Part shown: one piece after another, positions 1 to 64,000 of the stretch
How positions within the stretch are numbered: the first letter of the stretch is position 1
Layout: each line of letters begins with the position of its first letter
Virus record (IMG/VR): IMGVR_UViG_3300031974_003050
Coordinates: 1,438-65,437 of that record
Length of the DNA stretch: 64,000 nucleotides
DNA from: a virus
Lineage: Duplodnaviria; Caudoviricetes
Direction: 5' to 3' (one strand)
Made by a program: the position numbers and the translations under genes
Notes under the pieces: model-generated
What the model was told of the DNA's origin: nothing
The model's input: only the letters and a program-made list of their open reading frames with translations
The model's database searches: none

Positions 1-164
1 GAGTAAACGAAGCTGGTAACTATACCAAGCCAAGTTTGCGTAAAAGAATATTTAACAGGATTAAAGCTGGCAGTAAAGGAGGAAATGCTGGACAGTGGTC
101 AGCTAGAAAAGCACAGCTCCTAGCTTCTGAATACAAGAAAGCTGGAGGCGGATACACAAACTAA
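1..164 (+). CDS. Small basic phage protein, 5'-truncated (DUF5872-like)
   Basis: Open frame VNEAGNYTKPSLRKRIF...GQWSARKAQLLASEYKKAGGGYTN*; its stop overlaps the next ATG. Confidence 0.6.
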   Translation, partial: VNEAGNYTKPSLRKRIFNRIKAGSKGGNAGQWSARKAQLLASEYKKAGGGYTN

Positions 165-400
165 TGGGACTAGCTAAATCACAGAAAAGCCTAAAGAAGT
201 GGACGGCACAAAAGTGGCGGACCTCTAGCGGTAAGAAGTCTGAGGGCAAAAGAAGGTATTTGCCTGACGCTGCGTGGCGATCACTATCATCTGAGGAGAA
301 GGCTGCAACGAATCGAGCCAAGGCTGAGGGGAACAAAAAAGGAAAGCAATTTGTCAAGCAACCGAGACGTATTGCTAATAAAGTAAAACGTTTTAGATAA
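164..400 (+). CDS. Small Lys/Arg-rich phage protein (DUF5872-like)
   Basis: 78 aa; WTAQKWRT...RYLPDAAW motif typical of aquatic phage late regions. Confidence 0.6.
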   Translation: MGLAKSQKSLKKWTAQKWRTSSGKKSEGKRRYLPDAAWRSLSSEEKAATNRAKAEGNKKGKQFVKQPRRIANKVKRFR

Positions 401-433
401 TGTTTTATATTTGCATAAACAATTACAAAAAAA

Positions 434-841
434 ATGGCTACAACAACCGCAACCCTTACGCTGAACAGTGCTGACCTCACTGGAGATGCATTGTCACTTT
501 CGACTACAGCCACTCTGACGCAAGCAGGTAACACTACAGGCTTGGATCAGACGACTGGCGTGGCTCGAAGAACTTACGCAACAGCTCAAACAGCCGCCTC
601 TCTTCTGGCTGCAGCAGACTACACCGACGACCTTGCTCACAAGGTGTACATTAAAAACATCAGCACCAATGCTGCTGAGTTCATTACCATTGAGTTCGAT
701 GGTCCAACCGATGTGCTTAACATGGGTCGTCTCTATGCTGGAGACTGGGCTTTCTTTCCTTGGGACGGAACTACTGACATTGATATTGACACTAGTGCTG
801 CTAACATGACTGTTGAGTTTGCAGTAATTTATCAAGCATAA
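434..841 (+). CDS. Putative virion structural/decoration protein
   Basis: 135 aa, Thr/Ala-rich; resembles 50568..50993; TATATTTG box at 406-413. Confidence 0.6.
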   Translation: MATTTATLTLNSADLTGDALSLSTTATLTQAGNTTGLDQTTGVARRTYATAQTAASLLAAADYTDDLAHKVYIKNISTNAAEFITIEFDGPTDVLNMGRLYAGDWAFFPWDGTTDIDIDTSAANMTVEFAVIYQA

Positions 842-1104
842 TGCACCCTAGTAGCTCTTTTCCAGGAAATATTGCAATCCTTGACGGTAGTAACGCATTT
901 ACCGATCAAGTAGTTTTTGCTGTATATAATCCCACGGCAGCTGCTATTGACGCGACTGTAATAGGCTCTTGCCTTGCACATGACGGTGCAGAATATGCGG
1001 AAACTTCCGCAGCTCAAACGATTCCCGTTCAGCCAGGAGCTACCTTTTACGGAAGGTACACTTCTGTAAATGCAAGTGCGGCTGGACTTATTTGCTACTT
1101 CTAA
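841..1104 (+). CDS. Small structural protein (hypothetical)
   Basis: 87 aa, coupled to the upstream stop. Confidence 0.55.
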   Translation: MHPSSSFPGNIAILDGSNAFTDQVVFAVYNPTAAAIDATVIGSCLAHDGAEYAETSAAQTIPVQPGATFYGRYTSVNASAAGLICYF

Positions 1105-1123
1105 TATCAACAAATTAAATAAA

Positions 1124-2266
1124 ATGGAAGAGAATACAAACACTACGCCTGAGCAGTCAGCTCCAGATCAAGAATCACAACCGATTCAGTTCTTTGATAA
1201 TGTACAAGATCTTGCTACTTCTATGGAGTCAGCTCCAGAGACCAGCATTTCTGAAGCTGCGGAACAACCGATGGCGAACGAAGAACCGACTCAACAAGAT
1301 GACGTTCAGAGTGTACAGGAAGATTATCAACCTGTACAAAACAATGAGGTACCTCAAGAACAAACTATTGAGAGACCTCAGTATACAGAAAAAGACGTAG
1401 AAGGTGCTGTGCTGAACTATATGAGCGAAAAGCTCGGTGTTCAAATCAATAGCTTCGAAGACTTTATAGATGATGGCGAGGATGAAGGTGTATACCAGAT
1501 GGATGAGCGGATTGAAGCTATTGCTCGGTTCGTTGAAGAAACTGGTAGAACGCCTCAGGACTGGTTTGCATATCAGTCGTTGAATCCGTCCGAAATGGAC
1601 GACGTAACGGCGGTTCGTGTAAGCATGGCTTCTGAATATCCTGGCTTGAATGTAGACGAGCTTAATACGCTCATCTCAAGTAAGTACAATATGGACCCAG
1701 ACTCAGCTTCTGAGGAACAGGTTCGTCTTGCACAGATCCAGCTAAAAGCTGATGCCACTAGAGCTCGTGCGGCTATTGAAGATATCCGAAATGGATATGC
1801 AGCCCCAGAGGTCCAGAATCAGGACTTTAGTGACGATCGTTATGTAATTGATGACAACTGGGTAAGTCAAATGTCCCAGGAAGTCGGTTCACTTACTGGT
1901 TTGGAGTTTGACTTGCCTAATGGTAAAACATTTACTTATGGTATTGATGACAATTATCGAAACCAACTCGTTAATCGGAATGCCCGTATTGACGAATTTT
2001 TTGACTCGTATGTTGACAACAGTGGTAACTGGGACTACGACACTTTGGCTTCTCACATTACTGTGATAGACAAGATCGACGAAATTGTCGGATCTGTATA
2101 TCGCCAGGGTTTGAGTGATGGTCAGAAGGGGGTAGTTCAGAATGCTGCTAACGTTAAGTCGGGTCAAGCTCCGCAACAGTCGGAGCAAAAAGAAAGCCCA
2201 CTCTCGGCGCAACTAAAACAAATTGTTGGGGGAGGGTCTAACAACCTTATGACTTTTAACATCTAA
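1124..2266 (+). CDS. Putative capsid scaffolding protein
   Basis: Very acidic N-terminus, helical body, directly upstream of the MCP; ATG 1124 follows an A-rich leader. Confidence 0.65.
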   Translation: MEENTNTTPEQSAPDQESQPIQFFDNVQDLATSMESAPETSISEAAEQPMANEEPTQQDDVQSVQEDYQPVQNNEVPQEQTIERPQYTEKDVEGAVLNYMSEKLGVQINSFEDFIDDGEDEGVYQMDERIEAIARFVEETGRTPQDWFAYQSLNPSEMDDVTAVRVSMASEYPGLNVDELNTLISSKYNMDPDSASEEQVRLAQIQLKADATRARAAIEDIRNGYAAPEVQNQDFSDDRYVIDDNWVSQMSQEVGSLTGLEFDLPNGKTFTYGIDDNYRNQLVNRNARIDEFFDSYVDNSGNWDYDTLASHITVIDKIDEIVGSVYRQGLSDGQKGVVQNAANVKSGQAPQQSEQKESPLSAQLKQIVGGGSNNLMTFNI

Positions 2267-2277
2267 ATTCTTAAACA

Positions 2278-3636
2278 ATGGCAACTATTGGTTTGGGGGC
2301 AAATGCAGCAACTGCTGCAGCTGGTTTTACTACCACCCCCGATAAATACACAACTATAGACGAGCTTCTCGCCTATAACAAGCCCGACAATCGGGAACTC
2401 TTGATTAAAACCTACGGTGATCAGGGTATCACGGGGTTTCTTAAACTGACTGGCGCTATCAAAAACGGCGGTCAAGCTGACTTGATTCAGTACTGGGAGG
2501 AGCAGCGGAGACACAGAAAGGTACTTCCTGGAACCTCTACTGGTGGATCTGGTGTAGAGACCCTCGGAACACCTATCGTTAACACTTCTGCCGACTTCTT
2601 GGAGTTGAATACGGTGGTGATGAACGCTGATGACGGTTTGGTATACATCGTTACTGGTCTTGACGGAAGCGGAAGCACCCAGGTCTTGACTCGTTTGGAC
2701 GGAGTTCTTACTTCTGCCAACTTCACTGCTACTACTGAGCTCATCATTTTGGGTAACATGTACGATCAGGGCTCTGATCAGCCTAGCACGTTCATGAAGA
2801 CTGAGCCGACTAAGCGTCTGAACAGCTACATGATCATTAAGGACCGCTACGAGGTTAACGGTTCTCAGGCTACGAACATTGGCTGGGTGAATGTCGGTGG
2901 TGACTACCGCTGGTATGTACACGGCGAGCAGGAGACTCGTCGCCGCTTCGAGGATCGTCGTGAGATGATGATGCTCTTTGCTGAGCGCACTGCTGCTGCT
3001 GGTGCTGCTGTTCCTTCATACGGTGGTGGTTCTGAGGGTTACTTCTCTGCTGTGAACGATCGCGGTATTATCGTTAGCAACGCTTCTGCCAACCCGTTGG
3101 ATAGCTTCGCTGAGTTTGACTCCATCATTCTGGAGCTGGACAAGCAAGGTGCTCCTAGCGAGTACGCTATGTATGTCAACAGAAACCAGTCTCTGGCTAT
3201 CGACGACATGCTTGCTGCTGGTATCGCTACGAACGTAACCGCTGGTCTCGCTGGTCAGTTTGGTGCTTTCAACAACGATACCGACATGGCTGTACAGCTT
3301 GGCTTCAAGAGCTTCACTCGCGGTGGATACACCTTCCACAAGCACGATTGGAAGCTGATGAACGACCCACAGCTTCTTGGCGCTTCTACCTCTTACGTTG
3401 GTGCTATGGTTCCCATGACGCAGGTTACTGACCCTGTTAGTGGTGCTAAGGCTCCCGCACTGGAGATGAACTACAAGGAGTCTAACGGTTACAGCCGTGA
3501 GCTTGAGCACTGGGTGCGTGGTGGTGGTGTCCTCGGACACAACGAGTTGACTGAGGACATCTTGGAGATGAACTACCGCTCCGAGATCGCTCTCGTTACT
3601 CGCGCTGCCAACCAGCACGTCATTATCAAGGGCTAA
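2278..3636 (+). CDS. Major capsid protein (crAss-like)
   Basis: 452 aa, strongly biased codon usage, downstream of the scaffold; EGYFSAVNDRG and GFKSFTRGGYTFHK segments. Confidence 0.85.
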   Translation: MATIGLGANAATAAAGFTTTPDKYTTIDELLAYNKPDNRELLIKTYGDQGITGFLKLTGAIKNGGQADLIQYWEEQRRHRKVLPGTSTGGSGVETLGTPIVNTSADFLELNTVVMNADDGLVYIVTGLDGSGSTQVLTRLDGVLTSANFTATTELIILGNMYDQGSDQPSTFMKTEPTKRLNSYMIIKDRYEVNGSQATNIGWVNVGGDYRWYVHGEQETRRRFEDRREMMMLFAERTAAAGAAVPSYGGGSEGYFSAVNDRGIIVSNASANPLDSFAEFDSIILELDKQGAPSEYAMYVNRNQSLAIDDMLAAGIATNVTAGLAGQFGAFNNDTDMAVQLGFKSFTRGGYTFHKHDWKLMNDPQLLGASTSYVGAMVPMTQVTDPVSGAKAPALEMNYKESNGYSRELEHWVRGGGVLGHNELTEDILEMNYRSEIALVTRAANQHVIIKG

Positions 3637-3649
3637 TAACTAGGTTTGC

Positions 3650-3674
3650 GAGGGGAGGCGCTTTGTCTCCCCTC
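3650..3674 (+). terminator. Hairpin after the MCP (attenuator or processing site)
   Basis: GAGGGGAGGC-gcttt-GTCTCCCCTC; no U-tract. Confidence 0.5.
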
Positions 3675-3696
3675 AATAACCACAAAACAAAAAATC

Positions 3697-4113
3697 ATGG
3701 GATACAACTCAGTTCTTATTCCTGACGGGGCTAAAAAAGCCATTACTACGAGCACCAGCACGGCACCTCTGGATCCTGATGGGGCTCTCGTGATTGAGCT
3801 TACTGGAAGCGGAGGGGCAGATCTTGCTTCTTTGCCAGCCCCCACTAAGTACACCACCAAGGCTACTGAAACACCTGCTGACACGACTCCTTACACGGAG
3901 CTTACTACGTATGTTTACCCAGATGTTATTATTGGTCAGCTGCTGGTGGTTATGGTTGATACTATTTCGGCTGGGTCTATTACGATTTCATCTACTAATG
4001 AAACTGGAACGGCTGTTACCTACACTTTTAATGCTGCTGGAGATACTCTCCTTTTGGAGGCTCAAGCATCTGGATACAAGGTCCTTTTTAATAACTCTGT
4101 AACTGTAGCATAA
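3697..4113 (+). CDS. Putative auxiliary capsid/structural protein
   Basis: ATG after an A-rich leader; Thr-rich beta-type sequence following the MCP. Confidence 0.6.
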   Translation: MGYNSVLIPDGAKKAITTSTSTAPLDPDGALVIELTGSGGADLASLPAPTKYTTKATETPADTTPYTELTTYVYPDVIIGQLLVVMVDTISAGSITISSTNETGTAVTYTFNAAGDTLLLEAQASGYKVLFNNSVTVA

Positions 4114-4406
4114 TGAAATTTTTATACGGAGATGGGGTATACACCCCAGTAGACATGATTGTTGGAGTAAATTGCAATACTTCAGCTAAGGTTATCATAA
4201 GATGCATAAATCAACTCAAAGACTCTGGAGGGGCTACCAGTGGGCTAAATCATAGCCAGTATGAGGTCTCAGTTCCTTCGGGTAAGGAGGTAGAGTTTGG
4301 TAAACGACTCGTAGAGGAAATCAATTTTGGAAAACTAGACGCTATTGACCTTATCAATACAAACAAGATTTCTTCTTCTGTTACGTTTACTGAGACGCCA
4401 ACGTAA
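4113..4406 (+). CDS. Hypothetical structural protein
   Basis: 97 aa, coupled ORF. Confidence 0.55.
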   Translation: MKFLYGDGVYTPVDMIVGVNCNTSAKVIIRCINQLKDSGGATSGLNHSQYEVSVPSGKEVEFGKRLVEEINFGKLDAIDLINTNKISSSVTFTETPT

Positions 4407-4408
4407 GA

Positions 4409-5635
4409 ATGAAAAAATTCTTTCTGTTTAGGAGGGAGCAGATTACGCTACTATCTACAACGTCATCTAACGACGGTGTGGGTCTTAGCGTAATCGCCCT
4501 TCCAGCAGATAAGATATCTTTCATAACGGCTACACTGGGTAAGGTTCATTTTAACTTTGATGATGCCAGTGTATACGACTATGTAAACATCCCTGAGTCG
4601 GATGTAATTGATAAGACTCACGTAGTAGTTTCTTGTAAAGAAGGGAAAGAGATAGAGCTCATGGAGTCCGCTATGAATTTCCTGTCTGCGGAAGACAAGA
4701 GAAACATCCTTCGTTTTGATTCGGTCAATAAACAGGCCACTCTAAAGGACGCAAAAGTTGAAGGATTTGAGGATATAGTTTCTATTGTAAACTCTACTCC
4801 TATAAACATAATAACTCAGGAGGAAGATCCAACCTCTAGTATTATAGCGGATATAGACTTCATGTCTCCTCAAAACCTTCCTGACATAGATTACAACGAG
4901 AATGGTCTTCCTGGTACGACTGGACAACATATAAGTTCCTGGGACAACGATACTGACGCACTGGGTGGATCTGATTATAATATGACAGACCAAGGAGGTA
5001 GTAATACACTTTCTGAAAGCAGTGGGGCTACTTCTTATGTATCAACTATGTCTGCGAACATTCAGGCTGGCAACTACTTCGATCTGGCTAATGCATACGA
5101 ATCAGCAAATAGCTATACTATTTATGCAGGGTTTGGATTTCCTAGCTACACAAATATGTATGAGCTATTTGGTAATGCGACAGGAAGCGCAAAAGGGTTT
5201 TCTAACGGCAAGAGTAGCGTCTTCTCTATGATTCACGAATCTATAACTGGCCTCCCTGCTTCTGTTAGAACAGACAACACAGAAGACTTTACATCAAAAT
5301 ACACATTTCCAGACAGAGGTCTTGAGATAAACTCTAGAGAGTATCAGTCGTTCTACTCTTTTGTTATAAGGAGAGATAAAGATTACAACTTATATTTGTA
5401 TAACTTTAGAGGGGACGTTGTTGGTTTAATACCAGCAAAAACAAGTGGGACTTCTGGAAGAACCGATGGGGCTTTAAATATAAAAACCATTGGTGGGGTA
5501 AATTCAGAATACCTATTCAAGGGGTTCCTGTGCAGGTTTGGAGTTATATCTAGAGACGTTGGTCACAATGTAGCTAGAGGTATAGCTAAAGATCTGTACA
5601 AAAAGTACGCATACAATTATTCAACTTTTAATTAA
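4409..5635 (+). CDS. Structural protein with a C-terminal LamG/ConA-like region
   Basis: 408 aa; C-terminal FVIRRDKDYNLYLY...FKGFLCRFGVI pattern. Confidence 0.5.
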   Translation: MKKFFLFRREQITLLSTTSSNDGVGLSVIALPADKISFITATLGKVHFNFDDASVYDYVNIPESDVIDKTHVVVSCKEGKEIELMESAMNFLSAEDKRNILRFDSVNKQATLKDAKVEGFEDIVSIVNSTPINIITQEEDPTSSIIADIDFMSPQNLPDIDYNENGLPGTTGQHISSWDNDTDALGGSDYNMTDQGGSNTLSESSGATSYVSTMSANIQAGNYFDLANAYESANSYTIYAGFGFPSYTNMYELFGNATGSAKGFSNGKSSVFSMIHESITGLPASVRTDNTEDFTSKYTFPDRGLEINSREYQSFYSFVIRRDKDYNLYLYNFRGDVVGLIPAKTSGTSGRTDGALNIKTIGGVNSEYLFKGFLCRFGVISRDVGHNVARGIAKDLYKKYAYNYSTFN

Positions 5636-5642
5636 ATAAATT

Positions 5643-6467
5643 ATGACTCAACAAACAAAACGGGCTCCTGGTCGCCCCAAGTCTACCAGAAAATCTGCAG
5701 CATCTACGGATAGCAATGCAGAACAAAAAAAGACTTTTAAAAGAAAAGTAGATGCACCCACTCATAAGGTGTATCAAACCATATCTGGTGGTGGTATTGT
5801 ATACATGCTTCAGACGAAAGGTATCTCTATATACGATGAAGATACCGAAACAATAAGAGAGCTTAGATATTGTCCTTCAGAAAACAGCGTATGGTCTGAC
5901 GAACAACACGAGAACGCAGTAAGAAAACCGATTCTGTTCAGAGACGGGAGTCTTTTGGTTCGTAAAGACCAACCAAACCTTATGGAGTATCTCGATCGTC
6001 ATCCTCAAAATTTAGCGAATGGAGGTAGTACGTTTAAGGTTCTTGATAAGAACGCTGACGCAGAGGTAGAAATAGAAAAAGAGTTTAAGACAGCTGAAGC
6101 CGTTAGTATGGTTAGAGATAAGGACATCAATGACTTGCTCCCTGTGGCTGTATTCTTTGGTGTATCTACTAACGCTGCCTCTTCTGAGATTAGACACAAC
6201 TTGTTGCGGATAGCTAAAAACAACCCATCAAAATTCATATCCGCTTTTGATGACCCTACGGTGAAAGTAAAATCTATGATTCACCAAGCCAAAGAATATA
6301 ACATCATTAAGCTTGGGTCGGATGGGGCGTACTGGTTTGACAGCAATACCATGATTATTGCTAACCCAGCTGGCGCGGACTGCGCAGACACCTTGACTAG
6401 ATTTTGTTTGACTGAAAAAGGTGCAGCCACCCTTGGGACTATTGAAGAACAAGTAGATAAACTATGA
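5643..6467 (+). CDS. Hypothetical protein of the capsid operon
   Basis: 274 aa; basic N-terminus, RELRYC motif. Confidence 0.65.
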   Translation: MTQQTKRAPGRPKSTRKSAASTDSNAEQKKTFKRKVDAPTHKVYQTISGGGIVYMLQTKGISIYDEDTETIRELRYCPSENSVWSDEQHENAVRKPILFRDGSLLVRKDQPNLMEYLDRHPQNLANGGSTFKVLDKNADAEVEIEKEFKTAEAVSMVRDKDINDLLPVAVFFGVSTNAASSEIRHNLLRIAKNNPSKFISAFDDPTVKVKSMIHQAKEYNIIKLGSDGAYWFDSNTMIIANPAGADCADTLTRFCLTEKGAATLGTIEEQVDKL

Positions 6468-6532
6468 TAGGGGACAATCTGTTTTGGATGATCTTGTTAA
6501 TGATTATCCTAAAACTACTAGGACTGGGGTAA
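6464..6532 (+). CDS. 22-aa hydrophobic peptide (putative)
   Basis: MIGDNLFWMILLMIILKLLGLG*; ATGA overlap; ends just before the terminator. Confidence 0.35.
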   Translation: MIGDNLFWMILLMIILKLLGLG

Positions 6533-6536
6533 GATT

Positions 6537-6564
6537 GAGGGGCAAAACGCCCCTCTTTCTTTTT
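6537..6564 (+). terminator. Rho-independent terminator
   Basis: GAGGGGC-aaaac-GCCCCTC followed by TTTCTTTTT. Confidence 0.75.
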
Positions 6565-6577
6565 GTATATTTGTGAT

Positions 6578-7288
6578 ATGATTAGTGTTATAGAAATATT
6601 TAATGTTGTTAGAGATATTGCTAACAAAGAACAGAGAGGCTTTGTTACGCCTGAAGTATTTAACACTTTTGCTGACATAGCTCAAAAGAACATCTTTAAC
6701 GAAATGTTCAATGAACTTGCTATATCTCAACAGATTAGAGGAAGGTCTGTTGATCCTGGCAGATATAAGTCCATTAAAAAGAATGTAATGGAGGACTTGT
6801 CAAGATACATTGATGAGGTCAACATAGGTATCGGTGCTGTGCTACCCAAACCTGAGTTTCTAGCTAGAATCATTTCCGCTACAACACAAAGCGGTATACC
6901 TGTAGAGGTTATTTATGATACTGAAAAGGTCAGTAGGATGCTAAACAGCAGGCTCTCTGCCCCTACAGTTAATTTTCCTGTATGTGCCATTCAAGAAAAC
7001 ATACAGGTGTATCCTGTTTTGGAAGAACAAGTAACACTGAAGTTCTATAGGCAGCCAACGTCTATGCTAAACAATGTTGTGGACAATGCATCTTTGCCAA
7101 CATATTCTGTAACCATATCTGACGCTAACCCTGGAACTTACATAGTCAATCCTATTGATATCAGAGACTTCGATCTCCCTAATCACTACAAAAACGAGAT
7201 AACAACAGAGATACTAAAGCTGATGGGTGTAAGGCTTAGGGATTCTGATTTGTATAACTATGCTCAGGCTGAAGACCAACAAGAATGA
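6578..7288 (+). CDS. Head-tail ring/adaptor protein
   Basis: ANKEQRGFVTPEVFN..A..AQ N-terminus like crAss-type ring proteins; tail operon position. Confidence 0.6.
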   Translation: MISVIEIFNVVRDIANKEQRGFVTPEVFNTFADIAQKNIFNEMFNELAISQQIRGRSVDPGRYKSIKKNVMEDLSRYIDEVNIGIGAVLPKPEFLARIISATTQSGIPVEVIYDTEKVSRMLNSRLSAPTVNFPVCAIQENIQVYPVLEEQVTLKFYRQPTSMLNNVVDNASLPTYSVTISDANPGTYIVNPIDIRDFDLPNHYKNEITTEILKLMGVRLRDSDLYNYAQAEDQQE

Positions 7289-8118
7289 CATACACTCCGC
7301 TAAGACAGATAATAGACGATTTTATACTCACTCTAGACACAGATGACTTTGCTAGTGGGGCGTCAGACGTAGCTATTAGAAACTTCGCTCTGAGAGGAAT
7401 AAGGGAGATTGGGTTTGACGTAGTCCCCAAAATAAAATCTATGAAGCTCCCTGTTGTTACACCAGATGAGGTGGCTCTTCCAGACGACTTTGTTGACGTT
7501 ATAAAGATGGGTGTTGTTCACTCTGACGGACTAGTATACGTGTTCGGTCAGAACGAAAACATAAATATGTCTAGGGTTTACGCAACCCCTCCCCCTCGCT
7601 CTCAGGCGGTTTCTGACCTTGGGCCTCTTAATATCCCTGAGAACCTTATTGATGATCGGGCTGACGATAAGACTGCTACCACTGGGTTTTCTGGACCTAC
7701 GTCTATGACAAACCTAGACTCTTACATCTTCAGAAACTATCTGTATGAGAATTCTTACGGTAGGCTATATGGGGTCGGGGGTGGAAAGCTCTACGGTGAA
7801 TACAGAGTAAACCTTGATAGATGGAGAATTGAAGTAGCTTCAAATACTGAATTCTCAGAGGTGGTGCTGGAGTATATATCTGACGAGGCTAGAAACACCG
7901 ACCCTATGGTTCATGTGTATGCTGAAGAAGCTCTTAGGTGCTACATGTACTACAAGCTTTGTGAGAGAAAGTCTACCGTGCCTGCTGGAGAGAAGGCCAG
8001 AGCCAGGGCTGAGTTTTACAACGAAAGAAGGAAGGCTAAAGCTAGGATGAACACATTCACTAAGGAGGAGGCCATGAAGGTTATTAGAAAGAACTACAAG
8101 CAAGCTCCTAAATTCTAA
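7285..8118 (+). CDS. Tail tubular/ring protein
   Basis: LPDDFVD..K.G and LEYISD..P.VH.YAEEAL motifs; upstream of the muzzle gene. Confidence 0.6.
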   Translation: MTYTPLRQIIDDFILTLDTDDFASGASDVAIRNFALRGIREIGFDVVPKIKSMKLPVVTPDEVALPDDFVDVIKMGVVHSDGLVYVFGQNENINMSRVYATPPPRSQAVSDLGPLNIPENLIDDRADDKTATTGFSGPTSMTNLDSYIFRNYLYENSYGRLYGVGGGKLYGEYRVNLDRWRIEVASNTEFSEVVLEYISDEARNTDPMVHVYAEEALRCYMYYKLCERKSTVPAGEKARARAEFYNERRKAKARMNTFTKEEAMKVIRKNYKQAPKF

Positions 8119-11100
8119 TGATTGATAAGAGACTTCCAAGATCTTTGAATAACTCTGCGGATTCCAGAATCCGTGGGGTTGACGAAATGACTGACGCCCT
8201 GAACATCCTAGTTACTGGGGAGTCTGGTGCTGGGGCAGATGGAGGGATCACTGGAGATTCTGGTGTAGTAAAGCCTGTAAATGGGAATATAGTCGCCCCC
8301 AACGTTGAGGACCTGTTTAATCCTAACTATGAAAAGGTAGTTATAGGGTCTGTAGAGGACAGTAAGTACGGGTATGTGTACTTCTTCTTGTTTTCTGAGC
8401 TTGCTTCAGAGATGGGGGTGTATAGAACTACTCCTGGGCTCAATGTAGAGCGTGTATACTCTTCTGCATATTTTAACTTTCAATCAGATGGGTTTGTCAA
8501 GGCAGACATAACTCATCTCAACTCTCAGAACGTAGACGAGCCTGAGCGGACAATACTGTACTTTACAGACAATGTCAATGAACCCAGAAAGCTAGATGTA
8601 AACAGGGTTATGGCTGCAGGATTTGGTGCGGGATATGATCAGTACGACATCGTAGACACCATATGTGCATGCCCAAGGCACCCCGCTTTACCACCTACCG
8701 CAGCGTTTAACTTCGATCCAGAGTCAGATTTTAAGAACTTTAATGACAGACCTGGATTTCAGTTTGCGTATCAAAACATTTACTACAGCGGAGAGGAGAG
8801 TGCAATAAGCACATACAGCGCTTTTGCAATACCTGCCGCTTACCTTTCTTCAGGAACCAACATAGTGCAGTCTGGAGAAGTAGAAAACAGGTGTCAAATT
8901 GTTGTCCCTAGAGACGGATACACCAGGGAGATAGAGACTATAAGGATACTTGGTAAAGAAGCTGACTCCCCCAACTGGTACATTATAGACGAAGTAGAAC
9001 CAAACTATGATGGGGATACTCAGTATGACTTCTACAATGATAGAATTCTTGTTGCAGTTCCAGAATATGAAGTATCAAAGCAATTTGATAATTTGCCAAA
9101 GAGAGCACAAGCACAAACCGTATCAGAGAACAGGCTTTTTTACGGGAACTATGTAGAGGGATTTAATCCGATACAAACTAATGTTGATGTAACTGCTGTG
9201 TATCAGCAGAGAGGTCAAGATTTTGTCAATAGTTCGATTTCAATCGAGTCGGTTCTTTCTGTAGTCGGTAGAGATTCTAACTCTGGACCTAGAAACAGAT
9301 CGGTATCTTTTAAGATAGGTGAGCCAAATATACCAGACCTAATGGAGGCTGGTGATACCTACAGGGTGTTGTTTAGCGTAACGCCTAGCAACAACTGGCA
9401 TATTTACAACTCAAGGAATTCGTTTCATGCGTTTAATTACGACTTTGTAGAACCCCCCTCAAATGAAGTGGGGCTAGATTCTTCTGGGTTGTCTGACGAC
9501 TATAGCATAACCAGAAACTCCTATGGTGAACTCTTGGGTCAGGACCTTGATTTATTCACTTTTGATGGAGAATACAATTCGTCCTGGAAAACACTTATAG
9601 GATCAGATCCTGTTTCAACCAGTGTAGGATATGGCACCTCCCCGACCACTCCTATAATAATACGAGGTGGGGCATTGACATTTGATGTACACATAAGAGC
9701 AACCCAAAACATTACATCTGCTCCGAATGCTGTAAGGTCTAATATATGTAAAGCGCTTGGGGGAGAGGATTTGGATACAGAATTTGAGTTTGTTACAGAC
9801 CCTAAGATCACTTCAGATTACAACTTTGATTTAGGTATAGGCACCAACCAGCAAATATTTCCAAACACAACCCTTAGCGACCTAATATGCTGTGCGGTAG
9901 ATGCCAACGACTTAGCTTCTACAAATTCAGATAGTATAGGTAAGCCCCCTATAGGGTACTTTATAGTCAATTCTGCTGATATTAATTTTAGACTTAGAAA
10001 CCTATCTGGTCAGGGATACGAAGACGTGGTTTCTCTTGACTTGGCGTCTGTAAACAACGTAGACTCAGTAACAGTTATCCCTGATGTCAGTGTTGGTGAT
10101 TTAGATAATACACAAGGTGGAAACCCAAATAACAACCCAATATATCAATGGCCTGGGCCAACAGATATACCAGAGATAGTTAAATGGGTTGCGGTGCGTT
10201 CTGAATCTGAATCTGATTTTATATCTTTTCTTTCAAACGCAAATCTTGTAAACGATAATATCGCAAATTCTTTAGTCTGGATATCATCTGTTGTTTCATC
10301 TAACTTCTCTCTAGATGATCCTGATGCTGCAAACAGAATAAATAAAACCCTTGGGTATTTGATATCAGGTGGCGACAAGATTATATATAGTCTTGACGAG
10401 AAAGGGTTAGATTACAATGAGCACGCATTTTCAATAATTGATGGTCAGGCTGGACCTGGCGGTCAGGATTTGAATTATGATGATACTACATACGATTACA
10501 TAGGTGATTTTTCTGTAAGTGATTCTGTTTTTAGGCTTGGGAGAAATATATCTGGAGGAAAAAGAAACATTCCTCTTATGACCATTGAGACTCCATTTGG
10601 AATCAATTTAGAATTAACAACCGACCCATTGCCCTTATGGCTTACAAATGCTGCTTCCATAGTAAAAGCTTCGATAAGTCAAGTGGTGTCCTACCAAACA
10701 GTAGTAAACAACTCTTCTTTCAGCAGGTCGTTTAAAACCGACTCAATTCACTCTTTCGGTATTGTGTATTATGATCAAAGGGGTCGGGCTAGTAACGTAA
10801 TGCCTATAGGGTCTGTTTACATAAACGGATTAGGAAACCGAGGCAACATAACAGAAACAGGAGCGTCTGGGGTAAATATATCATTGAACTACAACCCTCC
10901 TGAGTGGGCTTATCACTATCAAATAGTCTACACTGGTAACAACACAATATCCAACTTCATACAGTACACTTCAGCTGGTGCTTTTAGAGATTCTGAATCC
11001 AATAGGATATATGTTTCACTAAACTATCTTCAAGAGAGGAATGTGTCCTATGCAGAAGAGTTTGGGGCTAAAACTCCCTTAGGAGACGACAAGCTGTATA

Positions 11101-12359
11101 CATATCAAGAGGGTGACAAGCTTAGGGTTATATCTGCATATAGAGATGGGGATGGATCTAGAGAGTTTTTCAATGATATAGAATTTGATATTGTAGATTT
11201 TGTCACCCTTACAAATGACGAATCAACGAACCCGCTATATGAAGAAGGTGAGAACCTAACTGACGGTAATCAGATCAAGGTGGGGGACTTTATCGTCTTG
11301 AAAAACAACCCAAATAACGTAGATTTCTCAGCAGCGGCAGTAGCAAACGGTGCGGATCTTTGGAACAATAGATGTGTAGTTGAATTGTTCTCAAGAAAAA
11401 AGAGGCAAGATGAAGAAGACATAGCCTATTTTGAAACATCTGATGTATACGATGTAGTCATAAATACTCAAGGCGTACTTGTTCATGATGTACCAAACAT
11501 AACCACATACAATGGTGACGTATTCTTTAGAAGAGTACCAGTAAAAATGCCAACATATATAACTGATCAAAACTCTGATACATTCCCTAATCAGGAGATC
11601 GGCACATATGAGGATATGATAAAGTCTGGTAATTCCAATTTCAGCAGCTATTTTCTTGAGACTGAGACGTTTAATGATCTAATCAGGTTTTCAGACGTAG
11701 ATAATTTTGGAAAGGTAAAAGCCATACTACCGAACGACATAGAGGTAAGAAGAACGTCTTCTATATCATTTGGAGAAGCAAACAACTATGCTTCAAGCTT
11801 GTCTAAGTTTACTTCATTCAATAAGTCAATAGGTAACTACAAGGACATACCAAATGGCTATGGGTCGATAAACTACATACAGGCTTTTAATGAGTTCCTC
11901 ATATGTATACAAGAGTCAAAGATCAGTAGAATACCAGTAAATAGAAACATCATATCTGATGCTTCTACAAATCAGCAGCTTATAGCTACACTTCAGGTTC
12001 TTGGCGTACAGGCTTTCTTTAATGGGGACTATGGATGTGACGGCCACCCTGAGTCGGTTGTAGTTGACGACAACGACGTATACTTCGCTGACCGTGGAAG
12101 TGAGCAGATAATAATGTTCAATAGGTATCAAGGTGGTGTTACCCCTATTAGCGAACAAGGCATGAAAGAGTTCTTTGAGCGTCAATTTAGGGCCCTTGGC
12201 GACAATCCTAGAATCGTGGGTGGCTTTGATCCTCTCAATGGGGAGTTCATCATATCTATGTATGACCAAGATCAAATAAACGCTCAAGGATTGGCGTTTG
12301 TTTCACAACCAAATCAGCAAGTACCAGAAGATGACGGTGGTGGTGTTGGTGGTGTTTAA
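8118..12359 (+). CDS. Tail muzzle/stabilization protein (P22 gp10-like), N-terminal part
   Basis: 1413 aa; LYFTDNVNEPRKLD, NRLFYGNYVEG, FGIVYYDQRGR, YGCDGHPES, GGFDP motifs. Confidence 0.75.
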   Translation: MIDKRLPRSLNNSADSRIRGVDEMTDALNILVTGESGAGADGGITGDSGVVKPVNGNIVAPNVEDLFNPNYEKVVIGSVEDSKYGYVYFFLFSELASEMGVYRTTPGLNVERVYSSAYFNFQSDGFVKADITHLNSQNVDEPERTILYFTDNVNEPRKLDVNRVMAAGFGAGYDQYDIVDTICACPRHPALPPTAAFNFDPESDFKNFNDRPGFQFAYQNIYYSGEESAISTYSAFAIPAAYLSSGTNIVQSGEVENRCQIVVPRDGYTREIETIRILGKEADSPNWYIIDEVEPNYDGDTQYDFYNDRILVAVPEYEVSKQFDNLPKRAQAQTVSENRLFYGNYVEGFNPIQTNVDVTAVYQQRGQDFVNSSISIESVLSVVGRDSNSGPRNRSVSFKIGEPNIPDLMEAGDTYRVLFSVTPSNNWHIYNSRNSFHAFNYDFVEPPSNEVGLDSSGLSDDYSITRNSYGELLGQDLDLFTFDGEYNSSWKTLIGSDPVSTSVGYGTSPTTPIIIRGGALTFDVHIRATQNITSAPNAVRSNICKALGGEDLDTEFEFVTDPKITSDYNFDLGIGTNQQIFPNTTLSDLICCAVDANDLASTNSDSIGKPPIGYFIVNSADINFRLRNLSGQGYEDVVSLDLASVNNVDSVTVIPDVSVGDLDNTQGGNPNNNPIYQWPGPTDIPEIVKWVAVRSESESDFISFLSNANLVNDNIANSLVWISSVVSSNFSLDDPDAANRINKTLGYLISGGDKIIYSLDEKGLDYNEHAFSIIDGQAGPGGQDLNYDDTTYDYIGDFSVSDSVFRLGRNISGGKRNIPLMTIETPFGINLELTTDPLPLWLTNAASIVKASISQVVSYQTVVNNSSFSRSFKTDSIHSFGIVYYDQRGRASNVMPIGSVYINGLGNRGNITETGASGVNISLNYNPPEWAYHYQIVYTGNNTISNFIQYTSAGAFRDSESNRIYVSLNYLQERNVSYAEEFGAKTPLGDDKLYTYQEGDKLRVISAYRDGDGSREFFNDIEFDIVDFVTLTNDESTNPLYEEGENLTDGNQIKVGDFIVLKNNPNNVDFSAAAVANGADLWNNRCVVELFSRKKRQDEEDIAYFETSDVYDVVINTQGVLVHDVPNITTYNGDVFFRRVPVKMPTYITDQNSDTFPNQEIGTYEDMIKSGNSNFSSYFLETETFNDLIRFSDVDNFGKVKAILPNDIEVRRTSSISFGEANNYASSLSKFTSFNKSIGNYKDIPNGYGSINYIQAFNEFLICIQESKISRIPVNRNIISDASTNQQLIATLQVLGVQAFFNGDYGCDGHPESVVVDDNDVYFADRGSEQIIMFNRYQGGVTPISEQGMKEFFERQFRALGDNPRIVGGFDPLNGEFIISMYDQDQINAQGLAFVSQPNQQVPEDDGGGVGGV

Positions 12360-12374
12360 TAACTTGTAAGCAAT

Positions 12375-13448
12375 ATGACTATATCGTTTGATCCAGAAAG
12401 CAAAAGGTGGAAATCAAGATACAGCTATGACACTAGTTGTATCGACTCCTTGAACAATACCATGCTTACGTTTAATACGTCTACTCAAGGGGAAGACGTA
12501 TGCTATTATCATGACTATAACGCTGCAAAAAACACTTTTTACGGGTTTCAAACAGATTCTCAGATATCTCTTTCTTTCAATGCCAACCCTTCATCAAACA
12601 AAGTTTACAATTCCCTTAGTCTAGAGGGTGCCAATCTTCTTGACTCTAGAAGTGTGTTGAGGACAAACTATTCTCCAGATCCTCAACAAGACAACGAGAC
12701 TCAAGACTGGGAAGGGTTCACCGAGAAGGGTGGTATCTTTTACGCTGGGGTCACTAAAGTTGCAAGTTCTTCAAACGAAAACGCCCTCAAGTTTGTAGGT
12801 GAAATAACAGGGGCTAGTAGTGTCAGAATAAACCCTGACGAAGAACCAAATCTAAACAACGGGGTGTTTCCATTTGCTGGGATTACCCTGAACGACGAGT
12901 GGTGGAACTACATATTTTTCTTTATTATACCAGGACCTCATTACAGAGCTCTAGACTCAGCGTCTTCTGAAGACATCATATCTAAGTATTACGTTGGTGT
13001 TGAGGTTGACGGAGGAGTGTCTGTTAGGCCATTCAGAGCTCAAGAGAACCCTGGTCCAGTATTTACTTTCCTTAGCCCACAATTTCCACAAGGTCAAATA
13101 ACTGATCACGACAACCAGCCATTTGATGAGCTTCTGACTAGCGTTTACAACACTAACCTTCAAGCAAAAATTGGTAACAACACGCTTATGGCTAGAGTCA
13201 CCAACGAGGTATTGCTGAACGCCCCAGACGAATTCACAAACGGGATTGGCCTAGCGGCAGCAATAAACGACTATCTTTTGAACAACAATCAGAGGTTGTT
13301 CTTGTATAAAATAACAGACGACAGGATCGACGGATCAGACCCCATGGGTCAATACGCAGATATAACACTTAATCTTGGAAGTCAGGACTTTGAGTTGTTT
13401 GCTGTAAATGCGCAGTACAACACAACAGCACTGGACCATAGTAACTAA
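12375..13448 (+). CDS. Muzzle protein C-terminal part (separate ORF)
   Basis: Starts TISFDPESKRWKSRYSY, then NTFYG, FNANPSSNKVYNSLSLEG, FTEKGG and ELFAVN. Confidence 0.6.
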   Translation: MTISFDPESKRWKSRYSYDTSCIDSLNNTMLTFNTSTQGEDVCYYHDYNAAKNTFYGFQTDSQISLSFNANPSSNKVYNSLSLEGANLLDSRSVLRTNYSPDPQQDNETQDWEGFTEKGGIFYAGVTKVASSSNENALKFVGEITGASSVRINPDEEPNLNNGVFPFAGITLNDEWWNYIFFFIIPGPHYRALDSASSEDIISKYYVGVEVDGGVSVRPFRAQENPGPVFTFLSPQFPQGQITDHDNQPFDELLTSVYNTNLQAKIGNNTLMARVTNEVLLNAPDEFTNGIGLAAAINDYLLNNNQRLFLYKITDDRIDGSDPMGQYADITLNLGSQDFELFAVNAQYNTTALDHSN

Positions 13449-13469
13449 TTATTTATTACTTTTGCAATC

Positions 13470-14528
13470 ATGGCACTACCACTAGCAGCAGCAATAGGAA
13501 CCACCGCACTCGGATTAGGAGCAGGAGCTCTAAACATAGGGTACGGCCAACAACAAATGAAGAAGGGCCAGGAGCTGTATGAAAAGCAGCTTGAAGCACT
13601 TAGAAGCGGTAAGTTTGATCTGAGTATGTCTCAGGCAATGACTGATGCAGCCAATCAAGCCAGTCAGTTTGGTGAGATGGCAGCAAGGCAAGCAGCGGAA
13701 AGGGGTCAGGCTCAGACCACTGCGGGTATTATGGCAGCACGGGGAGGCGACCCACGTATGGCCTCAGGTCTTGGGTCTCAGATAGCGGGGTCTGATCAAG
13801 CTATCAGGGATGCTCAAATGCAAGGTCTTCAAATGAGCATAGGTGCTCAAAGCGGTTTGGCTCAAGCGCAGCAAGGTATACTTAATCAAAACCAACTCTT
13901 TAGACAGGGATTGGAGTCTCAGGAGATGCAAAGGGGTGCTGCTGCTGCTGAAGCTGGTAGAAACCAGAGAATGATGGGTACAGGACAGATGTTCCAAGCA
14001 CCGATTCAAGGACTTCAGATGGGCGCAGCAGTCAAAGAGTCTGGGCTCGAAGATAGTGATTTTGGATTCAAAAAGAACGGAGGATATATTCCAAAAGCCA
14101 ATAAAGGCATGATGACTCCTGGTGAGTTTAGCCATAAAAGAAACCCTATACATATGATCGACAAGAATGGCGATAAAGTGGGGGAGGCTACTGGTGGTGA
14201 ACTTATCTTCAATCCCAAGCAAACAGAGGCTATAGAGTCCCTTATAGAAGATGGGAACGCGAATATGTTGATGATGTTTATGAGACGTCTTCTTAACCAG
14301 CCTCAGTTCCAAGAAGAATCAAGAAGTATGGCCGATGGAGGGTCAGTACCTATGGGGTATTCAGATGCCTTGAGTATAAACCCAGCAATGGAGGCCTTCC
14401 TTCAGTTCCTTATGAAAGATAAATCAGAAAAAGAAGGCCCTGAATACAAACAGCCCCAACCGTCTAGCCTTGAACTTGGAACATATATGTCTTCTCCTAA
14501 GAGACGAAACCAACCAAACGTACGATGA
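13470..14528 (+). CDS. Putative internal virion/ejection protein
   Basis: Hydrophobic N-terminus, Gln/Ala/Gly-rich helix, then KNGG tag and TPGEFSH...GEATGGELIFNP module. Confidence 0.6.
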   Translation: MALPLAAAIGTTALGLGAGALNIGYGQQQMKKGQELYEKQLEALRSGKFDLSMSQAMTDAANQASQFGEMAARQAAERGQAQTTAGIMAARGGDPRMASGLGSQIAGSDQAIRDAQMQGLQMSIGAQSGLAQAQQGILNQNQLFRQGLESQEMQRGAAAAEAGRNQRMMGTGQMFQAPIQGLQMGAAVKESGLEDSDFGFKKNGGYIPKANKGMMTPGEFSHKRNPIHMIDKNGDKVGEATGGELIFNPKQTEAIESLIEDGNANMLMMFMRRLLNQPQFQEESRSMADGGSVPMGYSDALSINPAMEAFLQFLMKDKSEKEGPEYKQPQPSSLELGTYMSSPKRRNQPNVR

Positions 14529-16312
14529 GTAACGGGGGACCTGGTTTTGGCGGGGCGGTAATACCTGGCATACAGGTATCTAATATTGGTGGGGGCGCCG
14601 CTCAACGCCAACAAGAACAGCAGCAAAAGGGAATGCTATCCAGCCTGATGGGTATGGATATGACTGGTATGTCGGAACAAGGGATTCAGTTCTCTATGGC
14701 TAAACGAGACTACCTGATTGATAAGATCCTTAATGATGACGACGAAGACTTTGGGTACGAACAGCTTATAAGAGGTATAACCTCTTTGAATGACTTCCTC
14801 CTGAGGGATAAAACAACGTATGCAGAAAATCTGGCTGTAGCATCCCCTATTCTTAATGCATCTTTAAGTGATGCGGGATACAATGATCTTAGATCTGCTC
14901 TTGAAGAGAAAGCACTGTTTATTAACAAAGAAGACGTAGACAGGTATGCTGTAGATTACAATATGATGCTTGAAAACCCATATGGTATGGGTAACTATTT
15001 CAACCCTTCTGATGACATGGTGTACGTACAAGATCCTACTATGGCTGGCAGAAACATGCAGCAGGTTAGCGGTCAACACGTACTAGGCATGCAACTACCA
15101 GATCGAAACTCTTTTCAGTACCAGACTGAGGACATCCCAACAGGGGATGTTTTCGCTTACATGAAGAGTGGTGCAGAAGCGAATCTGATGTCTCTGCTTG
15201 GGGCAGTAGACAACTCAGTTGATGCAAAGCAAAAAATCAGAAGACAATTTCAAACCTTCGTTCTTGGGAGAGGACTAGGCCGTAAGGCTCTGCAAGAGAG
15301 TTTGTCTGCCTTAGGATATGATATTGAAGATCTTGCTGGAAAACTAGCAGGGACTGTTGCCGACAACGAAGAAGGACTACAAGGAGCCCTTTTAGAGAAA
15401 AACGTTACATACGCTAGTTCGTTTAAAGACAACGTTGAGACCATATACAAGGAGTTCGAGGAGTACTATATGGATATGTGGAATGCTGATCGTCGTGACA
15501 AACAGGCTAGATTGAATGCATCAAAATCAGGAAGAACACCTAAAATAGAATATAACTTCCAAGAAGATGTAACTATAGGTATTGACAGTTCGCCAGACTT
15601 TTTAGAAGTTGATAGTATGCTTGGTGAAGACTCTGCTATTATTTCCGAACTAATGGCTAGCTTTGAACCAACAATAACTGGAATTCCTAGCCCTGAGATG
15701 GAAGAAGCTAGAGATAATATACTTAAAACAATTTCTGATAACAAATTTCTTGGTATAAGAAACATGGATCCTGTGGAGTTTGAATTCCCTGGAACTAATG
15801 AACCAACTTTTAAGTCGTCTTCCTTCTCTCTTATTGACTCTCCAAAAAGCGATGGTGAAATGGGTAGCTGGGTGATACTTAACGGATCTCAATCCAATCC
15901 AATTATGTCAACATCCTGGTTTGAGCCTGAACCAGGGAAATATATAGGTGAGTATACAACGCGAGAGGAACCAAACCCTGATCTCGGTGGTGAAATTAGG
16001 ACTAAGTACTATTTCGTGTCAGATTACGAAGACACAGCTGTAACAAAAGAGTTTCGTATAAGCGACCCACAACTTCACAAATGGTTTTCAGCAATAGGGT
16101 CTACTTATATGAAAAAGACAGATCTTAATAAAGCAATAATTGGTGACGACATGGAGGCTTATTATCAGCGTCTGGGTTTTGCTATTGTTGTGAAAAAAGC
16201 CGCAGATCAGGGGATGAGAAATTACAATGGGGATCTGATGTACCCAGAGGGAAGTAGGGAACTTTCAGTAGCACGGGAGATAATTTCAGATGCACAAATA
16301 AGGATTGACTAA
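14525..16312 (+). CDS. Putative internal virion (cargo) protein
   Basis: 595 aa, located between an ejection protein and the giant protein. Confidence 0.55.
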   Translation: MSNGGPGFGGAVIPGIQVSNIGGGAAQRQQEQQQKGMLSSLMGMDMTGMSEQGIQFSMAKRDYLIDKILNDDDEDFGYEQLIRGITSLNDFLLRDKTTYAENLAVASPILNASLSDAGYNDLRSALEEKALFINKEDVDRYAVDYNMMLENPYGMGNYFNPSDDMVYVQDPTMAGRNMQQVSGQHVLGMQLPDRNSFQYQTEDIPTGDVFAYMKSGAEANLMSLLGAVDNSVDAKQKIRRQFQTFVLGRGLGRKALQESLSALGYDIEDLAGKLAGTVADNEEGLQGALLEKNVTYASSFKDNVETIYKEFEEYYMDMWNADRRDKQARLNASKSGRTPKIEYNFQEDVTIGIDSSPDFLEVDSMLGEDSAIISELMASFEPTITGIPSPEMEEARDNILKTISDNKFLGIRNMDPVEFEFPGTNEPTFKSSSFSLIDSPKSDGEMGSWVILNGSQSNPIMSTSWFEPEPGKYIGEYTTREEPNPDLGGEIRTKYYFVSDYEDTAVTKEFRISDPQLHKWFSAIGSTYMKKTDLNKAIIGDDMEAYYQRLGFAIVVKKAADQGMRNYNGDLMYPEGSRELSVAREIISDAQIRID

Positions 16313-19300
16313 TGAACGACATTGAGAAACTATACAACTCTTACTTAAAAAGTGGGCGAAGTGACGATCAGATATATAGCTCACTAGTTTTGTCTGGCTA
16401 TAATCCATCGGATGTGACCTCTTATATGGATTATGCTAAAAAAAAAAGACAAAATCCAACAAAGGAATACGGTCAAGAGTTTTCTCAAAACGTTTACACT
16501 CAGGTTCAGGGCGATTCGGTTTCTCAATCCACTTCGGGGTTTGGGAAGCCTTTGTCGGAATCAGACTACAGCGCGGTAACAAAGGTTAACTTTGAGCCTG
16601 TAGGAGGTCCCGTAGATGGTTATCAGCAATACAAGCCTGTTAGTGAAATACAAATAGGAGAACCTGTTTTTGGGGCTGAAGCCGCAGCTTTAGGTGAGAT
16701 AGAGAAGAAGCAAGATTTTGTAGGATTTTCGGACCCTATGTCCCTGAAGGATTTTATGGGCTTGGATATGGAGGTCAAAGAAAACTTTATGGGGGCATTA
16801 AATGATATTGTTCCCAACCAGAAAGAGAGAATAGATCTTGCCAACGCTTACGCATATGCGTATGAAGGGGTTGGTGCAGACCCAGAGGGCCCTATTCCAG
16901 AAGGGGGGAGAGCCGACTTGAGAAAAGGCATAAAAGATGATTTAAAGTTGAAAATGAACTCTTACAGAAAAAAGTTCTTCAACGATAAAATTAAAGAAGC
17001 TATATCTGGAACGTTTCAAGAAGGTCAAGATGCTGTTAGTTTAGAAAAGTATATTCTTGATAACTACGGCCTCACTACTCAGATTGATGATAATGCTTTT
17101 GTAGGAACAGAAGAAGGAGCATACGAACAGATTAAGAACCTGTTCGTGCCTAACATTGGTCATGCTACAGATGGGTTTCTTGCTGGAGGATTGAGGCTTA
17201 TTGCTCAAGACAGGCTTTTACCGAAGGGAACCTTGTATGACTCGCTGTACAACTACTTTGGGTTTGAGGAAAGAAGAGCGCAGAGAGAGAGGGATATGTT
17301 AGAAGGTAAAGCCGTAAGGTTTATGGCAGACGAAGAGATGGAGGCGATTGGTATGCACGTAGACAGAATGCTTACTACACCGCTTCAAGCCATTGGTTAT
17401 AGAGAGGGTTTTTCTGAGACAGATATGATAGAAATGCTTGGTAACTCACCAGGAACATTGTCCTCTCAGGTTGCTGGTGGCCTTGCTGCAGCTGCAGCCC
17501 TATATTTTACTAAAAACCCTTCGGCTGCTCGTGCGGCTGCTGGTTCAGCTTACGCCTTGACTCAAGCTACATTTATGGGCCTTCAGGTTATGGGTCAGGA
17601 ATATGGGTCTACATACTCAGATCCAAATTTTTACAACTACTCAATAAACGGAGATCCAGTAAGCATGGATGAGGCTACAGAAGTAAATGAGTATGGTGAA
17701 TTGGTTTTAAAGGAAGGGTACGAAAGGGTTCATGACCACTTCAGGGCTGCTGGGCATTCAGAGGTTTCAGCTTTCAGTGAATTTGGTGCCGAGTATCTTG
17801 GAAACCTTATTATGGTTAAAGGAGGTGGCGCGGTGATGAGAGGTGTAGGGGTTTCTCGCCCTGGTATGAGTATCGGTGTGGGTGTAGCCGATGTTACTGG
17901 CAGCAAGGCATTAGGTAGATCCGCTCAGTATTTGATTGGTGGGGTCGTTCCAGCGGTAACAATCGGATCTTATATAGAGGGGCAAGAAGAGGTAGTTACA
18001 GAGATACTTCAAACCGCCTCAAGAAGACAGTTCTCTCAACAGTCGGGCGCATCTGCATACGGGTTGTTTAGTGAAGTGTATCAGGGGTTTATTGATCCCG
18101 ACGAGGAGCTTCAGGAGAATATAAAGAAGGCAAGAGGTGCGGGTGAGTTCTTCGGAATGTTATTTGGCGGTGGCATAGCTACAGCCAATATTGTGCAGAA
18201 CGAAGTAGGTATAAAGAAAGCAAATAAGGCAGCGGCGCAAAACCAGCGCCGACGAGATACAATAAACAAAAAAAACGGAACTAACTACAGCGCAACTCAA
18301 TACATTGACCCAGATTATTTTAACTCCTATGAGGAGTGGTCTCAATACGAGAATAATAGAAATCTTTATAACAATCAAATTCTAAAGGCAATTCATGCCC
18401 ATAAAGGTGCTATAACCATGGGTATGTCTAGATCTGAAAGAAAGGTCCACAATAAGCTTATGAAAGAGCTTGATTCTCTTTTTAAGACCAGGAACGAAAA
18501 CGGAGAGGTGGATCTGGAGGCGATTGTAGCCATGCTGCCTAGTCTTGCGTCTAAACTAGATGCTGTTCGAGGTAATATAAATATGAGCGAGTCTATTGTA
18601 GAAAACTTGATTAAGTCCGCTCAGCATGGAAACCTGGAAGCAGCCGAGTTTCTTCTTGAGGTGGCCAGAACCCAACTTGACTTCTCGGCTGCCATGAAAG
18701 CTATTTACAACCCAAACCTTGATGGCAACATAGAAAAAACCTTGAGGTCGGAACTCTCTAGCCTTGAAAAAAGAAATCAAGAGCTAGTAAAGATGGCTTA
18801 TGATCATGCTGAAGGGAAAGGGTTTAGATACACCATAGTTACAGACCCTCGAACGGCAAGCGAAGCGGGTCAGGTTCAGGTGTACGAGAAACAAGGAGAC
18901 ACGTATAGAGTTAGATATACAAATGCAGCTGACGTGCCAGCGGGAACAATAAAAGATAGTTCAGAAGGGAGGTTTTCTTACACCGAGCTTAGCGAGGGGG
19001 CAACGGAGGTTACTGAATCAGATGTTGACAACACCAGCCTATCAGATCAACAGAAGTCAGACCTAAAGAGATTGATATCTCGAAGTCCAAACGCAAGAGT
19101 AATTATTCATGACTCTCAAGACTCTCTGGACAAGGTAGGGTCTAGGGCAGGCCTTCTCGGAAAACAGGCATTTACTCTTCAGGATTTTGACGGTAGGGTT
19201 TTTGAAATTCACCTTTTAAAGAACTTCACAAATGAAGTAGCGGAAGAGGAGTTTGGGCACTACGAGTTTAATGAAGAGCTATACAAAGATGAGGTCCGAA

Positions 19301-22300
19301 GGCCCATGATAGAAGCTATAAACAAAGCTATAGAGAGCGATCCTAACAGCGCTCTTGCTGAGTTTGTAAGGGTTCACAACGCCAGATTGACTGGACACAA
19401 TCAGAAATACATCGAAGTAGAGCTTCTTACCAATCTTGGAAGAGCTATAGCTAAAGGAGAAACGACAATAAGCGACAGGGTTGTAAAAGCATCCGATGTA
19501 GAGAGTGTGTTTGATCCTGGCAGAAGTGGCTTTAGAGATTACGTAAGTCGTTTTGACAAATACCTGAAAGGAAAAGGTAAGGTAAAGGAGTTGGCTTATG
19601 ACCCGTCTCAGGTAGACAACGAGGGGTCAGTAGAAGGTACAGCGGCGTCATATAAGCCCACTTTCCTTGATGGTAAGATCGTTTATGGGCATATACCTTT
19701 GAGTCAATTTAACGCATCTAAGAACCTAGAGGTATCTGCCAAAATAAAAGACTACAATCACTTCAGAAACTGGTATGCTAAAATGACTGGCAACCATAAA
19801 AGAAGATTGTATAGTCTTAGTTTTGAAGATGATAACGGAAACAGAGTACCTATATCATCTATGCCTGGTCATGATGTTACAGACGGAAGGCCTCTGGATT
19901 GGAGGGGTAAAGAACTATTTTACAAAAGAGACTACAACACTAAGGAAATAATATCTATGGAGCCTGTAGCCTTGACTTTTCAGGAGAAAATGGCTCGTGA
20001 TCATGCTAGAAATAAAGAACAGGACGAAGCTAGACGTCAAAGTAAATTAAACAGGTTTAATAACCTTAATAACATTGCTATGGAGGCGCTAGGTGTTAAC
20101 ATATACACCTTTGCTCAGCGTATTCCAGGTATCGAACAGGCTACCGATGAGTTAGGATACAAGAGCGGATTCACAGAAGAATCTCTTGAGAAGATAGAGG
20201 TTGCTCTGGCTGCAGAGCTTGGAGTAATTACCCTTGAGCCTCAAACAGTTGCCCTGCCAGTACCAAGGGTTCCGAAAAACATATCGGGCGACATAGTGGA
20301 AGGTACAGCGGCTTCCGTTAAACTTCCCACTCTTCAGTACTCTACGGCTGAAGAGCAGGCACTACTTAAAGAGCTTGAGGTAGAGAGCCTGTCTGATATA
20401 ACACCTGAAATGCTTAGGGGTTTGTATGGGACTACACAGAATCCAGCTCTAATTGCTACAGTTGCGGGCGGGCAAGAAATAGAGGTTTTGGTTGACTTTT
20501 GGTCTGGTCCAAAATCAAATGTTACAATAGGATATATAAATAAAAATGGAAATTACGCTACAGTTTCAAGAGAAATAACAAGTGGGTCAGAGGCTCTAAT
20601 GAATAGAGAACCTGACCGATATGATCCAGATCCAGACGTCCTGGTTCGAAGCTTCGGGGCCAACACAAGCAGAAGCGTGACTGGGAAGTATGCAGCGGCG
20701 ATTGATAAAGCAAAGGAAAACGGGCGGCTGCTTTTGGTAGTGCCAGCAAGTCTTGCTGAGGAAAACATATACTCAGATCAACAAGGTTACGAGGTTATGT
20801 TAGAAGATGTTGTTTTGAGAGCCCTTACAACATGGGGGGATACAAATCTAAAACGCAAAGGCGTATCAACTATGTCTGTAAGTAGACCTGAAGGTCCAGA
20901 TGGATATATAGGTAGAGACGAATCAGGAGGAGAGAACGTATCGGTAGTTGATGTTACTGTCGCTAACTTAATAGGTCAGGCCATAGATAAAGCCATAGCT
21001 GGAACACCTAGTGGGGGGAATTTTGTTCAGCATTTTAAACGAGAGTCAGTATCTCTAGCTTTAGATAAAGAGAACCTTCAATATCCATTTAACCAAATAA
21101 CAGGAGGCCCTGCACCTAAGACAGGTCTGTTAGGAGGACAAATTAGAGGCGATATTGAGGTTTCTAAGGTTGTGCTAAAAAGAGAAGCTGACGGTAATTA
21201 TGATCCTAAAATCGTAACCGAAGCGTTGAGGCTTATAATATCTCTTGGTAATCATTATGCTGACGAAACCATGGCTAACCTTGGATTTGCCGCAAGAAAA
21301 GAGATAGCAACTCAAATTGTAAAAAGCTTAGACAAGGTAGATAATCCTTTTTTTGATAAAAAATCTAAGTCTTCTAAAGCAAGAAAATACCTGTTCCAAG
21401 AAAGTAATATTAATTCACTAGAATACTGGAATAGCGTGTTTCTGTCAGATAATTACACTAGAGGTGGCGCTCATGTTGTATTTATGGTACAACCAGAAGG
21501 ATACGCAGGAGTTTCCCCTAAGTACAAGAACAAAAAGGGGGTAAAGGAGACGTATAGGTATCACGCTCAGGCAGAGGAGAACTCTGTATTGGCTATCAAG
21601 ACCGATCCTAATAAAACAAAGAAGCTGGTAGAAGAGATAATAGATATTCAAAACAAAGGGAAAAAAGGATACAAGCAGGTAAAGAGCTCTCAAAAAGTAG
21701 ACCTGGAGGGTACAGCCAACTCAAGGAGACTGGGTCGCATAAGCTATACAAATGGACCGTCTTGGCAAGCGTCAAACCCAACTGGATTTGGTAAGGCTCT
21801 TGATGCGGTTGCTTTGAAGTTACAGGATAAGTATCACGAGGTGATGCTATTGCAAAAGGACATTGAGGAGTTCAGGGGTCGTAGGATGGCTGAGGGTAAC
21901 GACTTCAACCTTGCTGTTGACCTTATGTATGGAAAGACAAGAAACGACCTCGATGCTCTTGACGCTAAGCTTGACGACATCAAGACCAGCATGAAAGCGG
22001 AAGACATTAAGTCTGACGATCTATCTAACTTCTTGTATGCTATGCACGCAAGAGAACGCAACGCTAAGATTGCATTCGATAGGCCAGACATGGAGAGCGG
22101 ATCTGGTATGACCAACGAAGAGGCAGAAGAGATCATTGATAAGCTCGGCACTAACGCTATGCGTAGATTGGCTTCTGAGGTTAGGTCTATAGTTCAAGAC
22201 ACCAGGGATACCATGAGAAAGTATGGACTGGAAACCAACGAGACTATAGATGTATACGAACAGATGTATGACCACTACGTCCCTCTTTCTGGATTGGCTA

Positions 22301-24510
22301 CTGACGAGCAAGACGATACCACAAACTCATACCCGACTGGAGGTATAGGTATGGCGGTGTATGGACCGACTACAAGGAAGGCTAAAGGAAGAAAGTCTAA
22401 AACGGATGTAAACATTATAGCTCAGGTGGTGATGCAAAACGCTAGGGTAAAGCAGCTGGCGAGAAAGAACGAGGCTCTACTCAGCCTGCACTCTATGTTC
22501 TCTGGAAACCCTAATGAAAAAGTGTTCAGTCTATGGGGTCCGAAGAACAGGATGCAAACCGTAGAGAAAAACGGAAAGGCTCGTAACATGAGCGACAGTG
22601 AGATGCGTGCGCGTAGGGATATGGTTCCTGTACGCATCAATGGTGAGCAGCACTTTATACAGTTTAAGAATGAGCACTACGCAAACACTATAAATGGCCT
22701 AAGTGTAGATCCAACCAACATCATCACCAACGCTATGCGAAAGCCTGCTCAGTGGCTTCGTAACGTGTTTACTGTATACGATCCTAACTTCTTTGTAACA
22801 AACTTCTCTAGAGACATACAGTCAGCCATTTATAACGCCTTGGCTGAGGCGGAACGTGCTGATGGGACTGTATCTGGCGTTAGAGTTGATGAGCTCACCA
22901 AGAAGCTCCTGTCCAACACGGCTACATCCCTCAGGGGGTTGCTTAACGAGAACGCTTTTGGAAAAGAGATGTCTCCAGAACTGAAGCAGTACTTCGAGGA
23001 ATGGAAAGAGTCTGGTGGTCAGACTGGATGGGGTTATAACAAAGACATAGACGCCATCATAAAAGAGCTTTCAGATGATGCCAAGAAAGGCTTGCCTAGT
23101 AAAGTATGGAAGACGGCTAAAGACGTAGCATCGTATGTTGAAGGGGTAAACGAAGCTTTTGAGAATAGTGTTAGACTTTCGGCTTATATGTCTGCTAGGC
23201 AGCTTGGTGTTACAAGAGATCGAGCAGCTCAGCTGTCCAAGAATATCACAGTAAACTTCAATAGAAGTGGTGAGTGGGGAAGTACGCTCAACTCCATCTA
23301 CCTGTTCTTCAATGCAGCGATGCAGGGTAACGCTAGGATACTCAGGTCTATGGTATATCTGAAGGATACTAAGAAGCCTAACGGTGAGCTGGAGTCTTGG
23401 CACAAGAGAACCACTCTACCACAGAAAGTAGCTTTTGGTATGGCTACGTTCAGTGGAATGGTAACAATGATGAATCTAGCCTTTAGCGATGAGGACGAAG
23501 ATGGTGAGTTGTTCTACAATAAGATCTCAGACTACGAGAAAGAAAGAAACCTGATTATCATGACTGGAGGGAAGGGATATCTCAAGATTCCTCTCCCATA
23601 CGGGTACAACCTCTTCAACAACCTTGGAGTAATGCTGGCTGAGACGGTATCGGGACACAGGGATGCTGACGATGCAATGATGTTCCTCGCCACCTCTGCT
23701 ATTAGTTCCTTCTCCCCTATCAGTTTCGGTCAATCAGACAACGCTGTAGACTATGCTACTAAAGCGGTTATGCCTACTGTTCTAAAGCCTATGGTAGAGA
23801 TTGGGATGAACGAGACGTACTTCGGAGACAAGGTGTACATGGAGCAACTTCCATTCGGGACCCCAAGGCCTGAGTCTCAGATGTCATTTAGGTCTCCTGA
23901 GGATATACAAGAATTCTTTATTTGGCTGAACGAAGCTACAGGGGGGTCTAAGTACAAGTCTGGTAAAGTGGATGTGAACTTCGATCCATACTGGTATGTG
24001 TTTGAGTACTTGTCTGGGGGTTCTGGAAGGTTTATTAATCAAGCTGGCAAAACAGTGTACGATGTTGGTCAGGCAGCATATGCAGCGGGGGAGGCAGCGT
24101 ATGAATCAGAAAACATCCCTAGCTTCATGAGGAACCTTGAGGAGAAGCCTATGCCGCAGTTCAATCTGTCCAGGATGCCTCTAGCTAGAAAGATATACGG
24201 GGAAGCATCTAGATACTACGACTATGACTTGTTCGAAGAGAACGCAGAGGAAATCAGGCAACTAAAAAGGGAGTTAAAAGAGCAACCTAACGTAGACCCA
24301 AGAAGGTACACGGGTGTAAACGTATTGTACAGCAGGCTAAAAGATGTTGAGAAGAAGCTTATGAAGCTCAGAGATAGAAGATCTCAAGCTCGTGAAATAG
24401 ATGATTACATAAAAAGGTCCGAGATTATAACACAAATCATGGAAGACGAGAGGCTTTACATGGTGAATTTTAATATGGAATATGAGAAAAGAAGAGGGAA
24501 AGAAGATTAA
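16312..24510 (+). CDS. Giant polyvalent virion/ejection protein with an LPD38-like C-terminus
   Basis: 2732 aa; NFSRDIQSA, FENSVRLSAY, NITVNFNRSG..YLFFNAAMQG, YLKIPLPYG; EEEFGH zincin-like motif at 19243-19260. Confidence 0.7.
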   Translation: MNDIEKLYNSYLKSGRSDDQIYSSLVLSGYNPSDVTSYMDYAKKKRQNPTKEYGQEFSQNVYTQVQGDSVSQSTSGFGKPLSESDYSAVTKVNFEPVGGPVDGYQQYKPVSEIQIGEPVFGAEAAALGEIEKKQDFVGFSDPMSLKDFMGLDMEVKENFMGALNDIVPNQKERIDLANAYAYAYEGVGADPEGPIPEGGRADLRKGIKDDLKLKMNSYRKKFFNDKIKEAISGTFQEGQDAVSLEKYILDNYGLTTQIDDNAFVGTEEGAYEQIKNLFVPNIGHATDGFLAGGLRLIAQDRLLPKGTLYDSLYNYFGFEERRAQRERDMLEGKAVRFMADEEMEAIGMHVDRMLTTPLQAIGYREGFSETDMIEMLGNSPGTLSSQVAGGLAAAAALYFTKNPSAARAAAGSAYALTQATFMGLQVMGQEYGSTYSDPNFYNYSINGDPVSMDEATEVNEYGELVLKEGYERVHDHFRAAGHSEVSAFSEFGAEYLGNLIMVKGGGAVMRGVGVSRPGMSIGVGVADVTGSKALGRSAQYLIGGVVPAVTIGSYIEGQEEVVTEILQTASRRQFSQQSGASAYGLFSEVYQGFIDPDEELQENIKKARGAGEFFGMLFGGGIATANIVQNEVGIKKANKAAAQNQRRRDTINKKNGTNYSATQYIDPDYFNSYEEWSQYENNRNLYNNQILKAIHAHKGAITMGMSRSERKVHNKLMKELDSLFKTRNENGEVDLEAIVAMLPSLASKLDAVRGNINMSESIVENLIKSAQHGNLEAAEFLLEVARTQLDFSAAMKAIYNPNLDGNIEKTLRSELSSLEKRNQELVKMAYDHAEGKGFRYTIVTDPRTASEAGQVQVYEKQGDTYRVRYTNAADVPAGTIKDSSEGRFSYTELSEGATEVTESDVDNTSLSDQQKSDLKRLISRSPNARVIIHDSQDSLDKVGSRAGLLGKQAFTLQDFDGRVFEIHLLKNFTNEVAEEEFGHYEFNEELYKDEVRRPMIEAINKAIESDPNSALAEFVRVHNARLTGHNQKYIEVELLTNLGRAIAKGETTISDRVVKASDVESVFDPGRSGFRDYVSRFDKYLKGKGKVKELAYDPSQVDNEGSVEGTAASYKPTFLDGKIVYGHIPLSQFNASKNLEVSAKIKDYNHFRNWYAKMTGNHKRRLYSLSFEDDNGNRVPISSMPGHDVTDGRPLDWRGKELFYKRDYNTKEIISMEPVALTFQEKMARDHARNKEQDEARRQSKLNRFNNLNNIAMEALGVNIYTFAQRIPGIEQATDELGYKSGFTEESLEKIEVALAAELGVITLEPQTVALPVPRVPKNISGDIVEGTAASVKLPTLQYSTAEEQALLKELEVESLSDITPEMLRGLYGTTQNPALIATVAGGQEIEVLVDFWSGPKSNVTIGYINKNGNYATVSREITSGSEALMNREPDRYDPDPDVLVRSFGANTSRSVTGKYAAAIDKAKENGRLLLVVPASLAEENIYSDQQGYEVMLEDVVLRALTTWGDTNLKRKGVSTMSVSRPEGPDGYIGRDESGGENVSVVDVTVANLIGQAIDKAIAGTPSGGNFVQHFKRESVSLALDKENLQYPFNQITGGPAPKTGLLGGQIRGDIEVSKVVLKREADGNYDPKIVTEALRLIISLGNHYADETMANLGFAARKEIATQIVKSLDKVDNPFFDKKSKSSKARKYLFQESNINSLEYWNSVFLSDNYTRGGAHVVFMVQPEGYAGVSPKYKNKKGVKETYRYHAQAEENSVLAIKTDPNKTKKLVEEIIDIQNKGKKGYKQVKSSQKVDLEGTANSRRLGRISYTNGPSWQASNPTGFGKALDAVALKLQDKYHEVMLLQKDIEEFRGRRMAEGNDFNLAVDLMYGKTRNDLDALDAKLDDIKTSMKAEDIKSDDLSNFLYAMHARERNAKIAFDRPDMESGSGMTNEEAEEIIDKLGTNAMRRLASEVRSIVQDTRDTMRKYGLETNETIDVYEQMYDHYVPLSGLATDEQDDTTNSYPTGGIGMAVYGPTTRKAKGRKSKTDVNIIAQVVMQNARVKQLARKNEALLSLHSMFSGNPNEKVFSLWGPKNRMQTVEKNGKARNMSDSEMRARRDMVPVRINGEQHFIQFKNEHYANTINGLSVDPTNIITNAMRKPAQWLRNVFTVYDPNFFVTNFSRDIQSAIYNALAEAERADGTVSGVRVDELTKKLLSNTATSLRGLLNENAFGKEMSPELKQYFEEWKESGGQTGWGYNKDIDAIIKELSDDAKKGLPSKVWKTAKDVASYVEGVNEAFENSVRLSAYMSARQLGVTRDRAAQLSKNITVNFNRSGEWGSTLNSIYLFFNAAMQGNARILRSMVYLKDTKKPNGELESWHKRTTLPQKVAFGMATFSGMVTMMNLAFSDEDEDGELFYNKISDYEKERNLIIMTGGKGYLKIPLPYGYNLFNNLGVMLAETVSGHRDADDAMMFLATSAISSFSPISFGQSDNAVDYATKAVMPTVLKPMVEIGMNETYFGDKVYMEQLPFGTPRPESQMSFRSPEDIQEFFIWLNEATGGSKYKSGKVDVNFDPYWYVFEYLSGGSGRFINQAGKTVYDVGQAAYAAGEAAYESENIPSFMRNLEEKPMPQFNLSRMPLARKIYGEASRYYDYDLFEENAEEIRQLKRELKEQPNVDPRRYTGVNVLYSRLKDVEKKLMKLRDRRSQAREIDDYIKRSEIITQIMEDERLYMVNFNMEYEKRRGKED

Positions 24511-24934
24511 AGACACCAAGGTAGGTAAGTGGATCACTAACAACCTTCCCGATATAGCGGACAAGGTTGGTGACTTTCTTCCAGACAGAGGTCTTCTTGG
24601 GGTGGTCAAAAAAGTTGTAGACAACGACCCAAATCTAACCTCTGAGCAGATATCTGAATTCAACAGGATACTTGTAGAATACGAGATCAACAACCAAGAG
24701 CAGATAACAAGGAGGTGGGAGGCTGATGCTTCTGGAGACGTAAAGATTGCCAAGTATATAAGACCATCTGTGTTGATCGTACTAACTGCATTCTATATGA
24801 TTATTACAGTCTGGGATGGGCTTGACGACACTTTTACCCCCTCAGAAAATTATGTAGATTTGCTAGAAGTTCTAATGCTCACAGTATTTGGAGCCTACTT
24901 CGCTGGTAGAACCATCGAAAAGATAAGAAGATAA
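24482..24934 (+). CDS. Holin-like membrane protein (GTA 3TM-holin type)
   Basis: RWEAD...KYIRP followed by two TM segments, FGAYFAGRTIEK end. Confidence 0.6.
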   Translation: MRKEEGKKIKDTKVGKWITNNLPDIADKVGDFLPDRGLLGVVKKVVDNDPNLTSEQISEFNRILVEYEINNQEQITRRWEADASGDVKIAKYIRPSVLIVLTAFYMIITVWDGLDDTFTPSENYVDLLEVLMLTVFGAYFAGRTIEKIRR

Positions 24935-25239
24935 AATAACAATATATACCATAACCTAAAAAACAAAAGCCATGCCTATATCAGATGTACATTATCTCTC
25001 TACATTGACCAAACAAGAAGCGATTGACGCGCTTCCTGGAGAAAACGTAGTATCAGAAGTTCTCGAAACAATAGTTCTTTTCATGGAAGAACAAGACCTT
25101 TTAGACAAAGGATACACACAAGAAGAAATAGACACTGCAAAAGCTGTGTTTTTTCCTCATATTGAATGAGTATATAACTTAGCACCCCAGGCTTAATGCG
25201 CCTAGGACAAATATGAAAATAACAATATAGACCATAACC
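24933..25239 (+). repeat. 24-nt direct repeat (24933-24956, 25216-25239)
   Basis: AAAATAACAATATA(T/G)ACCATAACC, one mismatch. Confidence 0.8.
24972..25169 (+). CDS. Small acidic hypothetical protein
   Basis: 65 aa, between the direct repeats. Confidence 0.55.
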   Translation: MPISDVHYLSTLTKQEAIDALPGENVVSEVLETIVLFMEEQDLLDKGYTQEEIDTAKAVFFPHIE

Positions 25240-25263
25240 AAATATACTTAACAATTCCTTAAC

Positions 25264-28209
25264 ATGAGAACTATAGGGGATCCGACAAAAGAAGAGGTAA
25301 AAAAAAGAATGTTGGCCTCAGGTAAATGGGTAGAGGGGGAGAATGGAGAGTTGATTAGAGTGCCACAGCAAGACGTTTACGGATTCCCTACCACCGCCCG
25401 CGCTCAGGAGCTTTCACAACGTACAGAGCCGTTAAACGAACAGGAGCTTAGTGAATTCATCCGTTACGGTTTCAGCCCAACCAATCCTGTAAACACCGCT
25501 TTCAGTATGGTTGCTGGTGCTCACCCTGTAGGAGCATCAGCAGACATATTAGGTAATCTTATAGGTAGAGGATTGAGCTATGGTAGCAACCTTATAGGTA
25601 GAGCGGCTCTTAGACAAAGCCCCATACTCCCTACAGATTGGGATGGAATCATAAACAGAGCAAATCAAAAACTCAAAGAAGGGTTAGGCATAAAAACAGG
25701 TGATGACGCCATAGAGCTTGTCCCTATGCCTGTAGATGTAGATGGGACTAGCTTCCCTTCTTTCGATGTGGAAGTTAGAGTAAACGGTAAGACGACAGGA
25801 CATATGTCCTTTGATCCAATAGATACCCGAAGCGCGGAAAAAATAGCAGACGAAAGAAGGCTATTAATGGGGGATGTAGATCCTGAGTATGGGTTGATAA
25901 GAAACGAGGACTTTCCTTTTGAATTCGAGCCGCAATTACAAGGGAGAGGTCTTTCAGGAGAAATGACCTCTGCCATTAATGAGTCTTTGAAAGATGAAGG
26001 GTTTAGACTGTACTCTAGTTTTGATCACACACCTGAAGGTGCGAGGAGATACATTAACATGGCTGAGAAGGGTTATGTAGAACCTATAGACGTGAGGAGC
26101 GAATTGAGAGGCAGATACAGATTCAACAAGAACGGAGGTAAGATTAGGGTTCAGAAAAAAGCGTCCAATGGAATGAGGGTTTTGCGGTCTTGGCCGCCTG
26201 ACGAGGGGGATCCGTTGCCGTACACGGCGGTATCAGAGTCTACATCACCTTATATAACACAGCCTATTCTACCGCAGGAGGCTCAATCTTTAGCTGAAAA
26301 TCAAGATTATAAAGACGCGCTGGAGGAGCATCCTTTACTACGGATGATTGTAGATGATGATCTACGACAGAGAGTTGAAGATCAACAATCAAACTTTTAT
26401 CTAAGAGAGGCACCACCGTACCTCAATACTAGCCCATATCCGACCATATCAGCAGTAGCTGCTAGTCCTGAACTTAGAGAGGAACAAGGAAGAGCAAATC
26501 CAGCGTTTACTCTAATGGAATTCTTAACTCCTGTTGGTGACCTGACTTCGATACTTGGTGGTGTTGGAGATTTGATTCGTGGTGACTATGCGTCTGGGGC
26601 CGTTGGAATAGGGTCTGGGCTTTTGTCAGCGATTATTCCAGGCTCTATACCTACTGGAAAGGCGAGCACTAGACTATATGAAAACGCTGGAAAAAATGGT
26701 GTTTCTGTAAAATCTATTAGACAAGCCGCATCTGGAAAGGATGTGTCTGCATCAGAAGCATCCCTACTTAACACGCTTGCCGATAGAGCAGAAAACGCTG
26801 GACTGACTCATGTAGATCCTGGTAACATGCAGATGGGTGGGATGCAGAGACTTCCTAGGTTTAGAGGTGGGAATACTAACCCAGAGTGGGATGAGTTCTT
26901 CGGGACGGACAGGCTTATGGGGTTGGACTGGAATAACCTCCAAAATATGGACGCCGTTATTAGGGAAGCAAGGCGTGACGTCACCCACGACTCTGAAGTG
27001 ATACTCCTGAAAGGAGACGATGTTATTTACGGGAATCCAAGCAAAAAACACTTTTCTGCAAGTTCAGGGCCATCGAATGTCGGTGTTCATGCCCATGTAA
27101 GGGCTATACCTGACCCGTGGGAGACATTGAAAGCGAAGAGAGGGGAGCCAAGCAGAAACGTCAGGAGTATGCTTGAGATCCAGAGCGATGCATTTCAATC
27201 AGGTAAATCGGGGAGGTGGGAACACACTTATCATGAATACGGAGACGAGCCTATATTCGGAAGTAAAGAGGTTCATAGGATGGTAGCTGAGGATCCAGGT
27301 CGGCTTGAAGAGATCTTTGAAAACGTAGAGCACGTAGGACAGCAGGTTATCGGGTACCTTAATGACAAGGGGTTCGGAAAGGGGAAATCTCTTCAAGACG
27401 TCCTTGGTCTGGAGAAGGTGGTAGAAGGGACTGGTAGCAAGCTGCACAGAGATGTAGGGTTGCTACAGGAATTCGGTGGCACCGCTGTTGCCGCTCCAGA
27501 AGGCGAGGTGGCAGGGTTTAGTAAGCTTCTGGAAGATCTTATTGAAGGTGGTGACATAACGAGACAAGAAGCGGATGACTTTCTTGTCGCTTACAGCAGG
27601 TTTGGCGGTGAGGGGCACTACGACTTCAACTTCTCTGAAAATATAACGGAAGCGGAGGCCAAAGGCAGGAGAATAGACATGGCGGACGACCTTGATATGG
27701 AAGTAGAGAGGCCAAACGTAACCAGAGAGCATCCATGGACAAGAGTGACTAGTGAGCTGTTAGACATAGGTGTTAATCAGATGAGGCGTGAAGTCAAAGA
27801 CCCAGACTTCTTGAAGCATGTAGACAAAATAAAGAACATGCCTGACCCGTCTAAAAACCCTATGTCTAAAACCTGGGAGCGGGAGGCGCTTGCGGCATTC
27901 TTCGAGGATGGGGCCAAAAAAGGAGCTGAGGCATACCGATTCCCCACCACAGAAACGGTTCGAACTATACAGGGCTGGGATCCAAATAGAAATTTTGACA
28001 TGATCCTTAATCGATACCAACGCCTCCCTGATCAGATGGAGAAGATGGGAGTTGACGTAAGTCAGATTACGAACGTCACGGACGGATTCGGTAATACTTG
28101 GCTTGAGATTCCCGTTTCCGCCGTCCCTGCATCTGTCAAAGTGTACAAGATCGGGGGACGCATAAGGGTCAATAAGGCTAAGAAGAAAGGTATGAGAGTG
28201 AAGAAATGA
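25264..28209 (+). CDS. Multidomain GG-tagged protein (GNAT-like module and EIQSD module)
   Basis: 981 aa; PQLQGRGLSG acetyl-CoA motif; H.R...EIQSD..Q; internal and terminal GG tags. Confidence 0.65.
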   Translation: MRTIGDPTKEEVKKRMLASGKWVEGENGELIRVPQQDVYGFPTTARAQELSQRTEPLNEQELSEFIRYGFSPTNPVNTAFSMVAGAHPVGASADILGNLIGRGLSYGSNLIGRAALRQSPILPTDWDGIINRANQKLKEGLGIKTGDDAIELVPMPVDVDGTSFPSFDVEVRVNGKTTGHMSFDPIDTRSAEKIADERRLLMGDVDPEYGLIRNEDFPFEFEPQLQGRGLSGEMTSAINESLKDEGFRLYSSFDHTPEGARRYINMAEKGYVEPIDVRSELRGRYRFNKNGGKIRVQKKASNGMRVLRSWPPDEGDPLPYTAVSESTSPYITQPILPQEAQSLAENQDYKDALEEHPLLRMIVDDDLRQRVEDQQSNFYLREAPPYLNTSPYPTISAVAASPELREEQGRANPAFTLMEFLTPVGDLTSILGGVGDLIRGDYASGAVGIGSGLLSAIIPGSIPTGKASTRLYENAGKNGVSVKSIRQAASGKDVSASEASLLNTLADRAENAGLTHVDPGNMQMGGMQRLPRFRGGNTNPEWDEFFGTDRLMGLDWNNLQNMDAVIREARRDVTHDSEVILLKGDDVIYGNPSKKHFSASSGPSNVGVHAHVRAIPDPWETLKAKRGEPSRNVRSMLEIQSDAFQSGKSGRWEHTYHEYGDEPIFGSKEVHRMVAEDPGRLEEIFENVEHVGQQVIGYLNDKGFGKGKSLQDVLGLEKVVEGTGSKLHRDVGLLQEFGGTAVAAPEGEVAGFSKLLEDLIEGGDITRQEADDFLVAYSRFGGEGHYDFNFSENITEAEAKGRRIDMADDLDMEVERPNVTREHPWTRVTSELLDIGVNQMRREVKDPDFLKHVDKIKNMPDPSKNPMSKTWEREALAAFFEDGAKKGAEAYRFPTTETVRTIQGWDPNRNFDMILNRYQRLPDQMEKMGVDVSQITNVTDGFGNTWLEIPVSAVPASVKVYKIGGRIRVNKAKKKGMRVKK

Positions 28210-28233
28210 AGAGAGGCCCCGAAGGGCCTCTCT
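28210..28233. terminator. Hairpin between convergent transcription units
   Basis: AGAGAGGCCC-cgaa-GGGCCTCTCT, perfect 10-bp stem. Confidence 0.7.
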
Positions 28234-28318
28234 AAGGTTAGCGAAATTACACTGCACTAGGTCGATGTAACAGTGCCAAGATAATACATTTGCATTACCC
28301 AGCATTTGTCTATTCTCT

Positions 28319-30223
28319 TCATCGGACAGGGCATGCTCCTGTGTCACAATCAGAAATCTCCACGTCATCCAACTCAACGCTAGAAAGGCTGGATATGGGG
28401 GTCACTTTTGACCTCTCCTCGTGGTAGCGAGATTCGCTGATTTCTTCCAAGGGAGCCTGATCAAAGCCATGCCCGCTGTGAAGAAGAAAAGAAACCGACT
28501 TGGTGTTAAAGTAGTGCTTTGCCAACCAGTCTTTTATTTCGTCTAACTCCTCTTTCCTATAGTATATTGTAACCGATACGGAGTTGTCGCTCCATTCCGC
28601 TTGCAATCTTTTAATGACCTCCAGCTGGTCAACAGCTGTCATGTCGTCTGCAAATTTAGTCCCTTCGGGGAAACTACAGGGGAAAGAAACCACTACTGTG
28701 GAATGGTCTTCCGTCCCGTCAAAGTTCCGTACATATTCTACGTGATACCCGTTACCCCTAGCAACTCGTGCAAGCTCGCTATCTGCAGCCATTCTGATTC
28801 TTCTAATGTAATATTGGGAGTATCCAGGGTGTGCGCCTGGTGTAACGCCAGCAAGTAGAGACAGCGTTCCACTGGGTTTAACTGTAGTAAGCTTAATGGA
28901 ATGAGGAAAGCCATGGTTCTTTGAGTATTCTTTGTCGTAATTCCTTAACCAAACATACGCATCAGACAACCATCCTCTTTGCTCTTCTTCGGCCTGAAGG
29001 TATCCAGTAACCCCAATACCCATTCTCATATTCTTATGGACTATATCTTCAGTCTCCTTGAGTGAGCAAGGGATAGCAAGGCTGTGCTTATTGATTCTAT
29101 AAAGATACGAAAGTACCTTCTTTAGCTCATCGTATGATACGATATTTGGCAAATAAACCTCAGCGAGACAGCAAGTCTCAAAGTTAGCTAGGCTCTGTTC
29201 GGCACATGGGTTGTACCCCATTACATCAGGATCGTCATATTCGGTTTCTTCTGTCCTCCCCATGCGTCTAGAGGATTCTAGGTTAATCAATCCGTAAGGC
29301 TCTCCATTGCCCTTATATCCTTCCCAAAATTCATCTGGAAGAACAGATATATCATCACAGACAACCGAGTTGTTGCTCATGGCCCTCCAGTTCGGAATAC
29401 CCCCCAGATCCCAACGCTTGGCACGCAAGTACTCGATGTCATCAGGATCCCCTATGGCAATCTGAGCAGACCTACGGACGTTACCAGCCACCACTATTTT
29501 ACCTATTATGTTCATGATGTCTAGGCAATCAATAGGGCGAAGGCGTTGCCCTGCTCTGTTGTTGAGGATGCTATTTATCTCCATCATACCCCATACCAGA
29601 TCCTCTGGTCCGCTTGCGGTACCTCCGAAGCCTTTGATAACAGAACCCTTTGATCTGATGAGGTGAGTGGCGAACGTAAAGTCTTCATCGGATCCGTCTT
29701 GCCAAAAGTGGGCTTCAAGCACACGCTCAAGAAGACTGACCCATCCTTCGCGGGAGTCAGGAACGATAAAGTCAGCATCATTAGCATCCTTCCTCTCGAT
29801 TTTCACCTGTTGGTAGCCGACCTTCGGGAGTTGATACACATTCTCCCTTTGGATGTTGAATCCGACACCGCTACCGAGCATTAGCATTTCGAATGCCCAA
29901 GTAAATGGTCTAATTGGGTCGTCAATTACCACAAACGAGCAGTTCTGCAGGGAAGGCATCCCTAGTCTGTCTACTGTTTCGGTTCCAAGTTGCCACAAGA
30001 ACCTTCCAGCCACTGTGCCTTTAAGGTCCATCATGATGCCCCTTAGTTCATCCTGCTGCACCTCGTCAAAATTGCAACCGAGCTGGTCGTTACAAGCTTT
30101 GACTACGCGATCGACTGTCTCGTGCCACTCCTCTGTTTGTCCGTTTTTGGTAGGTCTTGCATACGTTCTCTTGAACGTGGGGTATCCTACCTCACCCCAT
30201 GGGATAAGTTTTTCTTCTTTCAT
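28319..30223 (-). CDS. nrdJ: Class II (B12-dependent) ribonucleotide reductase
   Basis: VVAGNVRRSA, NPCAEQSL..ETCCL, TTVKPSGT, C-terminal CDTGACP. Confidence 0.9.
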   Translation of the reverse strand: MKEEKLIPWGEVGYPTFKRTYARPTKNGQTEEWHETVDRVVKACNDQLGCNFDEVQQDELRGIMMDLKGTVAGRFLWQLGTETVDRLGMPSLQNCSFVVIDDPIRPFTWAFEMLMLGSGVGFNIQRENVYQLPKVGYQQVKIERKDANDADFIVPDSREGWVSLLERVLEAHFWQDGSDEDFTFATHLIRSKGSVIKGFGGTASGPEDLVWGMMEINSILNNRAGQRLRPIDCLDIMNIIGKIVVAGNVRRSAQIAIGDPDDIEYLRAKRWDLGGIPNWRAMSNNSVVCDDISVLPDEFWEGYKGNGEPYGLINLESSRRMGRTEETEYDDPDVMGYNPCAEQSLANFETCCLAEVYLPNIVSYDELKKVLSYLYRINKHSLAIPCSLKETEDIVHKNMRMGIGVTGYLQAEEEQRGWLSDAYVWLRNYDKEYSKNHGFPHSIKLTTVKPSGTLSLLAGVTPGAHPGYSQYYIRRIRMAADSELARVARGNGYHVEYVRNFDGTEDHSTVVVSFPCSFPEGTKFADDMTAVDQLEVIKRLQAEWSDNSVSVTIYYRKEELDEIKDWLAKHYFNTKSVSFLLHSGHGFDQAPLEEISESRYHEERSKVTPISSLSSVELDDVEISDCDTGACPVR

Positions 30224-30254
30224 AATTTTTAGTTGGAAAAGGTGTGCAAGGTAC

Positions 30255-30752
30255 TCAATAATCCAGAAAGTATTTCCATACTCTGTAAGATTCTAGAGAC
30301 CTTATGTCCCGAAGGACAACCTTAGTTATGATGTCGAGCCTGTCCTTTCTTTGGTACAGTTTCCTGTAAGCATTGCGCTTGTCAGACACTACTTCAAGAT
30401 CGACATTTTTATCAACCCACTCTTTCAGTTCAAGTCGGTCAACGATTGAGAAACCGTGCTCTTCAGGCATATCAAAAGCGATGATTGTTGCACCGCCGAG
30501 TAGCCATCCGTTGTTCCCCCGTACATTTTTTAGCTCTACCCAAATCTCATCAGGTAGGTTATTGCCTTTTACATCTACACCCCACTTGCCCTTATCGTTG
30601 AAGGCCAACCAGTAGTCGATATGGTCGTGAATGTCCTCCGCGTAAGAGGACTTCTTCACCTCCAGGCCTAGATTCTCTGCGGCTCTAATGAACCTTACTT
30701 CTGCTACTCTCCCCGTTGAATTAGAGTACCTCCTCCTGCTTTGGGAGGTCAC
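30255..30752 (-). CDS. PD-(D/E)XK-family nuclease-like protein
   Basis: G..AE, HIDYWL, VDVKG, WVELKN. Confidence 0.6.
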   Translation of the reverse strand: MTSQSRRRYSNSTGRVAEVRFIRAAENLGLEVKKSSYAEDIHDHIDYWLAFNDKGKWGVDVKGNNLPDEIWVELKNVRGNNGWLLGGATIIAFDMPEEHGFSIVDRLELKEWVDKNVDLEVVSDKRNAYRKLYQRKDRLDIITKVVLRDIRSLESYRVWKYFLDY

Positions 30753-30967
30753 TCTTTGTGGTATTCCTTAACCGCCTCAGTACACAAGTCCATCTCATGT
30801 TTTACGAGCGTAATGCACCTGTTTACCCTCTCGTTTACATTCTCTTTGTCTGTGATAGGATTTCCGCTATTGTCGTGTAAAGACTCGTACAAATCAGCCA
30901 TGACTCTCATTGACCTGTCTGTGGCGATAGCGTAATATTCACTCAATTTAGATTGATCCATCTTCAA
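30749..30967 (-). CDS. Hypothetical protein
   Basis: 72 aa, coupled. Confidence 0.55.
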   Translation of the reverse strand: MKMDQSKLSEYYAIATDRSMRVMADLYESLHDNSGNPITDKENVNERVNRCITLVKHEMDLCTEAVKEYHKE

Positions 30968-31406
30968 TGCTTTTTTTAATTTCCTGAATAGCTTGATCTA
31001 CTTGCTGTCTATTCTTTGCCAAAAATACAGCATATGGTAGTTCGTTGTCAGTTATGTGGCGTAAAAAAAGTTTCCATCTCATGGGGAAGTCATGGTGACT
31101 TGGCAGATAACCTTTAGTTTCAATTATAAAATTTGAGTCGGTTCCTACAAAGTCAGGTGTGTACTTGATAGGAAGCTGTCTGGTACCTGTTCTGTCACTC
31201 ATGAGCTTCCCCTTCGATGTCATTTTAAAATACTTGTTGTCAAACTTAAAACCGTCTAGCAGTTCAAACGTCAGTTCCTCATAGTCAAAAGATAGCCCGT
31301 ATTCACTCAGTTGGTCAGCACAGTACTTCTCAAGAGAAGATTTGTACCTGCCCAGGGGTTGTTTTTTGCGTGAACGCGAGTGAGACGTTTTTCTTTTTCC
31401 TTTCAC
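30948..31406 (-). CDS. T7 endonuclease I-like Holliday junction resolvase
   Basis: YKSSLE, YTPDF, IIETKG. Confidence 0.75.
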   Translation of the reverse strand: MKGKRKTSHSRSRKKQPLGRYKSSLEKYCADQLSEYGLSFDYEELTFELLDGFKFDNKYFKMTSKGKLMSDRTGTRQLPIKYTPDFVGTDSNFIIETKGYLPSHHDFPMRWKLFLRHITDNELPYAVFLAKNRQQVDQAIQEIKKSIEDGSI

Positions 31407-31415
31407 AAGGCGAAG

Positions 31416-33236
31416 TTACACCGCGTTATTGAGAAAATGTGTATTTGCTTTCAGATTTATTTGAGATTGCTGTCCTAATTGGCTTGAAACGGGCTTGTAC
31501 AAAGGCTTTTGAGTTGTCCACTCTTTGAACCCAGTATGGCTCAAATCAAAAATAAATTTGATTGGTTCATCTAAAGGAGTGGGCTCCCCACCTGTCTCTA
31601 CCTCTCTAATCTTCCTCACGTGAAGCTCCGTCAACTTCCTCAGATGCATGTCAGGGGCCTGAACCTTTCGGTGTATGGTAAGGAAGCAGTCCGCCCGATT
31701 GACGAACTTGCCTCCCCCCTCCGTATCTTCTGCATACGGGGCTACAGGCAGACCATCGTCACCCTTGCGCCGCTGTGCTTCGGTCACGGCATGCATGTTC
31801 AACCACACAGCCACGTTGTGAGACTTAGAGAACGTAAGGAATTCTGATGCCGCCTCGTAGTGGTAGTCGTGAGCCCCAAGTCCGCTGTTACCGAGCTCAA
31901 GCTTGAGACTGTTGTACGGGTCGATGAAGATGCCGTCTAGATCCTGTTGCTTCATTGTCTTCTCCATGAAGAGCACAATGTCGCTGTAGCTATACACATC
32001 GTGGTTGTTGATGATAGTGAAGTGCTGTTGAACCCACTTGTATGCCGCCTTGCGTTCGGCGTACCCCATGTCCCCTACTTTCCTGCCCTTGGCAAATTGC
32101 ATAAGGGTCATCTTCACCGATGCAGTTCGATTCTCAGAACTGTATATCAGCCACTTCCAATCGTGCCTAACTGCGGAGTTGGCGATGAGGTATAGCATCA
32201 TCGTGGTCTTACCTACGTTGGAGTGACCATTGACGATTACAAACTCCTTCTTGTACCTGAAGTGCTTGTCAATCAACTCATTGCCAGTATCCAAACCGAC
32301 TTCGATCTTCCCATTGGCGTAGTCATCTATCCACCTAAAGTCCTCATCGTCAGATGAAATGAAGGACATATCCCCGTCATTGAGCAATAGCTCACGCTTC
32401 GCGTCTTTCTCATTTGCAACGAGCTCCTTGATGGGCATATTCTTACCTGACTCAATCCCATCGCGGATGGTGTTGATAGCATTCTGCTCGGAGTCGATAT
32501 CACGCTTGTTTATCTCTCGCATAAGCACCCGCACCACCTCATCTTCCTCCATCCTACCAGCGGATATGAATCCGCCGCATAGCCTAGCCGCTGAGTGTAA
32601 TGCTTTGTGCTTCTCCCCATCGTCAGCCATACGTATCATACGTGCGGCAAGATTGAGCTTCATGTAGTCGGTTACAACACCTTCCCTCTCAATCGTTTGT
32701 CCAAGCTCAGCTTTTTCGGATGTAAACATCCCAAACTTATCGCTGTCCTTGATGATTATGTCAGGGTCGTATGACTCAAAGCAAGCCCTAGACTCATTAA
32801 TGCCTGACGGGTCTACCTCAAGTGCATACTTGCGTTCAAAGTACCTTGATATGGCTCGGAAGTGGTCCCTGTGTCTTTCTGGGTTCGTTATACGTACCAA
32901 CGCTTTGACCCCGTCACCTGAAGGACTAGTCCAGCAAGCACACACGTAGTCGTCAGTACCCAAAGCCTGCTTGGTCTCCTCAACGTTAACGTGATCAAAA
33001 TCGAGCACAATGATGCCTGAATGCTCGAAGAGCGCGTCATCCTTCCTAGACGAAAACTCCCCGCTGAAACAAACAACGGGGAGCTTCTTTTTTGCCTCTT
33101 TATCACCTTCTCTAATCTGTGAAATCAGTTCCTTTGACTTTCCCTCCTTTATTCTTCGGAGTGATTGGCTCAGAGTAATATGATTGGGACCGTTGATGTC
33201 CTTTATATCCCTGAATATCGTTATTTTGTTTGTCAT
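31416..33236 (-). CDS. Primase (BT4734/VirE-N-like) fused to an SF4/DnaB-like helicase
   Basis: KKKLP...LDFDH...SPSGDGVK; Walker A GHSNVGKT, Walker B IFIDPY. Confidence 0.8.
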   Translation of the reverse strand: MTNKITIFRDIKDINGPNHITLSQSLRRIKEGKSKELISQIREGDKEAKKKLPVVCFSGEFSSRKDDALFEHSGIIVLDFDHVNVEETKQALGTDDYVCACWTSPSGDGVKALVRITNPERHRDHFRAISRYFERKYALEVDPSGINESRACFESYDPDIIIKDSDKFGMFTSEKAELGQTIEREGVVTDYMKLNLAARMIRMADDGEKHKALHSAARLCGGFISAGRMEEDEVVRVLMREINKRDIDSEQNAINTIRDGIESGKNMPIKELVANEKDAKRELLLNDGDMSFISSDDEDFRWIDDYANGKIEVGLDTGNELIDKHFRYKKEFVIVNGHSNVGKTTMMLYLIANSAVRHDWKWLIYSSENRTASVKMTLMQFAKGRKVGDMGYAERKAAYKWVQQHFTIINNHDVYSYSDIVLFMEKTMKQQDLDGIFIDPYNSLKLELGNSGLGAHDYHYEAASEFLTFSKSHNVAVWLNMHAVTEAQRRKGDDGLPVAPYAEDTEGGGKFVNRADCFLTIHRKVQAPDMHLRKLTELHVRKIREVETGGEPTPLDEPIKFIFDLSHTGFKEWTTQKPLYKPVSSQLGQQSQINLKANTHFLNNAV

Positions 33237-33486
33237 CTCTTGAAATCATAAGCAGGATTAAGTATCCTGTAAGGTCTATTAATGTGTCTTCTGTGCTATC
33301 GTTTAGCCCAACGTTTTGTATACGTTTAAGCTTGTCGTCAATTCTCTGCCGCAACCCATACTCAGCGTTAACTGATGAGAATATGTTCAGCGGCTGTAGT
33401 GCAGCGTCTCCATAAGCTTCGTTCTTCAGAAGAAGCAAATCTTTGACTTCGTTGCACTTAGATACTATCTTGTTTCTTGTGCTCAT
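33112..33486 (-). CDS. Nucleotide-modification-associated domain protein (Nmad1/DUF1599-like)
   Basis: KNEAYGD, RIDDKLKR, EDTLIDLTGYLIL. Confidence 0.7.
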   Translation of the reverse strand: MSTRNKIVSKCNEVKDLLLLKNEAYGDAALQPLNIFSSVNAEYGLRQRIDDKLKRIQNVGLNDSTEDTLIDLTGYLILLMISRDDKQNNDIQGYKGHQRSQSYYSEPITPKNKGGKVKGTDFTD

Positions 33487-33745
33487 CTATAGTGAGTTGA
33501 GAGTTCGATATGAACTTTTTGCTTACGATATCCCTGATAATCACCTGCCTGTCTGACTTAGAGGTCTTGCCATAAAGCTCTGACCTCAGTCGCGACATAG
33601 TCTTATTGTCATATCGCATAATGTCAGAAGGCGAGGTGAATACAGAGATAATCCACTTGACGCGCTCGTGCGCCTCCTTTCTTTTTTTGAAGGCAACACG
33701 AGCGGTCATCAAGTATATAGGAGCCCTATCAGAAGGGGAGGTCAT
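33458..33745 (-). CDS. Hypothetical protein
   Basis: Operon-embedded ORF; start uncertain. Confidence 0.5.
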   Translation of the reverse strand: MTSPSDRAPIYLMTARVAFKKRKEAHERVKWIISVFTSPSDIMRYDNKTMSRLRSELYGKTSKSDRQVIIRDIVSKKFISNSQLTIDEHKKQDSI

Positions 33746-34022
33746 CTTCTACGACCTGTTCTGATTTGGCGTTACGGCGCTCCTTAGCACCCTCGCTATT
33801 CGGATCGAATACACGAGCGCAAGCTTTGCCACTCTTACTCATGAAGAGCGTGAGGTATACATTACCACCACCCTTTTCTGTTTTGATGGTGGTGTATTTA
33901 TCCAGCATATCCTGGAGTTCGTGGTCTTTGAGCTTTACGCTCCATGCGACGATATCGCCGTTGTCATTACGCTTGGGCTCTTCGGTCCAGCCCACGAGGA
34001 CGGAATCATAGTTCTTATCCAT
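33729..34022 (-). CDS. Putative single-stranded DNA-binding protein
   Basis: C-terminal EDDLPF tail. Confidence 0.6.
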   Translation of the reverse strand: MDKNYDSVLVGWTEEPKRNDNGDIVAWSVKLKDHELQDMLDKYTTIKTEKGGGNVYLTLFMSKSGKACARVFDPNSEGAKERRNAKSEQVVEDDLPF

Positions 34023-34093
34023 AGTGAAAAAAATTAATAATGAAATAAAGGGTTACGAAAATAAAAAAAATAGTCTTGATGGTTTTGTATGCT

Positions 34094-34924
34094 TTATACG
34101 CTAAACTCTGCATAATCTTTGTCGTAGTCATAGTCAGGTCCAAGTTCTAGAAATGTAGCTATACGTCCTATAGCTTCGTTAAACTTCATTTCCCCTGAGA
34201 ACAGGGTCTCTTCTGTGCATCGAACAATTCCTGGATAGAACGGGTATGCTTTCTCCTGCACGAGCCAATAGAAGTCTTCAGCCCCTGACACCTTCATGTA
34301 AATGTACGCCTGTATGTCGTAACAGAAGGATCCAACGTCATATCTAAACTTTTGCATGGACCGCGTGCTCTTGGAGTCTACAACTATCTTGTCTCCCAAG
34401 CAGTCGTAGAACCCGCGCACTCTGATTCCGTCAATGTCGTCGTTAAACTCCACCTGAAACTGACCACCATTCAGGTACGAATCGTACAATCCTGATGCGT
34501 AGAGTCGGTCAATCATCTCCTGCGCCTTGGTCCAGTCGTCAACTAACACAATCTCTTGCCCGTTGTCCTCTACCTTAGCCTTGTACTCAGAAAAAAGACG
34601 CTTCCACTCGTTCGTAGCCTTCGGGTTCTTACCTGACCTAGCTTTCTCTGACATTTGGTCAAGGATAGCGTTGTCGTTAAGTATAACGTAGTGAGACTTT
34701 GCTCGATCAGGCTCGAACAACATCATGTCGTATAGAGAACCAAACGTAAGGGCGTCACTCGTCTTCTTGACCTCCCCCTTCATATACATGTCGAACAATC
34801 GCATGTCGCCAAGGGCATTCTTGATGGAAGAGTAAGAGAGGTACTTTTTATTGTACCTCTTCTCAATCATATCCATAAATGCTTCTGTAGTCAATTCTTC
34901 AGTCATTATTTTCTTCTGATTCAA
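34094..34924 (-). CDS. PD-(D/E)XK exonuclease (RecE/ExoVIII, DUF3799-like)
   Basis: LSYSSIK, FGS..D...EP, RGFYD...VDSKST, YDIQAYIY. Confidence 0.75.
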   Translation of the reverse strand: MNQKKIMTEELTTEAFMDMIEKRYNKKYLSYSSIKNALGDMRLFDMYMKGEVKKTSDALTFGSLYDMMLFEPDRAKSHYVILNDNAILDQMSEKARSGKNPKATNEWKRLFSEYKAKVEDNGQEIVLVDDWTKAQEMIDRLYASGLYDSYLNGGQFQVEFNDDIDGIRVRGFYDCLGDKIVVDSKSTRSMQKFRYDVGSFCYDIQAYIYMKVSGAEDFYWLVQEKAYPFYPGIVRCTEETLFSGEMKFNEAIGRIATFLELGPDYDYDKDYAEFSV

Positions 34925-35023
34925 TTTTCTCTAAGGTTCGTGTGAAGACCATCATCATGATGGCCTCCTCACTATACCCTCGTCTTCTAAGCTTGTCTTC
35001 GAAGCTGTCTTCTATTGGAATTT

Positions 35024-35587
35024 TCATCGTACAAATTTCTTCAGTCCATTCTTCTGGCCCTCGCTTAACTCGGATCCGTACTTGGATATCACAAGTTCGT
35101 ATGCCTTCGATCGGTCGGAAGAGTTCTTCAAATACTTCACGGCCTTGTCCATGATGTTGCTCTCTTCCTTCGGTTCGTTTCCCGAAGTCTTGGCCTTAGC
35201 CCTAGTCTTCTTGGGGGCGGGCTGTTCTTCCTGTTGTGCAATCGCATCCTGGACTTCATTCGCTGAAGCGATAGATGTATCAATACCGATACCAAGCATA
35301 GCCAAAGCACGCCCTACGGCTGACGTTTCGCAGTTCTCGATGTGACTCGTCTTGTTTATGTTTGAGCTACCCTTAACCTCGTGGGCATGACCAGTGGCTA
35401 CGATATTGCCACTCGCATCTAGGATGCTGGTACACATAACGATTTCTTCTTCGTTCATGTGCTCGATGCGTGTGCTGATGCTCCAGCCTTTGTACTGCTC
35501 CTCCTGACGGAAGAACTTTATTCGCTCGTTGACTTCAACGTACTGCTTGCCACGGATGTTCGTGGTCTTGAACTTGTAATTACTCAT
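35024..35587 (-). CDS. ssDNA-annealing recombinase (Rad52/Sak-like)
   Basis: GKQYVEVNERI, ENCETSAVGRALAMLGIG; next to the exonuclease. Confidence 0.7.
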   Translation of the reverse strand: MSNYKFKTTNIRGKQYVEVNERIKFFRQEEQYKGWSISTRIEHMNEEEIVMCTSILDASGNIVATGHAHEVKGSSNINKTSHIENCETSAVGRALAMLGIGIDTSIASANEVQDAIAQQEEQPAPKKTRAKAKTSGNEPKEESNIMDKAVKYLKNSSDRSKAYELVISKYGSELSEGQKNGLKKFVR

Positions 35588-35615
35588 GTATTGAGATTTA
35601 ATTGAGTTTGTAAAT

Positions 35616-36089
35616 TTACTGAACTAGTTTGGAGTTTTCAAGGTGACTGACAGCTTTTAACAGTTTTTCTCTTCGTGCAGACAGGTGTTCCATCTGACGT
35701 TCGATGAACCTGAGCTTCAGTCCGTTAGACTTGAGATAACCCTCGGTATTGTATCTAGTACCAAGGTATTGTAGGTTGTCATATAGGTCTCGGAAGTCTT
35801 TAGACTTACGCATCTGAATGTTTCCGTTGTCCCTCCAGTGATTTGGGGTCGTGCGATCACGCTCAAACCACTCACCTATGGCCCCCATTTTGCTTTTATT
35901 GAGTCTGTGATACTTATCGAGCACCCATAAGGTGAAGAGGTAATGACCTGTTTGGTCAACAAACCTCTGCTTGTTGTCTCCTGTATCTCTCATGTTGTGA
36001 GGCTTCCCATAGTAGTCGGTTAGGAGAAGGTTGATTTCGTTCTCCAATTCTTGGAAGTCGCTTCGTGTTCTGTCGTCAATGTAACCCAT
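35616..36089 (-). CDS. DnaA C-terminal-like HTH protein
   Basis: IGEWFERDRTTPNH resembles the DnaA domain IV signature IGxxFxRDHTTVxH. Confidence 0.5.
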   Translation of the reverse strand: MGYIDDRTRSDFQELENEINLLLTDYYGKPHNMRDTGDNKQRFVDQTGHYLFTLWVLDKYHRLNKSKMGAIGEWFERDRTTPNHWRDNGNIQMRKSKDFRDLYDNLQYLGTRYNTEGYLKSNGLKLRFIERQMEHLSARREKLLKAVSHLENSKLVQ

Positions 36090-36480
36090 AGTATTTTATT
36101 TTAATAACTTGTTGAATTTCGAAATATGCTCTCATAGCTTTTACAGCACTTATCATGGATTCACGCATACCCTCCATGGTTTTTATGTAATCCACCCTAT
36201 CTTGGTCTTCTTCGCCTTCACCTATGTAACCTTCTATAAACAACTCATCTATGAAGCTTTCACCTACAGCATAAGACTTTAGCTTATTCATTGAAGTTTC
36301 TGATGACTCGTCCATTATTTCAATGAATGTGTTTATGACCATAGTGGGGGGCCACTCTATCCATTCCTCTAGCCCATGTTCTTGCAAGTCACTGGCCGCC
36401 ATGTGGCAGGCCATAGCTTCGTTCGCGGGAAGGTTGCAGGCGTGATCTATAATGTAAATTATCGCGTCTTCTTTATGCAT
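36076..36480 (-). CDS. Hypothetical protein
   Basis: Start reassigned to MHKEDA, coupled to the neighbouring gene. Confidence 0.55.
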   Translation of the reverse strand: MHKEDAIIYIIDHACNLPANEAMACHMAASDLQEHGLEEWIEWPPTMVINTFIEIMDESSETSMNKLKSYAVGESFIDELFIEGYIGEGEEDQDRVDYIKTMEGMRESMISAVKAMRAYFEIQQVIKIKYYGLH

Positions 36481-36868
36481 CCTTAAAGATACCCCTTCCG
36501 AGAGTAACGAGTTTGTCGATTTCGCAGTTGTCAACATTGGTCTCGTCTTGCGTGTGCCAATGAGGGTTGATGCGAGGGTTGTATCGGTATTGCTTACCGA
36601 CCCTTGTTGCTGGTCCTGGCATTGGCCAAACCGACTTACACCATACCCATGCGCATACCGTCTTGTTTTCACCTTGGAAGATTTTCTGTGAAATCGAGGG
36701 TTTATTGCCAAGCTTGCAATCAAGCATAAGCAACCTTGTATCATCAGGGCTGTAATAACGTGGTGAACCATCAGGGTCATTTATGTCTCTAACTTGCCAT
36801 TTCATGTAGTTATCGCCTTTAGCGAGATGAAAGCGGACCTTGTAATTGTATTTAGAATTGTTGTTCAT
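36473..36868 (-). CDS. Hypothetical protein
   Basis: KVRFHLAKG.NYMKWQV...CAWV...YNPR. Confidence 0.6.
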   Translation of the reverse strand: MNNNSKYNYKVRFHLAKGDNYMKWQVRDINDPDGSPRYYSPDDTRLLMLDCKLGNKPSISQKIFQGENKTVCAWVWCKSVWPMPGPATRVGKQYRYNPRINPHWHTQDETNVDNCEIDKLVTLGRGIFKDA

Positions 36869-37019
36869 CTTGTTGTTGAAGCTTGAGTTTTGCGTTGTAG
36901 TTTCTGAGAGACCCATCGAGCATGATACCCCACATTCTGACATTTGGCTGCTCTTCAGCCCTTCGTGACAGGAATTCTATGTAATTCCATAGTTCTCTCA
37001 TGTAGTTATCTGTTATCAT
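36852..37019 (-). CDS. Small hypothetical protein
   Basis: MITDNYMRELWNY, 55 aa, fills the gap between genes. Confidence 0.45.
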   Translation of the reverse strand: MITDNYMRELWNYIEFLSRRAEEQPNVRMWGIMLDGSLRNYNAKLKLQQQDEQQF

Positions 37020-37395
37020 GTGCGGCGTGGATTGATGATAGTGATGAACGGCGCAGAACGTCATTTTCCCTGCGTAGCTCTGTAATTTCTCTCTGGAGTT
37101 CGGTAATCTCATGGAGGCGTCTAGAAGCCGCCATGTCCACAGCCTCGAAGTTGTCTTTCCACTCGTCAATAGCGACAAGGGATTTGATATACTTGTCGTG
37201 CATGGAGTTTTGTGCGCTGGAGATTGCCGCCATCTCGTCACCCACGGTTTCGAGGAAGACGGCAATGTATTCGAGGTCAGGTTTGGCGCTCATCCACCGA
37301 CCCGTTTCGATGCTTTCGATGGCATGGGTAGCGCGTTTCTGTGCGCCTTCGATTGTGGTCTCCATCACGTTGTTGTTCAGTTCTTCTTTAATCAT
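37006..37395 (-). CDS. Coiled-coil hypothetical protein
   Basis: ITELQREITELRREN. Confidence 0.55.
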   Translation of the reverse strand: MIKEELNNNVMETTIEGAQKRATHAIESIETGRWMSAKPDLEYIAVFLETVGDEMAAISSAQNSMHDKYIKSLVAIDEWKDNFEAVDMAASRRLHEITELQREITELRRENDVLRRSSLSSIHAAHDNR

Positions 37396-37504
37396 TGTGT
37401 AAGGTTGTTTGCTATTTGTGCTATTCCTGCGGCTATGCACCATGCAACGAGTACTAAGCAAGTGTAAATCAAAAGAGTATAGAAGGTGTGTTTTGTGTTT
37501 TCGC

Positions 37505-37789
37505 TCATTGTATGAATCTGTTTTCTTCGATAATTTCGTGTACAAAAATTGGTACGCTTTCTCTCCATGCCGTGTCACCGCTGTTTATCATATCCCAAAT
37601 AACCTCGGTGTCAGCGTGTGTAGGGGAGAACAGGGAAGCGAGGTGGCGGAGACGTTTGATGTCCCCGCACGGATCGTCTTCGTCCAGCCACTTGTCTTTC
37701 TTGTTACGTGCCAACTGACGCTTAGCGTAGTCTCGCAATCGCAGTGCAACGTGGCGGTCAAGGTGTTTATTGCGTGTGTAAAAGCTCAT
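37505..37789 (-). CDS. Early hypothetical protein
   Basis: MSFYTRNK start after an AC-rich leader. Confidence 0.55.
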   Translation of the reverse strand: MSFYTRNKHLDRHVALRLRDYAKRQLARNKKDKWLDEDDPCGDIKRLRHLASLFSPTHADTEVIWDMINSGDTAWRESVPIFVHEIIEENRFIQ

Positions 37790-37800
37790 GTCTGTTTGAA

Positions 37801-38499
37801 TTAGAGTGTAGTGATTCGATTGTCGTCTGTGTATACCATCTGCTTCATGGCTTGGGTGGGGAAGTAGTGAGTGCAGGTGTCGTCGATGTCCACCATGGAA
37901 TCCTGTGGCCACTCAATGTTACGCACCACCTCAGCGAGGCTGTCGTAAGCGTGGCAGAGGTTGTTGTATGCGTACTTGAGGTCCACGGCCCGCTCCTTGT
38001 CGTTGTACCACCTCCACTTGATGCGCTCCACCTCACGGGAGATACTCTCCTCTGCCATGCGGATGGCGGTGGACTTGTGTGTGATGGTGGTCACCATGTC
38101 GTCCATCTGGTCATATACAACCACGCCGTCACCGAGCATCACCCCGTCATACACTTGGATGAAGAGGGTGTGGAACCCCCAATCGTCGATGTCTTCGGGG
38201 TCGATGCTGTCGCTGAACTCAGGGGTGAGCTTGACCCACCCACCATGCGGACACTCCTCGATGTCGTAGCGAACGAGGTCAACCTCTGTGCGTAGGGAGT
38301 AGTTTTCGATACGCTCTTGGTAATACTCCAAGCGGTCGTGTGCCCACTGGTCGATGTATTCCTCGACCATAGCCTTGGCAAGTTCAGGGGCTACCACATC
38401 CTCGATGCGGCGGCAGGTGGTGTCTGAGTAACCTTCGTTCATACCTCCGATGGAGTCGATGACGAAGTAGTGGGGGGCGGTGCGTAGTGCAGTGTTCAT
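37801..38499 (-). CDS. Early acidic hypothetical protein
   Basis: 232 aa, D/E-rich. Confidence 0.65.
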   Translation of the reverse strand: MNTALRTAPHYFVIDSIGGMNEGYSDTTCRRIEDVVAPELAKAMVEEYIDQWAHDRLEYYQERIENYSLRTEVDLVRYDIEECPHGGWVKLTPEFSDSIDPEDIDDWGFHTLFIQVYDGVMLGDGVVVYDQMDDMVTTITHKSTAIRMAEESISREVERIKWRWYNDKERAVDLKYAYNNLCHAYDSLAEVVRNIEWPQDSMVDIDDTCTHYFPTQAMKQMVYTDDNRITTL

Positions 38500-38504
38500 G
38501 AGTA

Positions 38505-38702
38505 TTATTTGTTGGGGTTGAGTCGGTTGTCTTCGTCGTAGTTCAGGTCTTCGATACGCTCGGCGGCCTCTTCGATGTTGTCGAGGAGAGTGCCGATGCT
38601 TACGTCCTCTGTGACCTGTGCGTCGAGGATTTCAGGGAGCATCTGATTGATGAGGATTCGGACATCCTCAAGGATGGCACGAGCGGCTTCGAGTTCGCTC
38701 AT
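38505..38702 (-). CDS. Small acidic early protein
   Basis: MSELEAAR, 65 aa. Confidence 0.5.
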   Translation of the reverse strand: MSELEAARAILEDVRILINQMLPEILDAQVTEDVSIGTLLDNIEEAAERIEDLNYDEDNRLNPNK

Positions 38703-38725
38703 GTCTTGGATTGTGTGTGCCTGTC

Positions 38726-38914
38726 TCATACTACGGGGAGTTTTGCCAACGCCTCGGTCAGCAGTTCGTGAATCTTGCGGAACGCTTGGATGTCTTCCAT
38801 GCATCCCGTAGTCATGTTCGTATCAGGGACTCGGATGGTGGTAAATCCGTAGCCTCGTTCGACCTCCACCTCGAAGGGGATGTCATCTACCACGATGGTG
38901 TCTGTGTATTTCAT
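38726..38914 (-). CDS. Small early protein
   Basis: Directly downstream of a promoter, TCAACGCTATG leader. Confidence 0.55.
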   Translation of the reverse strand: MKYTDTIVVDDIPFEVEVERGYGFTTIRVPDTNMTTGCMEDIQAFRKIHELLTEALAKLPVV

Positions 38915-38938
38915 AGCGTTGAAGTTTGAATTCGTCGG

Positions 38939-38970
38939 CAAAGATACGCCGTTGGTTTGGATTTTGCAAA
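38939..38970 (-). promoter_or_regulatory. Bacteroidota-type promoter
   Basis: TTTG-N20-TATCTTTG. Confidence 0.8.
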
Positions 38971-38971
38971 T

Positions 38972-39187
38972 TTAATTTTCTTCCCTTTGGGAAAGGTAGT
39001 TCTTGATGGAGTGGTTACCGATGAGTCCGAAGAGCGGCCGCTGCCTGTCTTCGAGAGCTACGTCATTGCGGTACACGTCAATCGAGCACTCTCCTGCATC
39101 CATCATGTCATGGATGTCATCCATCAGTTGTTCGTCTGTCCGATGGTAGATGTCCCCGTTAGGGTGGTGTATAAGGTATACTTTCAT
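38972..39187 (-). CDS. Small early protein
   Basis: MKVYLIHHPNGD; ATGA coupling. Confidence 0.5.
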   Translation of the reverse strand: MKVYLIHHPNGDIYHRTDEQLMDDIHDMMDAGECSIDVYRNDVALEDRQRPLFGLIGNHSIKNYLSQREEN

Positions 39188-39432
39188 TGGTTCAGGTATC
39201 GTTGCTTGAGTTCTTTCATCGGGTTGAGATAGATTTCTTGCATCAACTGCGTATCGTTGAACATGTCTCCATCGCGCAGTTTGTCTGCGAGGGCATCCAG
39301 CCACTCGGCTTCGTATTGCGAAGCCTTCTTCTCGAAGCGTTCGTCTAGGATAATCATTGCAATCTCTTGCATGCTCTTGCGCTCGATCTCGCGGACTACG
39401 CCGTCAATGCGCTCTTGTTTAAATGTGCTCAT
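39184..39432 (-). CDS. Small early protein
   Basis: MSTFKQER. Confidence 0.5.
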   Translation of the reverse strand: MSTFKQERIDGVVREIERKSMQEIAMIILDERFEKKASQYEAEWLDALADKLRDGDMFNDTQLMQEIYLNPMKELKQRYLNQ

Positions 39433-39442
39433 GTTTGTGTGT

Positions 39443-39616
39443 TTACTTGTTATAATCATTCCAGTTGTGCCTGCTGTACAGGTAGTCTATGTACTCGTCG
39501 TCCTCGTCTCTCAACTCTGCGAAGAGTTGTTCTTCTGCAATTCTCAGCAGGTCTTCATGTTTCATGCGCTCAAGTTCCATGTGAATCAAGCGGTCGATTT
39601 TTTCTTCTCGTGTCAT
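39443..39616 (-). CDS. Small acidic early protein
   Basis: MTREEKIDRLIH, 57 aa, AC-rich leader; not in the ORF track. Confidence 0.5.
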   Translation of the reverse strand: MTREEKIDRLIHMELERMKHEDLLRIAEEQLFAELRDEDDEYIDYLYSRHNWNDYNK

Positions 39617-39629
39617 GTGTGTGTTTGTG

Positions 39630-39760
39630 TAGCGATAAGGGGAGTCGAACCCCTACCAATCCTCACATCGGTTGCCATAAGCCCGTGGTCACGGGTGGAA
39701 GCTTTGTCTATTGGATTGGCGCACACCATCCTCGCATCCTCATGCAAGAGTGCTATCGCT
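39630..39760 (-). ncRNA. Expanded tRNA-like RNA (~130 nt)
   Basis: Acceptor AGCGATA/TATCGCT-A, T-arm AGGGG-TTCGACT-CCCCT, extra stems. Confidence 0.6.
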
Positions 39761-39770
39761 ATGTATTCTG

Positions 39771-39843
39771 TACCCACGGCAGGATTCGAACCTGCGACCG
39801 ACTGCTTAGAAGGCAGTTGCTCTATCCCCTGAGCTACGTGGGC
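39771..39843 (-). tRNA. tRNA-Arg(TCT)
   Basis: GCCCACGTAGCTCAGGGGATAGAGCAACTGC-CTTCTAA-GCAGTCGGTCGCAGGTTCGAATCCTGCCGTGGGTA. Confidence 0.93.
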
Positions 39844-39847
39844 TATG

Positions 39848-39920
39848 TGCGCCTGGTAGGACTTGAACCTACGACCTGCCGATTATGAGTCGGATGCTCT
39901 AACCACTGAGCTACAGGCGC
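39848..39920 (-). tRNA. tRNA with CAT anticodon, probably Ile2 (lysidine); Met not excluded
   Basis: GCGCCTGTAGCTCAGTGGTTAGAGCATCCGA-CTCATAA-TCGGCAGGTCGTAGGTTCAAGTCCTACCAGGCGCA. Confidence 0.9.
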
Positions 39921-39921
39921 A

Positions 39922-40060
39922 TGGCGGGGGCACCCCTCCCCCTTGCATAATTGTGAACAATCCAAATTCACTCGGTTATGCCATCCGACGCAGGGGCCAA
40001 TCACCTCCCCCGCTTGCATACTTTCACAGGACCCCTCCTGATACGGGTATGCCAGCCGCC
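39922..40060 (-). ncRNA. Tandem two-unit structured RNA upstream of the tRNAs
   Basis: Two copies of GGCATAN-CCG-hairpin-AA-NTATGC-AAG followed by a G-rich hairpin. Confidence 0.55.
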
Positions 40061-40067
40061 CACAATG

Positions 40068-40670
40068 TTATACCTCTATGTTCGTTGACACCCACTCATC
40101 GAGGGCGTCCTTATCGTTACGTTCTGTGAACTTCAGCATCTGCAAGGCGTTCTCTGTGTCCTCACGCTTGCGTCCAGCCTCAACTTCAGCACGCCCCGCA
40201 GGGTCGTCGGGAAGTGGGTATGGCTCACGACCCTCATCGGTCAATCTGATGCGCTCATCCAATGAGTTAGGTGTGAAAGCGTTGATGTGTGATGGACACT
40301 GAACGCTGTCGTTTTCTGCGATGTCAAGCATCTTGCTCTTCATCCATTCACATCTGACAAGGTTCATGTAGATACACCCTCTACCATGATTAAACGTCAT
40401 CATAATCCCGTAAGTGTCGGGGTCTTCGTTGTTCCTTGTAGCAAGGGCTTGTGCCTCTCGAAGGAAGTCAGACCAGTAGTGATAAGCACCCACGGGATCC
40501 GTAGGTGATACGATGATGGGGTCTTCATCGTTGGCGTAGTAGTAGTAACCACTGCTCATAGTGTTGAGGAGGCAGTCGCAGGTGACGATAGACCCACCGA
40601 ATGTGATGGCTTTTCCGAAGGACTCAGCGAAGGAGCGAGTCGTAGCGTTGTTGTTGAGTTTGTTGTTCAT
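40068..40670 (-). CDS. Early hypothetical protein
   Basis: 200 aa ORF. Confidence 0.6.
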   Translation of the reverse strand: MNNKLNNNATTRSFAESFGKAITFGGSIVTCDCLLNTMSSGYYYYANDEDPIIVSPTDPVGAYHYWSDFLREAQALATRNNEDPDTYGIMMTFNHGRGCIYMNLVRCEWMKSKMLDIAENDSVQCPSHINAFTPNSLDERIRLTDEGREPYPLPDDPAGRAEVEAGRKREDTENALQMLKFTERNDKDALDEWVSTNIEV

Positions 40671-40675
40671 GTGTA

Positions 40676-40948
40676 TCAGAGATTTTGCGTGATGGTGTCA
40701 TAGTTGAGGTGCGGGTTCCATATCTTCATGTCCTCCACAATTTCTTGTGCTTTCATGCGGGCATAGGCCTGCTTTTGTGTCTCCGTCCCTGCCGTCTGCG
40801 GGGAAGGGAGCGGGATGAACCGATTGAATGGTCCTTCGTCGTCCTCCATGGCGATTACGTAGTTCACCTCGTTGTTAAGGATGGCACGGGTGATGGAGTT
40901 GGTGTAGCCCTCGACCGCATCGAGGTATGTAATGAGCTTTCTATTCAT
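40676..40948 (-). CDS. Early hypothetical protein
   Basis: 90 aa. Confidence 0.55.
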   Translation of the reverse strand: MNRKLITYLDAVEGYTNSITRAILNNEVNYVIAMEDDEGPFNRFIPLPSPQTAGTETQKQAYARMKAQEIVEDMKIWNPHLNYDTITQNL

Positions 40949-40959
40949 GGCTGTGTGTA

Positions 40960-41166
40960 TTAGTATGTGAGTGAGTGGATGAGTTCGGTGTCGCTCATGA
41001 CCCCTGCCTCCTTGAGGAATCCGATGCAGTGGTTCACGGGGATACCACGCTTGCTCATGGTGTGGATGAACTTGTTTGCCTCGTTCATGCGGTCAATCTC
41101 GTCGAGACCTTGGAACTTCTTGCGGCAGTTAGCGAGAGCCTGCTCGTGTCGGGTGTTTGTATTCAT
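40960..41166 (-). CDS. Early hypothetical protein
   Basis: TCAACGCTATG leader after a promoter. Confidence 0.55.
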   Translation of the reverse strand: MNTNTRHEQALANCRKKFQGLDEIDRMNEANKFIHTMSKRGIPVNHCIGFLKEAGVMSDTELIHSLTY

Positions 41167-41189
41167 AGCGTTGAGTTTCAAATCGACTG

Positions 41190-41221
41190 CAAATTTACAA
41201 TCGGTAATTGGATTCTGCAAA
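41190..41221 (-). promoter_or_regulatory. Bacteroidota-type promoter
   Basis: TTTG-N20-TAAATTTG. Confidence 0.75.
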
Positions 41222-41222
41222 T

Positions 41223-41477
41223 TTATTTTGTTACCCCTTTAGGGGTATTCTGTCGGGAAGCTTCCTCGTTGGCGGCGCTTACCCAAATGTTCAAGCTACC
41301 CTTGATTAGGCAGTCCTCTGCATGCCGCAGGTCTTCAAGGGCGTAGGCAAGGTTGCGGTGGACCCGCGCTTCGAGCGGGTCACACATGGGGTCGAACCAC
41401 TTGCTGAGGCAGGATTCAATCATGTCTTCGATGATGAGACAATGAAGAGCCTTGTAGTCTCTTTCTGTGTACTTCAT
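41223..41477 (-). CDS. Early hypothetical protein
   Basis: 84 aa. Confidence 0.55.
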   Translation of the reverse strand: MKYTERDYKALHCLIIEDMIESCLSKWFDPMCDPLEARVHRNLAYALEDLRHAEDCLIKGSLNIWVSAANEEASRQNTPKGVTK

Positions 41478-41488
41478 TGGTCTGTGTG

Positions 41489-41644
41489 TTATCGGATGTT
41501 GACGTGTATTTCTGCGACATCTCCGTCCATGTCGCGGACGATTGAGACGTCAAAACCTCCACACCATCCCCGTCCGTCCACAACGTACATCGGGATGTGG
41601 TCTGGAGATGCGGCGATGGCCTTAATGAGTTCTGCTTTTGTCAT
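41489..41644 (-). CDS. Small early protein
   Basis: MTKAELIKAIAASPD, 51 aa; ATGA coupling. Confidence 0.45.
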   Translation of the reverse strand: MTKAELIKAIAASPDHIPMYVVDGRGWCGGFDVSIVRDMDGDVAEIHVNIR

Positions 41645-41790
41645 GTCTGTGTGTATTCGATTGGGATGAAGTAGGCTTGGGATTCTCCGATGGACTCAGC
41701 GTCAGCAAGGATAGCGTGGTCGTCGAACCATGGCTCATCCATGTATGCCTGTGACTCAGGCCACAGGACCAGCTTGTATGTGTCGTTCAT
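41641..41790 (-). CDS. Small early protein
   Basis: YKLVLWPESQAYMDEPWF. Confidence 0.55.
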   Translation of the reverse strand: MNDTYKLVLWPESQAYMDEPWFDDHAILADAESIGESQAYFIPIEYTQT

Positions 41791-41797
41791 GTCTGTG

Positions 41798-42073
41798 TCA
41801 GTTGAAGGTGTATCCGCATTCGTTGCAGAATTCGTAGACATCGCTGTACTCGACGTCTTTCTTGCCGCAGTTAGGGCATTTGTCTACCTTGTACACGCAG
41901 GCAAGATCGACCATCTCTGTGTGTCCACGATTGGGGCTGTCGTCCGTGGGGAGGAACTCATCGAGGGCCTTCATTACCACATCGACAGATTCGTGGAGGT
42001 TCGTGTCTGCCTTGTATCCGAGGCGGCGGAGGATGCGGACCGCAAGGTCACGCTTGAAATCTTCGTAGTTCAT
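41798..42073 (-). CDS. Zn-ribbon early protein
   Basis: CPNC...CNEC. Confidence 0.6.
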   Translation of the reverse strand: MNYEDFKRDLAVRILRRLGYKADTNLHESVDVVMKALDEFLPTDDSPNRGHTEMVDLACVYKVDKCPNCGKKDVEYSDVYEFCNECGYTFN

Positions 42074-42074
42074 G

Positions 42075-42254
42075 TCAAATAGGGTTTATGCGGTTCCATG
42101 CCTCTGCCATGGCATCGACCTCATCTTCGTGAAGCCTCAGGCCTCCGAGGTCAGTGCTGATGTACACTTCGACTCCCGTCACTCTGCATAGTTCAGCGTA
42201 GGTGTCGGTGTTTTGTCCGTTGATGTAGGCAACCGCCTTTTGGTACTTGTTCAT
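42075..42254 (-). CDS. Small early protein
   Basis: MNKYQKAVAYING, 59 aa; ATGA coupling. Confidence 0.45.
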   Translation of the reverse strand: MNKYQKAVAYINGQNTDTYAELCRVTGVEVYISTDLGGLRLHEDEVDAMAEAWNRINPI

Positions 42255-42742
42255 GCTTGCGTGTATTCAGGGTTGATGATTTCTTTGCCGTTGGTGATGT
42301 CGTAGATGGCTTTCTCGTTGCGCCTTTGTGCAAGGCGCATGGCGGTGGATTCGTCATGCACGATTTGGGAGACGTCGAACACGATGTCCTCCCCGTCAAC
42401 CCATGTGCCTACGCACGTCTTCATGAAGGTGGAGATACGGAAGGCCTCGTGCCACGTCTGCTCGAAAGCCTTGCGGAAAGCTTTGAACAGGTTCTGCGGG
42501 TGGCGCGGGGTCAGGTCCTCGTGGACCATGGAGATACGAACCTCAGGAGCCAAGCCACCAACCGCATACCCCCACACGGGGCGGAATGGGTCAGTTGGCA
42601 GTTTGTTGTAGTTCAACGTGCCTGACTTGTATGTGAGTCCTTTCGCGCCAGGTTGCGTAAGGATGGTGTCGCCGCCATCGGCAAGGGTCCTGCCGAAGCA
42701 TTCAGCGGCAAGCATGAAGTGTGGGTACTCGATTGTGTTCAT
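42251..42742 (-). CDS. Early protein, possible SAM-lyase-like fold
   Basis: VGTWVD...FDVS...AMRLAQRRNEKAIYD. Confidence 0.5.
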   Translation of the reverse strand: MNTIEYPHFMLAAECFGRTLADGGDTILTQPGAKGLTYKSGTLNYNKLPTDPFRPVWGYAVGGLAPEVRISMVHEDLTPRHPQNLFKAFRKAFEQTWHEAFRISTFMKTCVGTWVDGEDIVFDVSQIVHDESTAMRLAQRRNEKAIYDITNGKEIINPEYTQA

Positions 42743-42753
42743 GGGTGTGGGGA

Positions 42754-42960
42754 TTAGCGGGTTTTCAATTCTTCTTGGATGCGGGCGATACCCGCTTTGT
42801 AGTCGGCGATACTCTCTGCCCATGCAGCCACCTGTTCGGAGTCAGGTTCCTCAGCAATAGCCTTCTTTGCAGAGGCGAGGCATTCCTGTATGAAACTCAG
42901 GGTGAACTTGAGGTCGGAGGTCGAGCGCTCCGTGAAATCGTGGCGAGTGTTGTACTGCAT
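42754..42960 (-). CDS. Small early protein
   Basis: TCAACGCTATG leader. Confidence 0.55.
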   Translation of the reverse strand: MQYNTRHDFTERSTSDLKFTLSFIQECLASAKKAIAEEPDSEQVAAWAESIADYKAGIARIQEELKTR

Positions 42961-42992
42961 AGCGTTGAAGGTTGTTGGCTGAATTGCCGATG

Positions 42993-43025
42993 CAAAGATA
43001 CAACGACGATTCCCATATTTCCAAA
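42993..43025 (-). promoter_or_regulatory. Bacteroidota-type promoter
   Basis: TTTG-N21-TATCTTTG. Confidence 0.8.
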
Positions 43026-43048
43026 TCTTTTTTCTAACTTGCTGTCTC

Positions 43049-43225
43049 TCAGTCAGTTAGCTTGATGACCTCGATGTCATCGTAGTGCGGATACCAAAAG
43101 GATGCGCACCTGTTTGCGTGTTGCTCGTTGTAGCACAAGCCCAATTCGACCGTGCGTCCACGCCATCCGCTATGCCCAGGGGCTACGCCTATGACGCGAT
43201 GTGTTGGTTTTGCTTCAAGTCTCAT
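43049..43225 (-). CDS. Small early protein
   Basis: MRLEAKPTHRV, 58 aa. Confidence 0.45.
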   Translation of the reverse strand: MRLEAKPTHRVIGVAPGHSGWRGRTVELGLCYNEQHANRCASFWYPHYDDIEVIKLTD

Positions 43226-43227
43226 GC

Positions 43228-43524
43228 TCAGGCGATTGCGATGGTGATTGCTTCAGGGTCCTTCCACGTAGGGGTGACCACGCGGAACTCAGGTACACGG
43301 GACATCCACATACGGATGAGCGGTGCATAGTTGTAGCCATTGTCTACGCACCACACGCGCAGATCTTCGTCCGTGAATACGTATCCGCGCTCCCGAACAA
43401 AGGTGCAGAACTTCGTGAGCGTGTGCCCGTCAAAGCGAAACTGATTCAAGAGTTCAGGGGTGAAGCCACAGAAGGTGGTGCAAGCCTGATACCAACGATT
43501 GCGGAGGTCATAGGTCTGTGTCAT
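43228..43524 (-). CDS. Early hypothetical protein
   Basis: MTQTYDLRNRWYQ. Confidence 0.55.
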   Translation of the reverse strand: MTQTYDLRNRWYQACTTFCGFTPELLNQFRFDGHTLTKFCTFVRERGYVFTDEDLRVWCVDNGYNYAPLIRMWMSRVPEFRVVTPTWKDPEAITIAIA

Positions 43525-43562
43525 AATTGCGTATGAATTGAAGGTTAAACGATTGAAAAACA

Positions 43563-43607
43563 GAGACACAGAGGGGAGTCGAACCCCTCCGAGCACCATG
43601 TGTGTCT
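43563..43607 (-). ncRNA. tRNA minihelix-like element
   Basis: AGACACA-CATGGTGCTCG-GAGGGG-TTCGACT-CCCCTC-TGTGTCT. Confidence 0.55.
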
Positions 43608-43619
43608 GTACGGGATTGC

Positions 43620-44129
43620 TTAAAGGCAATCCTCGTATGAGATGTGCATATCCGTGGACTCCAAGGCCTCCATCTTCAAGGCCTCAATCTCAGCGTGGCT
43701 CAACACCTTGGCCTTACGCTTGGATGCAGGCTTGGATGCAGGCTCCGTAGCGTGCAACCGCTTGAGAGCCGCAACCACGGCATCGTTGACAAGCTTCTCC
43801 ATGTGCTCATCATCACGCTTGTATGCAGCGGCATCAGCCTTGTCCAACTCCTGCTGAGCTTTGCTCCGTGCGGGACGTGCCTTGCGTTGGAGCTTCTGAC
43901 CCGTCTTGGTGTTGCCACCCTTCGTGCCTGCGGCCTTCGGCTTCTTGGGTGCAGGCTCAGGCACCTCGGTGAGCGCCTCGATTGCGGCGATGACAGCCTT
44001 CAACTGCTTGACAGCCTCAGCCTTACGGCTCTTCGTGGGTGTGTACTTGGCGCGGTTGACAGCGGACTTGGTGTCCTTGAGCAGAGCGGTGATGGCCTCG
44101 GGGGAGGCGGGGGTGTTCTTGTGTGCCAT
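43620..44129 (-). CDS. First early gene, Lys/Ala-rich protein
   Basis: 169 aa, directly after the outermost early promoter. Confidence 0.65.
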   Translation of the reverse strand: MAHKNTPASPEAITALLKDTKSAVNRAKYTPTKSRKAEAVKQLKAVIAAIEALTEVPEPAPKKPKAAGTKGGNTKTGQKLQRKARPARSKAQQELDKADAAAYKRDDEHMEKLVNDAVVAALKRLHATEPASKPASKRKAKVLSHAEIEALKMEALESTDMHISYEDCL

Positions 44130-44173
44130 GTGGCGTTGTGTGTTTATCCCTCAGCGGAATTGCTTTGGGACCA

Positions 44174-44206
44174 CAAAGATACGTTCACCGATTCGAGAAA
44201 ACCAAA
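44174..44206 (-). promoter_or_regulatory. Bacteroidota-type promoter
   Basis: TTTG-N21-TATCTTTG. Confidence 0.8.
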
Positions 44207-44358
44207 TTTTTCTGCCGAGAATCTTCCTGCGACTACCGCACGCATAATGCGCAGGGTAGTCCTGCGCCGAAGATTGGCGCATAGCCCGCATCATGCGTCC
44301 ACGCACACAGGGGAGCGCGAGGCGAGAACCCGATTGTGTTGCTAATTGTGTAAATAAA

Positions 44359-44386
44359 TTAATACTAAAATAACTTTTAGTATTAA
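44359..44386. repeat. Perfect 12-bp AT-rich inverted repeat
   Basis: TTAATACTAAAA-taac-TTTTAGTATTAA. Confidence 0.8.
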
Positions 44387-44770
44387 AATAGATTGCCGTT
44401 TGTGTTAGCATTTTGAGCCGAAATACAAACACAAAAATGCCTCGCGTGTGGCAGGCCTAACGCCTTGGTATGTGTGGGTAATGTGGGTACATGGCAGGGG
44501 TGATATGTGTGAGCGCGTAGGTATGGGGTGGTGGTTGTCCCTGATTTCCAAGGAGTTACATCCCTCGATTCCTGAGAACCTAAGCGACAAAAGCCGAGCT
44601 AACTCACTGGTATTCAGCGGAGTAAAAGTCCAAATGTTTTCGGCAAACGGCGCAGGCGTTAGGGGGGCGGGGTTTGCAGATGCGTTTCGGGTGGGCGGAC
44701 GCGGCGGCGCAAAACATATATAATCCCCAGGGTATATATTTCTAGCATATATTTGCAAAAAACAAACATC

Positions 44771-45001
44771 ATGAAACCAAAAAAGCGAGTAAACAGGCGC
44801 AGAGCCAAGACTGTCGATGAAAGAGGCAACAAGATCAAGGTCAAGGTTGACAGGCAGGGCAATTTCAAGAAGGCTAAGACTTTGAGTGACGAGTCTGTAG
44901 ACAGAGTTATAGACAAAGTGGGTAGACTTCACCAGGACGTCCAGGCTCGTCAGAAGGATATAGCGAAAAAGAAGCTCAAGCGTCTTAAAAAGACCAAGTG
45001 A
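44771..45001 (+). CDS. Small highly basic protein
   Basis: MKPKKRVNRRR; TATATTTG box at 44748-44755. Confidence 0.55.
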   Translation: MKPKKRVNRRRAKTVDERGNKIKVKVDRQGNFKKAKTLSDESVDRVIDKVGRLHQDVQARQKDIAKKKLKRLKKTK

Positions 45002-45157
45002 AAAACTGTTAGAAGTTAATTTCTACAGGGCTTGACTATGTCAAAAAAAACCACTACCTTTGCTGAGCCGAATCAGGCAAACAGGTTGTGTAAGCGTCCC
45101 GCGATAGGGGTGTATAAGTACAGAAGATTCGGTATTTAACCACAATAAGGGAAGCTT

Positions 45158-46600
45158 ATGCGCACAACCAAAGGGCCTGGAGACCCACCTAAGTTTGGAA
45201 TATCTAAAAACCTTCTACAGATTCTAGGGTCTTATGGAAAGACAAGGCAAGAAGCTGAACAAGACCCATACTATGAGGACCGTCTTGATGTCACCAAAGA
45301 GGATGTTTACAGATTTATCTTAGACAACCTTGTTGACAGCATGACTGAGGGGGGTGTATCTGGGATGAAAAACCAAATGGGGAAGGTTAGGTTACTGGGG
45401 CCAGATGAGCCTAGGTATTCAAACTTGGAAGGTAGGGCTTACTTTGATCCTAACACCAATACTGTCAATCTAAAGTCTCTTTCTGAAGACTCTTCATTTA
45501 CGAGAGGTAGTACAGAGGGTGAAGAGTACACTCACTCTATACAAAACGCAGACCAGTTCGGTAAATACAATGAACAAGGGAAAGATTACAGGCCTGGTCA
45601 GGAAATGGATAGACCGCTCATTAAAGAGCTTGCAGACATAATTTCTAATCCTAGTGGAGGTTATCCAAGGGGGGTATTTGAATGGAACACTATTCCTTCA
45701 GGGTATTTTAAGGGCATGAAGCAACTCAATGTTGCTGATAGAGACATATTCAGCACAGCAGATCCCCATTACTATGATGGGGCATACTCTCAAAAGGAGT
45801 TTGAGGGTATGATGGTTCCAGGCTTAATTCTTGCTAAGAAGATGGGCCTTATAGGGGATGAAAAAGTTGATAGGTATGATATACCAGACATAATAGATAG
45901 ATATAACTCACTAGTAGCAAAAAGGCCAGATGAGGACGCAGTCGATGGCATGAATTGGTTTCAAGCTGTCCCTCGACACGCGAGAAATTTAATAGCCGTC
46001 ATGCAGACCTTATACGATAGGTCTTCTGAAGAGCCTGAGGCTTTAGATGCCTTAGTGAATTTCCTAAATCAGGATATCCATATGAATGATGAACTGTATC
46101 CTGATCTTGTAAAAAAACAGAACGGAGGTAGAGTGATTAAGTACAACAACGGCGGAAAAGGACCACAATTCGTGCAAGAAGGGGCGGTCTCTAAACCGCC
46201 TATAGACGAACGCATCTACGAAGCGATGATGCGGTATCTAGACAGCGCCCCACTAGAAGGTTGGCATAAAGCTGAAGACATGGTGGATCCAGAGACAAGC
46301 CCTAGGTTTGACGCGCTGAGGCATATGCTGGCTACCTCAGAGACGGTGCAAGAGTTGAAGGAAGATAGGGGGTACCCCGCCCCACTAGCTATGCTGGCAG
46401 CCAATCTATTTGGATTGGGGCATGAGATAAAGAACTTTCATGGGGTTAGGTCTGCTGCTGAGGACTTGTTCAACAACTTTATAGGGAGCATACCAGCAAC
46501 CGTATCAGACGATCCAGAGAAGATCGATCAGATGATAAAAATGCTTTCTTATTTTACACCTGACGGAAAGGACAAAACAGATGAGAACTACACGAAATAG
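45158..46600 (+). CDS. GG-tagged two-module protein (EExxH zincin-like and Wnt/lipocone-like)
   Basis: EEYTH; NGGRVIKYNNGG linker; DALRH...HE...DLFNNFIG. Confidence 0.65.
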   Translation: MRTTKGPGDPPKFGISKNLLQILGSYGKTRQEAEQDPYYEDRLDVTKEDVYRFILDNLVDSMTEGGVSGMKNQMGKVRLLGPDEPRYSNLEGRAYFDPNTNTVNLKSLSEDSSFTRGSTEGEEYTHSIQNADQFGKYNEQGKDYRPGQEMDRPLIKELADIISNPSGGYPRGVFEWNTIPSGYFKGMKQLNVADRDIFSTADPHYYDGAYSQKEFEGMMVPGLILAKKMGLIGDEKVDRYDIPDIIDRYNSLVAKRPDEDAVDGMNWFQAVPRHARNLIAVMQTLYDRSSEEPEALDALVNFLNQDIHMNDELYPDLVKKQNGGRVIKYNNGGKGPQFVQEGAVSKPPIDERIYEAMMRYLDSAPLEGWHKAEDMVDPETSPRFDALRHMLATSETVQELKEDRGYPAPLAMLAANLFGLGHEIKNFHGVRSAAEDLFNNFIGSIPATVSDDPEKIDQMIKMLSYFTPDGKDKTDENYTK

Positions 46601-47582
46601 TTGGCCACCAGGTCGCGGATCAGCCACTAGACAGGATAGCCTGAACGCATACAACGCTGCTGTGGAGCTTTTACGGGCCCTTGAGCAACAAGGATACGAT
46701 CTCTATGACGTGAGACCATATGATGATATTAACCGTATACTGGATAAGCATCATAGACGGGCTAGGGGGGAGTATAACGAAGATGAAATAAGACAATATG
46801 AGACGTTTATAGAAGACATGAAAGAAGGCTATGAGGATTTTTACCCTGCTGAGGTTCCTAGGTTTTTACATGGACAGTTTCCTGAGGACTACTGGTGGCC
46901 TAAAGGGGAATATCCGACTATTGATGAATACTATTCTATATACGACAACACAACTGAAGGAAATGTCACAAGGGCAAGAGAAATGACTACGGGAGTTATG
47001 AATCCAAATCTACCTACTGGTTATTACGATATCAACATTGATCCTCAAGGAATAGCAAAAGCGTCTGCGCAGTCGGATTACGTAGAACTTCCATATTACG
47101 ACCCTATAGCTGTAAAACCATACGACCTTCTTACCGAAGAAGAGAAGAAAGAGCGTAGAGAGAAATATGGGCCAGAAAAGAAATATGAACCAGAAAAGAA
47201 ATCAAATAGAACTTCAACCCCGCGCCGCCCCAGGGTTGTTATTCCTGAACGTTTAGAGCCTAGAGGTTTAACATATGAAACTCCTGAAAGAGACATTATT
47301 AGAGATGTTCTAAAACCGTCAGAATATGGTAGGGAGCCACAGCTAATCTATAAGAGTAGCAATAGAACCAGGACGGGACAAGAGCCGAACTACTACAGGG
47401 TCTGGGACGATAAGGAAAAGCAGTGGAAAATGCGTCCTGTAGAGCCAGAAGAGTTAGATTTTTATCTTAGAGAAAACAAAAGAGTAGAGCCTAGAGTAAC
47501 CCCACCGATATCTTTCAACAAAGGAGGTAAGGTAGTCAAGTATAAAACTTCACGCAATAAAATGCGTGCAATAAAAAGATAA
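46581..47582 (+). CDS. GG-tagged hypothetical protein
   Basis: MRTTRNSWPP start; VTPPISFNKGGKVVKYK...MRAIKR end. Confidence 0.65.
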   Translation: MRTTRNSWPPGRGSATRQDSLNAYNAAVELLRALEQQGYDLYDVRPYDDINRILDKHHRRARGEYNEDEIRQYETFIEDMKEGYEDFYPAEVPRFLHGQFPEDYWWPKGEYPTIDEYYSIYDNTTEGNVTRAREMTTGVMNPNLPTGYYDINIDPQGIAKASAQSDYVELPYYDPIAVKPYDLLTEEEKKERREKYGPEKKYEPEKKSNRTSTPRRPRVVIPERLEPRGLTYETPERDIIRDVLKPSEYGREPQLIYKSSNRTRTGQEPNYYRVWDDKEKQWKMRPVEPEELDFYLRENKRVEPRVTPPISFNKGGKVVKYKTSRNKMRAIKR

Positions 47583-50555
47583 ATGAGAAGTGTAAGTGAT
47601 AAAAAACCTCCAGGAGACATAGAAAGACTCTTGTTTCCAGTATACCCCAGTCCAGAGGAGATGAATAATATAGGGGATTCCCCCTACCCATATCAACCAG
47701 CCACACCTCAGTTAGGTATGGACGATATATTGAAATATTTGGTGTCTGAACGAGGAGGAGATCCCGAACTATGGAGAGACCTAGCATACTATATCGGATT
47801 TCATGAGTCTGGTCCACACCAAAGGATGAGCCCTACTGCTAGACAGATTTCTGATGGCGGTGTTGAGGGTCCAGCCAGAGGGACTTATCAGTTTGAAAAA
47901 GATTCTTTTGATACAGCAAAACAGAGGTATAGAAACCTGTTTTCTGCAATGAGAGATATGGGGTACAAAGGTGATATGGATCAAGATATACTGGAGGCTA
48001 ATAATGCTGACGAACTACCTCTAGATAAACAGACGGCGCTCTTGTACGCAAACCTTATACAAGGACCAGCAAAACTGGCTGATTATGTTTCTGGGGATAT
48101 GAGTGCTACAGACCTATGGCTCCAAGGGCACAAGCTTAAAGAAGCGGAAGGCAATAGAGAACGGTTTGAGGAGAGTATGAGAGCGGCAGACGAGCAGAGA
48201 GAGACTTACTACCCTTTTGTTGGTAACAACCTTAGATCAGTAGATACCGAATCCAAACCCATACTACCTGCTGAAAACAATATTGGAGGTCGTGTTGCTG
48301 GAAACAAGAGCGGTGGAGGAGCTGAGAGTGATGATGACACTTCTATTACAGACGGGAGGGGGAGAGTTATAAAGTACAAAAACGGGGGTAGACCAGGTGG
48401 TTTCTTGTCCTCTAATGCTAGAGACGGATGGCCGAAAGCCCACAAGTCGTACTATCCTTTCTCAGGTAGGGATGTAACGGTCGAAGATGGTGTTACTACC
48501 GTAGAGAATCGTCAAGGCTATGACTCTGGTATGAAAGAGATGCTAGAACTGATAAGAATGGGGTCAGGGGGAAGCAGAAGACAAATAAGTTTGCCTACTG
48601 GAAGAGAGTATAAGGATACCGACCTTATGAGAACCACCACTAGATATGCTGGCGATGACTTTATTGATCAAAAATCCGCTAGATATAAGCTACATAAGGA
48701 CGATAAAGCGAAAACCTTTGATCAGTATAAAGGAGTAAAAACACCTAAAGGGTCTAAATCCGTAGAGATACAAGGGGAAGATCTGAATTGGCTTCAAAGA
48801 CAGTTCCCTAGATTGTTCTTGGAGAGGTACAAAACCAAAAGCAAGTACAACGACGAAGGGGAGTTGGTGAAAAAAGTTAAGGTTTCCAGGGCTGGAGGTA
48901 GAGAAGTAAAGAAATACCCTACTAGTGCAGAGCTGGATGCTATTATAGAACAAGATATAAAAGCTGCTCAGGCTCAAGACAACACAAACGCTTCAGGGGG
49001 CAGGGTGGTCAAGTATAAACACGGGGGTCGTCACGATGATCCACCAAACTACAGTCTCGGAAAGCAAGTCTTGGATTACCTCGCGGGGTATGGTCAGGCC
49101 AGACCACAAGAAAACAACAGATTCGACGCCACCCTGCAGGACATGGCGGACTTCTTCATGTCTCGCCAGGGGCAAGAGTTAGGCACAGAACCTAAACGAA
49201 GATACGTATCGGGTGAGGGCTTTGTTCCCGCCCCTTCTGAGCGGGAGGATTTTGAAAGCATGCTGGGTCGCACGATGATCACAAATGACAAGGGTGAGGC
49301 CAGGAAATACACCCGCATGATGCAGGAGTATTTAGACGAACGAGCGGAAGACGCTGAGCAAAGGTCGTTCGTGGTCCCTGGCGCTGTAGATAAAGAGACG
49401 GGGGAGAGGGTAACTAGAAGTGAGTACCTGAGGCGTCAGGAAGAAGGTAATGCATTTGATACTACGCTCTCAGCGCCGATTGTGTACAACTACTTGAGTG
49501 AGAACCCTTCAGCTAGAGGTGTGGCTGCGGAGGAGTTTTATCATGCTGTCCAAACAGCCAACAATGCAGCAAAGGGAAGTATCCTTGACGACATCACTAA
49601 CAAGGGCACCTCGGAGGCGATAAATGAGCTCATGGAAATGAATTACTATAATTCCAAGTATCCCCATGGTCTGTTGCACGACGGTACAACATTTGACACC
49701 CTCAACCTATACCAGGCCAATGAGCCCCGCGATAACAGCGATAAAGGTTTTTATGATGGGGTACACCGCAAAAGCAGTGGTGAAGATGCGAGATGGGGTA
49801 TGAATCTGTACTACCTGGGTGAAGATCAGGGTGAGGGTGACGCGGCCATAAATTCTGGTATTTACTTCGCTCGTGAGATGGGGATCCTGCCAGAGGGTGA
49901 GATCACGGCCCAAGACCTACCAGAGATTCTGGAGAGGTTCAAGGGATACACAGCCACACAGCCTGGAAGAACGGAGTTCGACTTAGAAAAACTCAAGGAG
50001 TGGAAGCCTGATGGAAGAAAGATTGTTAAGATCGGAAAGGATGGGAAGGTCATTCTAACCAAGTATGGTCAGAAGTGGATGCAGGATGACGAGAATAAGT
50101 TGCGGTTCAGGGAAAGAACCATGACCAAGGGTGAGGGTAAAGAGGCCAGGCTGGACAATCGTTACATGAGGATGCTGGAAGATATTATTACTGATGCCGC
50201 TAACCAACAGGGTATTTTCGATCCAACCAACATGAACCCCTCCATTGCTCGTGAAGGATATGAACGAAGCCTTAATTCTGGATACACGAAAGACTACAAG
50301 CGACGAAGTCCCGACCACCCAGCCAATAGATTCAGTAGTGGAAAGATGCCGATTGATTTGTTATTGGACATCCTTAATACTGGCGGGGGGCGTAGTAAAT
50401 CATACAGAGAGCGGTCAGCCGAGATGGACTTGTTGAGAGGCAAGAGTGAAAGAGCAAGGAAAGAATATGACATAATTATGGAACAAATCTACGGTCGGCC
50501 TATAGTGACCCCACCTATATCTTTTAGTAAAGGAGGCAGGGTCAGTAATAATTAA
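47583..50555 (+). CDS. GG-tagged polyprotein-like protein (lysozyme-like, unknown and EExxH zincin-like modules)
   Basis: HESG...ARGTYQF; tags KYKNGG, SGGRVVKYKHGG, FSKGGRV; EEFYH. Confidence 0.65.
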   Translation: MRSVSDKKPPGDIERLLFPVYPSPEEMNNIGDSPYPYQPATPQLGMDDILKYLVSERGGDPELWRDLAYYIGFHESGPHQRMSPTARQISDGGVEGPARGTYQFEKDSFDTAKQRYRNLFSAMRDMGYKGDMDQDILEANNADELPLDKQTALLYANLIQGPAKLADYVSGDMSATDLWLQGHKLKEAEGNRERFEESMRAADEQRETYYPFVGNNLRSVDTESKPILPAENNIGGRVAGNKSGGGAESDDDTSITDGRGRVIKYKNGGRPGGFLSSNARDGWPKAHKSYYPFSGRDVTVEDGVTTVENRQGYDSGMKEMLELIRMGSGGSRRQISLPTGREYKDTDLMRTTTRYAGDDFIDQKSARYKLHKDDKAKTFDQYKGVKTPKGSKSVEIQGEDLNWLQRQFPRLFLERYKTKSKYNDEGELVKKVKVSRAGGREVKKYPTSAELDAIIEQDIKAAQAQDNTNASGGRVVKYKHGGRHDDPPNYSLGKQVLDYLAGYGQARPQENNRFDATLQDMADFFMSRQGQELGTEPKRRYVSGEGFVPAPSEREDFESMLGRTMITNDKGEARKYTRMMQEYLDERAEDAEQRSFVVPGAVDKETGERVTRSEYLRRQEEGNAFDTTLSAPIVYNYLSENPSARGVAAEEFYHAVQTANNAAKGSILDDITNKGTSEAINELMEMNYYNSKYPHGLLHDGTTFDTLNLYQANEPRDNSDKGFYDGVHRKSSGEDARWGMNLYYLGEDQGEGDAAINSGIYFAREMGILPEGEITAQDLPEILERFKGYTATQPGRTEFDLEKLKEWKPDGRKIVKIGKDGKVILTKYGQKWMQDDENKLRFRERTMTKGEGKEARLDNRYMRMLEDIITDAANQQGIFDPTNMNPSIAREGYERSLNSGYTKDYKRRSPDHPANRFSSGKMPIDLLLDILNTGGGRSKSYRERSAEMDLLRGKSERARKEYDIIMEQIYGRPIVTPPISFSKGGRVSNN

Positions 50556-50567
50556 TATATTTGCACT

Positions 50568-50993
50568 ATGGCAACACTAACAGTAACAATAAAAGAAGAG
50601 GTCGTACTGAACGGCAACGAGCACGGGTCTGAGAATATCATTGACATAGGTAATGTCGATAGTATGTTTGAGAGGCTTATAGACTGCACTGTAACAGAGG
50701 TGCCTCTGTTGTCTTTTGGGAGTACAGTAACTGGAGATACATTTGTTGACGATACTGTGAAGTACCTTCGAATTACAAATCTTGACGATACTAACTATGT
50801 TACACTTAGAGTACTTGGTGCAAGCAAAGAGTATTTCGTCGTTTTAGAACCTAAGAACTCATATGTGCTATTCAATGATGACATGGACGCCAACGCCACT
50901 GGATCTCAAACTGCATCTATCTCTTTCATTGATGAAATCAAAGCGGCAGCAAACACCGCTACATGTCAACTATCAATATTCGCAGCAGCATGA
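50568..50993 (+). CDS. Putative virion structural protein
   Basis: VKYLRITNLDDTNYV; resembles 434..841. Confidence 0.6.
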   Translation: MATLTVTIKEEVVLNGNEHGSENIIDIGNVDSMFERLIDCTVTEVPLLSFGSTVTGDTFVDDTVKYLRITNLDDTNYVTLRVLGASKEYFVVLEPKNSYVLFNDDMDANATGSQTASISFIDEIKAAANTATCQLSIFAAA

Positions 50994-51115
50994 AGATAAA
51001 AAAACCCAAATACAATAAGGGCGGTAAGTTCCCTGACCTGACTGGTGACGGAAAGGTCACTAAAGCAGATATACTGAAAGGTCGTGGGGTTGGTATGAAA
51101 AAGAAGAAAAAGTAA
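50990..51115 (+). CDS. 41-aa basic peptide with an EF-hand-like loop and a GG tag
   Basis: MKIKKPKYNKGGKFPDLTGDGKVTKADILKGRGVGMKKKKK*; ATGA coupling. Confidence 0.6.
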   Translation: MKIKKPKYNKGGKFPDLTGDGKVTKADILKGRGVGMKKKKK

Positions 51116-51173
51116 CACCAACACTTGCAAATGGGAAGTAAAGGATACTTTAATCCTAGAAAAAAAAGATTTT

Positions 51174-51638
51174 ATGAAACTATCAAAAAATTTATCTCTC
51201 AGAGAAGCAACAAAAAGCACTACGGCTCTTCGCCACGGGATAGACAACACCCCCGACGAATACGTAATATCAAACCTGGAGACGATAGCTGAACGCATAT
51301 TCCAGCCTATGCGAGATCACTTTGGGGTACCTATTGCAGTTAGCTCTGGGTATAGATGTAAAGAATTGAACACTAAGATTGGGGGGAGCCCCACTTCGCA
51401 GCATATGGTTGGGGAGGCTTTAGATCTTGATGCCCATGTATATGGAAAGATCACCAACGCCGACATATTTAAGTACATATATACTCATCTGGACTATGAT
51501 CAACTCATTTGGGAGTTTGGGGATGACAAAGAGCCAGCATGGATACATGTGTCTTACAAAAAGCACGGAGAAAACAGAAACAGAACATTGAAAGCCGTCA
51601 AAGAAGACGGTAAAACCACTTATATATATATGAAATGA
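51174..51638 (+). CDS. Peptidase M15A endolysin
   Basis: SSGYRC, SQHMVGEALD, WIHVSY. Confidence 0.85.
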   Translation: MKLSKNLSLREATKSTTALRHGIDNTPDEYVISNLETIAERIFQPMRDHFGVPIAVSSGYRCKELNTKIGGSPTSQHMVGEALDLDAHVYGKITNADIFKYIYTHLDYDQLIWEFGDDKEPAWIHVSYKKHGENRNRTLKAVKEDGKTTYIYMK

Positions 51639-53548
51639 GACTATCATCGTCATCAGCCCAAACAGCTGCATCAGCAAAAATAGAAATCAAACCACCTGCT
51701 CTAAACGGAGTTTTAGGGACGGGTGGAACAGACACCACATATGGTACGAATGGTGAAATACCTGGTGGGACTCCAGAAAGCGGATTGTCCGACTACATAT
51801 TCACTTTGGAAAGCAGTGGTGGTGGTGCTTACAGTGACCCTAATGTATATACAGATAAATCTAACGTGTGGGTTACTAACCATACAAACGTAGCCTCTGG
51901 GAGCACACCTACGTTTAGCTGGACTCCAGATGTTGCAGATATAGATGATTTCTATTCAGCAAATGAGATGCTGATTAATGGTAATGATATATACATAATT
52001 TATAGATGGGGAAGCTATAATAAAAACAACCTTGGAAATGATGCCTGGAATCAATATCTAAAAAACACTATTGATCCAGACACTGGTGAGCCTTTCGGTG
52101 AGTGGCCCCTTAGAGATGGAAACCCTGGTCCGAGTATAACAGATTTATATGACCCCGTAACTGGCCTTGCTCATATATACGGAACTGGGTACCTAACTTC
52201 TTCTCATATATTGGTTAAGTTTACTAATTGCGTAGTTGACGAGGTCGCTCAAGATATAACCTACGATTCTTTTGAGAAAAAAATACTCTATGGGGTGCAG
52301 CATCTTCACGGAAATGCTAGGACCAGTGATAAGTGGATTTTGTCTGAGAGAACGGAAACGTGGGGTAAGCCTGCTTCTTCTTATGGTGTTGACCAGATGA
52401 TTGTTGTGGTTGATCTAAACAAGCCTATTTCAGAAACCAAGATATTTAACTATAGCAATCTATTTAAAGACGCGGTAGGGACTAGAATTATAGGGACCAC
52501 TATCCCTATGTTTGACCATGTGACAAGAAGAGCGTTCCTGCTCTCCAGTACTCCAACCGATGTCAAAAGATCTTTAATTACTCGTAATGAGCACGGAGTC
52601 TTAAACCCTATAATTGATAGCTCAGATCAAATTACAGCCACGGGTTCATACGTTTACATTATGGGATACGACGCTAATTTTCCTAATTGGGCGAATCAAA
52701 TTACCCCAAGTGGGTATTTTAATACTATAGACAGTCTAATTTGGTATAATAACGCTAAAAATGGTCAACCTTTTAAAAACGTAACGATTCCAGAAGAGTA
52801 CATTGATTTTTATACAAGCGAGTATAACGGTTGGAGTCGGGCCCTTTTGAGGGTAAACTTAGATAGCGGACAGGTAGAAACTGTTCATCACACTCTTCAT
52901 AAGAAAGGATCGGGGCTCGTACATCCGTTTTCCTATGATAAGTACATATTTACAATCACAATGGATCTTGGTGGTATTATGATTCATAGGTATGATTTAG
53001 AATCTGGAAGTCTTACAGTTAAGTTTCTTTGTGTTTATGAGAGTGGTCATTATAAGAATGATCAGTTTGTTACATTTAATGAGTCTGTTGACCTTGTTTC
53101 TATGTTGAATAATATTTCTGTTTCAAACATAAGTGTTTCTGCAGATAACGTGTATTCAACCCTATCACCAATATTTGGTATCATATCCGACACAAGAAGC
53201 GCAACAGACGACTTCCCTGATGGAAATAGAGCTAACATCTCCTCTCTCAAACCCCATTCCGCTGGTACAGACGGAGAGTTTATTTACGTACATTTTACTT
53301 CTATACCTCAAGTAATGAAGTTTAATTATAGCGATCTGTCATTTCACTCTTACACTGATACGGGTGCTACTGGGTCCCCAACAGACGATTATGTACAAAT
53401 AGGAGATTATATTTTTGTTGGTAACGAAACGACAACACCATACAGTCTCAATTATTACCACAAAGACAACATAACCTCTGACAATGGTCAAATAACAACC
53501 ATGACCCACGGTCCTTTTGGAGTCTTTCACTCAGACTTCAAGTTTTAA
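51635..53548 (+). CDS. Beta-rich/propeller-like protein, possibly receptor-binding or virion-associated
   Basis: 637 aa, AT-rich; repeated YVYI/YIFT/FIYV/YIFV strands. Confidence 0.5.
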   Translation: MRLSSSSAQTAASAKIEIKPPALNGVLGTGGTDTTYGTNGEIPGGTPESGLSDYIFTLESSGGGAYSDPNVYTDKSNVWVTNHTNVASGSTPTFSWTPDVADIDDFYSANEMLINGNDIYIIYRWGSYNKNNLGNDAWNQYLKNTIDPDTGEPFGEWPLRDGNPGPSITDLYDPVTGLAHIYGTGYLTSSHILVKFTNCVVDEVAQDITYDSFEKKILYGVQHLHGNARTSDKWILSERTETWGKPASSYGVDQMIVVVDLNKPISETKIFNYSNLFKDAVGTRIIGTTIPMFDHVTRRAFLLSSTPTDVKRSLITRNEHGVLNPIIDSSDQITATGSYVYIMGYDANFPNWANQITPSGYFNTIDSLIWYNNAKNGQPFKNVTIPEEYIDFYTSEYNGWSRALLRVNLDSGQVETVHHTLHKKGSGLVHPFSYDKYIFTITMDLGGIMIHRYDLESGSLTVKFLCVYESGHYKNDQFVTFNESVDLVSMLNNISVSNISVSADNVYSTLSPIFGIISDTRSATDDFPDGNRANISSLKPHSAGTDGEFIYVHFTSIPQVMKFNYSDLSFHSYTDTGATGSPTDDYVQIGDYIFVGNETTTPYSLNYYHKDNITSDNGQITTMTHGPFGVFHSDFKF

Positions 53549-53573
53549 AGTATATATTTGCAAAAAATAAATC

Positions 53574-53837
53574 ATGATTGATTCAACTATTATTGACACT
53601 GTCGTAGCCGTAGCAGACACTGTTGCAACTATTGACCCTGTATTGACTGATGAAGTTGCAGAGGGTGGATATACTGTAGCTTCCTTTATAGCAGAGTTCT
53701 GGTCTGAACTCGTTCTCGGCGTCCTGGCTTTTGTTAAGATTATTGTGAATCTCACCCCCACCGAAAACGACAATAAGGTATTCGGTTGGCTTGATTCACT
53801 GATAAACTTGATTATTGCCGATCGGAAGAAGAGCTAA
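53574..53837 (+). CDS. Small membrane protein (holin-like)
   Basis: TM segment followed by IVNLTPTENDNK. Confidence 0.55.
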   Translation: MIDSTIIDTVVAVADTVATIDPVLTDEVAEGGYTVASFIAEFWSELVLGVLAFVKIIVNLTPTENDNKVFGWLDSLINLIIADRKKS

Positions 53838-54237
53838 GAGATCGGTAAAATCTCTGTACCATAAGTCTAGCCTTTTGGGTTAGGGCATACCTTACCCTGT
53901 AATTGAACTTTGTTTCTTCCCTAAAAAGGTGGTCTTCGTATGTCTGCGAAGGAGTAAGTTTATCGAAGTATTTGTGTATATACCCTTCTTTTACCAAAGG
54001 ATATACAATCCTATCGGCTAGATGGTCTTTATTCATCCCGTACTCTTTAGAAGCGTAATCCAGGGTAAAGAACTCCAGGTCGTAAGCCCATAGCATAAAA
54101 TACATCTCCTTTTGAAAGAGATCGTATTTAGATTGAAAGTCTAAAAGTGTGGACCTTATGTCTTTAAGGTGGTTTTGAGATATGTCCTTTTGACGTAATT
54201 TTGATACGTCACGAAACATTTTTGACTTATTTTTCAT
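53812..54237 (-). CDS. Winged-HTH-like regulator
   Basis: PLVKEGYIHK...RYALTQKAR MarR-like wing; lone antisense gene; start uncertain. Confidence 0.55.
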   Translation of the reverse strand: MKNKSKMFRDVSKLRQKDISQNHLKDIRSTLLDFQSKYDLFQKEMYFMLWAYDLEFFTLDYASKEYGMNKDHLADRIVYPLVKEGYIHKYFDKLTPSQTYEDHLFREETKFNYRVRYALTQKARLMVQRFYRSLSSSSDRQ

Positions 54238-54240
54238 GCA

Positions 54241-54516
54241 ATGACGAAATCTGAATTTTTAATTGAACTCTCTGAAATAGCTTCTCAAATAGACGACCTT
54301 TTCGAAAGGTACGGCAAAAGAGAGGAGATTATATCTATCATGCTCACAGGGACCGTTGAAGAGTCCGAAGATGGTGAAAAACACATACGCGCTGTGTATG
54401 GGTATAACATATACAGCGAAGAAGAGCTTGATGAAATACTTTCTTTCATAAAGGACACTTACAGTAATCCAGGTTTGGATGCGGAGCTAGGGGATTTTGA
54501 TGTATTTCTAAACTAA
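54241..54516 (+). CDS. Acidic hypothetical protein
   Basis: 91 aa. Confidence 0.55.
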   Translation: MTKSEFLIELSEIASQIDDLFERYGKREEIISIMLTGTVEESEDGEKHIRAVYGYNIYSEEELDEILSFIKDTYSNPGLDAELGDFDVFLN

Positions 54517-54752
54517 TGGACGGTCTTATAAGAAAAATCATCATAGGGCAAAACCCTAAAGACGCCATGGCGTACTACGTGGGTATGAAGGCTGGTAGGG
54601 GTGAAGTGAGTGCCATAGTATTTGACGAGCCTGCGCTTTATCACCATTCAGTAAAGAGATACAACGTATACATACAAACTGATGATGGTCAGATGATGTG
54701 GAAATGCGTAGAAGATATGCCAGTTATAGTTGAATTTGATCTTAATTTCTAA
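54516..54752 (+). CDS. Hypothetical protein
   Basis: IRKIIIG.NPKDAMAYYVG...MPVIVEFDLNF. Confidence 0.6.
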   Translation: MDGLIRKIIIGQNPKDAMAYYVGMKAGRGEVSAIVFDEPALYHHSVKRYNVYIQTDDGQMMWKCVEDMPVIVEFDLNF

Positions 54753-55333
54753 TGAAAACATTTGATTTGTTTGTTGTTGAGCTGGAAAAAACCATCAACG
54801 ACACAATAAAAACCGATTCGGGGCTCGAACTGTATATAGACACTAAGTTCAATGAGTTTGAGCACAGAGTTACTGAAGGCCCAGTGGTTGCTGTTCCTTT
54901 CAAGTACAACACTGGTGTAAATCCAGGGGATACTCTTTACTTTCATCACCTTGTAGTCATGAATGACGGACAAGGCCTTACAGGTTTTGAAAACCACTAC
55001 CTGGTTAGGTACAACCCAGAGCACACTGTAAACAACCAGGCTATAGCGTATAAGAACAGTGAGGGCGATATAAACCTTATAGGAGGGTGGACGCTACTAA
55101 AGCCAGTTGAGGACAAAGAAGACGTAGGTGAGGCCTTTATAGAGCTTGTTTCTTTAGAAGAGTCAGACAAACTGAAAGGCGAACTAGCTTTTGAAAGTGA
55201 ATACACCGATGAGCTTGGTATATCTAAGGGGGATATAGTTGGTTTTAAGAAGAATATGGACTACAGAATCACAATAGACGGTCAGGAGTACTATAGGGTT
55301 CGATCAGAAGACTTGCTTTATGCCGAGATCTAA
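54752..55333 (+). CDS. GroES-like co-chaperonin with two repeats
   Basis: KTDSGL...GPVVAVP...VNPGD.LYFHH and GISKGDIVGF...IDGQEYYRV. Confidence 0.7.
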   Translation: MKTFDLFVVELEKTINDTIKTDSGLELYIDTKFNEFEHRVTEGPVVAVPFKYNTGVNPGDTLYFHHLVVMNDGQGLTGFENHYLVRYNPEHTVNNQAIAYKNSEGDINLIGGWTLLKPVEDKEDVGEAFIELVSLEESDKLKGELAFESEYTDELGISKGDIVGFKKNMDYRITIDGQEYYRVRSEDLLYAEI

Positions 55334-55610
55334 GTTTACAACCCTGGAGGCTGCCGTTAGGCTCATGGAGAGCATGGAGACGGCTATAGACAACATGATA
55401 GAAGAAATAAAAAAGCCAGTAGATACTGAGCTCAGTGGTGCTGGTCGGAAAGCTGAGCTTTCATCTATCAAACAAACTGCACTTGATTGTAAGGAGCTTC
55501 TCATAGAAAGACAGAGGCTTGAACAAATGACAAAAGATCTAAAAAATGACGGAGAAATCAAACAAGAAAAAGACTACTCTGGAGGATTTGCAGAAAGGTT
55601 TTCAAAATAA
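55320..55610 (+). CDS. Hypothetical protein, terminase small subunit candidate
   Basis: Helical, ends GFAERFSK, upstream of terL. Confidence 0.4.
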   Translation: MPRSKFTTLEAAVRLMESMETAIDNMIEEIKKPVDTELSGAGRKAELSSIKQTALDCKELLIERQRLEQMTKDLKNDGEIKQEKDYSGGFAERFSK

Positions 55611-55630
55611 CAATCATATTTATTTTAACG

Positions 55631-55963
55631 ATGAGTGGAATGGTGAATACGAAGACAGCTACACTGGACGAACTAGCGATAGCGGTTATAGCGTGGGCTG
55701 ACGAAAGAGACCTTACTCATTCAGATAACGCCTTTAGGCAGATACTGAAGGTGATGGAGGAGGTCGGCGAGCTGTCTGGTGCCCTAGCAAAGCATCGAGA
55801 AGACGACGTCAAAGACGCTATAGGTGACGTACTCGTAACAATTATTATCTTAGCAGTTCAACTCGGTTATAGTAGCACGGAATGTCTTGCGTTGGCTTAC
55901 AACGAGATAGCAGAGAGAAAGGGTAAGACCGTAGATGGAGTATTTATAAAAGATGAGAGTTAA
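55631..55963 (+). CDS. MazG-like NTP pyrophosphohydrolase
   Basis: KVMEEVGEL...DAIGD...AYNEIAERKG...GVFIK. Confidence 0.85.
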   Translation: MSGMVNTKTATLDELAIAVIAWADERDLTHSDNAFRQILKVMEEVGELSGALAKHREDDVKDAIGDVLVTIIILAVQLGYSSTECLALAYNEIAERKGKTVDGVFIKDES

Positions 55964-56192
55964 GAGAAACTACAGAAAAGAATACGATAAGTTCCAGTCT
56001 TCTGAGGAGCAAAAGAAGAGGCGTGCTAAAAGAAACAAAGATCGCAGAGAGGCAGAAAAGAAGGGTAAGGTAAAGAAGGGGGACGGGAAGGACATACATC
56101 ACGCCGCTAACGGCGCTAAAATCATAATGCCTGCATCAAAAAACAGAGGAATAGCCGAGAAGAGTCGAATACAAGGATCAAAGAGAAAGTAA
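55953..56192 (+). CDS. Small basic HNH-like protein
   Basis: RNYRKEY...KGDGKDIHH...NR. Confidence 0.55.
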   Translation: MRVKRNYRKEYDKFQSSEEQKKRRAKRNKDRREAEKKGKVKKGDGKDIHHAANGAKIIMPASKNRGIAEKSRIQGSKRK

Positions 56193-56197
56193 ACTCT

Positions 56198-56274
56198 CGG
56201 CGAGTATCTCCTCAAGCTTATACCTTGTAGAAAGAGTAATCGGTTACATGCGGGTTCAATCCCCGCCTCGCCGA
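56198..56274 (+). tRNA. Non-canonical D-armless tRNA-like element with a TAT anticodon loop
   Basis: CGGCGAG/CTCGCCG-A acceptor; CAAG-CTTATAC-CTTG; GTAA-TCGG-TTAC; GCGGG-TTCAATC-CCCGC. Confidence 0.6.
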
Positions 56275-56287
56275 CAAATTAAATAAA

Positions 56288-56419
56288 ATGGCAAAAGTAG
56301 ATTCCACATACGAAAAGAGAAACAAAGTTTCTAGACCTGGCATTCATGCCAAAACGAAAACCTCATCCAACAAAAGATCTAAGAATTACAAAAAGATCTA
56401 TAAGGGTCAAGGGAGGTGA
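56288..56419 (+). CDS. 43-aa basic peptide
   Basis: MAKVDSTYEK...RPGIHAK...YKGQGR*. Confidence 0.5.
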   Translation: MAKVDSTYEKRNKVSRPGIHAKTKTSSNKRSKNYKKIYKGQGR

Positions 56420-56420
56420 T

Positions 56421-58520
56421 ATGGATGAAAATGTTATCAAGATTGACCCTAACGGCACAGAGGGCGAAGTTATCGAACTCGGTGGAATACATATTTGCCT
56501 ACCAAAGAAACCCCCCAAAAAAGAAATCCTCTTCCACGACAAGCCGAAGGCTATGCAACTGTGGGAAAGGTCACATATGCCAGAGGAGCTGCGTAGGGTT
56601 CGCTCTATGGATGAGTGGGCAGAGATGCCAAGGGAGTTCCGTGAACGTTTCAGTCCATATATCGAGAATGAGTTTAGGCGTAGACGTGACGGCGTTTGGT
56701 TTTATAACAACGGTGTCCCTACGTACATTACAGGCAGGCACTATATGGCCTTACAATGGACGAAGTTTGATGTAGGATATCCAAACTATCTGAGCTTTCA
56801 GAGGGATATATTTTTGCATATGGCAGCATGCGAAGCTGATTCTAATTGCATAGGTCAGATATACACAAAGTGTAGAAGATCTGGATACACTAATATATGC
56901 GCTTCAGTACTGGTTGATGAGGCGACACAAGTGAAAGAAAAGCTGCTGGGTATACAGAGTAAAACTGGTAAAGATGCCCAGGAAAACATATTTATGAAGA
57001 AGGTAGTCAATATGTTTAGGAACTACCCTTTTTTCTTCAAGCCTATACAGGATGGAACTACAAACCCCAGGATGGAGCTTGCTTTTAGAGAACCTTCTAA
57101 AAAGATCACTAAAAAGAATAAGACAGCACAGGTTGGCGATGCACTAAACACGGTAATAAATTGGAAAAACACTACTAATAACGCATACGACGGTGAGAAG
57201 CTTCACTTGTTGTATCTAGACGAAGCAGGAAAATGGGAAAAACCTACAGACATAAGGGACGCCTGGAGGATTCAGAGGACATGTTTGATCGTGGGCCGAA
57301 AAATAATAGGAAAGGCTCTAGTCGGAAGCACCGTAAATCCAATGGACAAAGGTGGAAAGGAATACAAGGACCTTTGGGAGGATTCGGATCCGATGGAGAG
57401 GAATTCGAATGGGAGGACTAGATCTGGACTTTACAGGCTTTTTATACCAGCTCAAAACTCTCTAGAAGGGTTTTTTGATAAATACGGGAATCCAATAATA
57501 AACAACCCAGATAAGCCTGTAGAAGGTATTGATGGGGATGATATAGTTATTGGTGCTAAGACATACCTAAAGAACGAGAGGGAGTCATTTAAACAACAGC
57601 CATCTGAGCTTAATGAGGTCATAAGGCAGTTCCCTTTTACTACGGATGAAGCTTTTAGGGATAGTATTGAAGGTAGCTTGTTTAATATCGGTCAGATATA
57701 TGAGCAAATAGATTTCAATGACAATCTCTTCCCAAACCCTGTAGTACAGGGGAATTTTGTCTGGCGAGACGGTCAAAAAGATACAGAAGTTATATTCAAA
57801 CCAGATAAAACTGGTAGATTTTATGTGTCATGGCTACCACCTAAAAACCTTAGGAATAACAAAAAAGAATCCTATGGGAAGTTGATACCACCAAATGATT
57901 TGATTGGATGTGGGGGCGTAGACAGCTATGATATTGATGCTACTGTTGACGGGAGGGGATCTAAAGGTGCTTTGCATATGTACAATAAGTTTCATATGGA
58001 GCACCCTTCTAATATGTTTGTTTTAGAGTACGCTTCTCGTCCTCCTTTAGCTAAGATATTCTACGAGGATGTACTTATGGCTGCGTTTTTTTATGGGTAT
58101 CCTTTGTTGATAGAGAACAACAAATACGGTATAGCTAGGTACTTTGAGGAAAGGGGATATGATGGGTACCTGTTGGACAGACCAGATCATTTGAAAGTTC
58201 CTGGATCGACATCTAACGTAAGAACCAAGGGCGTACCCTCTAACTCAGCAGATGTAATACACTCTCACGCCCAGTCTATAGAGGCATACATACACAATCA
58301 CGTAGGTATAAACAGAGAGACTGGTGATAATGGTAAGATGTATTTCAATAGAACTTTAGAGGACTGGATTGGATTTAAAATTACAGACCGCACAAAGTAC
58401 GACTTGACTATATCATCTGGACTCGCTTTACTTGCTGCTCAAAAAGCAAAACCAAAAGAAGCCACTAACTTCTCAGAAAAGAAGTTCTTTAGAAGATATA
58501 AACCTATAAACAGAGTTTAA
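56421..58520 (+). CDS. terL: Terminase large subunit
   Basis: KCRRSGYT Walker A, YLDEAGKW Walker B, GGVDSYD nuclease motif; start reassigned to MDENV. Confidence 0.9.
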   Translation: MDENVIKIDPNGTEGEVIELGGIHICLPKKPPKKEILFHDKPKAMQLWERSHMPEELRRVRSMDEWAEMPREFRERFSPYIENEFRRRRDGVWFYNNGVPTYITGRHYMALQWTKFDVGYPNYLSFQRDIFLHMAACEADSNCIGQIYTKCRRSGYTNICASVLVDEATQVKEKLLGIQSKTGKDAQENIFMKKVVNMFRNYPFFFKPIQDGTTNPRMELAFREPSKKITKKNKTAQVGDALNTVINWKNTTNNAYDGEKLHLLYLDEAGKWEKPTDIRDAWRIQRTCLIVGRKIIGKALVGSTVNPMDKGGKEYKDLWEDSDPMERNSNGRTRSGLYRLFIPAQNSLEGFFDKYGNPIINNPDKPVEGIDGDDIVIGAKTYLKNERESFKQQPSELNEVIRQFPFTTDEAFRDSIEGSLFNIGQIYEQIDFNDNLFPNPVVQGNFVWRDGQKDTEVIFKPDKTGRFYVSWLPPKNLRNNKKESYGKLIPPNDLIGCGGVDSYDIDATVDGRGSKGALHMYNKFHMEHPSNMFVLEYASRPPLAKIFYEDVLMAAFFYGYPLLIENNKYGIARYFEERGYDGYLLDRPDHLKVPGSTSNVRTKGVPSNSADVIHSHAQSIEAYIHNHVGINRETGDNGKMYFNRTLEDWIGFKITDRTKYDLTISSGLALLAAQKAKPKEATNFSEKKFFRRYKPINRV

Positions 58521-58546
58521 TATATTTGCATTTCATAGGAAATAGT

Positions 58547-60958
58547 ATGGCAAATAAAAATTCTTCTAGTTTTCCCGATCCTTTGCTCCCCAGGGAGAAA
58601 AAAGAAATGAAGGAATATGGACTGAAGTACGCTAAGGCTATACAGTCTCAATGGGGGAATGGAAGCGACTATAATTCGCTTTTCAGAAAGAGAAGAAAGA
58701 TATTCGACAGAAACAGAGACTATGCCAACGGAACTCAAGACACAACGGTATATAAGCAGATTCTTACATCTCTTGATCCTAACAATGGTGACGGGAGTCT
58801 TGTTAATCTTGATTTTACCCCTGTACCTATTCTATCGAAGTTTGCTAGGATTGTTGTCAATAAGATCCTATCTAGGGATCCATACCCAAACCTCGAAGCG
58901 GTGGATCCGCTTTCTTCTTCGGAAAAGAACAAACAGAAAAGAAGAGTAAACCTTCAAGTACAAGCAAAAGAGCAGCTAAAAAAACTAAAGGAGCAACACG
59001 GTATGGTGCTGGATATGGATCCAGACCAGATGCCAGAAAGCCTAGAAGAAGCAGAGATTCTGTTTGACACCAACATAAAAACGGATGCAGAAGTAGCCGC
59101 TCAGATAGGGACAAACATGACTCTTGAGTGGTGCAACTTCAACGACTCTACTTACAGAAGGTGCGTAAATGATATGGTTGCTCTGGGTATGGCTGTAACT
59201 AGAAGGACCAACGACCCTACTTATGGTATAAGTGTTGAGTATGTAGATCCTTGCAACTTCGTTCATAGCTATACCGAGGACCCTTCTTTTGAAGACATGA
59301 TCTACGCGGGGCACGTTAAAAGAGTAACCATATCTGAACTCAAGAGACTTGCTGGCGATGAGCTTACAGAAGATGATTATAAAAAGATACAGAAACTTGC
59401 TACCAGGCATAACACCAGCGGGGGCCCATACGACTCAACGTATGACAAGATTACCGAAAAGTACAACATGGGGTACGATGAGTACATGGTTGAGATACTT
59501 GACTTTGAGTTTATGTCAACGGACACCAACTTTTTTGAAGAGAAAGAAAACCGATTCGGAAACACAAACTTCTATGACAAAGGGAGCTCCTACAAAGAGA
59601 AGACAAACAGTGTGTTTTCAAGAACCCCGCACAAGCTAGAAGTCATGAATGTATATAGCGGAACCTATATAATGGGATCCGACTATATGTTTGGATATGG
59701 GCTGAAGTCCAATATGCCAAGAAACATGCATGATATAAGTAAGACAAATATGTCTTTTTCTGTTGTGTCTACTAACATGAGGAACATGATTCCTAAGTCT
59801 ATGGTCGATAGCTGTGTTGGTTTTGCTGACATGCTTCAGCTTACTCACCTTAAGATCCAGCAATCTATTGCAAAAGCAAAGCCTGATGGGTTGATTATAG
59901 ACATCGAAGGTCTTGAAAACGTACAACTTGGAAAGGGTGGTGAACTCCAACCACTTGATCTTCATGATATATACGAGCAGACTGGTGTATTCTATTACAG
60001 AAGTAAAAACCCTGAAGGAGGATTTCAAAACCCACCAGTAAGAGAGATAGGAAATAGCATAAGAAATATCAATGAGCTAATCGGTTTGTATAACCATTAT
60101 CTCAGAATGATTAGAGACGCAACTGGAATCAACGAAGTAATGGACGCTTCATCACCTAAGAGTGAGGCTTTGGTTGGTGTTAGAGAGCAAGCTATCGCTG
60201 CTGCTAACAACGCTATATACGATATAACAAACGCCTCCTCTATGTTGTACAAGAAAGTATGCTCGGATATTGTAAAGTGCCTTCAAATACTTCCTCAGGA
60301 CTCTGTTGTAAGTAGGCTTTACGAGAACGCTATAGGTAAAAAGAATGTAGAGGTTCTTAATTCTTTTAGCCGTTTGCCTATGTACAATTTCGGGGTTACA
60401 GTTCAAAAAGAAATGGAGGATGCAGAAAAAGCATATTTGGAGCAAAACATACAGATATCACTTTCTCAAAAAGAACTAGACATAGAAGATGCTATGGCGA
60501 TAAGGTCTATGAAAGACATCAATCAGGCGGAGAGATTATTGGTTCTTAGAAGAAAGAAAAGAATAGCTACGAATCAGCAGATTGCACAACAGAATATCCA
60601 AGCTCAGTCTCAGGCTCAGATACAGGCTTCTCAAGCTCAAGCTCAAATGAAAGCCCAAGAGATGCAACTAGAGTCTCAACTTTCTGCTCAAGAGCTTCAG
60701 CTTAAAAATCAACTTGAGATTCAGCTTGAGTCGGTTAAGCATGAGTTTAGAAAAGAGATCGAAACCATCAAAGCTCAAGCAACGCTTGGATTCAAAGAGG
60801 ACGACAAGAACTTCAGAGAAAAGCTAGAAGTTTTGAAAGAAGAAGGTAAAGATAGGAGAATAGGTATGCAGGCTGAGAATCAAGAGAAGATGATTGAGAA
60901 GAGGAATGAACCAGAGATACAGGAAGATTCTATTGATAATTTTAATGAATTTGATTGA
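58547..60958 (+). CDS. Portal protein
   Basis: ~800 aa after terL; NLDFTPVPILSKF, TGINE..D.S.P, Gln-rich C-terminal barrel. Confidence 0.85.
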   Translation: MANKNSSSFPDPLLPREKKEMKEYGLKYAKAIQSQWGNGSDYNSLFRKRRKIFDRNRDYANGTQDTTVYKQILTSLDPNNGDGSLVNLDFTPVPILSKFARIVVNKILSRDPYPNLEAVDPLSSSEKNKQKRRVNLQVQAKEQLKKLKEQHGMVLDMDPDQMPESLEEAEILFDTNIKTDAEVAAQIGTNMTLEWCNFNDSTYRRCVNDMVALGMAVTRRTNDPTYGISVEYVDPCNFVHSYTEDPSFEDMIYAGHVKRVTISELKRLAGDELTEDDYKKIQKLATRHNTSGGPYDSTYDKITEKYNMGYDEYMVEILDFEFMSTDTNFFEEKENRFGNTNFYDKGSSYKEKTNSVFSRTPHKLEVMNVYSGTYIMGSDYMFGYGLKSNMPRNMHDISKTNMSFSVVSTNMRNMIPKSMVDSCVGFADMLQLTHLKIQQSIAKAKPDGLIIDIEGLENVQLGKGGELQPLDLHDIYEQTGVFYYRSKNPEGGFQNPPVREIGNSIRNINELIGLYNHYLRMIRDATGINEVMDASSPKSEALVGVREQAIAAANNAIYDITNASSMLYKKVCSDIVKCLQILPQDSVVSRLYENAIGKKNVEVLNSFSRLPMYNFGVTVQKEMEDAEKAYLEQNIQISLSQKELDIEDAMAIRSMKDINQAERLLVLRRKKRIATNQQIAQQNIQAQSQAQIQASQAQAQMKAQEMQLESQLSAQELQLKNQLEIQLESVKHEFRKEIETIKAQATLGFKEDDKNFREKLEVLKEEGKDRRIGMQAENQEKMIEKRNEPEIQEDSIDNFNEFD

Positions 60959-60972
60959 TTATATTTGCACTT

Positions 60973-61281
60973 ATGAAGTGTAAAAAATCTTACAAGTCTG
61001 GTGGTAAAACTCCTGCATGGACACGTAAAGAAGGGAAGGACCCTTCTGGTGGTCTAAATAAAAAGGGTGTCGCTTCATATCGCCGTGCTAATCCTGGAAG
61101 TAAACTGAAAACAGCAGTAACTACAAAACCATCTAAACTTAAGAAGGGGAGTAAAGCTGCCAACAGAAGAAAGAGTTTTTGTGCTAGGATGACTGGCATG
61201 AAAAAAAGGCTTACTTCCGCTAAGACGGCTCGTGATCCAAATTCACGAATAAACAAGTCACTTAGAAAATGGAACTGCTGA
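60973..61281 (+). CDS. Basic phage protein (DUF6321-like)
   Basis: GKDPSGGLN.KG...RRKSFCARM...LRKWNC; N-terminal YKSGGK tag. Confidence 0.65.
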   Translation: MKCKKSYKSGGKTPAWTRKEGKDPSGGLNKKGVASYRRANPGSKLKTAVTTKPSKLKKGSKAANRRKSFCARMTGMKKRLTSAKTARDPNSRINKSLRKWNC

Positions 61282-61490
61282 TGCCTGAAAACCTTACTCA
61301 CTTTGAATTTCTTGTTGTTGCTGGGGGGCTAATTGGATTTTGGTTGAAACACCAATCTGATTTTACTACTATGAAAGCTAGAGTAAAAGCTCTTGAGGGT
61401 GATAACGGGGAGCTGAAAAAAAACATAGAAACCCTCTTGAAAGAGATACAAGAGATAAAACTTCTTCTTGCTAAAAACCAAATGCAATGA
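61269..61490 (+). CDS. Small membrane/coiled-coil protein
   Basis: N-terminal TM segment and coiled coil. Confidence 0.5.
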   Translation: MELLMPENLTHFEFLVVAGGLIGFWLKHQSDFTTMKARVKALEGDNGELKKNIETLLKEIQEIKLLLAKNQMQ

Positions 61491-61672
61491 AGTCTGTTAA
61501 GCGTAACAAAGGCGGAAGCTTAGATATTACGCAGAAGTCGGTTTCTGTCCCTCCTCCTAGTGGGTATCACTGGATGGAGGATCGCGGGAGATATTTTCTT
61601 ATGAAGGGCGATTACAAGCCACACCCAAAAGCAGTAGAGGAGGCCAAGTTTAAGCTCGTAAACCATAGTTGA
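61487..61672 (+). CDS. Small hypothetical protein
   Basis: RNKGG; PPPSGYHWM. Confidence 0.55.
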   Translation: MKSVKRNKGGSLDITQKSVSVPPPSGYHWMEDRGRYFLMKGDYKPHPKAVEEAKFKLVNHS

Positions 61673-63384
61673 TGATTGGTTTAGGACTTTCTGTATATAA
61701 AAGCCAAGGGATCTCTATCGGCGGAGGTGGATCGTCGTACACTCCGCCACTTGATAGCGTTACGGCTGCTGTTGCATATAGCGTCCGCAAGCTCAACTCT
61801 ACATATACGGGGGACTGTATGCTTGTTCGCCGCGTCAGCGATGGTGCTACGCAGGATATTGGTTTTGATTCAGATGGTCTAATTGACGTTGCAGCTTTGA
61901 CTGCATTCTCTGGGGGTGTTGAGCTCACGGTTAAAGTTTGGTACGACCAAGCGGGTGGGGGCTTCGACCTTGAGCAGTCCAACGATGCATATTTGCCTAC
62001 CATTTATGACGGCACTTCCGTTACTACAAGCACTAGCGGCAAGCCTTGCGTTCGCATTGTTCGAGTCTCGAACAACGGTCCAGGAGAGTGGTTGCAAACC
62101 GACCCCGTTAGTCTTTCTACAGCGGGTGATATGGACGTATTCCTTGTTTTTCATGGTCCTTTTGCGAGTGGTGGCGACCGTTATTTTTGGAATAGTCAAG
62201 CGGGTCCGACCACGAGCGGCGCTCGGTGGGGTATTGCGTACAACACTAATACTTATGTTCAACAGCCAGGACTAGCCGTACCTAAACAATTACTTTCCAC
62301 GCCTATCCCCGACAACCTTCAGTTTATCTTGAACGCTCAGTACAACCCAAGCGGGAATATCAACACTTTGGAAGGTAACGGGGTTGAGTTTGGTACTTAC
62401 ACTTCAAGTACCACTTACCGCACAGACCCATACAATGTTACTTTGGGTGCACGGACGGGCGGACTTGAGGGATACAATAGTTTCGACATCTCCGAGATTA
62501 TTCACCTCCCTACATATAACGCTTCTGAAAACGCAAGTCTTGGGCTCAACATCAACTCTTATTATGAGTTCACGAACTGGACACCGACCTCTGGATTCTT
62601 GGCTGACTATACTGGTGCGGCTGCTGCGTACTCTGTCAGGCAGCTAAGTAACAACGCTATCAAGTGTATGCGTGTGCGTAGGGCTGTTCCTCCTTATGAC
62701 GAGCAAGACATCGGATTTACTGCGGGCGGAGACTTGGACGAGGCGTCTATCGTAGCCTTCGGGGGTTCAGATGAACTTCGGGTCTCGGCTTGGTATGACC
62801 AAAGTGGACAGTCAAACCACGCTACTCAGATTAATCCAAACTCTCAGCCTAAGATATACAACGGTACGGCTGTGATTACTGACAACGGGAAGCCTGCTCT
62901 CGACATTCGTACCCCTAATACAACCACCCCCGTAAGGCTTGATTTGTCTGTTCCTACGTTAGCACAACCCTTGACATTTGCTATTACGCAAAACATGGGA
63001 ACAAATAGCCCATATCGAGCGACTATTTCAACACCAGCTAATACGTTAGCCCTGCTTAGCTATGGTGGGAATCAAATTATGTTGTCTCCAACTCAGGTTC
63101 AGGGAACTGTTGATTTAACTCAGCAAAGAGAAATAACTGCTATTTATGACAGTCCAAGTTCAAGCCTATTTGTTGATGGCAATACAATCCTTAGTAATGT
63201 AAACACAGGGACTAACGGCCTATCAAGTAACAGCTTGGTGATAGGTGGAACTCAGGCAACCCAATATTGGCTGGGAGGAGGTACTATACAAGAATACATC
63301 CTGTGGAATTCAAACCAAGACAGCGCAGGCAACCGCACAGCCATCGAGACCAACATCAACAGTTACTTCCAGATTTATCCTTAA
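61669..63384 (+). CDS. Tail fibre/receptor-binding protein with two ConA/LamG-like repeats
   Basis: Two copies of AYSVR.L...VRR...QDIGF...WYDQ. Confidence 0.7.
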   Translation: MMIGLGLSVYKSQGISIGGGGSSYTPPLDSVTAAVAYSVRKLNSTYTGDCMLVRRVSDGATQDIGFDSDGLIDVAALTAFSGGVELTVKVWYDQAGGGFDLEQSNDAYLPTIYDGTSVTTSTSGKPCVRIVRVSNNGPGEWLQTDPVSLSTAGDMDVFLVFHGPFASGGDRYFWNSQAGPTTSGARWGIAYNTNTYVQQPGLAVPKQLLSTPIPDNLQFILNAQYNPSGNINTLEGNGVEFGTYTSSTTYRTDPYNVTLGARTGGLEGYNSFDISEIIHLPTYNASENASLGLNINSYYEFTNWTPTSGFLADYTGAAAAYSVRQLSNNAIKCMRVRRAVPPYDEQDIGFTAGGDLDEASIVAFGGSDELRVSAWYDQSGQSNHATQINPNSQPKIYNGTAVITDNGKPALDIRTPNTTTPVRLDLSVPTLAQPLTFAITQNMGTNSPYRATISTPANTLALLSYGGNQIMLSPTQVQGTVDLTQQREITAIYDSPSSSLFVDGNTILSNVNTGTNGLSSNSLVIGGTQATQYWLGGGTIQEYILWNSNQDSAGNRTAIETNINSYFQIYP

Positions 63385-63398
63385 AAATATATTATATT

Positions 63399-63818
63399 AT
63401 GGCAAAAGTTTACCTACCCGTTGACGCTATACCTGATGGTATGACTAGTGAAGAGCATGCAGTAGCTATCAATAAAGAGTGCTGGAATCTGTATCGCCCC
63501 GCGAGCATTCAAGACCCTAACGATATTACATCTCAGTTGTTCCCAATGTCAACTAGAGAGAGCGATGGGGTCGTGGCTATAGTTGCGGAGTCTGACGAAC
63601 AAGTATACATAAGCCCTGAAGTAGATCTTACAGTACTTCTAAGTATCCTACCAAACGTTACAGACGAAGAGAAGACTATGCTTACCGCATATATAGAGTC
63701 CAACAAAGGCGGTTATGTCCCGTTTTACACGCTTGTACCACCTTCTTCTGAACAGCTCACCGAAGAAGAAGCTATTGCAGCAGGATGGCCTGATCCAAAT
63801 TCCGATATAGAACCATGA
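63399..63818 (+). CDS. Acidic protein, possible fibre chaperone
   Basis: MAKVYLPVDAIP, between paralogous fibre genes. Confidence 0.5.
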   Translation: MAKVYLPVDAIPDGMTSEEHAVAINKECWNLYRPASIQDPNDITSQLFPMSTRESDGVVAIVAESDEQVYISPEVDLTVLLSILPNVTDEEKTMLTAYIESNKGGYVPFYTLVPPSSEQLTEEEAIAAGWPDPNSDIEP

Positions 63819-64000
63819 TTGGTTTAGGGCTTTCTGTATATAAAAGTAAAATTAGCTCTACTGGAGGTGGAGGTGGATCGTCGTACACTCCACCTTTGGA
63901 TGCTTACCCTGCTACGGCTGCGTACTCGGTGCGGAAGTTAAGCTCTACGTATAGCGGGGATGCGCTTCGCGTGCGGCGTACCGTATCTCCGTTTGACGAA
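63815..64000 (+). CDS. Paralogous lectin-like fibre protein, 3'-truncated
   Basis: MIGLGLSVYKS...GGGGSSYTPPLD...AAYSVRKLSSTYSGDALRVRR. Confidence 0.7.
   Translation, partial: MIGLGLSVYKSKISSTGGGGGSSYTPPLDAYPATAAYSVRKLSSTYSGDALRVRRTVSPFDE

What the first reader, a model, noticed from the sequence alone, without database searches (positions are those of the whole stretch)
39922..40060. Tandem structured ncRNA with a compensatory base change
Seen on the minus strand. Unit 1 is GGCATAC-CCGTAT-CAGGA gggg TCCTG-TGAAA-GTATGC-AA-GCGGGGG..CCCCTGC. Unit 2 is GGCATAA-CCGA-GTGAA..TTCAC-AA-TTATGC-AA-GGGGG agggGtg CCCCC. The stem covaries (C-G versus A-U), the internal-loop CCG/AA is kept, the apical hairpins differ, and both second hairpins carry GGAGG. 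It abuts the tRNA-CAT gene. Inference: an undescribed protein-binding or decoy RNA.
Basis: seen in the sequence. Interest (0 to 1): 0.7.

Follow-up and report, generated by a model that had tools for sequence, protein, structure and literature searches.

The report
Conserved folded RNA before phage tRNA
The flagged stretch is a real, previously uncatalogued folded RNA module that a group of uncultured marine phages keep, in one or two copies, wedged between a conserved gene and a phage tRNA gene; what it does is still unknown.

Summary
On the minus strand, 39921-40064 carries two 71-nt-spaced copies of one motif. Each copy has an invariant CGG, a 6-bp stem (P2), an invariant CCG/AA inner loop, a replaceable apical hairpin, an AAG linker and a GC-rich hairpin (P3) that ends 5 nt before tRNA(CAT).

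The window is a 97%-complete uncultured marine phage, probably of Bacteroidota. A covariance model finds the motif in 24 of 62 searched sources (59-94 bits; decoys reach 24.5 bits at most). It always lies directly after the stop codon of a conserved 200-aa ORF and directly before a tRNA.

P3 shows compensatory changes at 5 of 7 pairs. P2 shows two independent ones. The core is 94-100% identical in 11 of 15 loci whose neighbouring ORF DNA is 53-71% identical. There is no match in Rfam or in the T4 tRNA region.

The motif is one module of a mosaic island of at least five unrelated structured RNAs interleaved with tRNAs. Most likely it is a co-transcribed RNA whose 3' end is made by RNase P and whose invariant core binds a specific partner. 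That function is inferred, not shown.

The parts
40068..40670 (-). Conserved 200-aa ORF of unknown function (stop TAA at 40070-40068). The element always directly follows this ORF family.
   Evidence: ORF listed. 39 homologous clusters. No PHROG or Pfam hit. AF2 model pLDDT 75 with no PDB fold match. No tblastn match in 50,697 GenBank phage records.
40059..40067 (-). 9-nt spacer between the stop codon and the invariant CGG. It is semi-conserved and ends in a G run.
   Evidence: The spacer is 9 nt in 12 of 17 loci, 8 nt in 2, and 12, 13 or 19 nt in one each.
39990..40058 (-). Unit 1: CGG (40058-40056), P2 (40052-40047 with 40021-40016), CCG (40046-40044), apical hairpin (40040-40027), AA (40023-40022), AAG linker, P3 hairpin (40013-39990).
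   Evidence: Sequence. Fold. R1 hit 39987-40064, 82 bits. Pair counts.
39926..39987 (-). Unit 2: CGG (39987-39985), P2 (39981-39976 with 39950-39945, top pair A-U), CCG (39975-39973), apical hairpin (39971-39953), AA (39952-39951), AAG linker, P3 hairpin (39942-39926).
   Evidence: Sequence. Fold. R1 hit 39921-39993, 66.7 bits (this unit is in the model's seed).
39921..39925 (-). 5-nt single-stranded tail (GCCAU) between P3 and the tRNA 5' end. Inferred to be the 3' end of the element after RNase P cleavage.
   Evidence: Tail length is 5 nt in all single and second units except G001, which has 6. RNase P cleavage is inferred from established tRNA biology and not shown here.
39847..39920 (-). 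tRNA with anticodon CAT, called Met. Probably tRNA-Ile2, which decodes AUA after lysidine modification.
   Evidence: ARAGORN and Rfam. The best E. coli matches are genes annotated tRNA-Ile, 85.5% over 69 nt.
39770..39843 (-). tRNA-Arg(TCT).
39630..39760 (-). Third non-coding element ('T3'). It is tRNA-like, with a 7-bp acceptor-type stem and a canonical T arm, plus large insertions in the D and anticodon regions.
   Evidence: MFE z -3.21, with 0 of 200 shuffles as stable. Weak tRNA-Sec hit at E 9.7. No relatives found.
41190..41221 (-). Nearest upstream Bacteroidetes-type promoter-like site (TTTG-N-TAnnTTTG). Probable start of the transcription unit that holds the element.
   Evidence: Pattern found 8 times in the window against 1.72 expected; 0 of 100 shuffles reach 8. 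No sigma-70-like promoter and no minus-strand terminator between 39300 and 40900. The consensus itself is recalled, not taken from a call.

Best explanation
The stretch holds two copies of a new, selected RNA module, here called type A.

**Shown**
- It is a conserved fold: a P2 stem with a CCG/AA inner loop, a replaceable apical hairpin and a GC-rich P3 hairpin.
- It sits in a fixed place: 8-9 nt after the stop codon of a conserved ORF in 14 of 17 loci (12-19 nt in the other three) and 5-6 nt before a phage tRNA gene, on the same strand.
- There is no promoter or terminator in between.

**Inferred**
- It is transcribed as part of a polycistronic early RNA.
- RNase P cleavage at the tRNA 5' end creates its 3' end. 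That leaves the stable P3 hairpin with a tail too short for 3' exonucleases.
- The near-invariant core then acts as a specific recognition surface for a protein or other partner. The core comprises the CGG, the P2 sequence, CCG/AA and AAG, possibly closed by a CGG:CCG pseudoknot.
- The element would therefore work as a small stable RNA, or as the functional 3' end of the upstream mRNA, rather than as a mere spacer.
- Other modules (types B to E, and T3) fill equivalent slots between the tRNAs of related phages, which points to a tRNA-punctuated RNA island.
For: **Family membership**
- CM R1 finds the module in 24 of 62 sources at 59-94 bits.
- Pattern-selected decoys reach 24.5 bits at most, and ten more distant relatives' genomes give nothing.

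**Structure**
- On 16 distinct rows, 98.8% of cells are paired, 7 pairs change on both sides, and 0 of 500 shuffles reach this. Slid controls reach at most 51.7% paired.
- P3 has 5 of 7 pairs compensated.
- P2 has G-C to A-U in the L198 group and C-G to A-U in all second units.

**Selection on sequence**
- The core is 94-100% identical to the window's in 11 of 15 loci, and 71-85% in the other four.
- The adjacent 300 nt of ORF are only 53-71% identical.
- P3 loops and flanks differ freely.

**Context**
- All 17 distinct intergenic versions start right after the ORF stop.
- 16 of the 17 run into a called tRNA; the remaining contig ends inside the tRNA start.
- There is no sigma-70 promoter or minus-strand terminator in 39300-40900. 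The nearest Bacteroidetes-type promoter site is at 41221.

**Modularity**
- The architectures seen are A-Met-D-Arg, A-Met-E-Arg, A-Met-B-Arg, B-Arg, C-E-Arg, Met-B-Arg and Arg alone.

**Expression**
- One 193-nt contig from an RNA library (depth 2.5) spans 40037-40229, which is the ORF end plus the first ~28 nt of unit 1. This is compatible with co-transcription but is weak evidence.
Against: - No transcript ends, abundance or partner were observed. The RNA runs were assembled contigs, dominated by tRNA look-alikes from other organisms.
- MFE z-scores are only about -1.
- The proposed CGG:CCG pseudoknot never varies, so covariation says nothing about it.
- An alternative pairing of the same CGG with the CCG at the 3' foot of P3 is possible in all 15 distinct single and second units.
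- The element is dispensable. The same ORF is followed directly by a tRNA or by other modules in 29 of 53 loci with at least 100 nt of downstream sequence.
- A plain exonuclease barrier would not need a conserved sequence, and a trans-acting RNA would not need a fixed position. Neither half of the model is therefore forced by the data.
Confidence: 0.45

Rival explanations
1. Purely cis-acting 3'-end cap. After RNase P cuts at the tRNA, the P3 hairpin with its 5-nt tail, backed by P2, protects the upstream early mRNA (the 200-aa ORF and its neighbours) from 3'-to-5' decay and insulates mRNA folding from tRNA folding. There is no trans partner.
For: - It is always the first module after the ORF stop, and the tail length is constant at 5-6 nt.
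- P3 is kept as a strong GC hairpin while its sequence changes.
- Duplication (7 loci with two copies) would simply strengthen a barrier.
Against: - The 94-100% sequence identity of the P2/CCG/AA/AAG core against 53-71% in the ORF is not needed for a barrier.
- Other phages end the same ORF with no such element.
Confidence: 0.2
2. tRNA-shaped pseudo-tRNA (a three-way junction without a D arm) that serves as an extra RNase P/RNase Z punctuation mark. The CGG and upstream Gs pair with the CCG(CC) at the foot of P3 (acceptor-like stem) and stack on P3 (T-arm-like). P2 plus the apical hairpin mimic the anticodon/D arm. The unit length (71-80 nt) equals that of a tRNA.
For: - A CGG/CCG closing stem of 3-7 bp can be drawn in all 15 distinct single and second units.
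- The unit period is 71 nt.
- Neighbouring modules (type C, T3) carry true T arms and acceptor stems.
- The annotated T4 rnaC ends in a tRNA-like arm.
Against: - The closing stem is not kept in first units of tandems in that register, and there it overlaps the next unit's CGG.
- The pair next to the CGG is mismatched in 4 of 15 (with G001, L221 and L198 read in the P3 register).
- P3 loops are 7-13 nt with no T-loop sequence.
- Neither ARAGORN nor the Rfam tRNA model sees the units.
Confidence: 0.12
3. Leader that slows 5' maturation of the tRNA(CAU). A stable hairpin 5 nt from the RNase P site would keep the precursor uncut until TilS has converted C34 to lysidine, which prevents mischarging of this tRNA-Ile2-like molecule with methionine.
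For: - The tRNA behind it is CAT in 14 of the 16 distinct versions that run into a called tRNA.
- That tRNA best matches E. coli genes annotated tRNA-Ile.
- The spacing to the cleavage site is fixed.
- That TilS acts on precursors is recalled from the literature and was not checked here.
Against: - G001 and L221 carry the element in front of tRNA-Arg(CCT).
- Six loci have the same tRNA(CAT) directly after the ORF without the element.
- Unit 1 of tandems does not touch a tRNA.
- The conserved core is unexplained.
Confidence: 0.07
4. New class of small self-cleaving ribozyme that separates the mRNA from the tRNA array.
For: - It has an invariant junction and inner-loop nucleotides with freely varying peripheral helices.
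- Phage tRNA neighbourhoods are known homes of ribozymes: theta ribozymes, PMC10879173 (passages read).
Against: - There is no Rfam ribozyme hit even at E<=10.
- The helix order does not fit the HDV-like nested double pseudoknot (my threading of the sequence).
- The invariant bases lie largely inside helix P2.
- Theta ribozymes sit 3' of tRNAs, whereas this element sits 5'.
Confidence: 0.05
5. GGAGG/GGA-loop sponge. The hairpin loops would titrate a CsrA-like protein or the anti-Shine-Dalgarno sequence.
For: Both window units have GGAGG in P3, and unit 1 also has it in the apical hairpin.
Against: - GGAGG occurs in only 6 of 20 distinct units, and loops are otherwise G/U-rich and unrelated.
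- The probable hosts are Bacteroidota, which make little use of Shine-Dalgarno pairing (recalled).
Confidence: 0.03
6. Not an RNA at all. It would be a DNA-level site (protein operator, recombination or packaging site) or a neutral duplication.
For: A 22-nt block is identical between the window and G001.
Against: - Compensatory changes keep two helices.
- The strand and position relative to the ORF and tRNA are fixed.
- The block is not repeated elsewhere in the genome.
Confidence: 0.03

Closest known systems
Phage T4 small stable RNAs C and D (species 1 and 2; rnaC/rnaD).
   Same: - They are non-coding RNAs of roughly 70-140 nt encoded inside or next to a phage tRNA gene block on the tRNA strand.
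- They are separated from tRNAs by a few nt (T4 annotation).
- Their function is unknown.
   Different: - There is no sequence or structure relation. R1's best hit in the 7-kb T4 region is 6 bits, E 0.64.
- T4 rnaC ends in a tRNA-like T arm, which type A lacks. The window's T3 element is the closer analogue of that feature.
- Type A sits upstream of the first tRNA, abutting an ORF stop.
HDV-like theta ribozymes of gut phages (PMC10879173; passages read)
   Same: They are small structured RNAs of phages of Bacteroidota and Bacillota. They are physically tied to tRNA genes, often tRNA-Met, and are thought to help tRNA end-processing.
   Different: - Theta ribozymes lie at the tRNA 3' trailer and have the nested double-pseudoknot HDV fold.
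- Type A lies 5' of the tRNA and has a different helix order.
- Type A gets no Rfam ribozyme hit.
Candidate structured RNAs predicted en masse from IMG/VR (PMC10690425; passages read)
   Same: They are covariation-supported motifs of about 65 nt from uncultured viruses, many tRNA-like or next to genes. The source collection is the same.
   Different: No function or context like the one described here appears in the passages I read.
H-type pseudoknots downstream of stop codons or slippery sites (recoding signals)
   Same: The element has a stop codon, an 8-9-nt spacer, and then a possible compact pseudoknot (CGG, 2 nt, 6-7-bp stem, CCG, a long loop ending in AA).
   Different: - The read-through frame is not conserved. 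By my reading, L193 and L217 have an in-frame stop within two codons.
- The frame relative to the tRNA shifts with P3 length.
- The pseudoknot itself is unproven.

Membership tests
Any Rfam 15 family | Covariance-model score at or near the family's gathering threshold | tested here: not met
   At the gathering threshold, only the 2 tRNAs in 64 kb. At E<=10 on 39550-40150, 7 matches, none on 39921-40064. Relatives' loci give only tRNAs and weak noise.
tRNA | Cloverleaf with D, anticodon and T arms recognised by ARAGORN or Rfam RF00005 | tested here: not met
   No call on the units.
T4 rnaC/rnaD-type stable RNAs | Located in a phage tRNA gene block, on the same strand | tested here: met
T4 rnaC/rnaD-type stable RNAs | Sequence or structure homology to rnaC/rnaD | tested here: not met
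   R1 against the T4 region 68000-75000 with filters off: best 6 bits, E 0.64.
T4 rnaC/rnaD-type stable RNAs | Accumulates as a discrete stable RNA processed with the tRNAs | not testable with these tools
   Only assembled contigs of RNA libraries were available.
HDV-like / theta ribozymes | Helix order P1-P2-P3-P1'-P4-P2' (nested double pseudoknot), with the cleavage site at its own 5' end abutting a tRNA 3' end | tested here: not met
   Manual threading of the sequence gives 5-6 nt between the apical stem and the P2 3' strand, and no 3' partner for the bases after P2 5'. The element lies 5' of the tRNA. No Rfam hit.
H-type pseudoknot | Loop bases of one helix pair with a flanking strand, supported by covariation | tested here: inconclusive
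   CGG(7-9):CCG(19-21) is possible in all 16 distinct rows but never varies. A rival pairing exists.
Intrinsic terminator | GC hairpin followed by a U run | tested here: not met
   No minus-strand terminator-like site in 39300-40900. P3 is followed by GCCAU and then the tRNA.
CsrB/RsmZ-type or anti-SD sponge | Repeated, conserved GGA/GGAGG in hairpin loops | tested here: not met
   GGAGG in 6 of 20 distinct units; loops unrelated.
Type III antitoxin (ToxI-like) or phage pseudo-antitoxin repeats | Near-identical tandem repeats of about 34-45 nt, matching a host antitoxin array | tested here: not met
   The units are spaced 71 nt apart; the two repeat blocks are 82% and 87% identical, and the apical hairpins and P3 loops are unrelated. 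In 185,579 species' genomes the core pattern gives 0 hits and the looser pattern gives 3 hits. By my reading none of the 3 is followed by a P3-like hairpin, and the two that R1 reported score at most 24.5 bits. The family features are recalled.

The most novel reading that the evidence does not exclude
Type A is the lead module of a tRNA-punctuated island of phage RNAs with real biochemical activities. Its invariant pseudoknotted core would be either a new catalytic or processing RNA (a self-cleaver, or a tRNA-shaped signal that recruits RNase P), or a decoy that neutralises a host RNA- or tRNA-targeting defence. The copy-number change between one and two units among close relatives would tune the dose.
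Probability: 0.12. Interest if true: 0.8.

Novelty: new member of a known kind. Interest (0 to 1): 0.5.

Why it matters
Phage tRNA gene blocks have been known since T4 and T5 to carry small stable RNAs whose purpose is still unknown.

This finding adds a clean, covariation-supported and sharply delimited example from abundant uncultured marine phages. Near-identical DNA occurs in 18 runs of 9 studies, two of which may be the source.

It also shows that the slot between one conserved ORF and the phage's rare-codon tRNAs is a swap-shop for at least five unrelated structured RNAs.

The very high sequence constraint on a 35-nt core, the fixed distances to a stop codon and to an RNase P site, and the one-or-two-copy polymorphism give simple handles for experiments. 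If a partner or activity is found, it would speak to the wider question of why phages embed non-tRNA RNAs in tRNA arrays.

Tried and rejected
- **Thermodynamics.** MFE z-scores of the units and of the G001 copy are -0.2 to -1.5, which is no support on its own.
- **Loose DNA pattern in IMG/VR.** It returned 51 loci, and only the G001 locus is a true relative. I read the flanks of all of them, read one in full and found it coding (L013), scanned 8 for tRNAs and found none, and scored 49 with R1 (at most 20.7 bits).
- **More distant relatives.** Ten whole or partial genomes of TerL relatives (G002-G011) lack the 200-aa ORF and the element.
- **Genome-collection scans.** The strict pattern gave 0 hits. 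The looser one gave 3; by my reading none has a P3-like hairpin after the match.
- **Sigma-54 promoter, Bacteroidetes promoter inside the element, k-turn, loop E, tetraloop receptor.** Checked by eye on the sequence; none fits.
- **Small ORFs and stop-codon read-through.** The frame stays open across the element and the tRNA in the window (ORF 39843-40019) and in G001. It is closed within two codons in L193 and L217, and it shifts with P3 length (read). Rejected.
- **Pairing of the unit-2 5' flank with the tRNA D/anticodon-stem region.** An 8 perfect bp match exists (I1). It is present only with the A variant of unit 2, not in single units, and is about what chance allows (my estimate, roughly 0.06).
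- **P3 loops as G/U-rich seeds against the A/C-rich leaders of downstream ORFs.** Suggestive in L192 and L201 but absent in the window. Not pursued.
- **RNA evidence.** The two RNA runs are contigs. Apart from the depth-2.5 contig at 40037-40229, unit 1 beyond its first ~28 nt and all of unit 2 have no cover. This says nothing either way.
- **The 200-aa ORF.** No family and no fold match.
- **T3.** No relatives. ARAGORN gives only forced low-threshold calls.
- **Earlier notes of this scan.** Nothing by place or by sequence.

Full report
**What is there.** Read on the minus strand, the conserved 200-aa ORF ends with TAA at 40070-40068. After a 9-nt spacer come two related units and then, 5 nt later, tRNA(CAT) at 39920-39847, tRNA-Arg(TCT) at 39843-39770, and a further 131-nt tRNA-like element.

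Each unit has the following parts, in order:
- an invariant CGG, then two bases;
- the 5' strand of a 6-bp stem (P2);
- an invariant CCG;
- a variable apical hairpin;
- an invariant AA, then the 3' strand of P2;
- an AAG linker and a GC-rich hairpin (P3).

The two-block pattern occurs exactly twice in 64 kb against 0.00 expected. The copies are 71 nt apart. Single-sequence folding reproduces the two hairpins but is not unusually stable (z about -1), so the case rests on comparison.

**Where the window comes from.** It is a 65,437-b virus record rated 97% complete.
- It encodes a large terminase, virion proteins, a primase-helicase and a ribonucleotide reductase.
- Its terminase is 42-48% identical to those of Maribacter, Flavobacterium and Cellulophaga phages.
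- The Bacteroidetes-type promoter pattern is enriched: 8 matches against 1.72 expected, with 0 of 100 shuffles reaching 8 (the consensus is recalled).
- Near-identical DNA is present in 18 runs of 9 marine, sediment or biofilm studies, two of which may be the source.
- The host is therefore probably a marine member of the Bacteroidota. This is inferred, not shown.

**Relatives.**
- A loose DNA pattern found one true relative in IMG/VR, G001. It has a single copy with an unrelated apical segment and a different but still paired P3, in front of tRNA-Arg(CCT).
- The neighbouring ORF has 39 homologous clusters.
- An alignment of them retrieved 10 IMG/VR and 48 metagenome loci.
- A covariance model built from 20 distinct units hits 24 of 62 sources at 59-94 bits.
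- Loci that merely contain the pattern score at most 24.5 bits, and ten genomes of more distant terminase relatives have no hit.
- Of 53 ORF-bearing loci with at least 100 nt of downstream sequence, 24 carry the element, 7 of them as a tandem pair. Some loci are the same contig held in two collections. There are 17 distinct intergenic versions.

**Is it a selected structure?** Yes.
- On the model-fitted alignment of first and single units (16 distinct rows), 98.8% of cells are paired and 7 pairs change on both sides. No shuffle out of 500 reaches this, and sliding the partners drops pairing to 33-52%.
- P3 has compensatory changes at 5 of 7 pairs.
- P2 has one compensatory change (G-C to A-U in the L198 group). 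The second units add an independent one at the top pair (C-G to A-U).
- RNAalifold returns the same P2 and P3. That alignment leans towards the model.
- The apical hairpin is kept in most rows but is replaced outright in G001, L221 and L188.
- The core from CGG to AAG is 94-100% identical to the window's in 11 of 15 loci (71-85% in the other four). The adjacent 300 nt of ORF are only 53-71% identical, while P3 loops and tails vary freely.
- This profile argues for constraint on sequence as well as on pairing.

**What remains unresolved in the fold.**
- The invariant CGG can pair with the invariant inner CCG. That gives a compact H-type pseudoknot with a 2-nt first loop and an A-ended third loop.
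- Alternatively it can pair with the CCG formed by the last two Cs of P3 plus the next G. That gives a three-way junction of tRNA-like outline.
- Neither pairing varies.
- The second pairing is unavailable in that register in first units of tandems, yet they keep their CGG. I read this as a slight lean towards the pseudoknot.

**Context and likely working.**
- The stop-to-CGG spacer is 9 nt in 12 of 17 loci and 8 nt in 2. The tail to the tRNA is 5 nt, or 6 in G001.
- No sigma-70-type promoter or minus-strand terminator lies between 39300 and 40900. The nearest promoter-like site is at 41221-41190. The element is therefore most simply part of a polycistronic RNA.
- RNase P must cut at the tRNA 5' end (established biology). 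That cut leaves P3 plus a 5-nt tail as a 3' terminus, a configuration that resists 3' exonucleases (recalled).
- The strongly conserved core suggests a specific partner. This part is inference.
- The one RNA-library contig that touches the element (193 nt, depth 2.5, 40037-40229) is compatible with co-transcription but proves little.

**The wider island.** Downstream of the same ORF, related phages carry other structured segments in mosaic order:
- type B (~137 nt), always before tRNA-Arg;
- type C, tRNA-like minis with a true T arm;
- type D (~78 nt), between the two tRNAs;
- type E (~164 nt).

None of them matches Rfam. The window itself has T3, a tRNA-like RNA with large insertions (z -3.21). 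Type A, when present, is always first. This modularity resembles the stable RNAs annotated in the T4 tRNA block, but R1 finds nothing there.

**Comparison with known systems.**
- The element matches no Rfam family.
- It is not a tRNA and not an intrinsic terminator.
- It is not an HDV-like theta ribozyme, because both its helix order and its side of the tRNA differ (for the family's properties).
- It is not a GGAGG sponge (6 of 20 units).
- It is not a mimic of any sequence in 185,579 prokaryotic species at pattern level.
- It may be among the 8,495 unnamed candidates of PMC10690425. I could not check this because the supplements are closed.

**Verdict.** This is a genuine, new, narrowly distributed RNA family in a known kind of place, a phage tRNA block. 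Its function is unknown and it offers good experimental handles.
- My best reading, at about 0.45, is an RNase-P-terminated stable RNA or mRNA end whose invariant core binds a partner.
- The rivals are a plain cis cap (0.2), tRNA-shaped punctuation (0.12), delayed maturation of tRNA-Ile2 (0.07) and a ribozyme (0.05).
- Smaller rivals are a GGAGG sponge and a DNA-level site (0.03 each).

Noticed in passing
window 39630-39760 (-): A 131-nt tRNA-like RNA ('T3') lies directly after tRNA-Arg. It has a 7-bp acceptor-type stem and a canonical T arm. Its D stem carries an inserted hairpin, and an 8-bp 'anticodon' stem carries a ~50-nt insert. MFE z is -3.21. It is not called as a tRNA or tmRNA at normal thresholds, and no relatives were found. 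Its outline recalls T4 rnaC.
   Followed up: partly
window 39847-39920 (-): The tRNA called Met(CAT) best matches E. coli genes annotated tRNA-Ile (85.5% over 69 nt). It is probably a lysidine-dependent AUA decoder. Together with Arg(TCT) and, in relatives, Arg(CCT) or Ile(TAT), the phages supply rare-codon tRNAs.
   Followed up: partly
L173-L230, downstream of the ORF match (e.g. L217:1039-1175, L190:1347-1424, L204:1778-1941, L175:2113-2190): Four further families of structured non-coding segments (types B, D, E, C) are interleaved with the tRNAs in mosaic combinations. None matches Rfam.
   Followed up: partly
window 44206-44174, 43025-42993, 41221-41190, 38970-38939 (-); 50715, 54174, 62161 (+); 56326-56292 (-): The Bacteroidetes-type promoter pattern TTTG-N17-23-TAnnTTTG is enriched: 8 matches against 1.72 expected. 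The sites outline the transcription units and point to a Bacteroidota host.
   Followed up: no
window 39931-40009: One DNA run holds a contig that joins 39931 to 40009. It replaces 77 nt with 10 other letters, which looks like a single-unit version of the locus in the same habitat.
   Followed up: no
window 39982-39989 versus 39888-39895: The 5' flank of unit 2 is perfectly complementary over 8 nt to the D/anticodon-stem region of the following tRNA (part of I1). This holds only in second units, and chance is not excluded.
   Followed up: partly
L217 type B, positions 110-123, versus T4 rnaD (L231:3135-3148): A 14-nt stretch of type B matches T4 rnaD at 13 of 14 positions (E 0.68). This is not significant on its own but may be worth a proper model-based comparison.
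   Followed up: no
window 16312-24510 (+): A 2,732-aa ORF lies in the structural region, next to a 1,413-aa virion protein. It was not examined.
   Followed up: no
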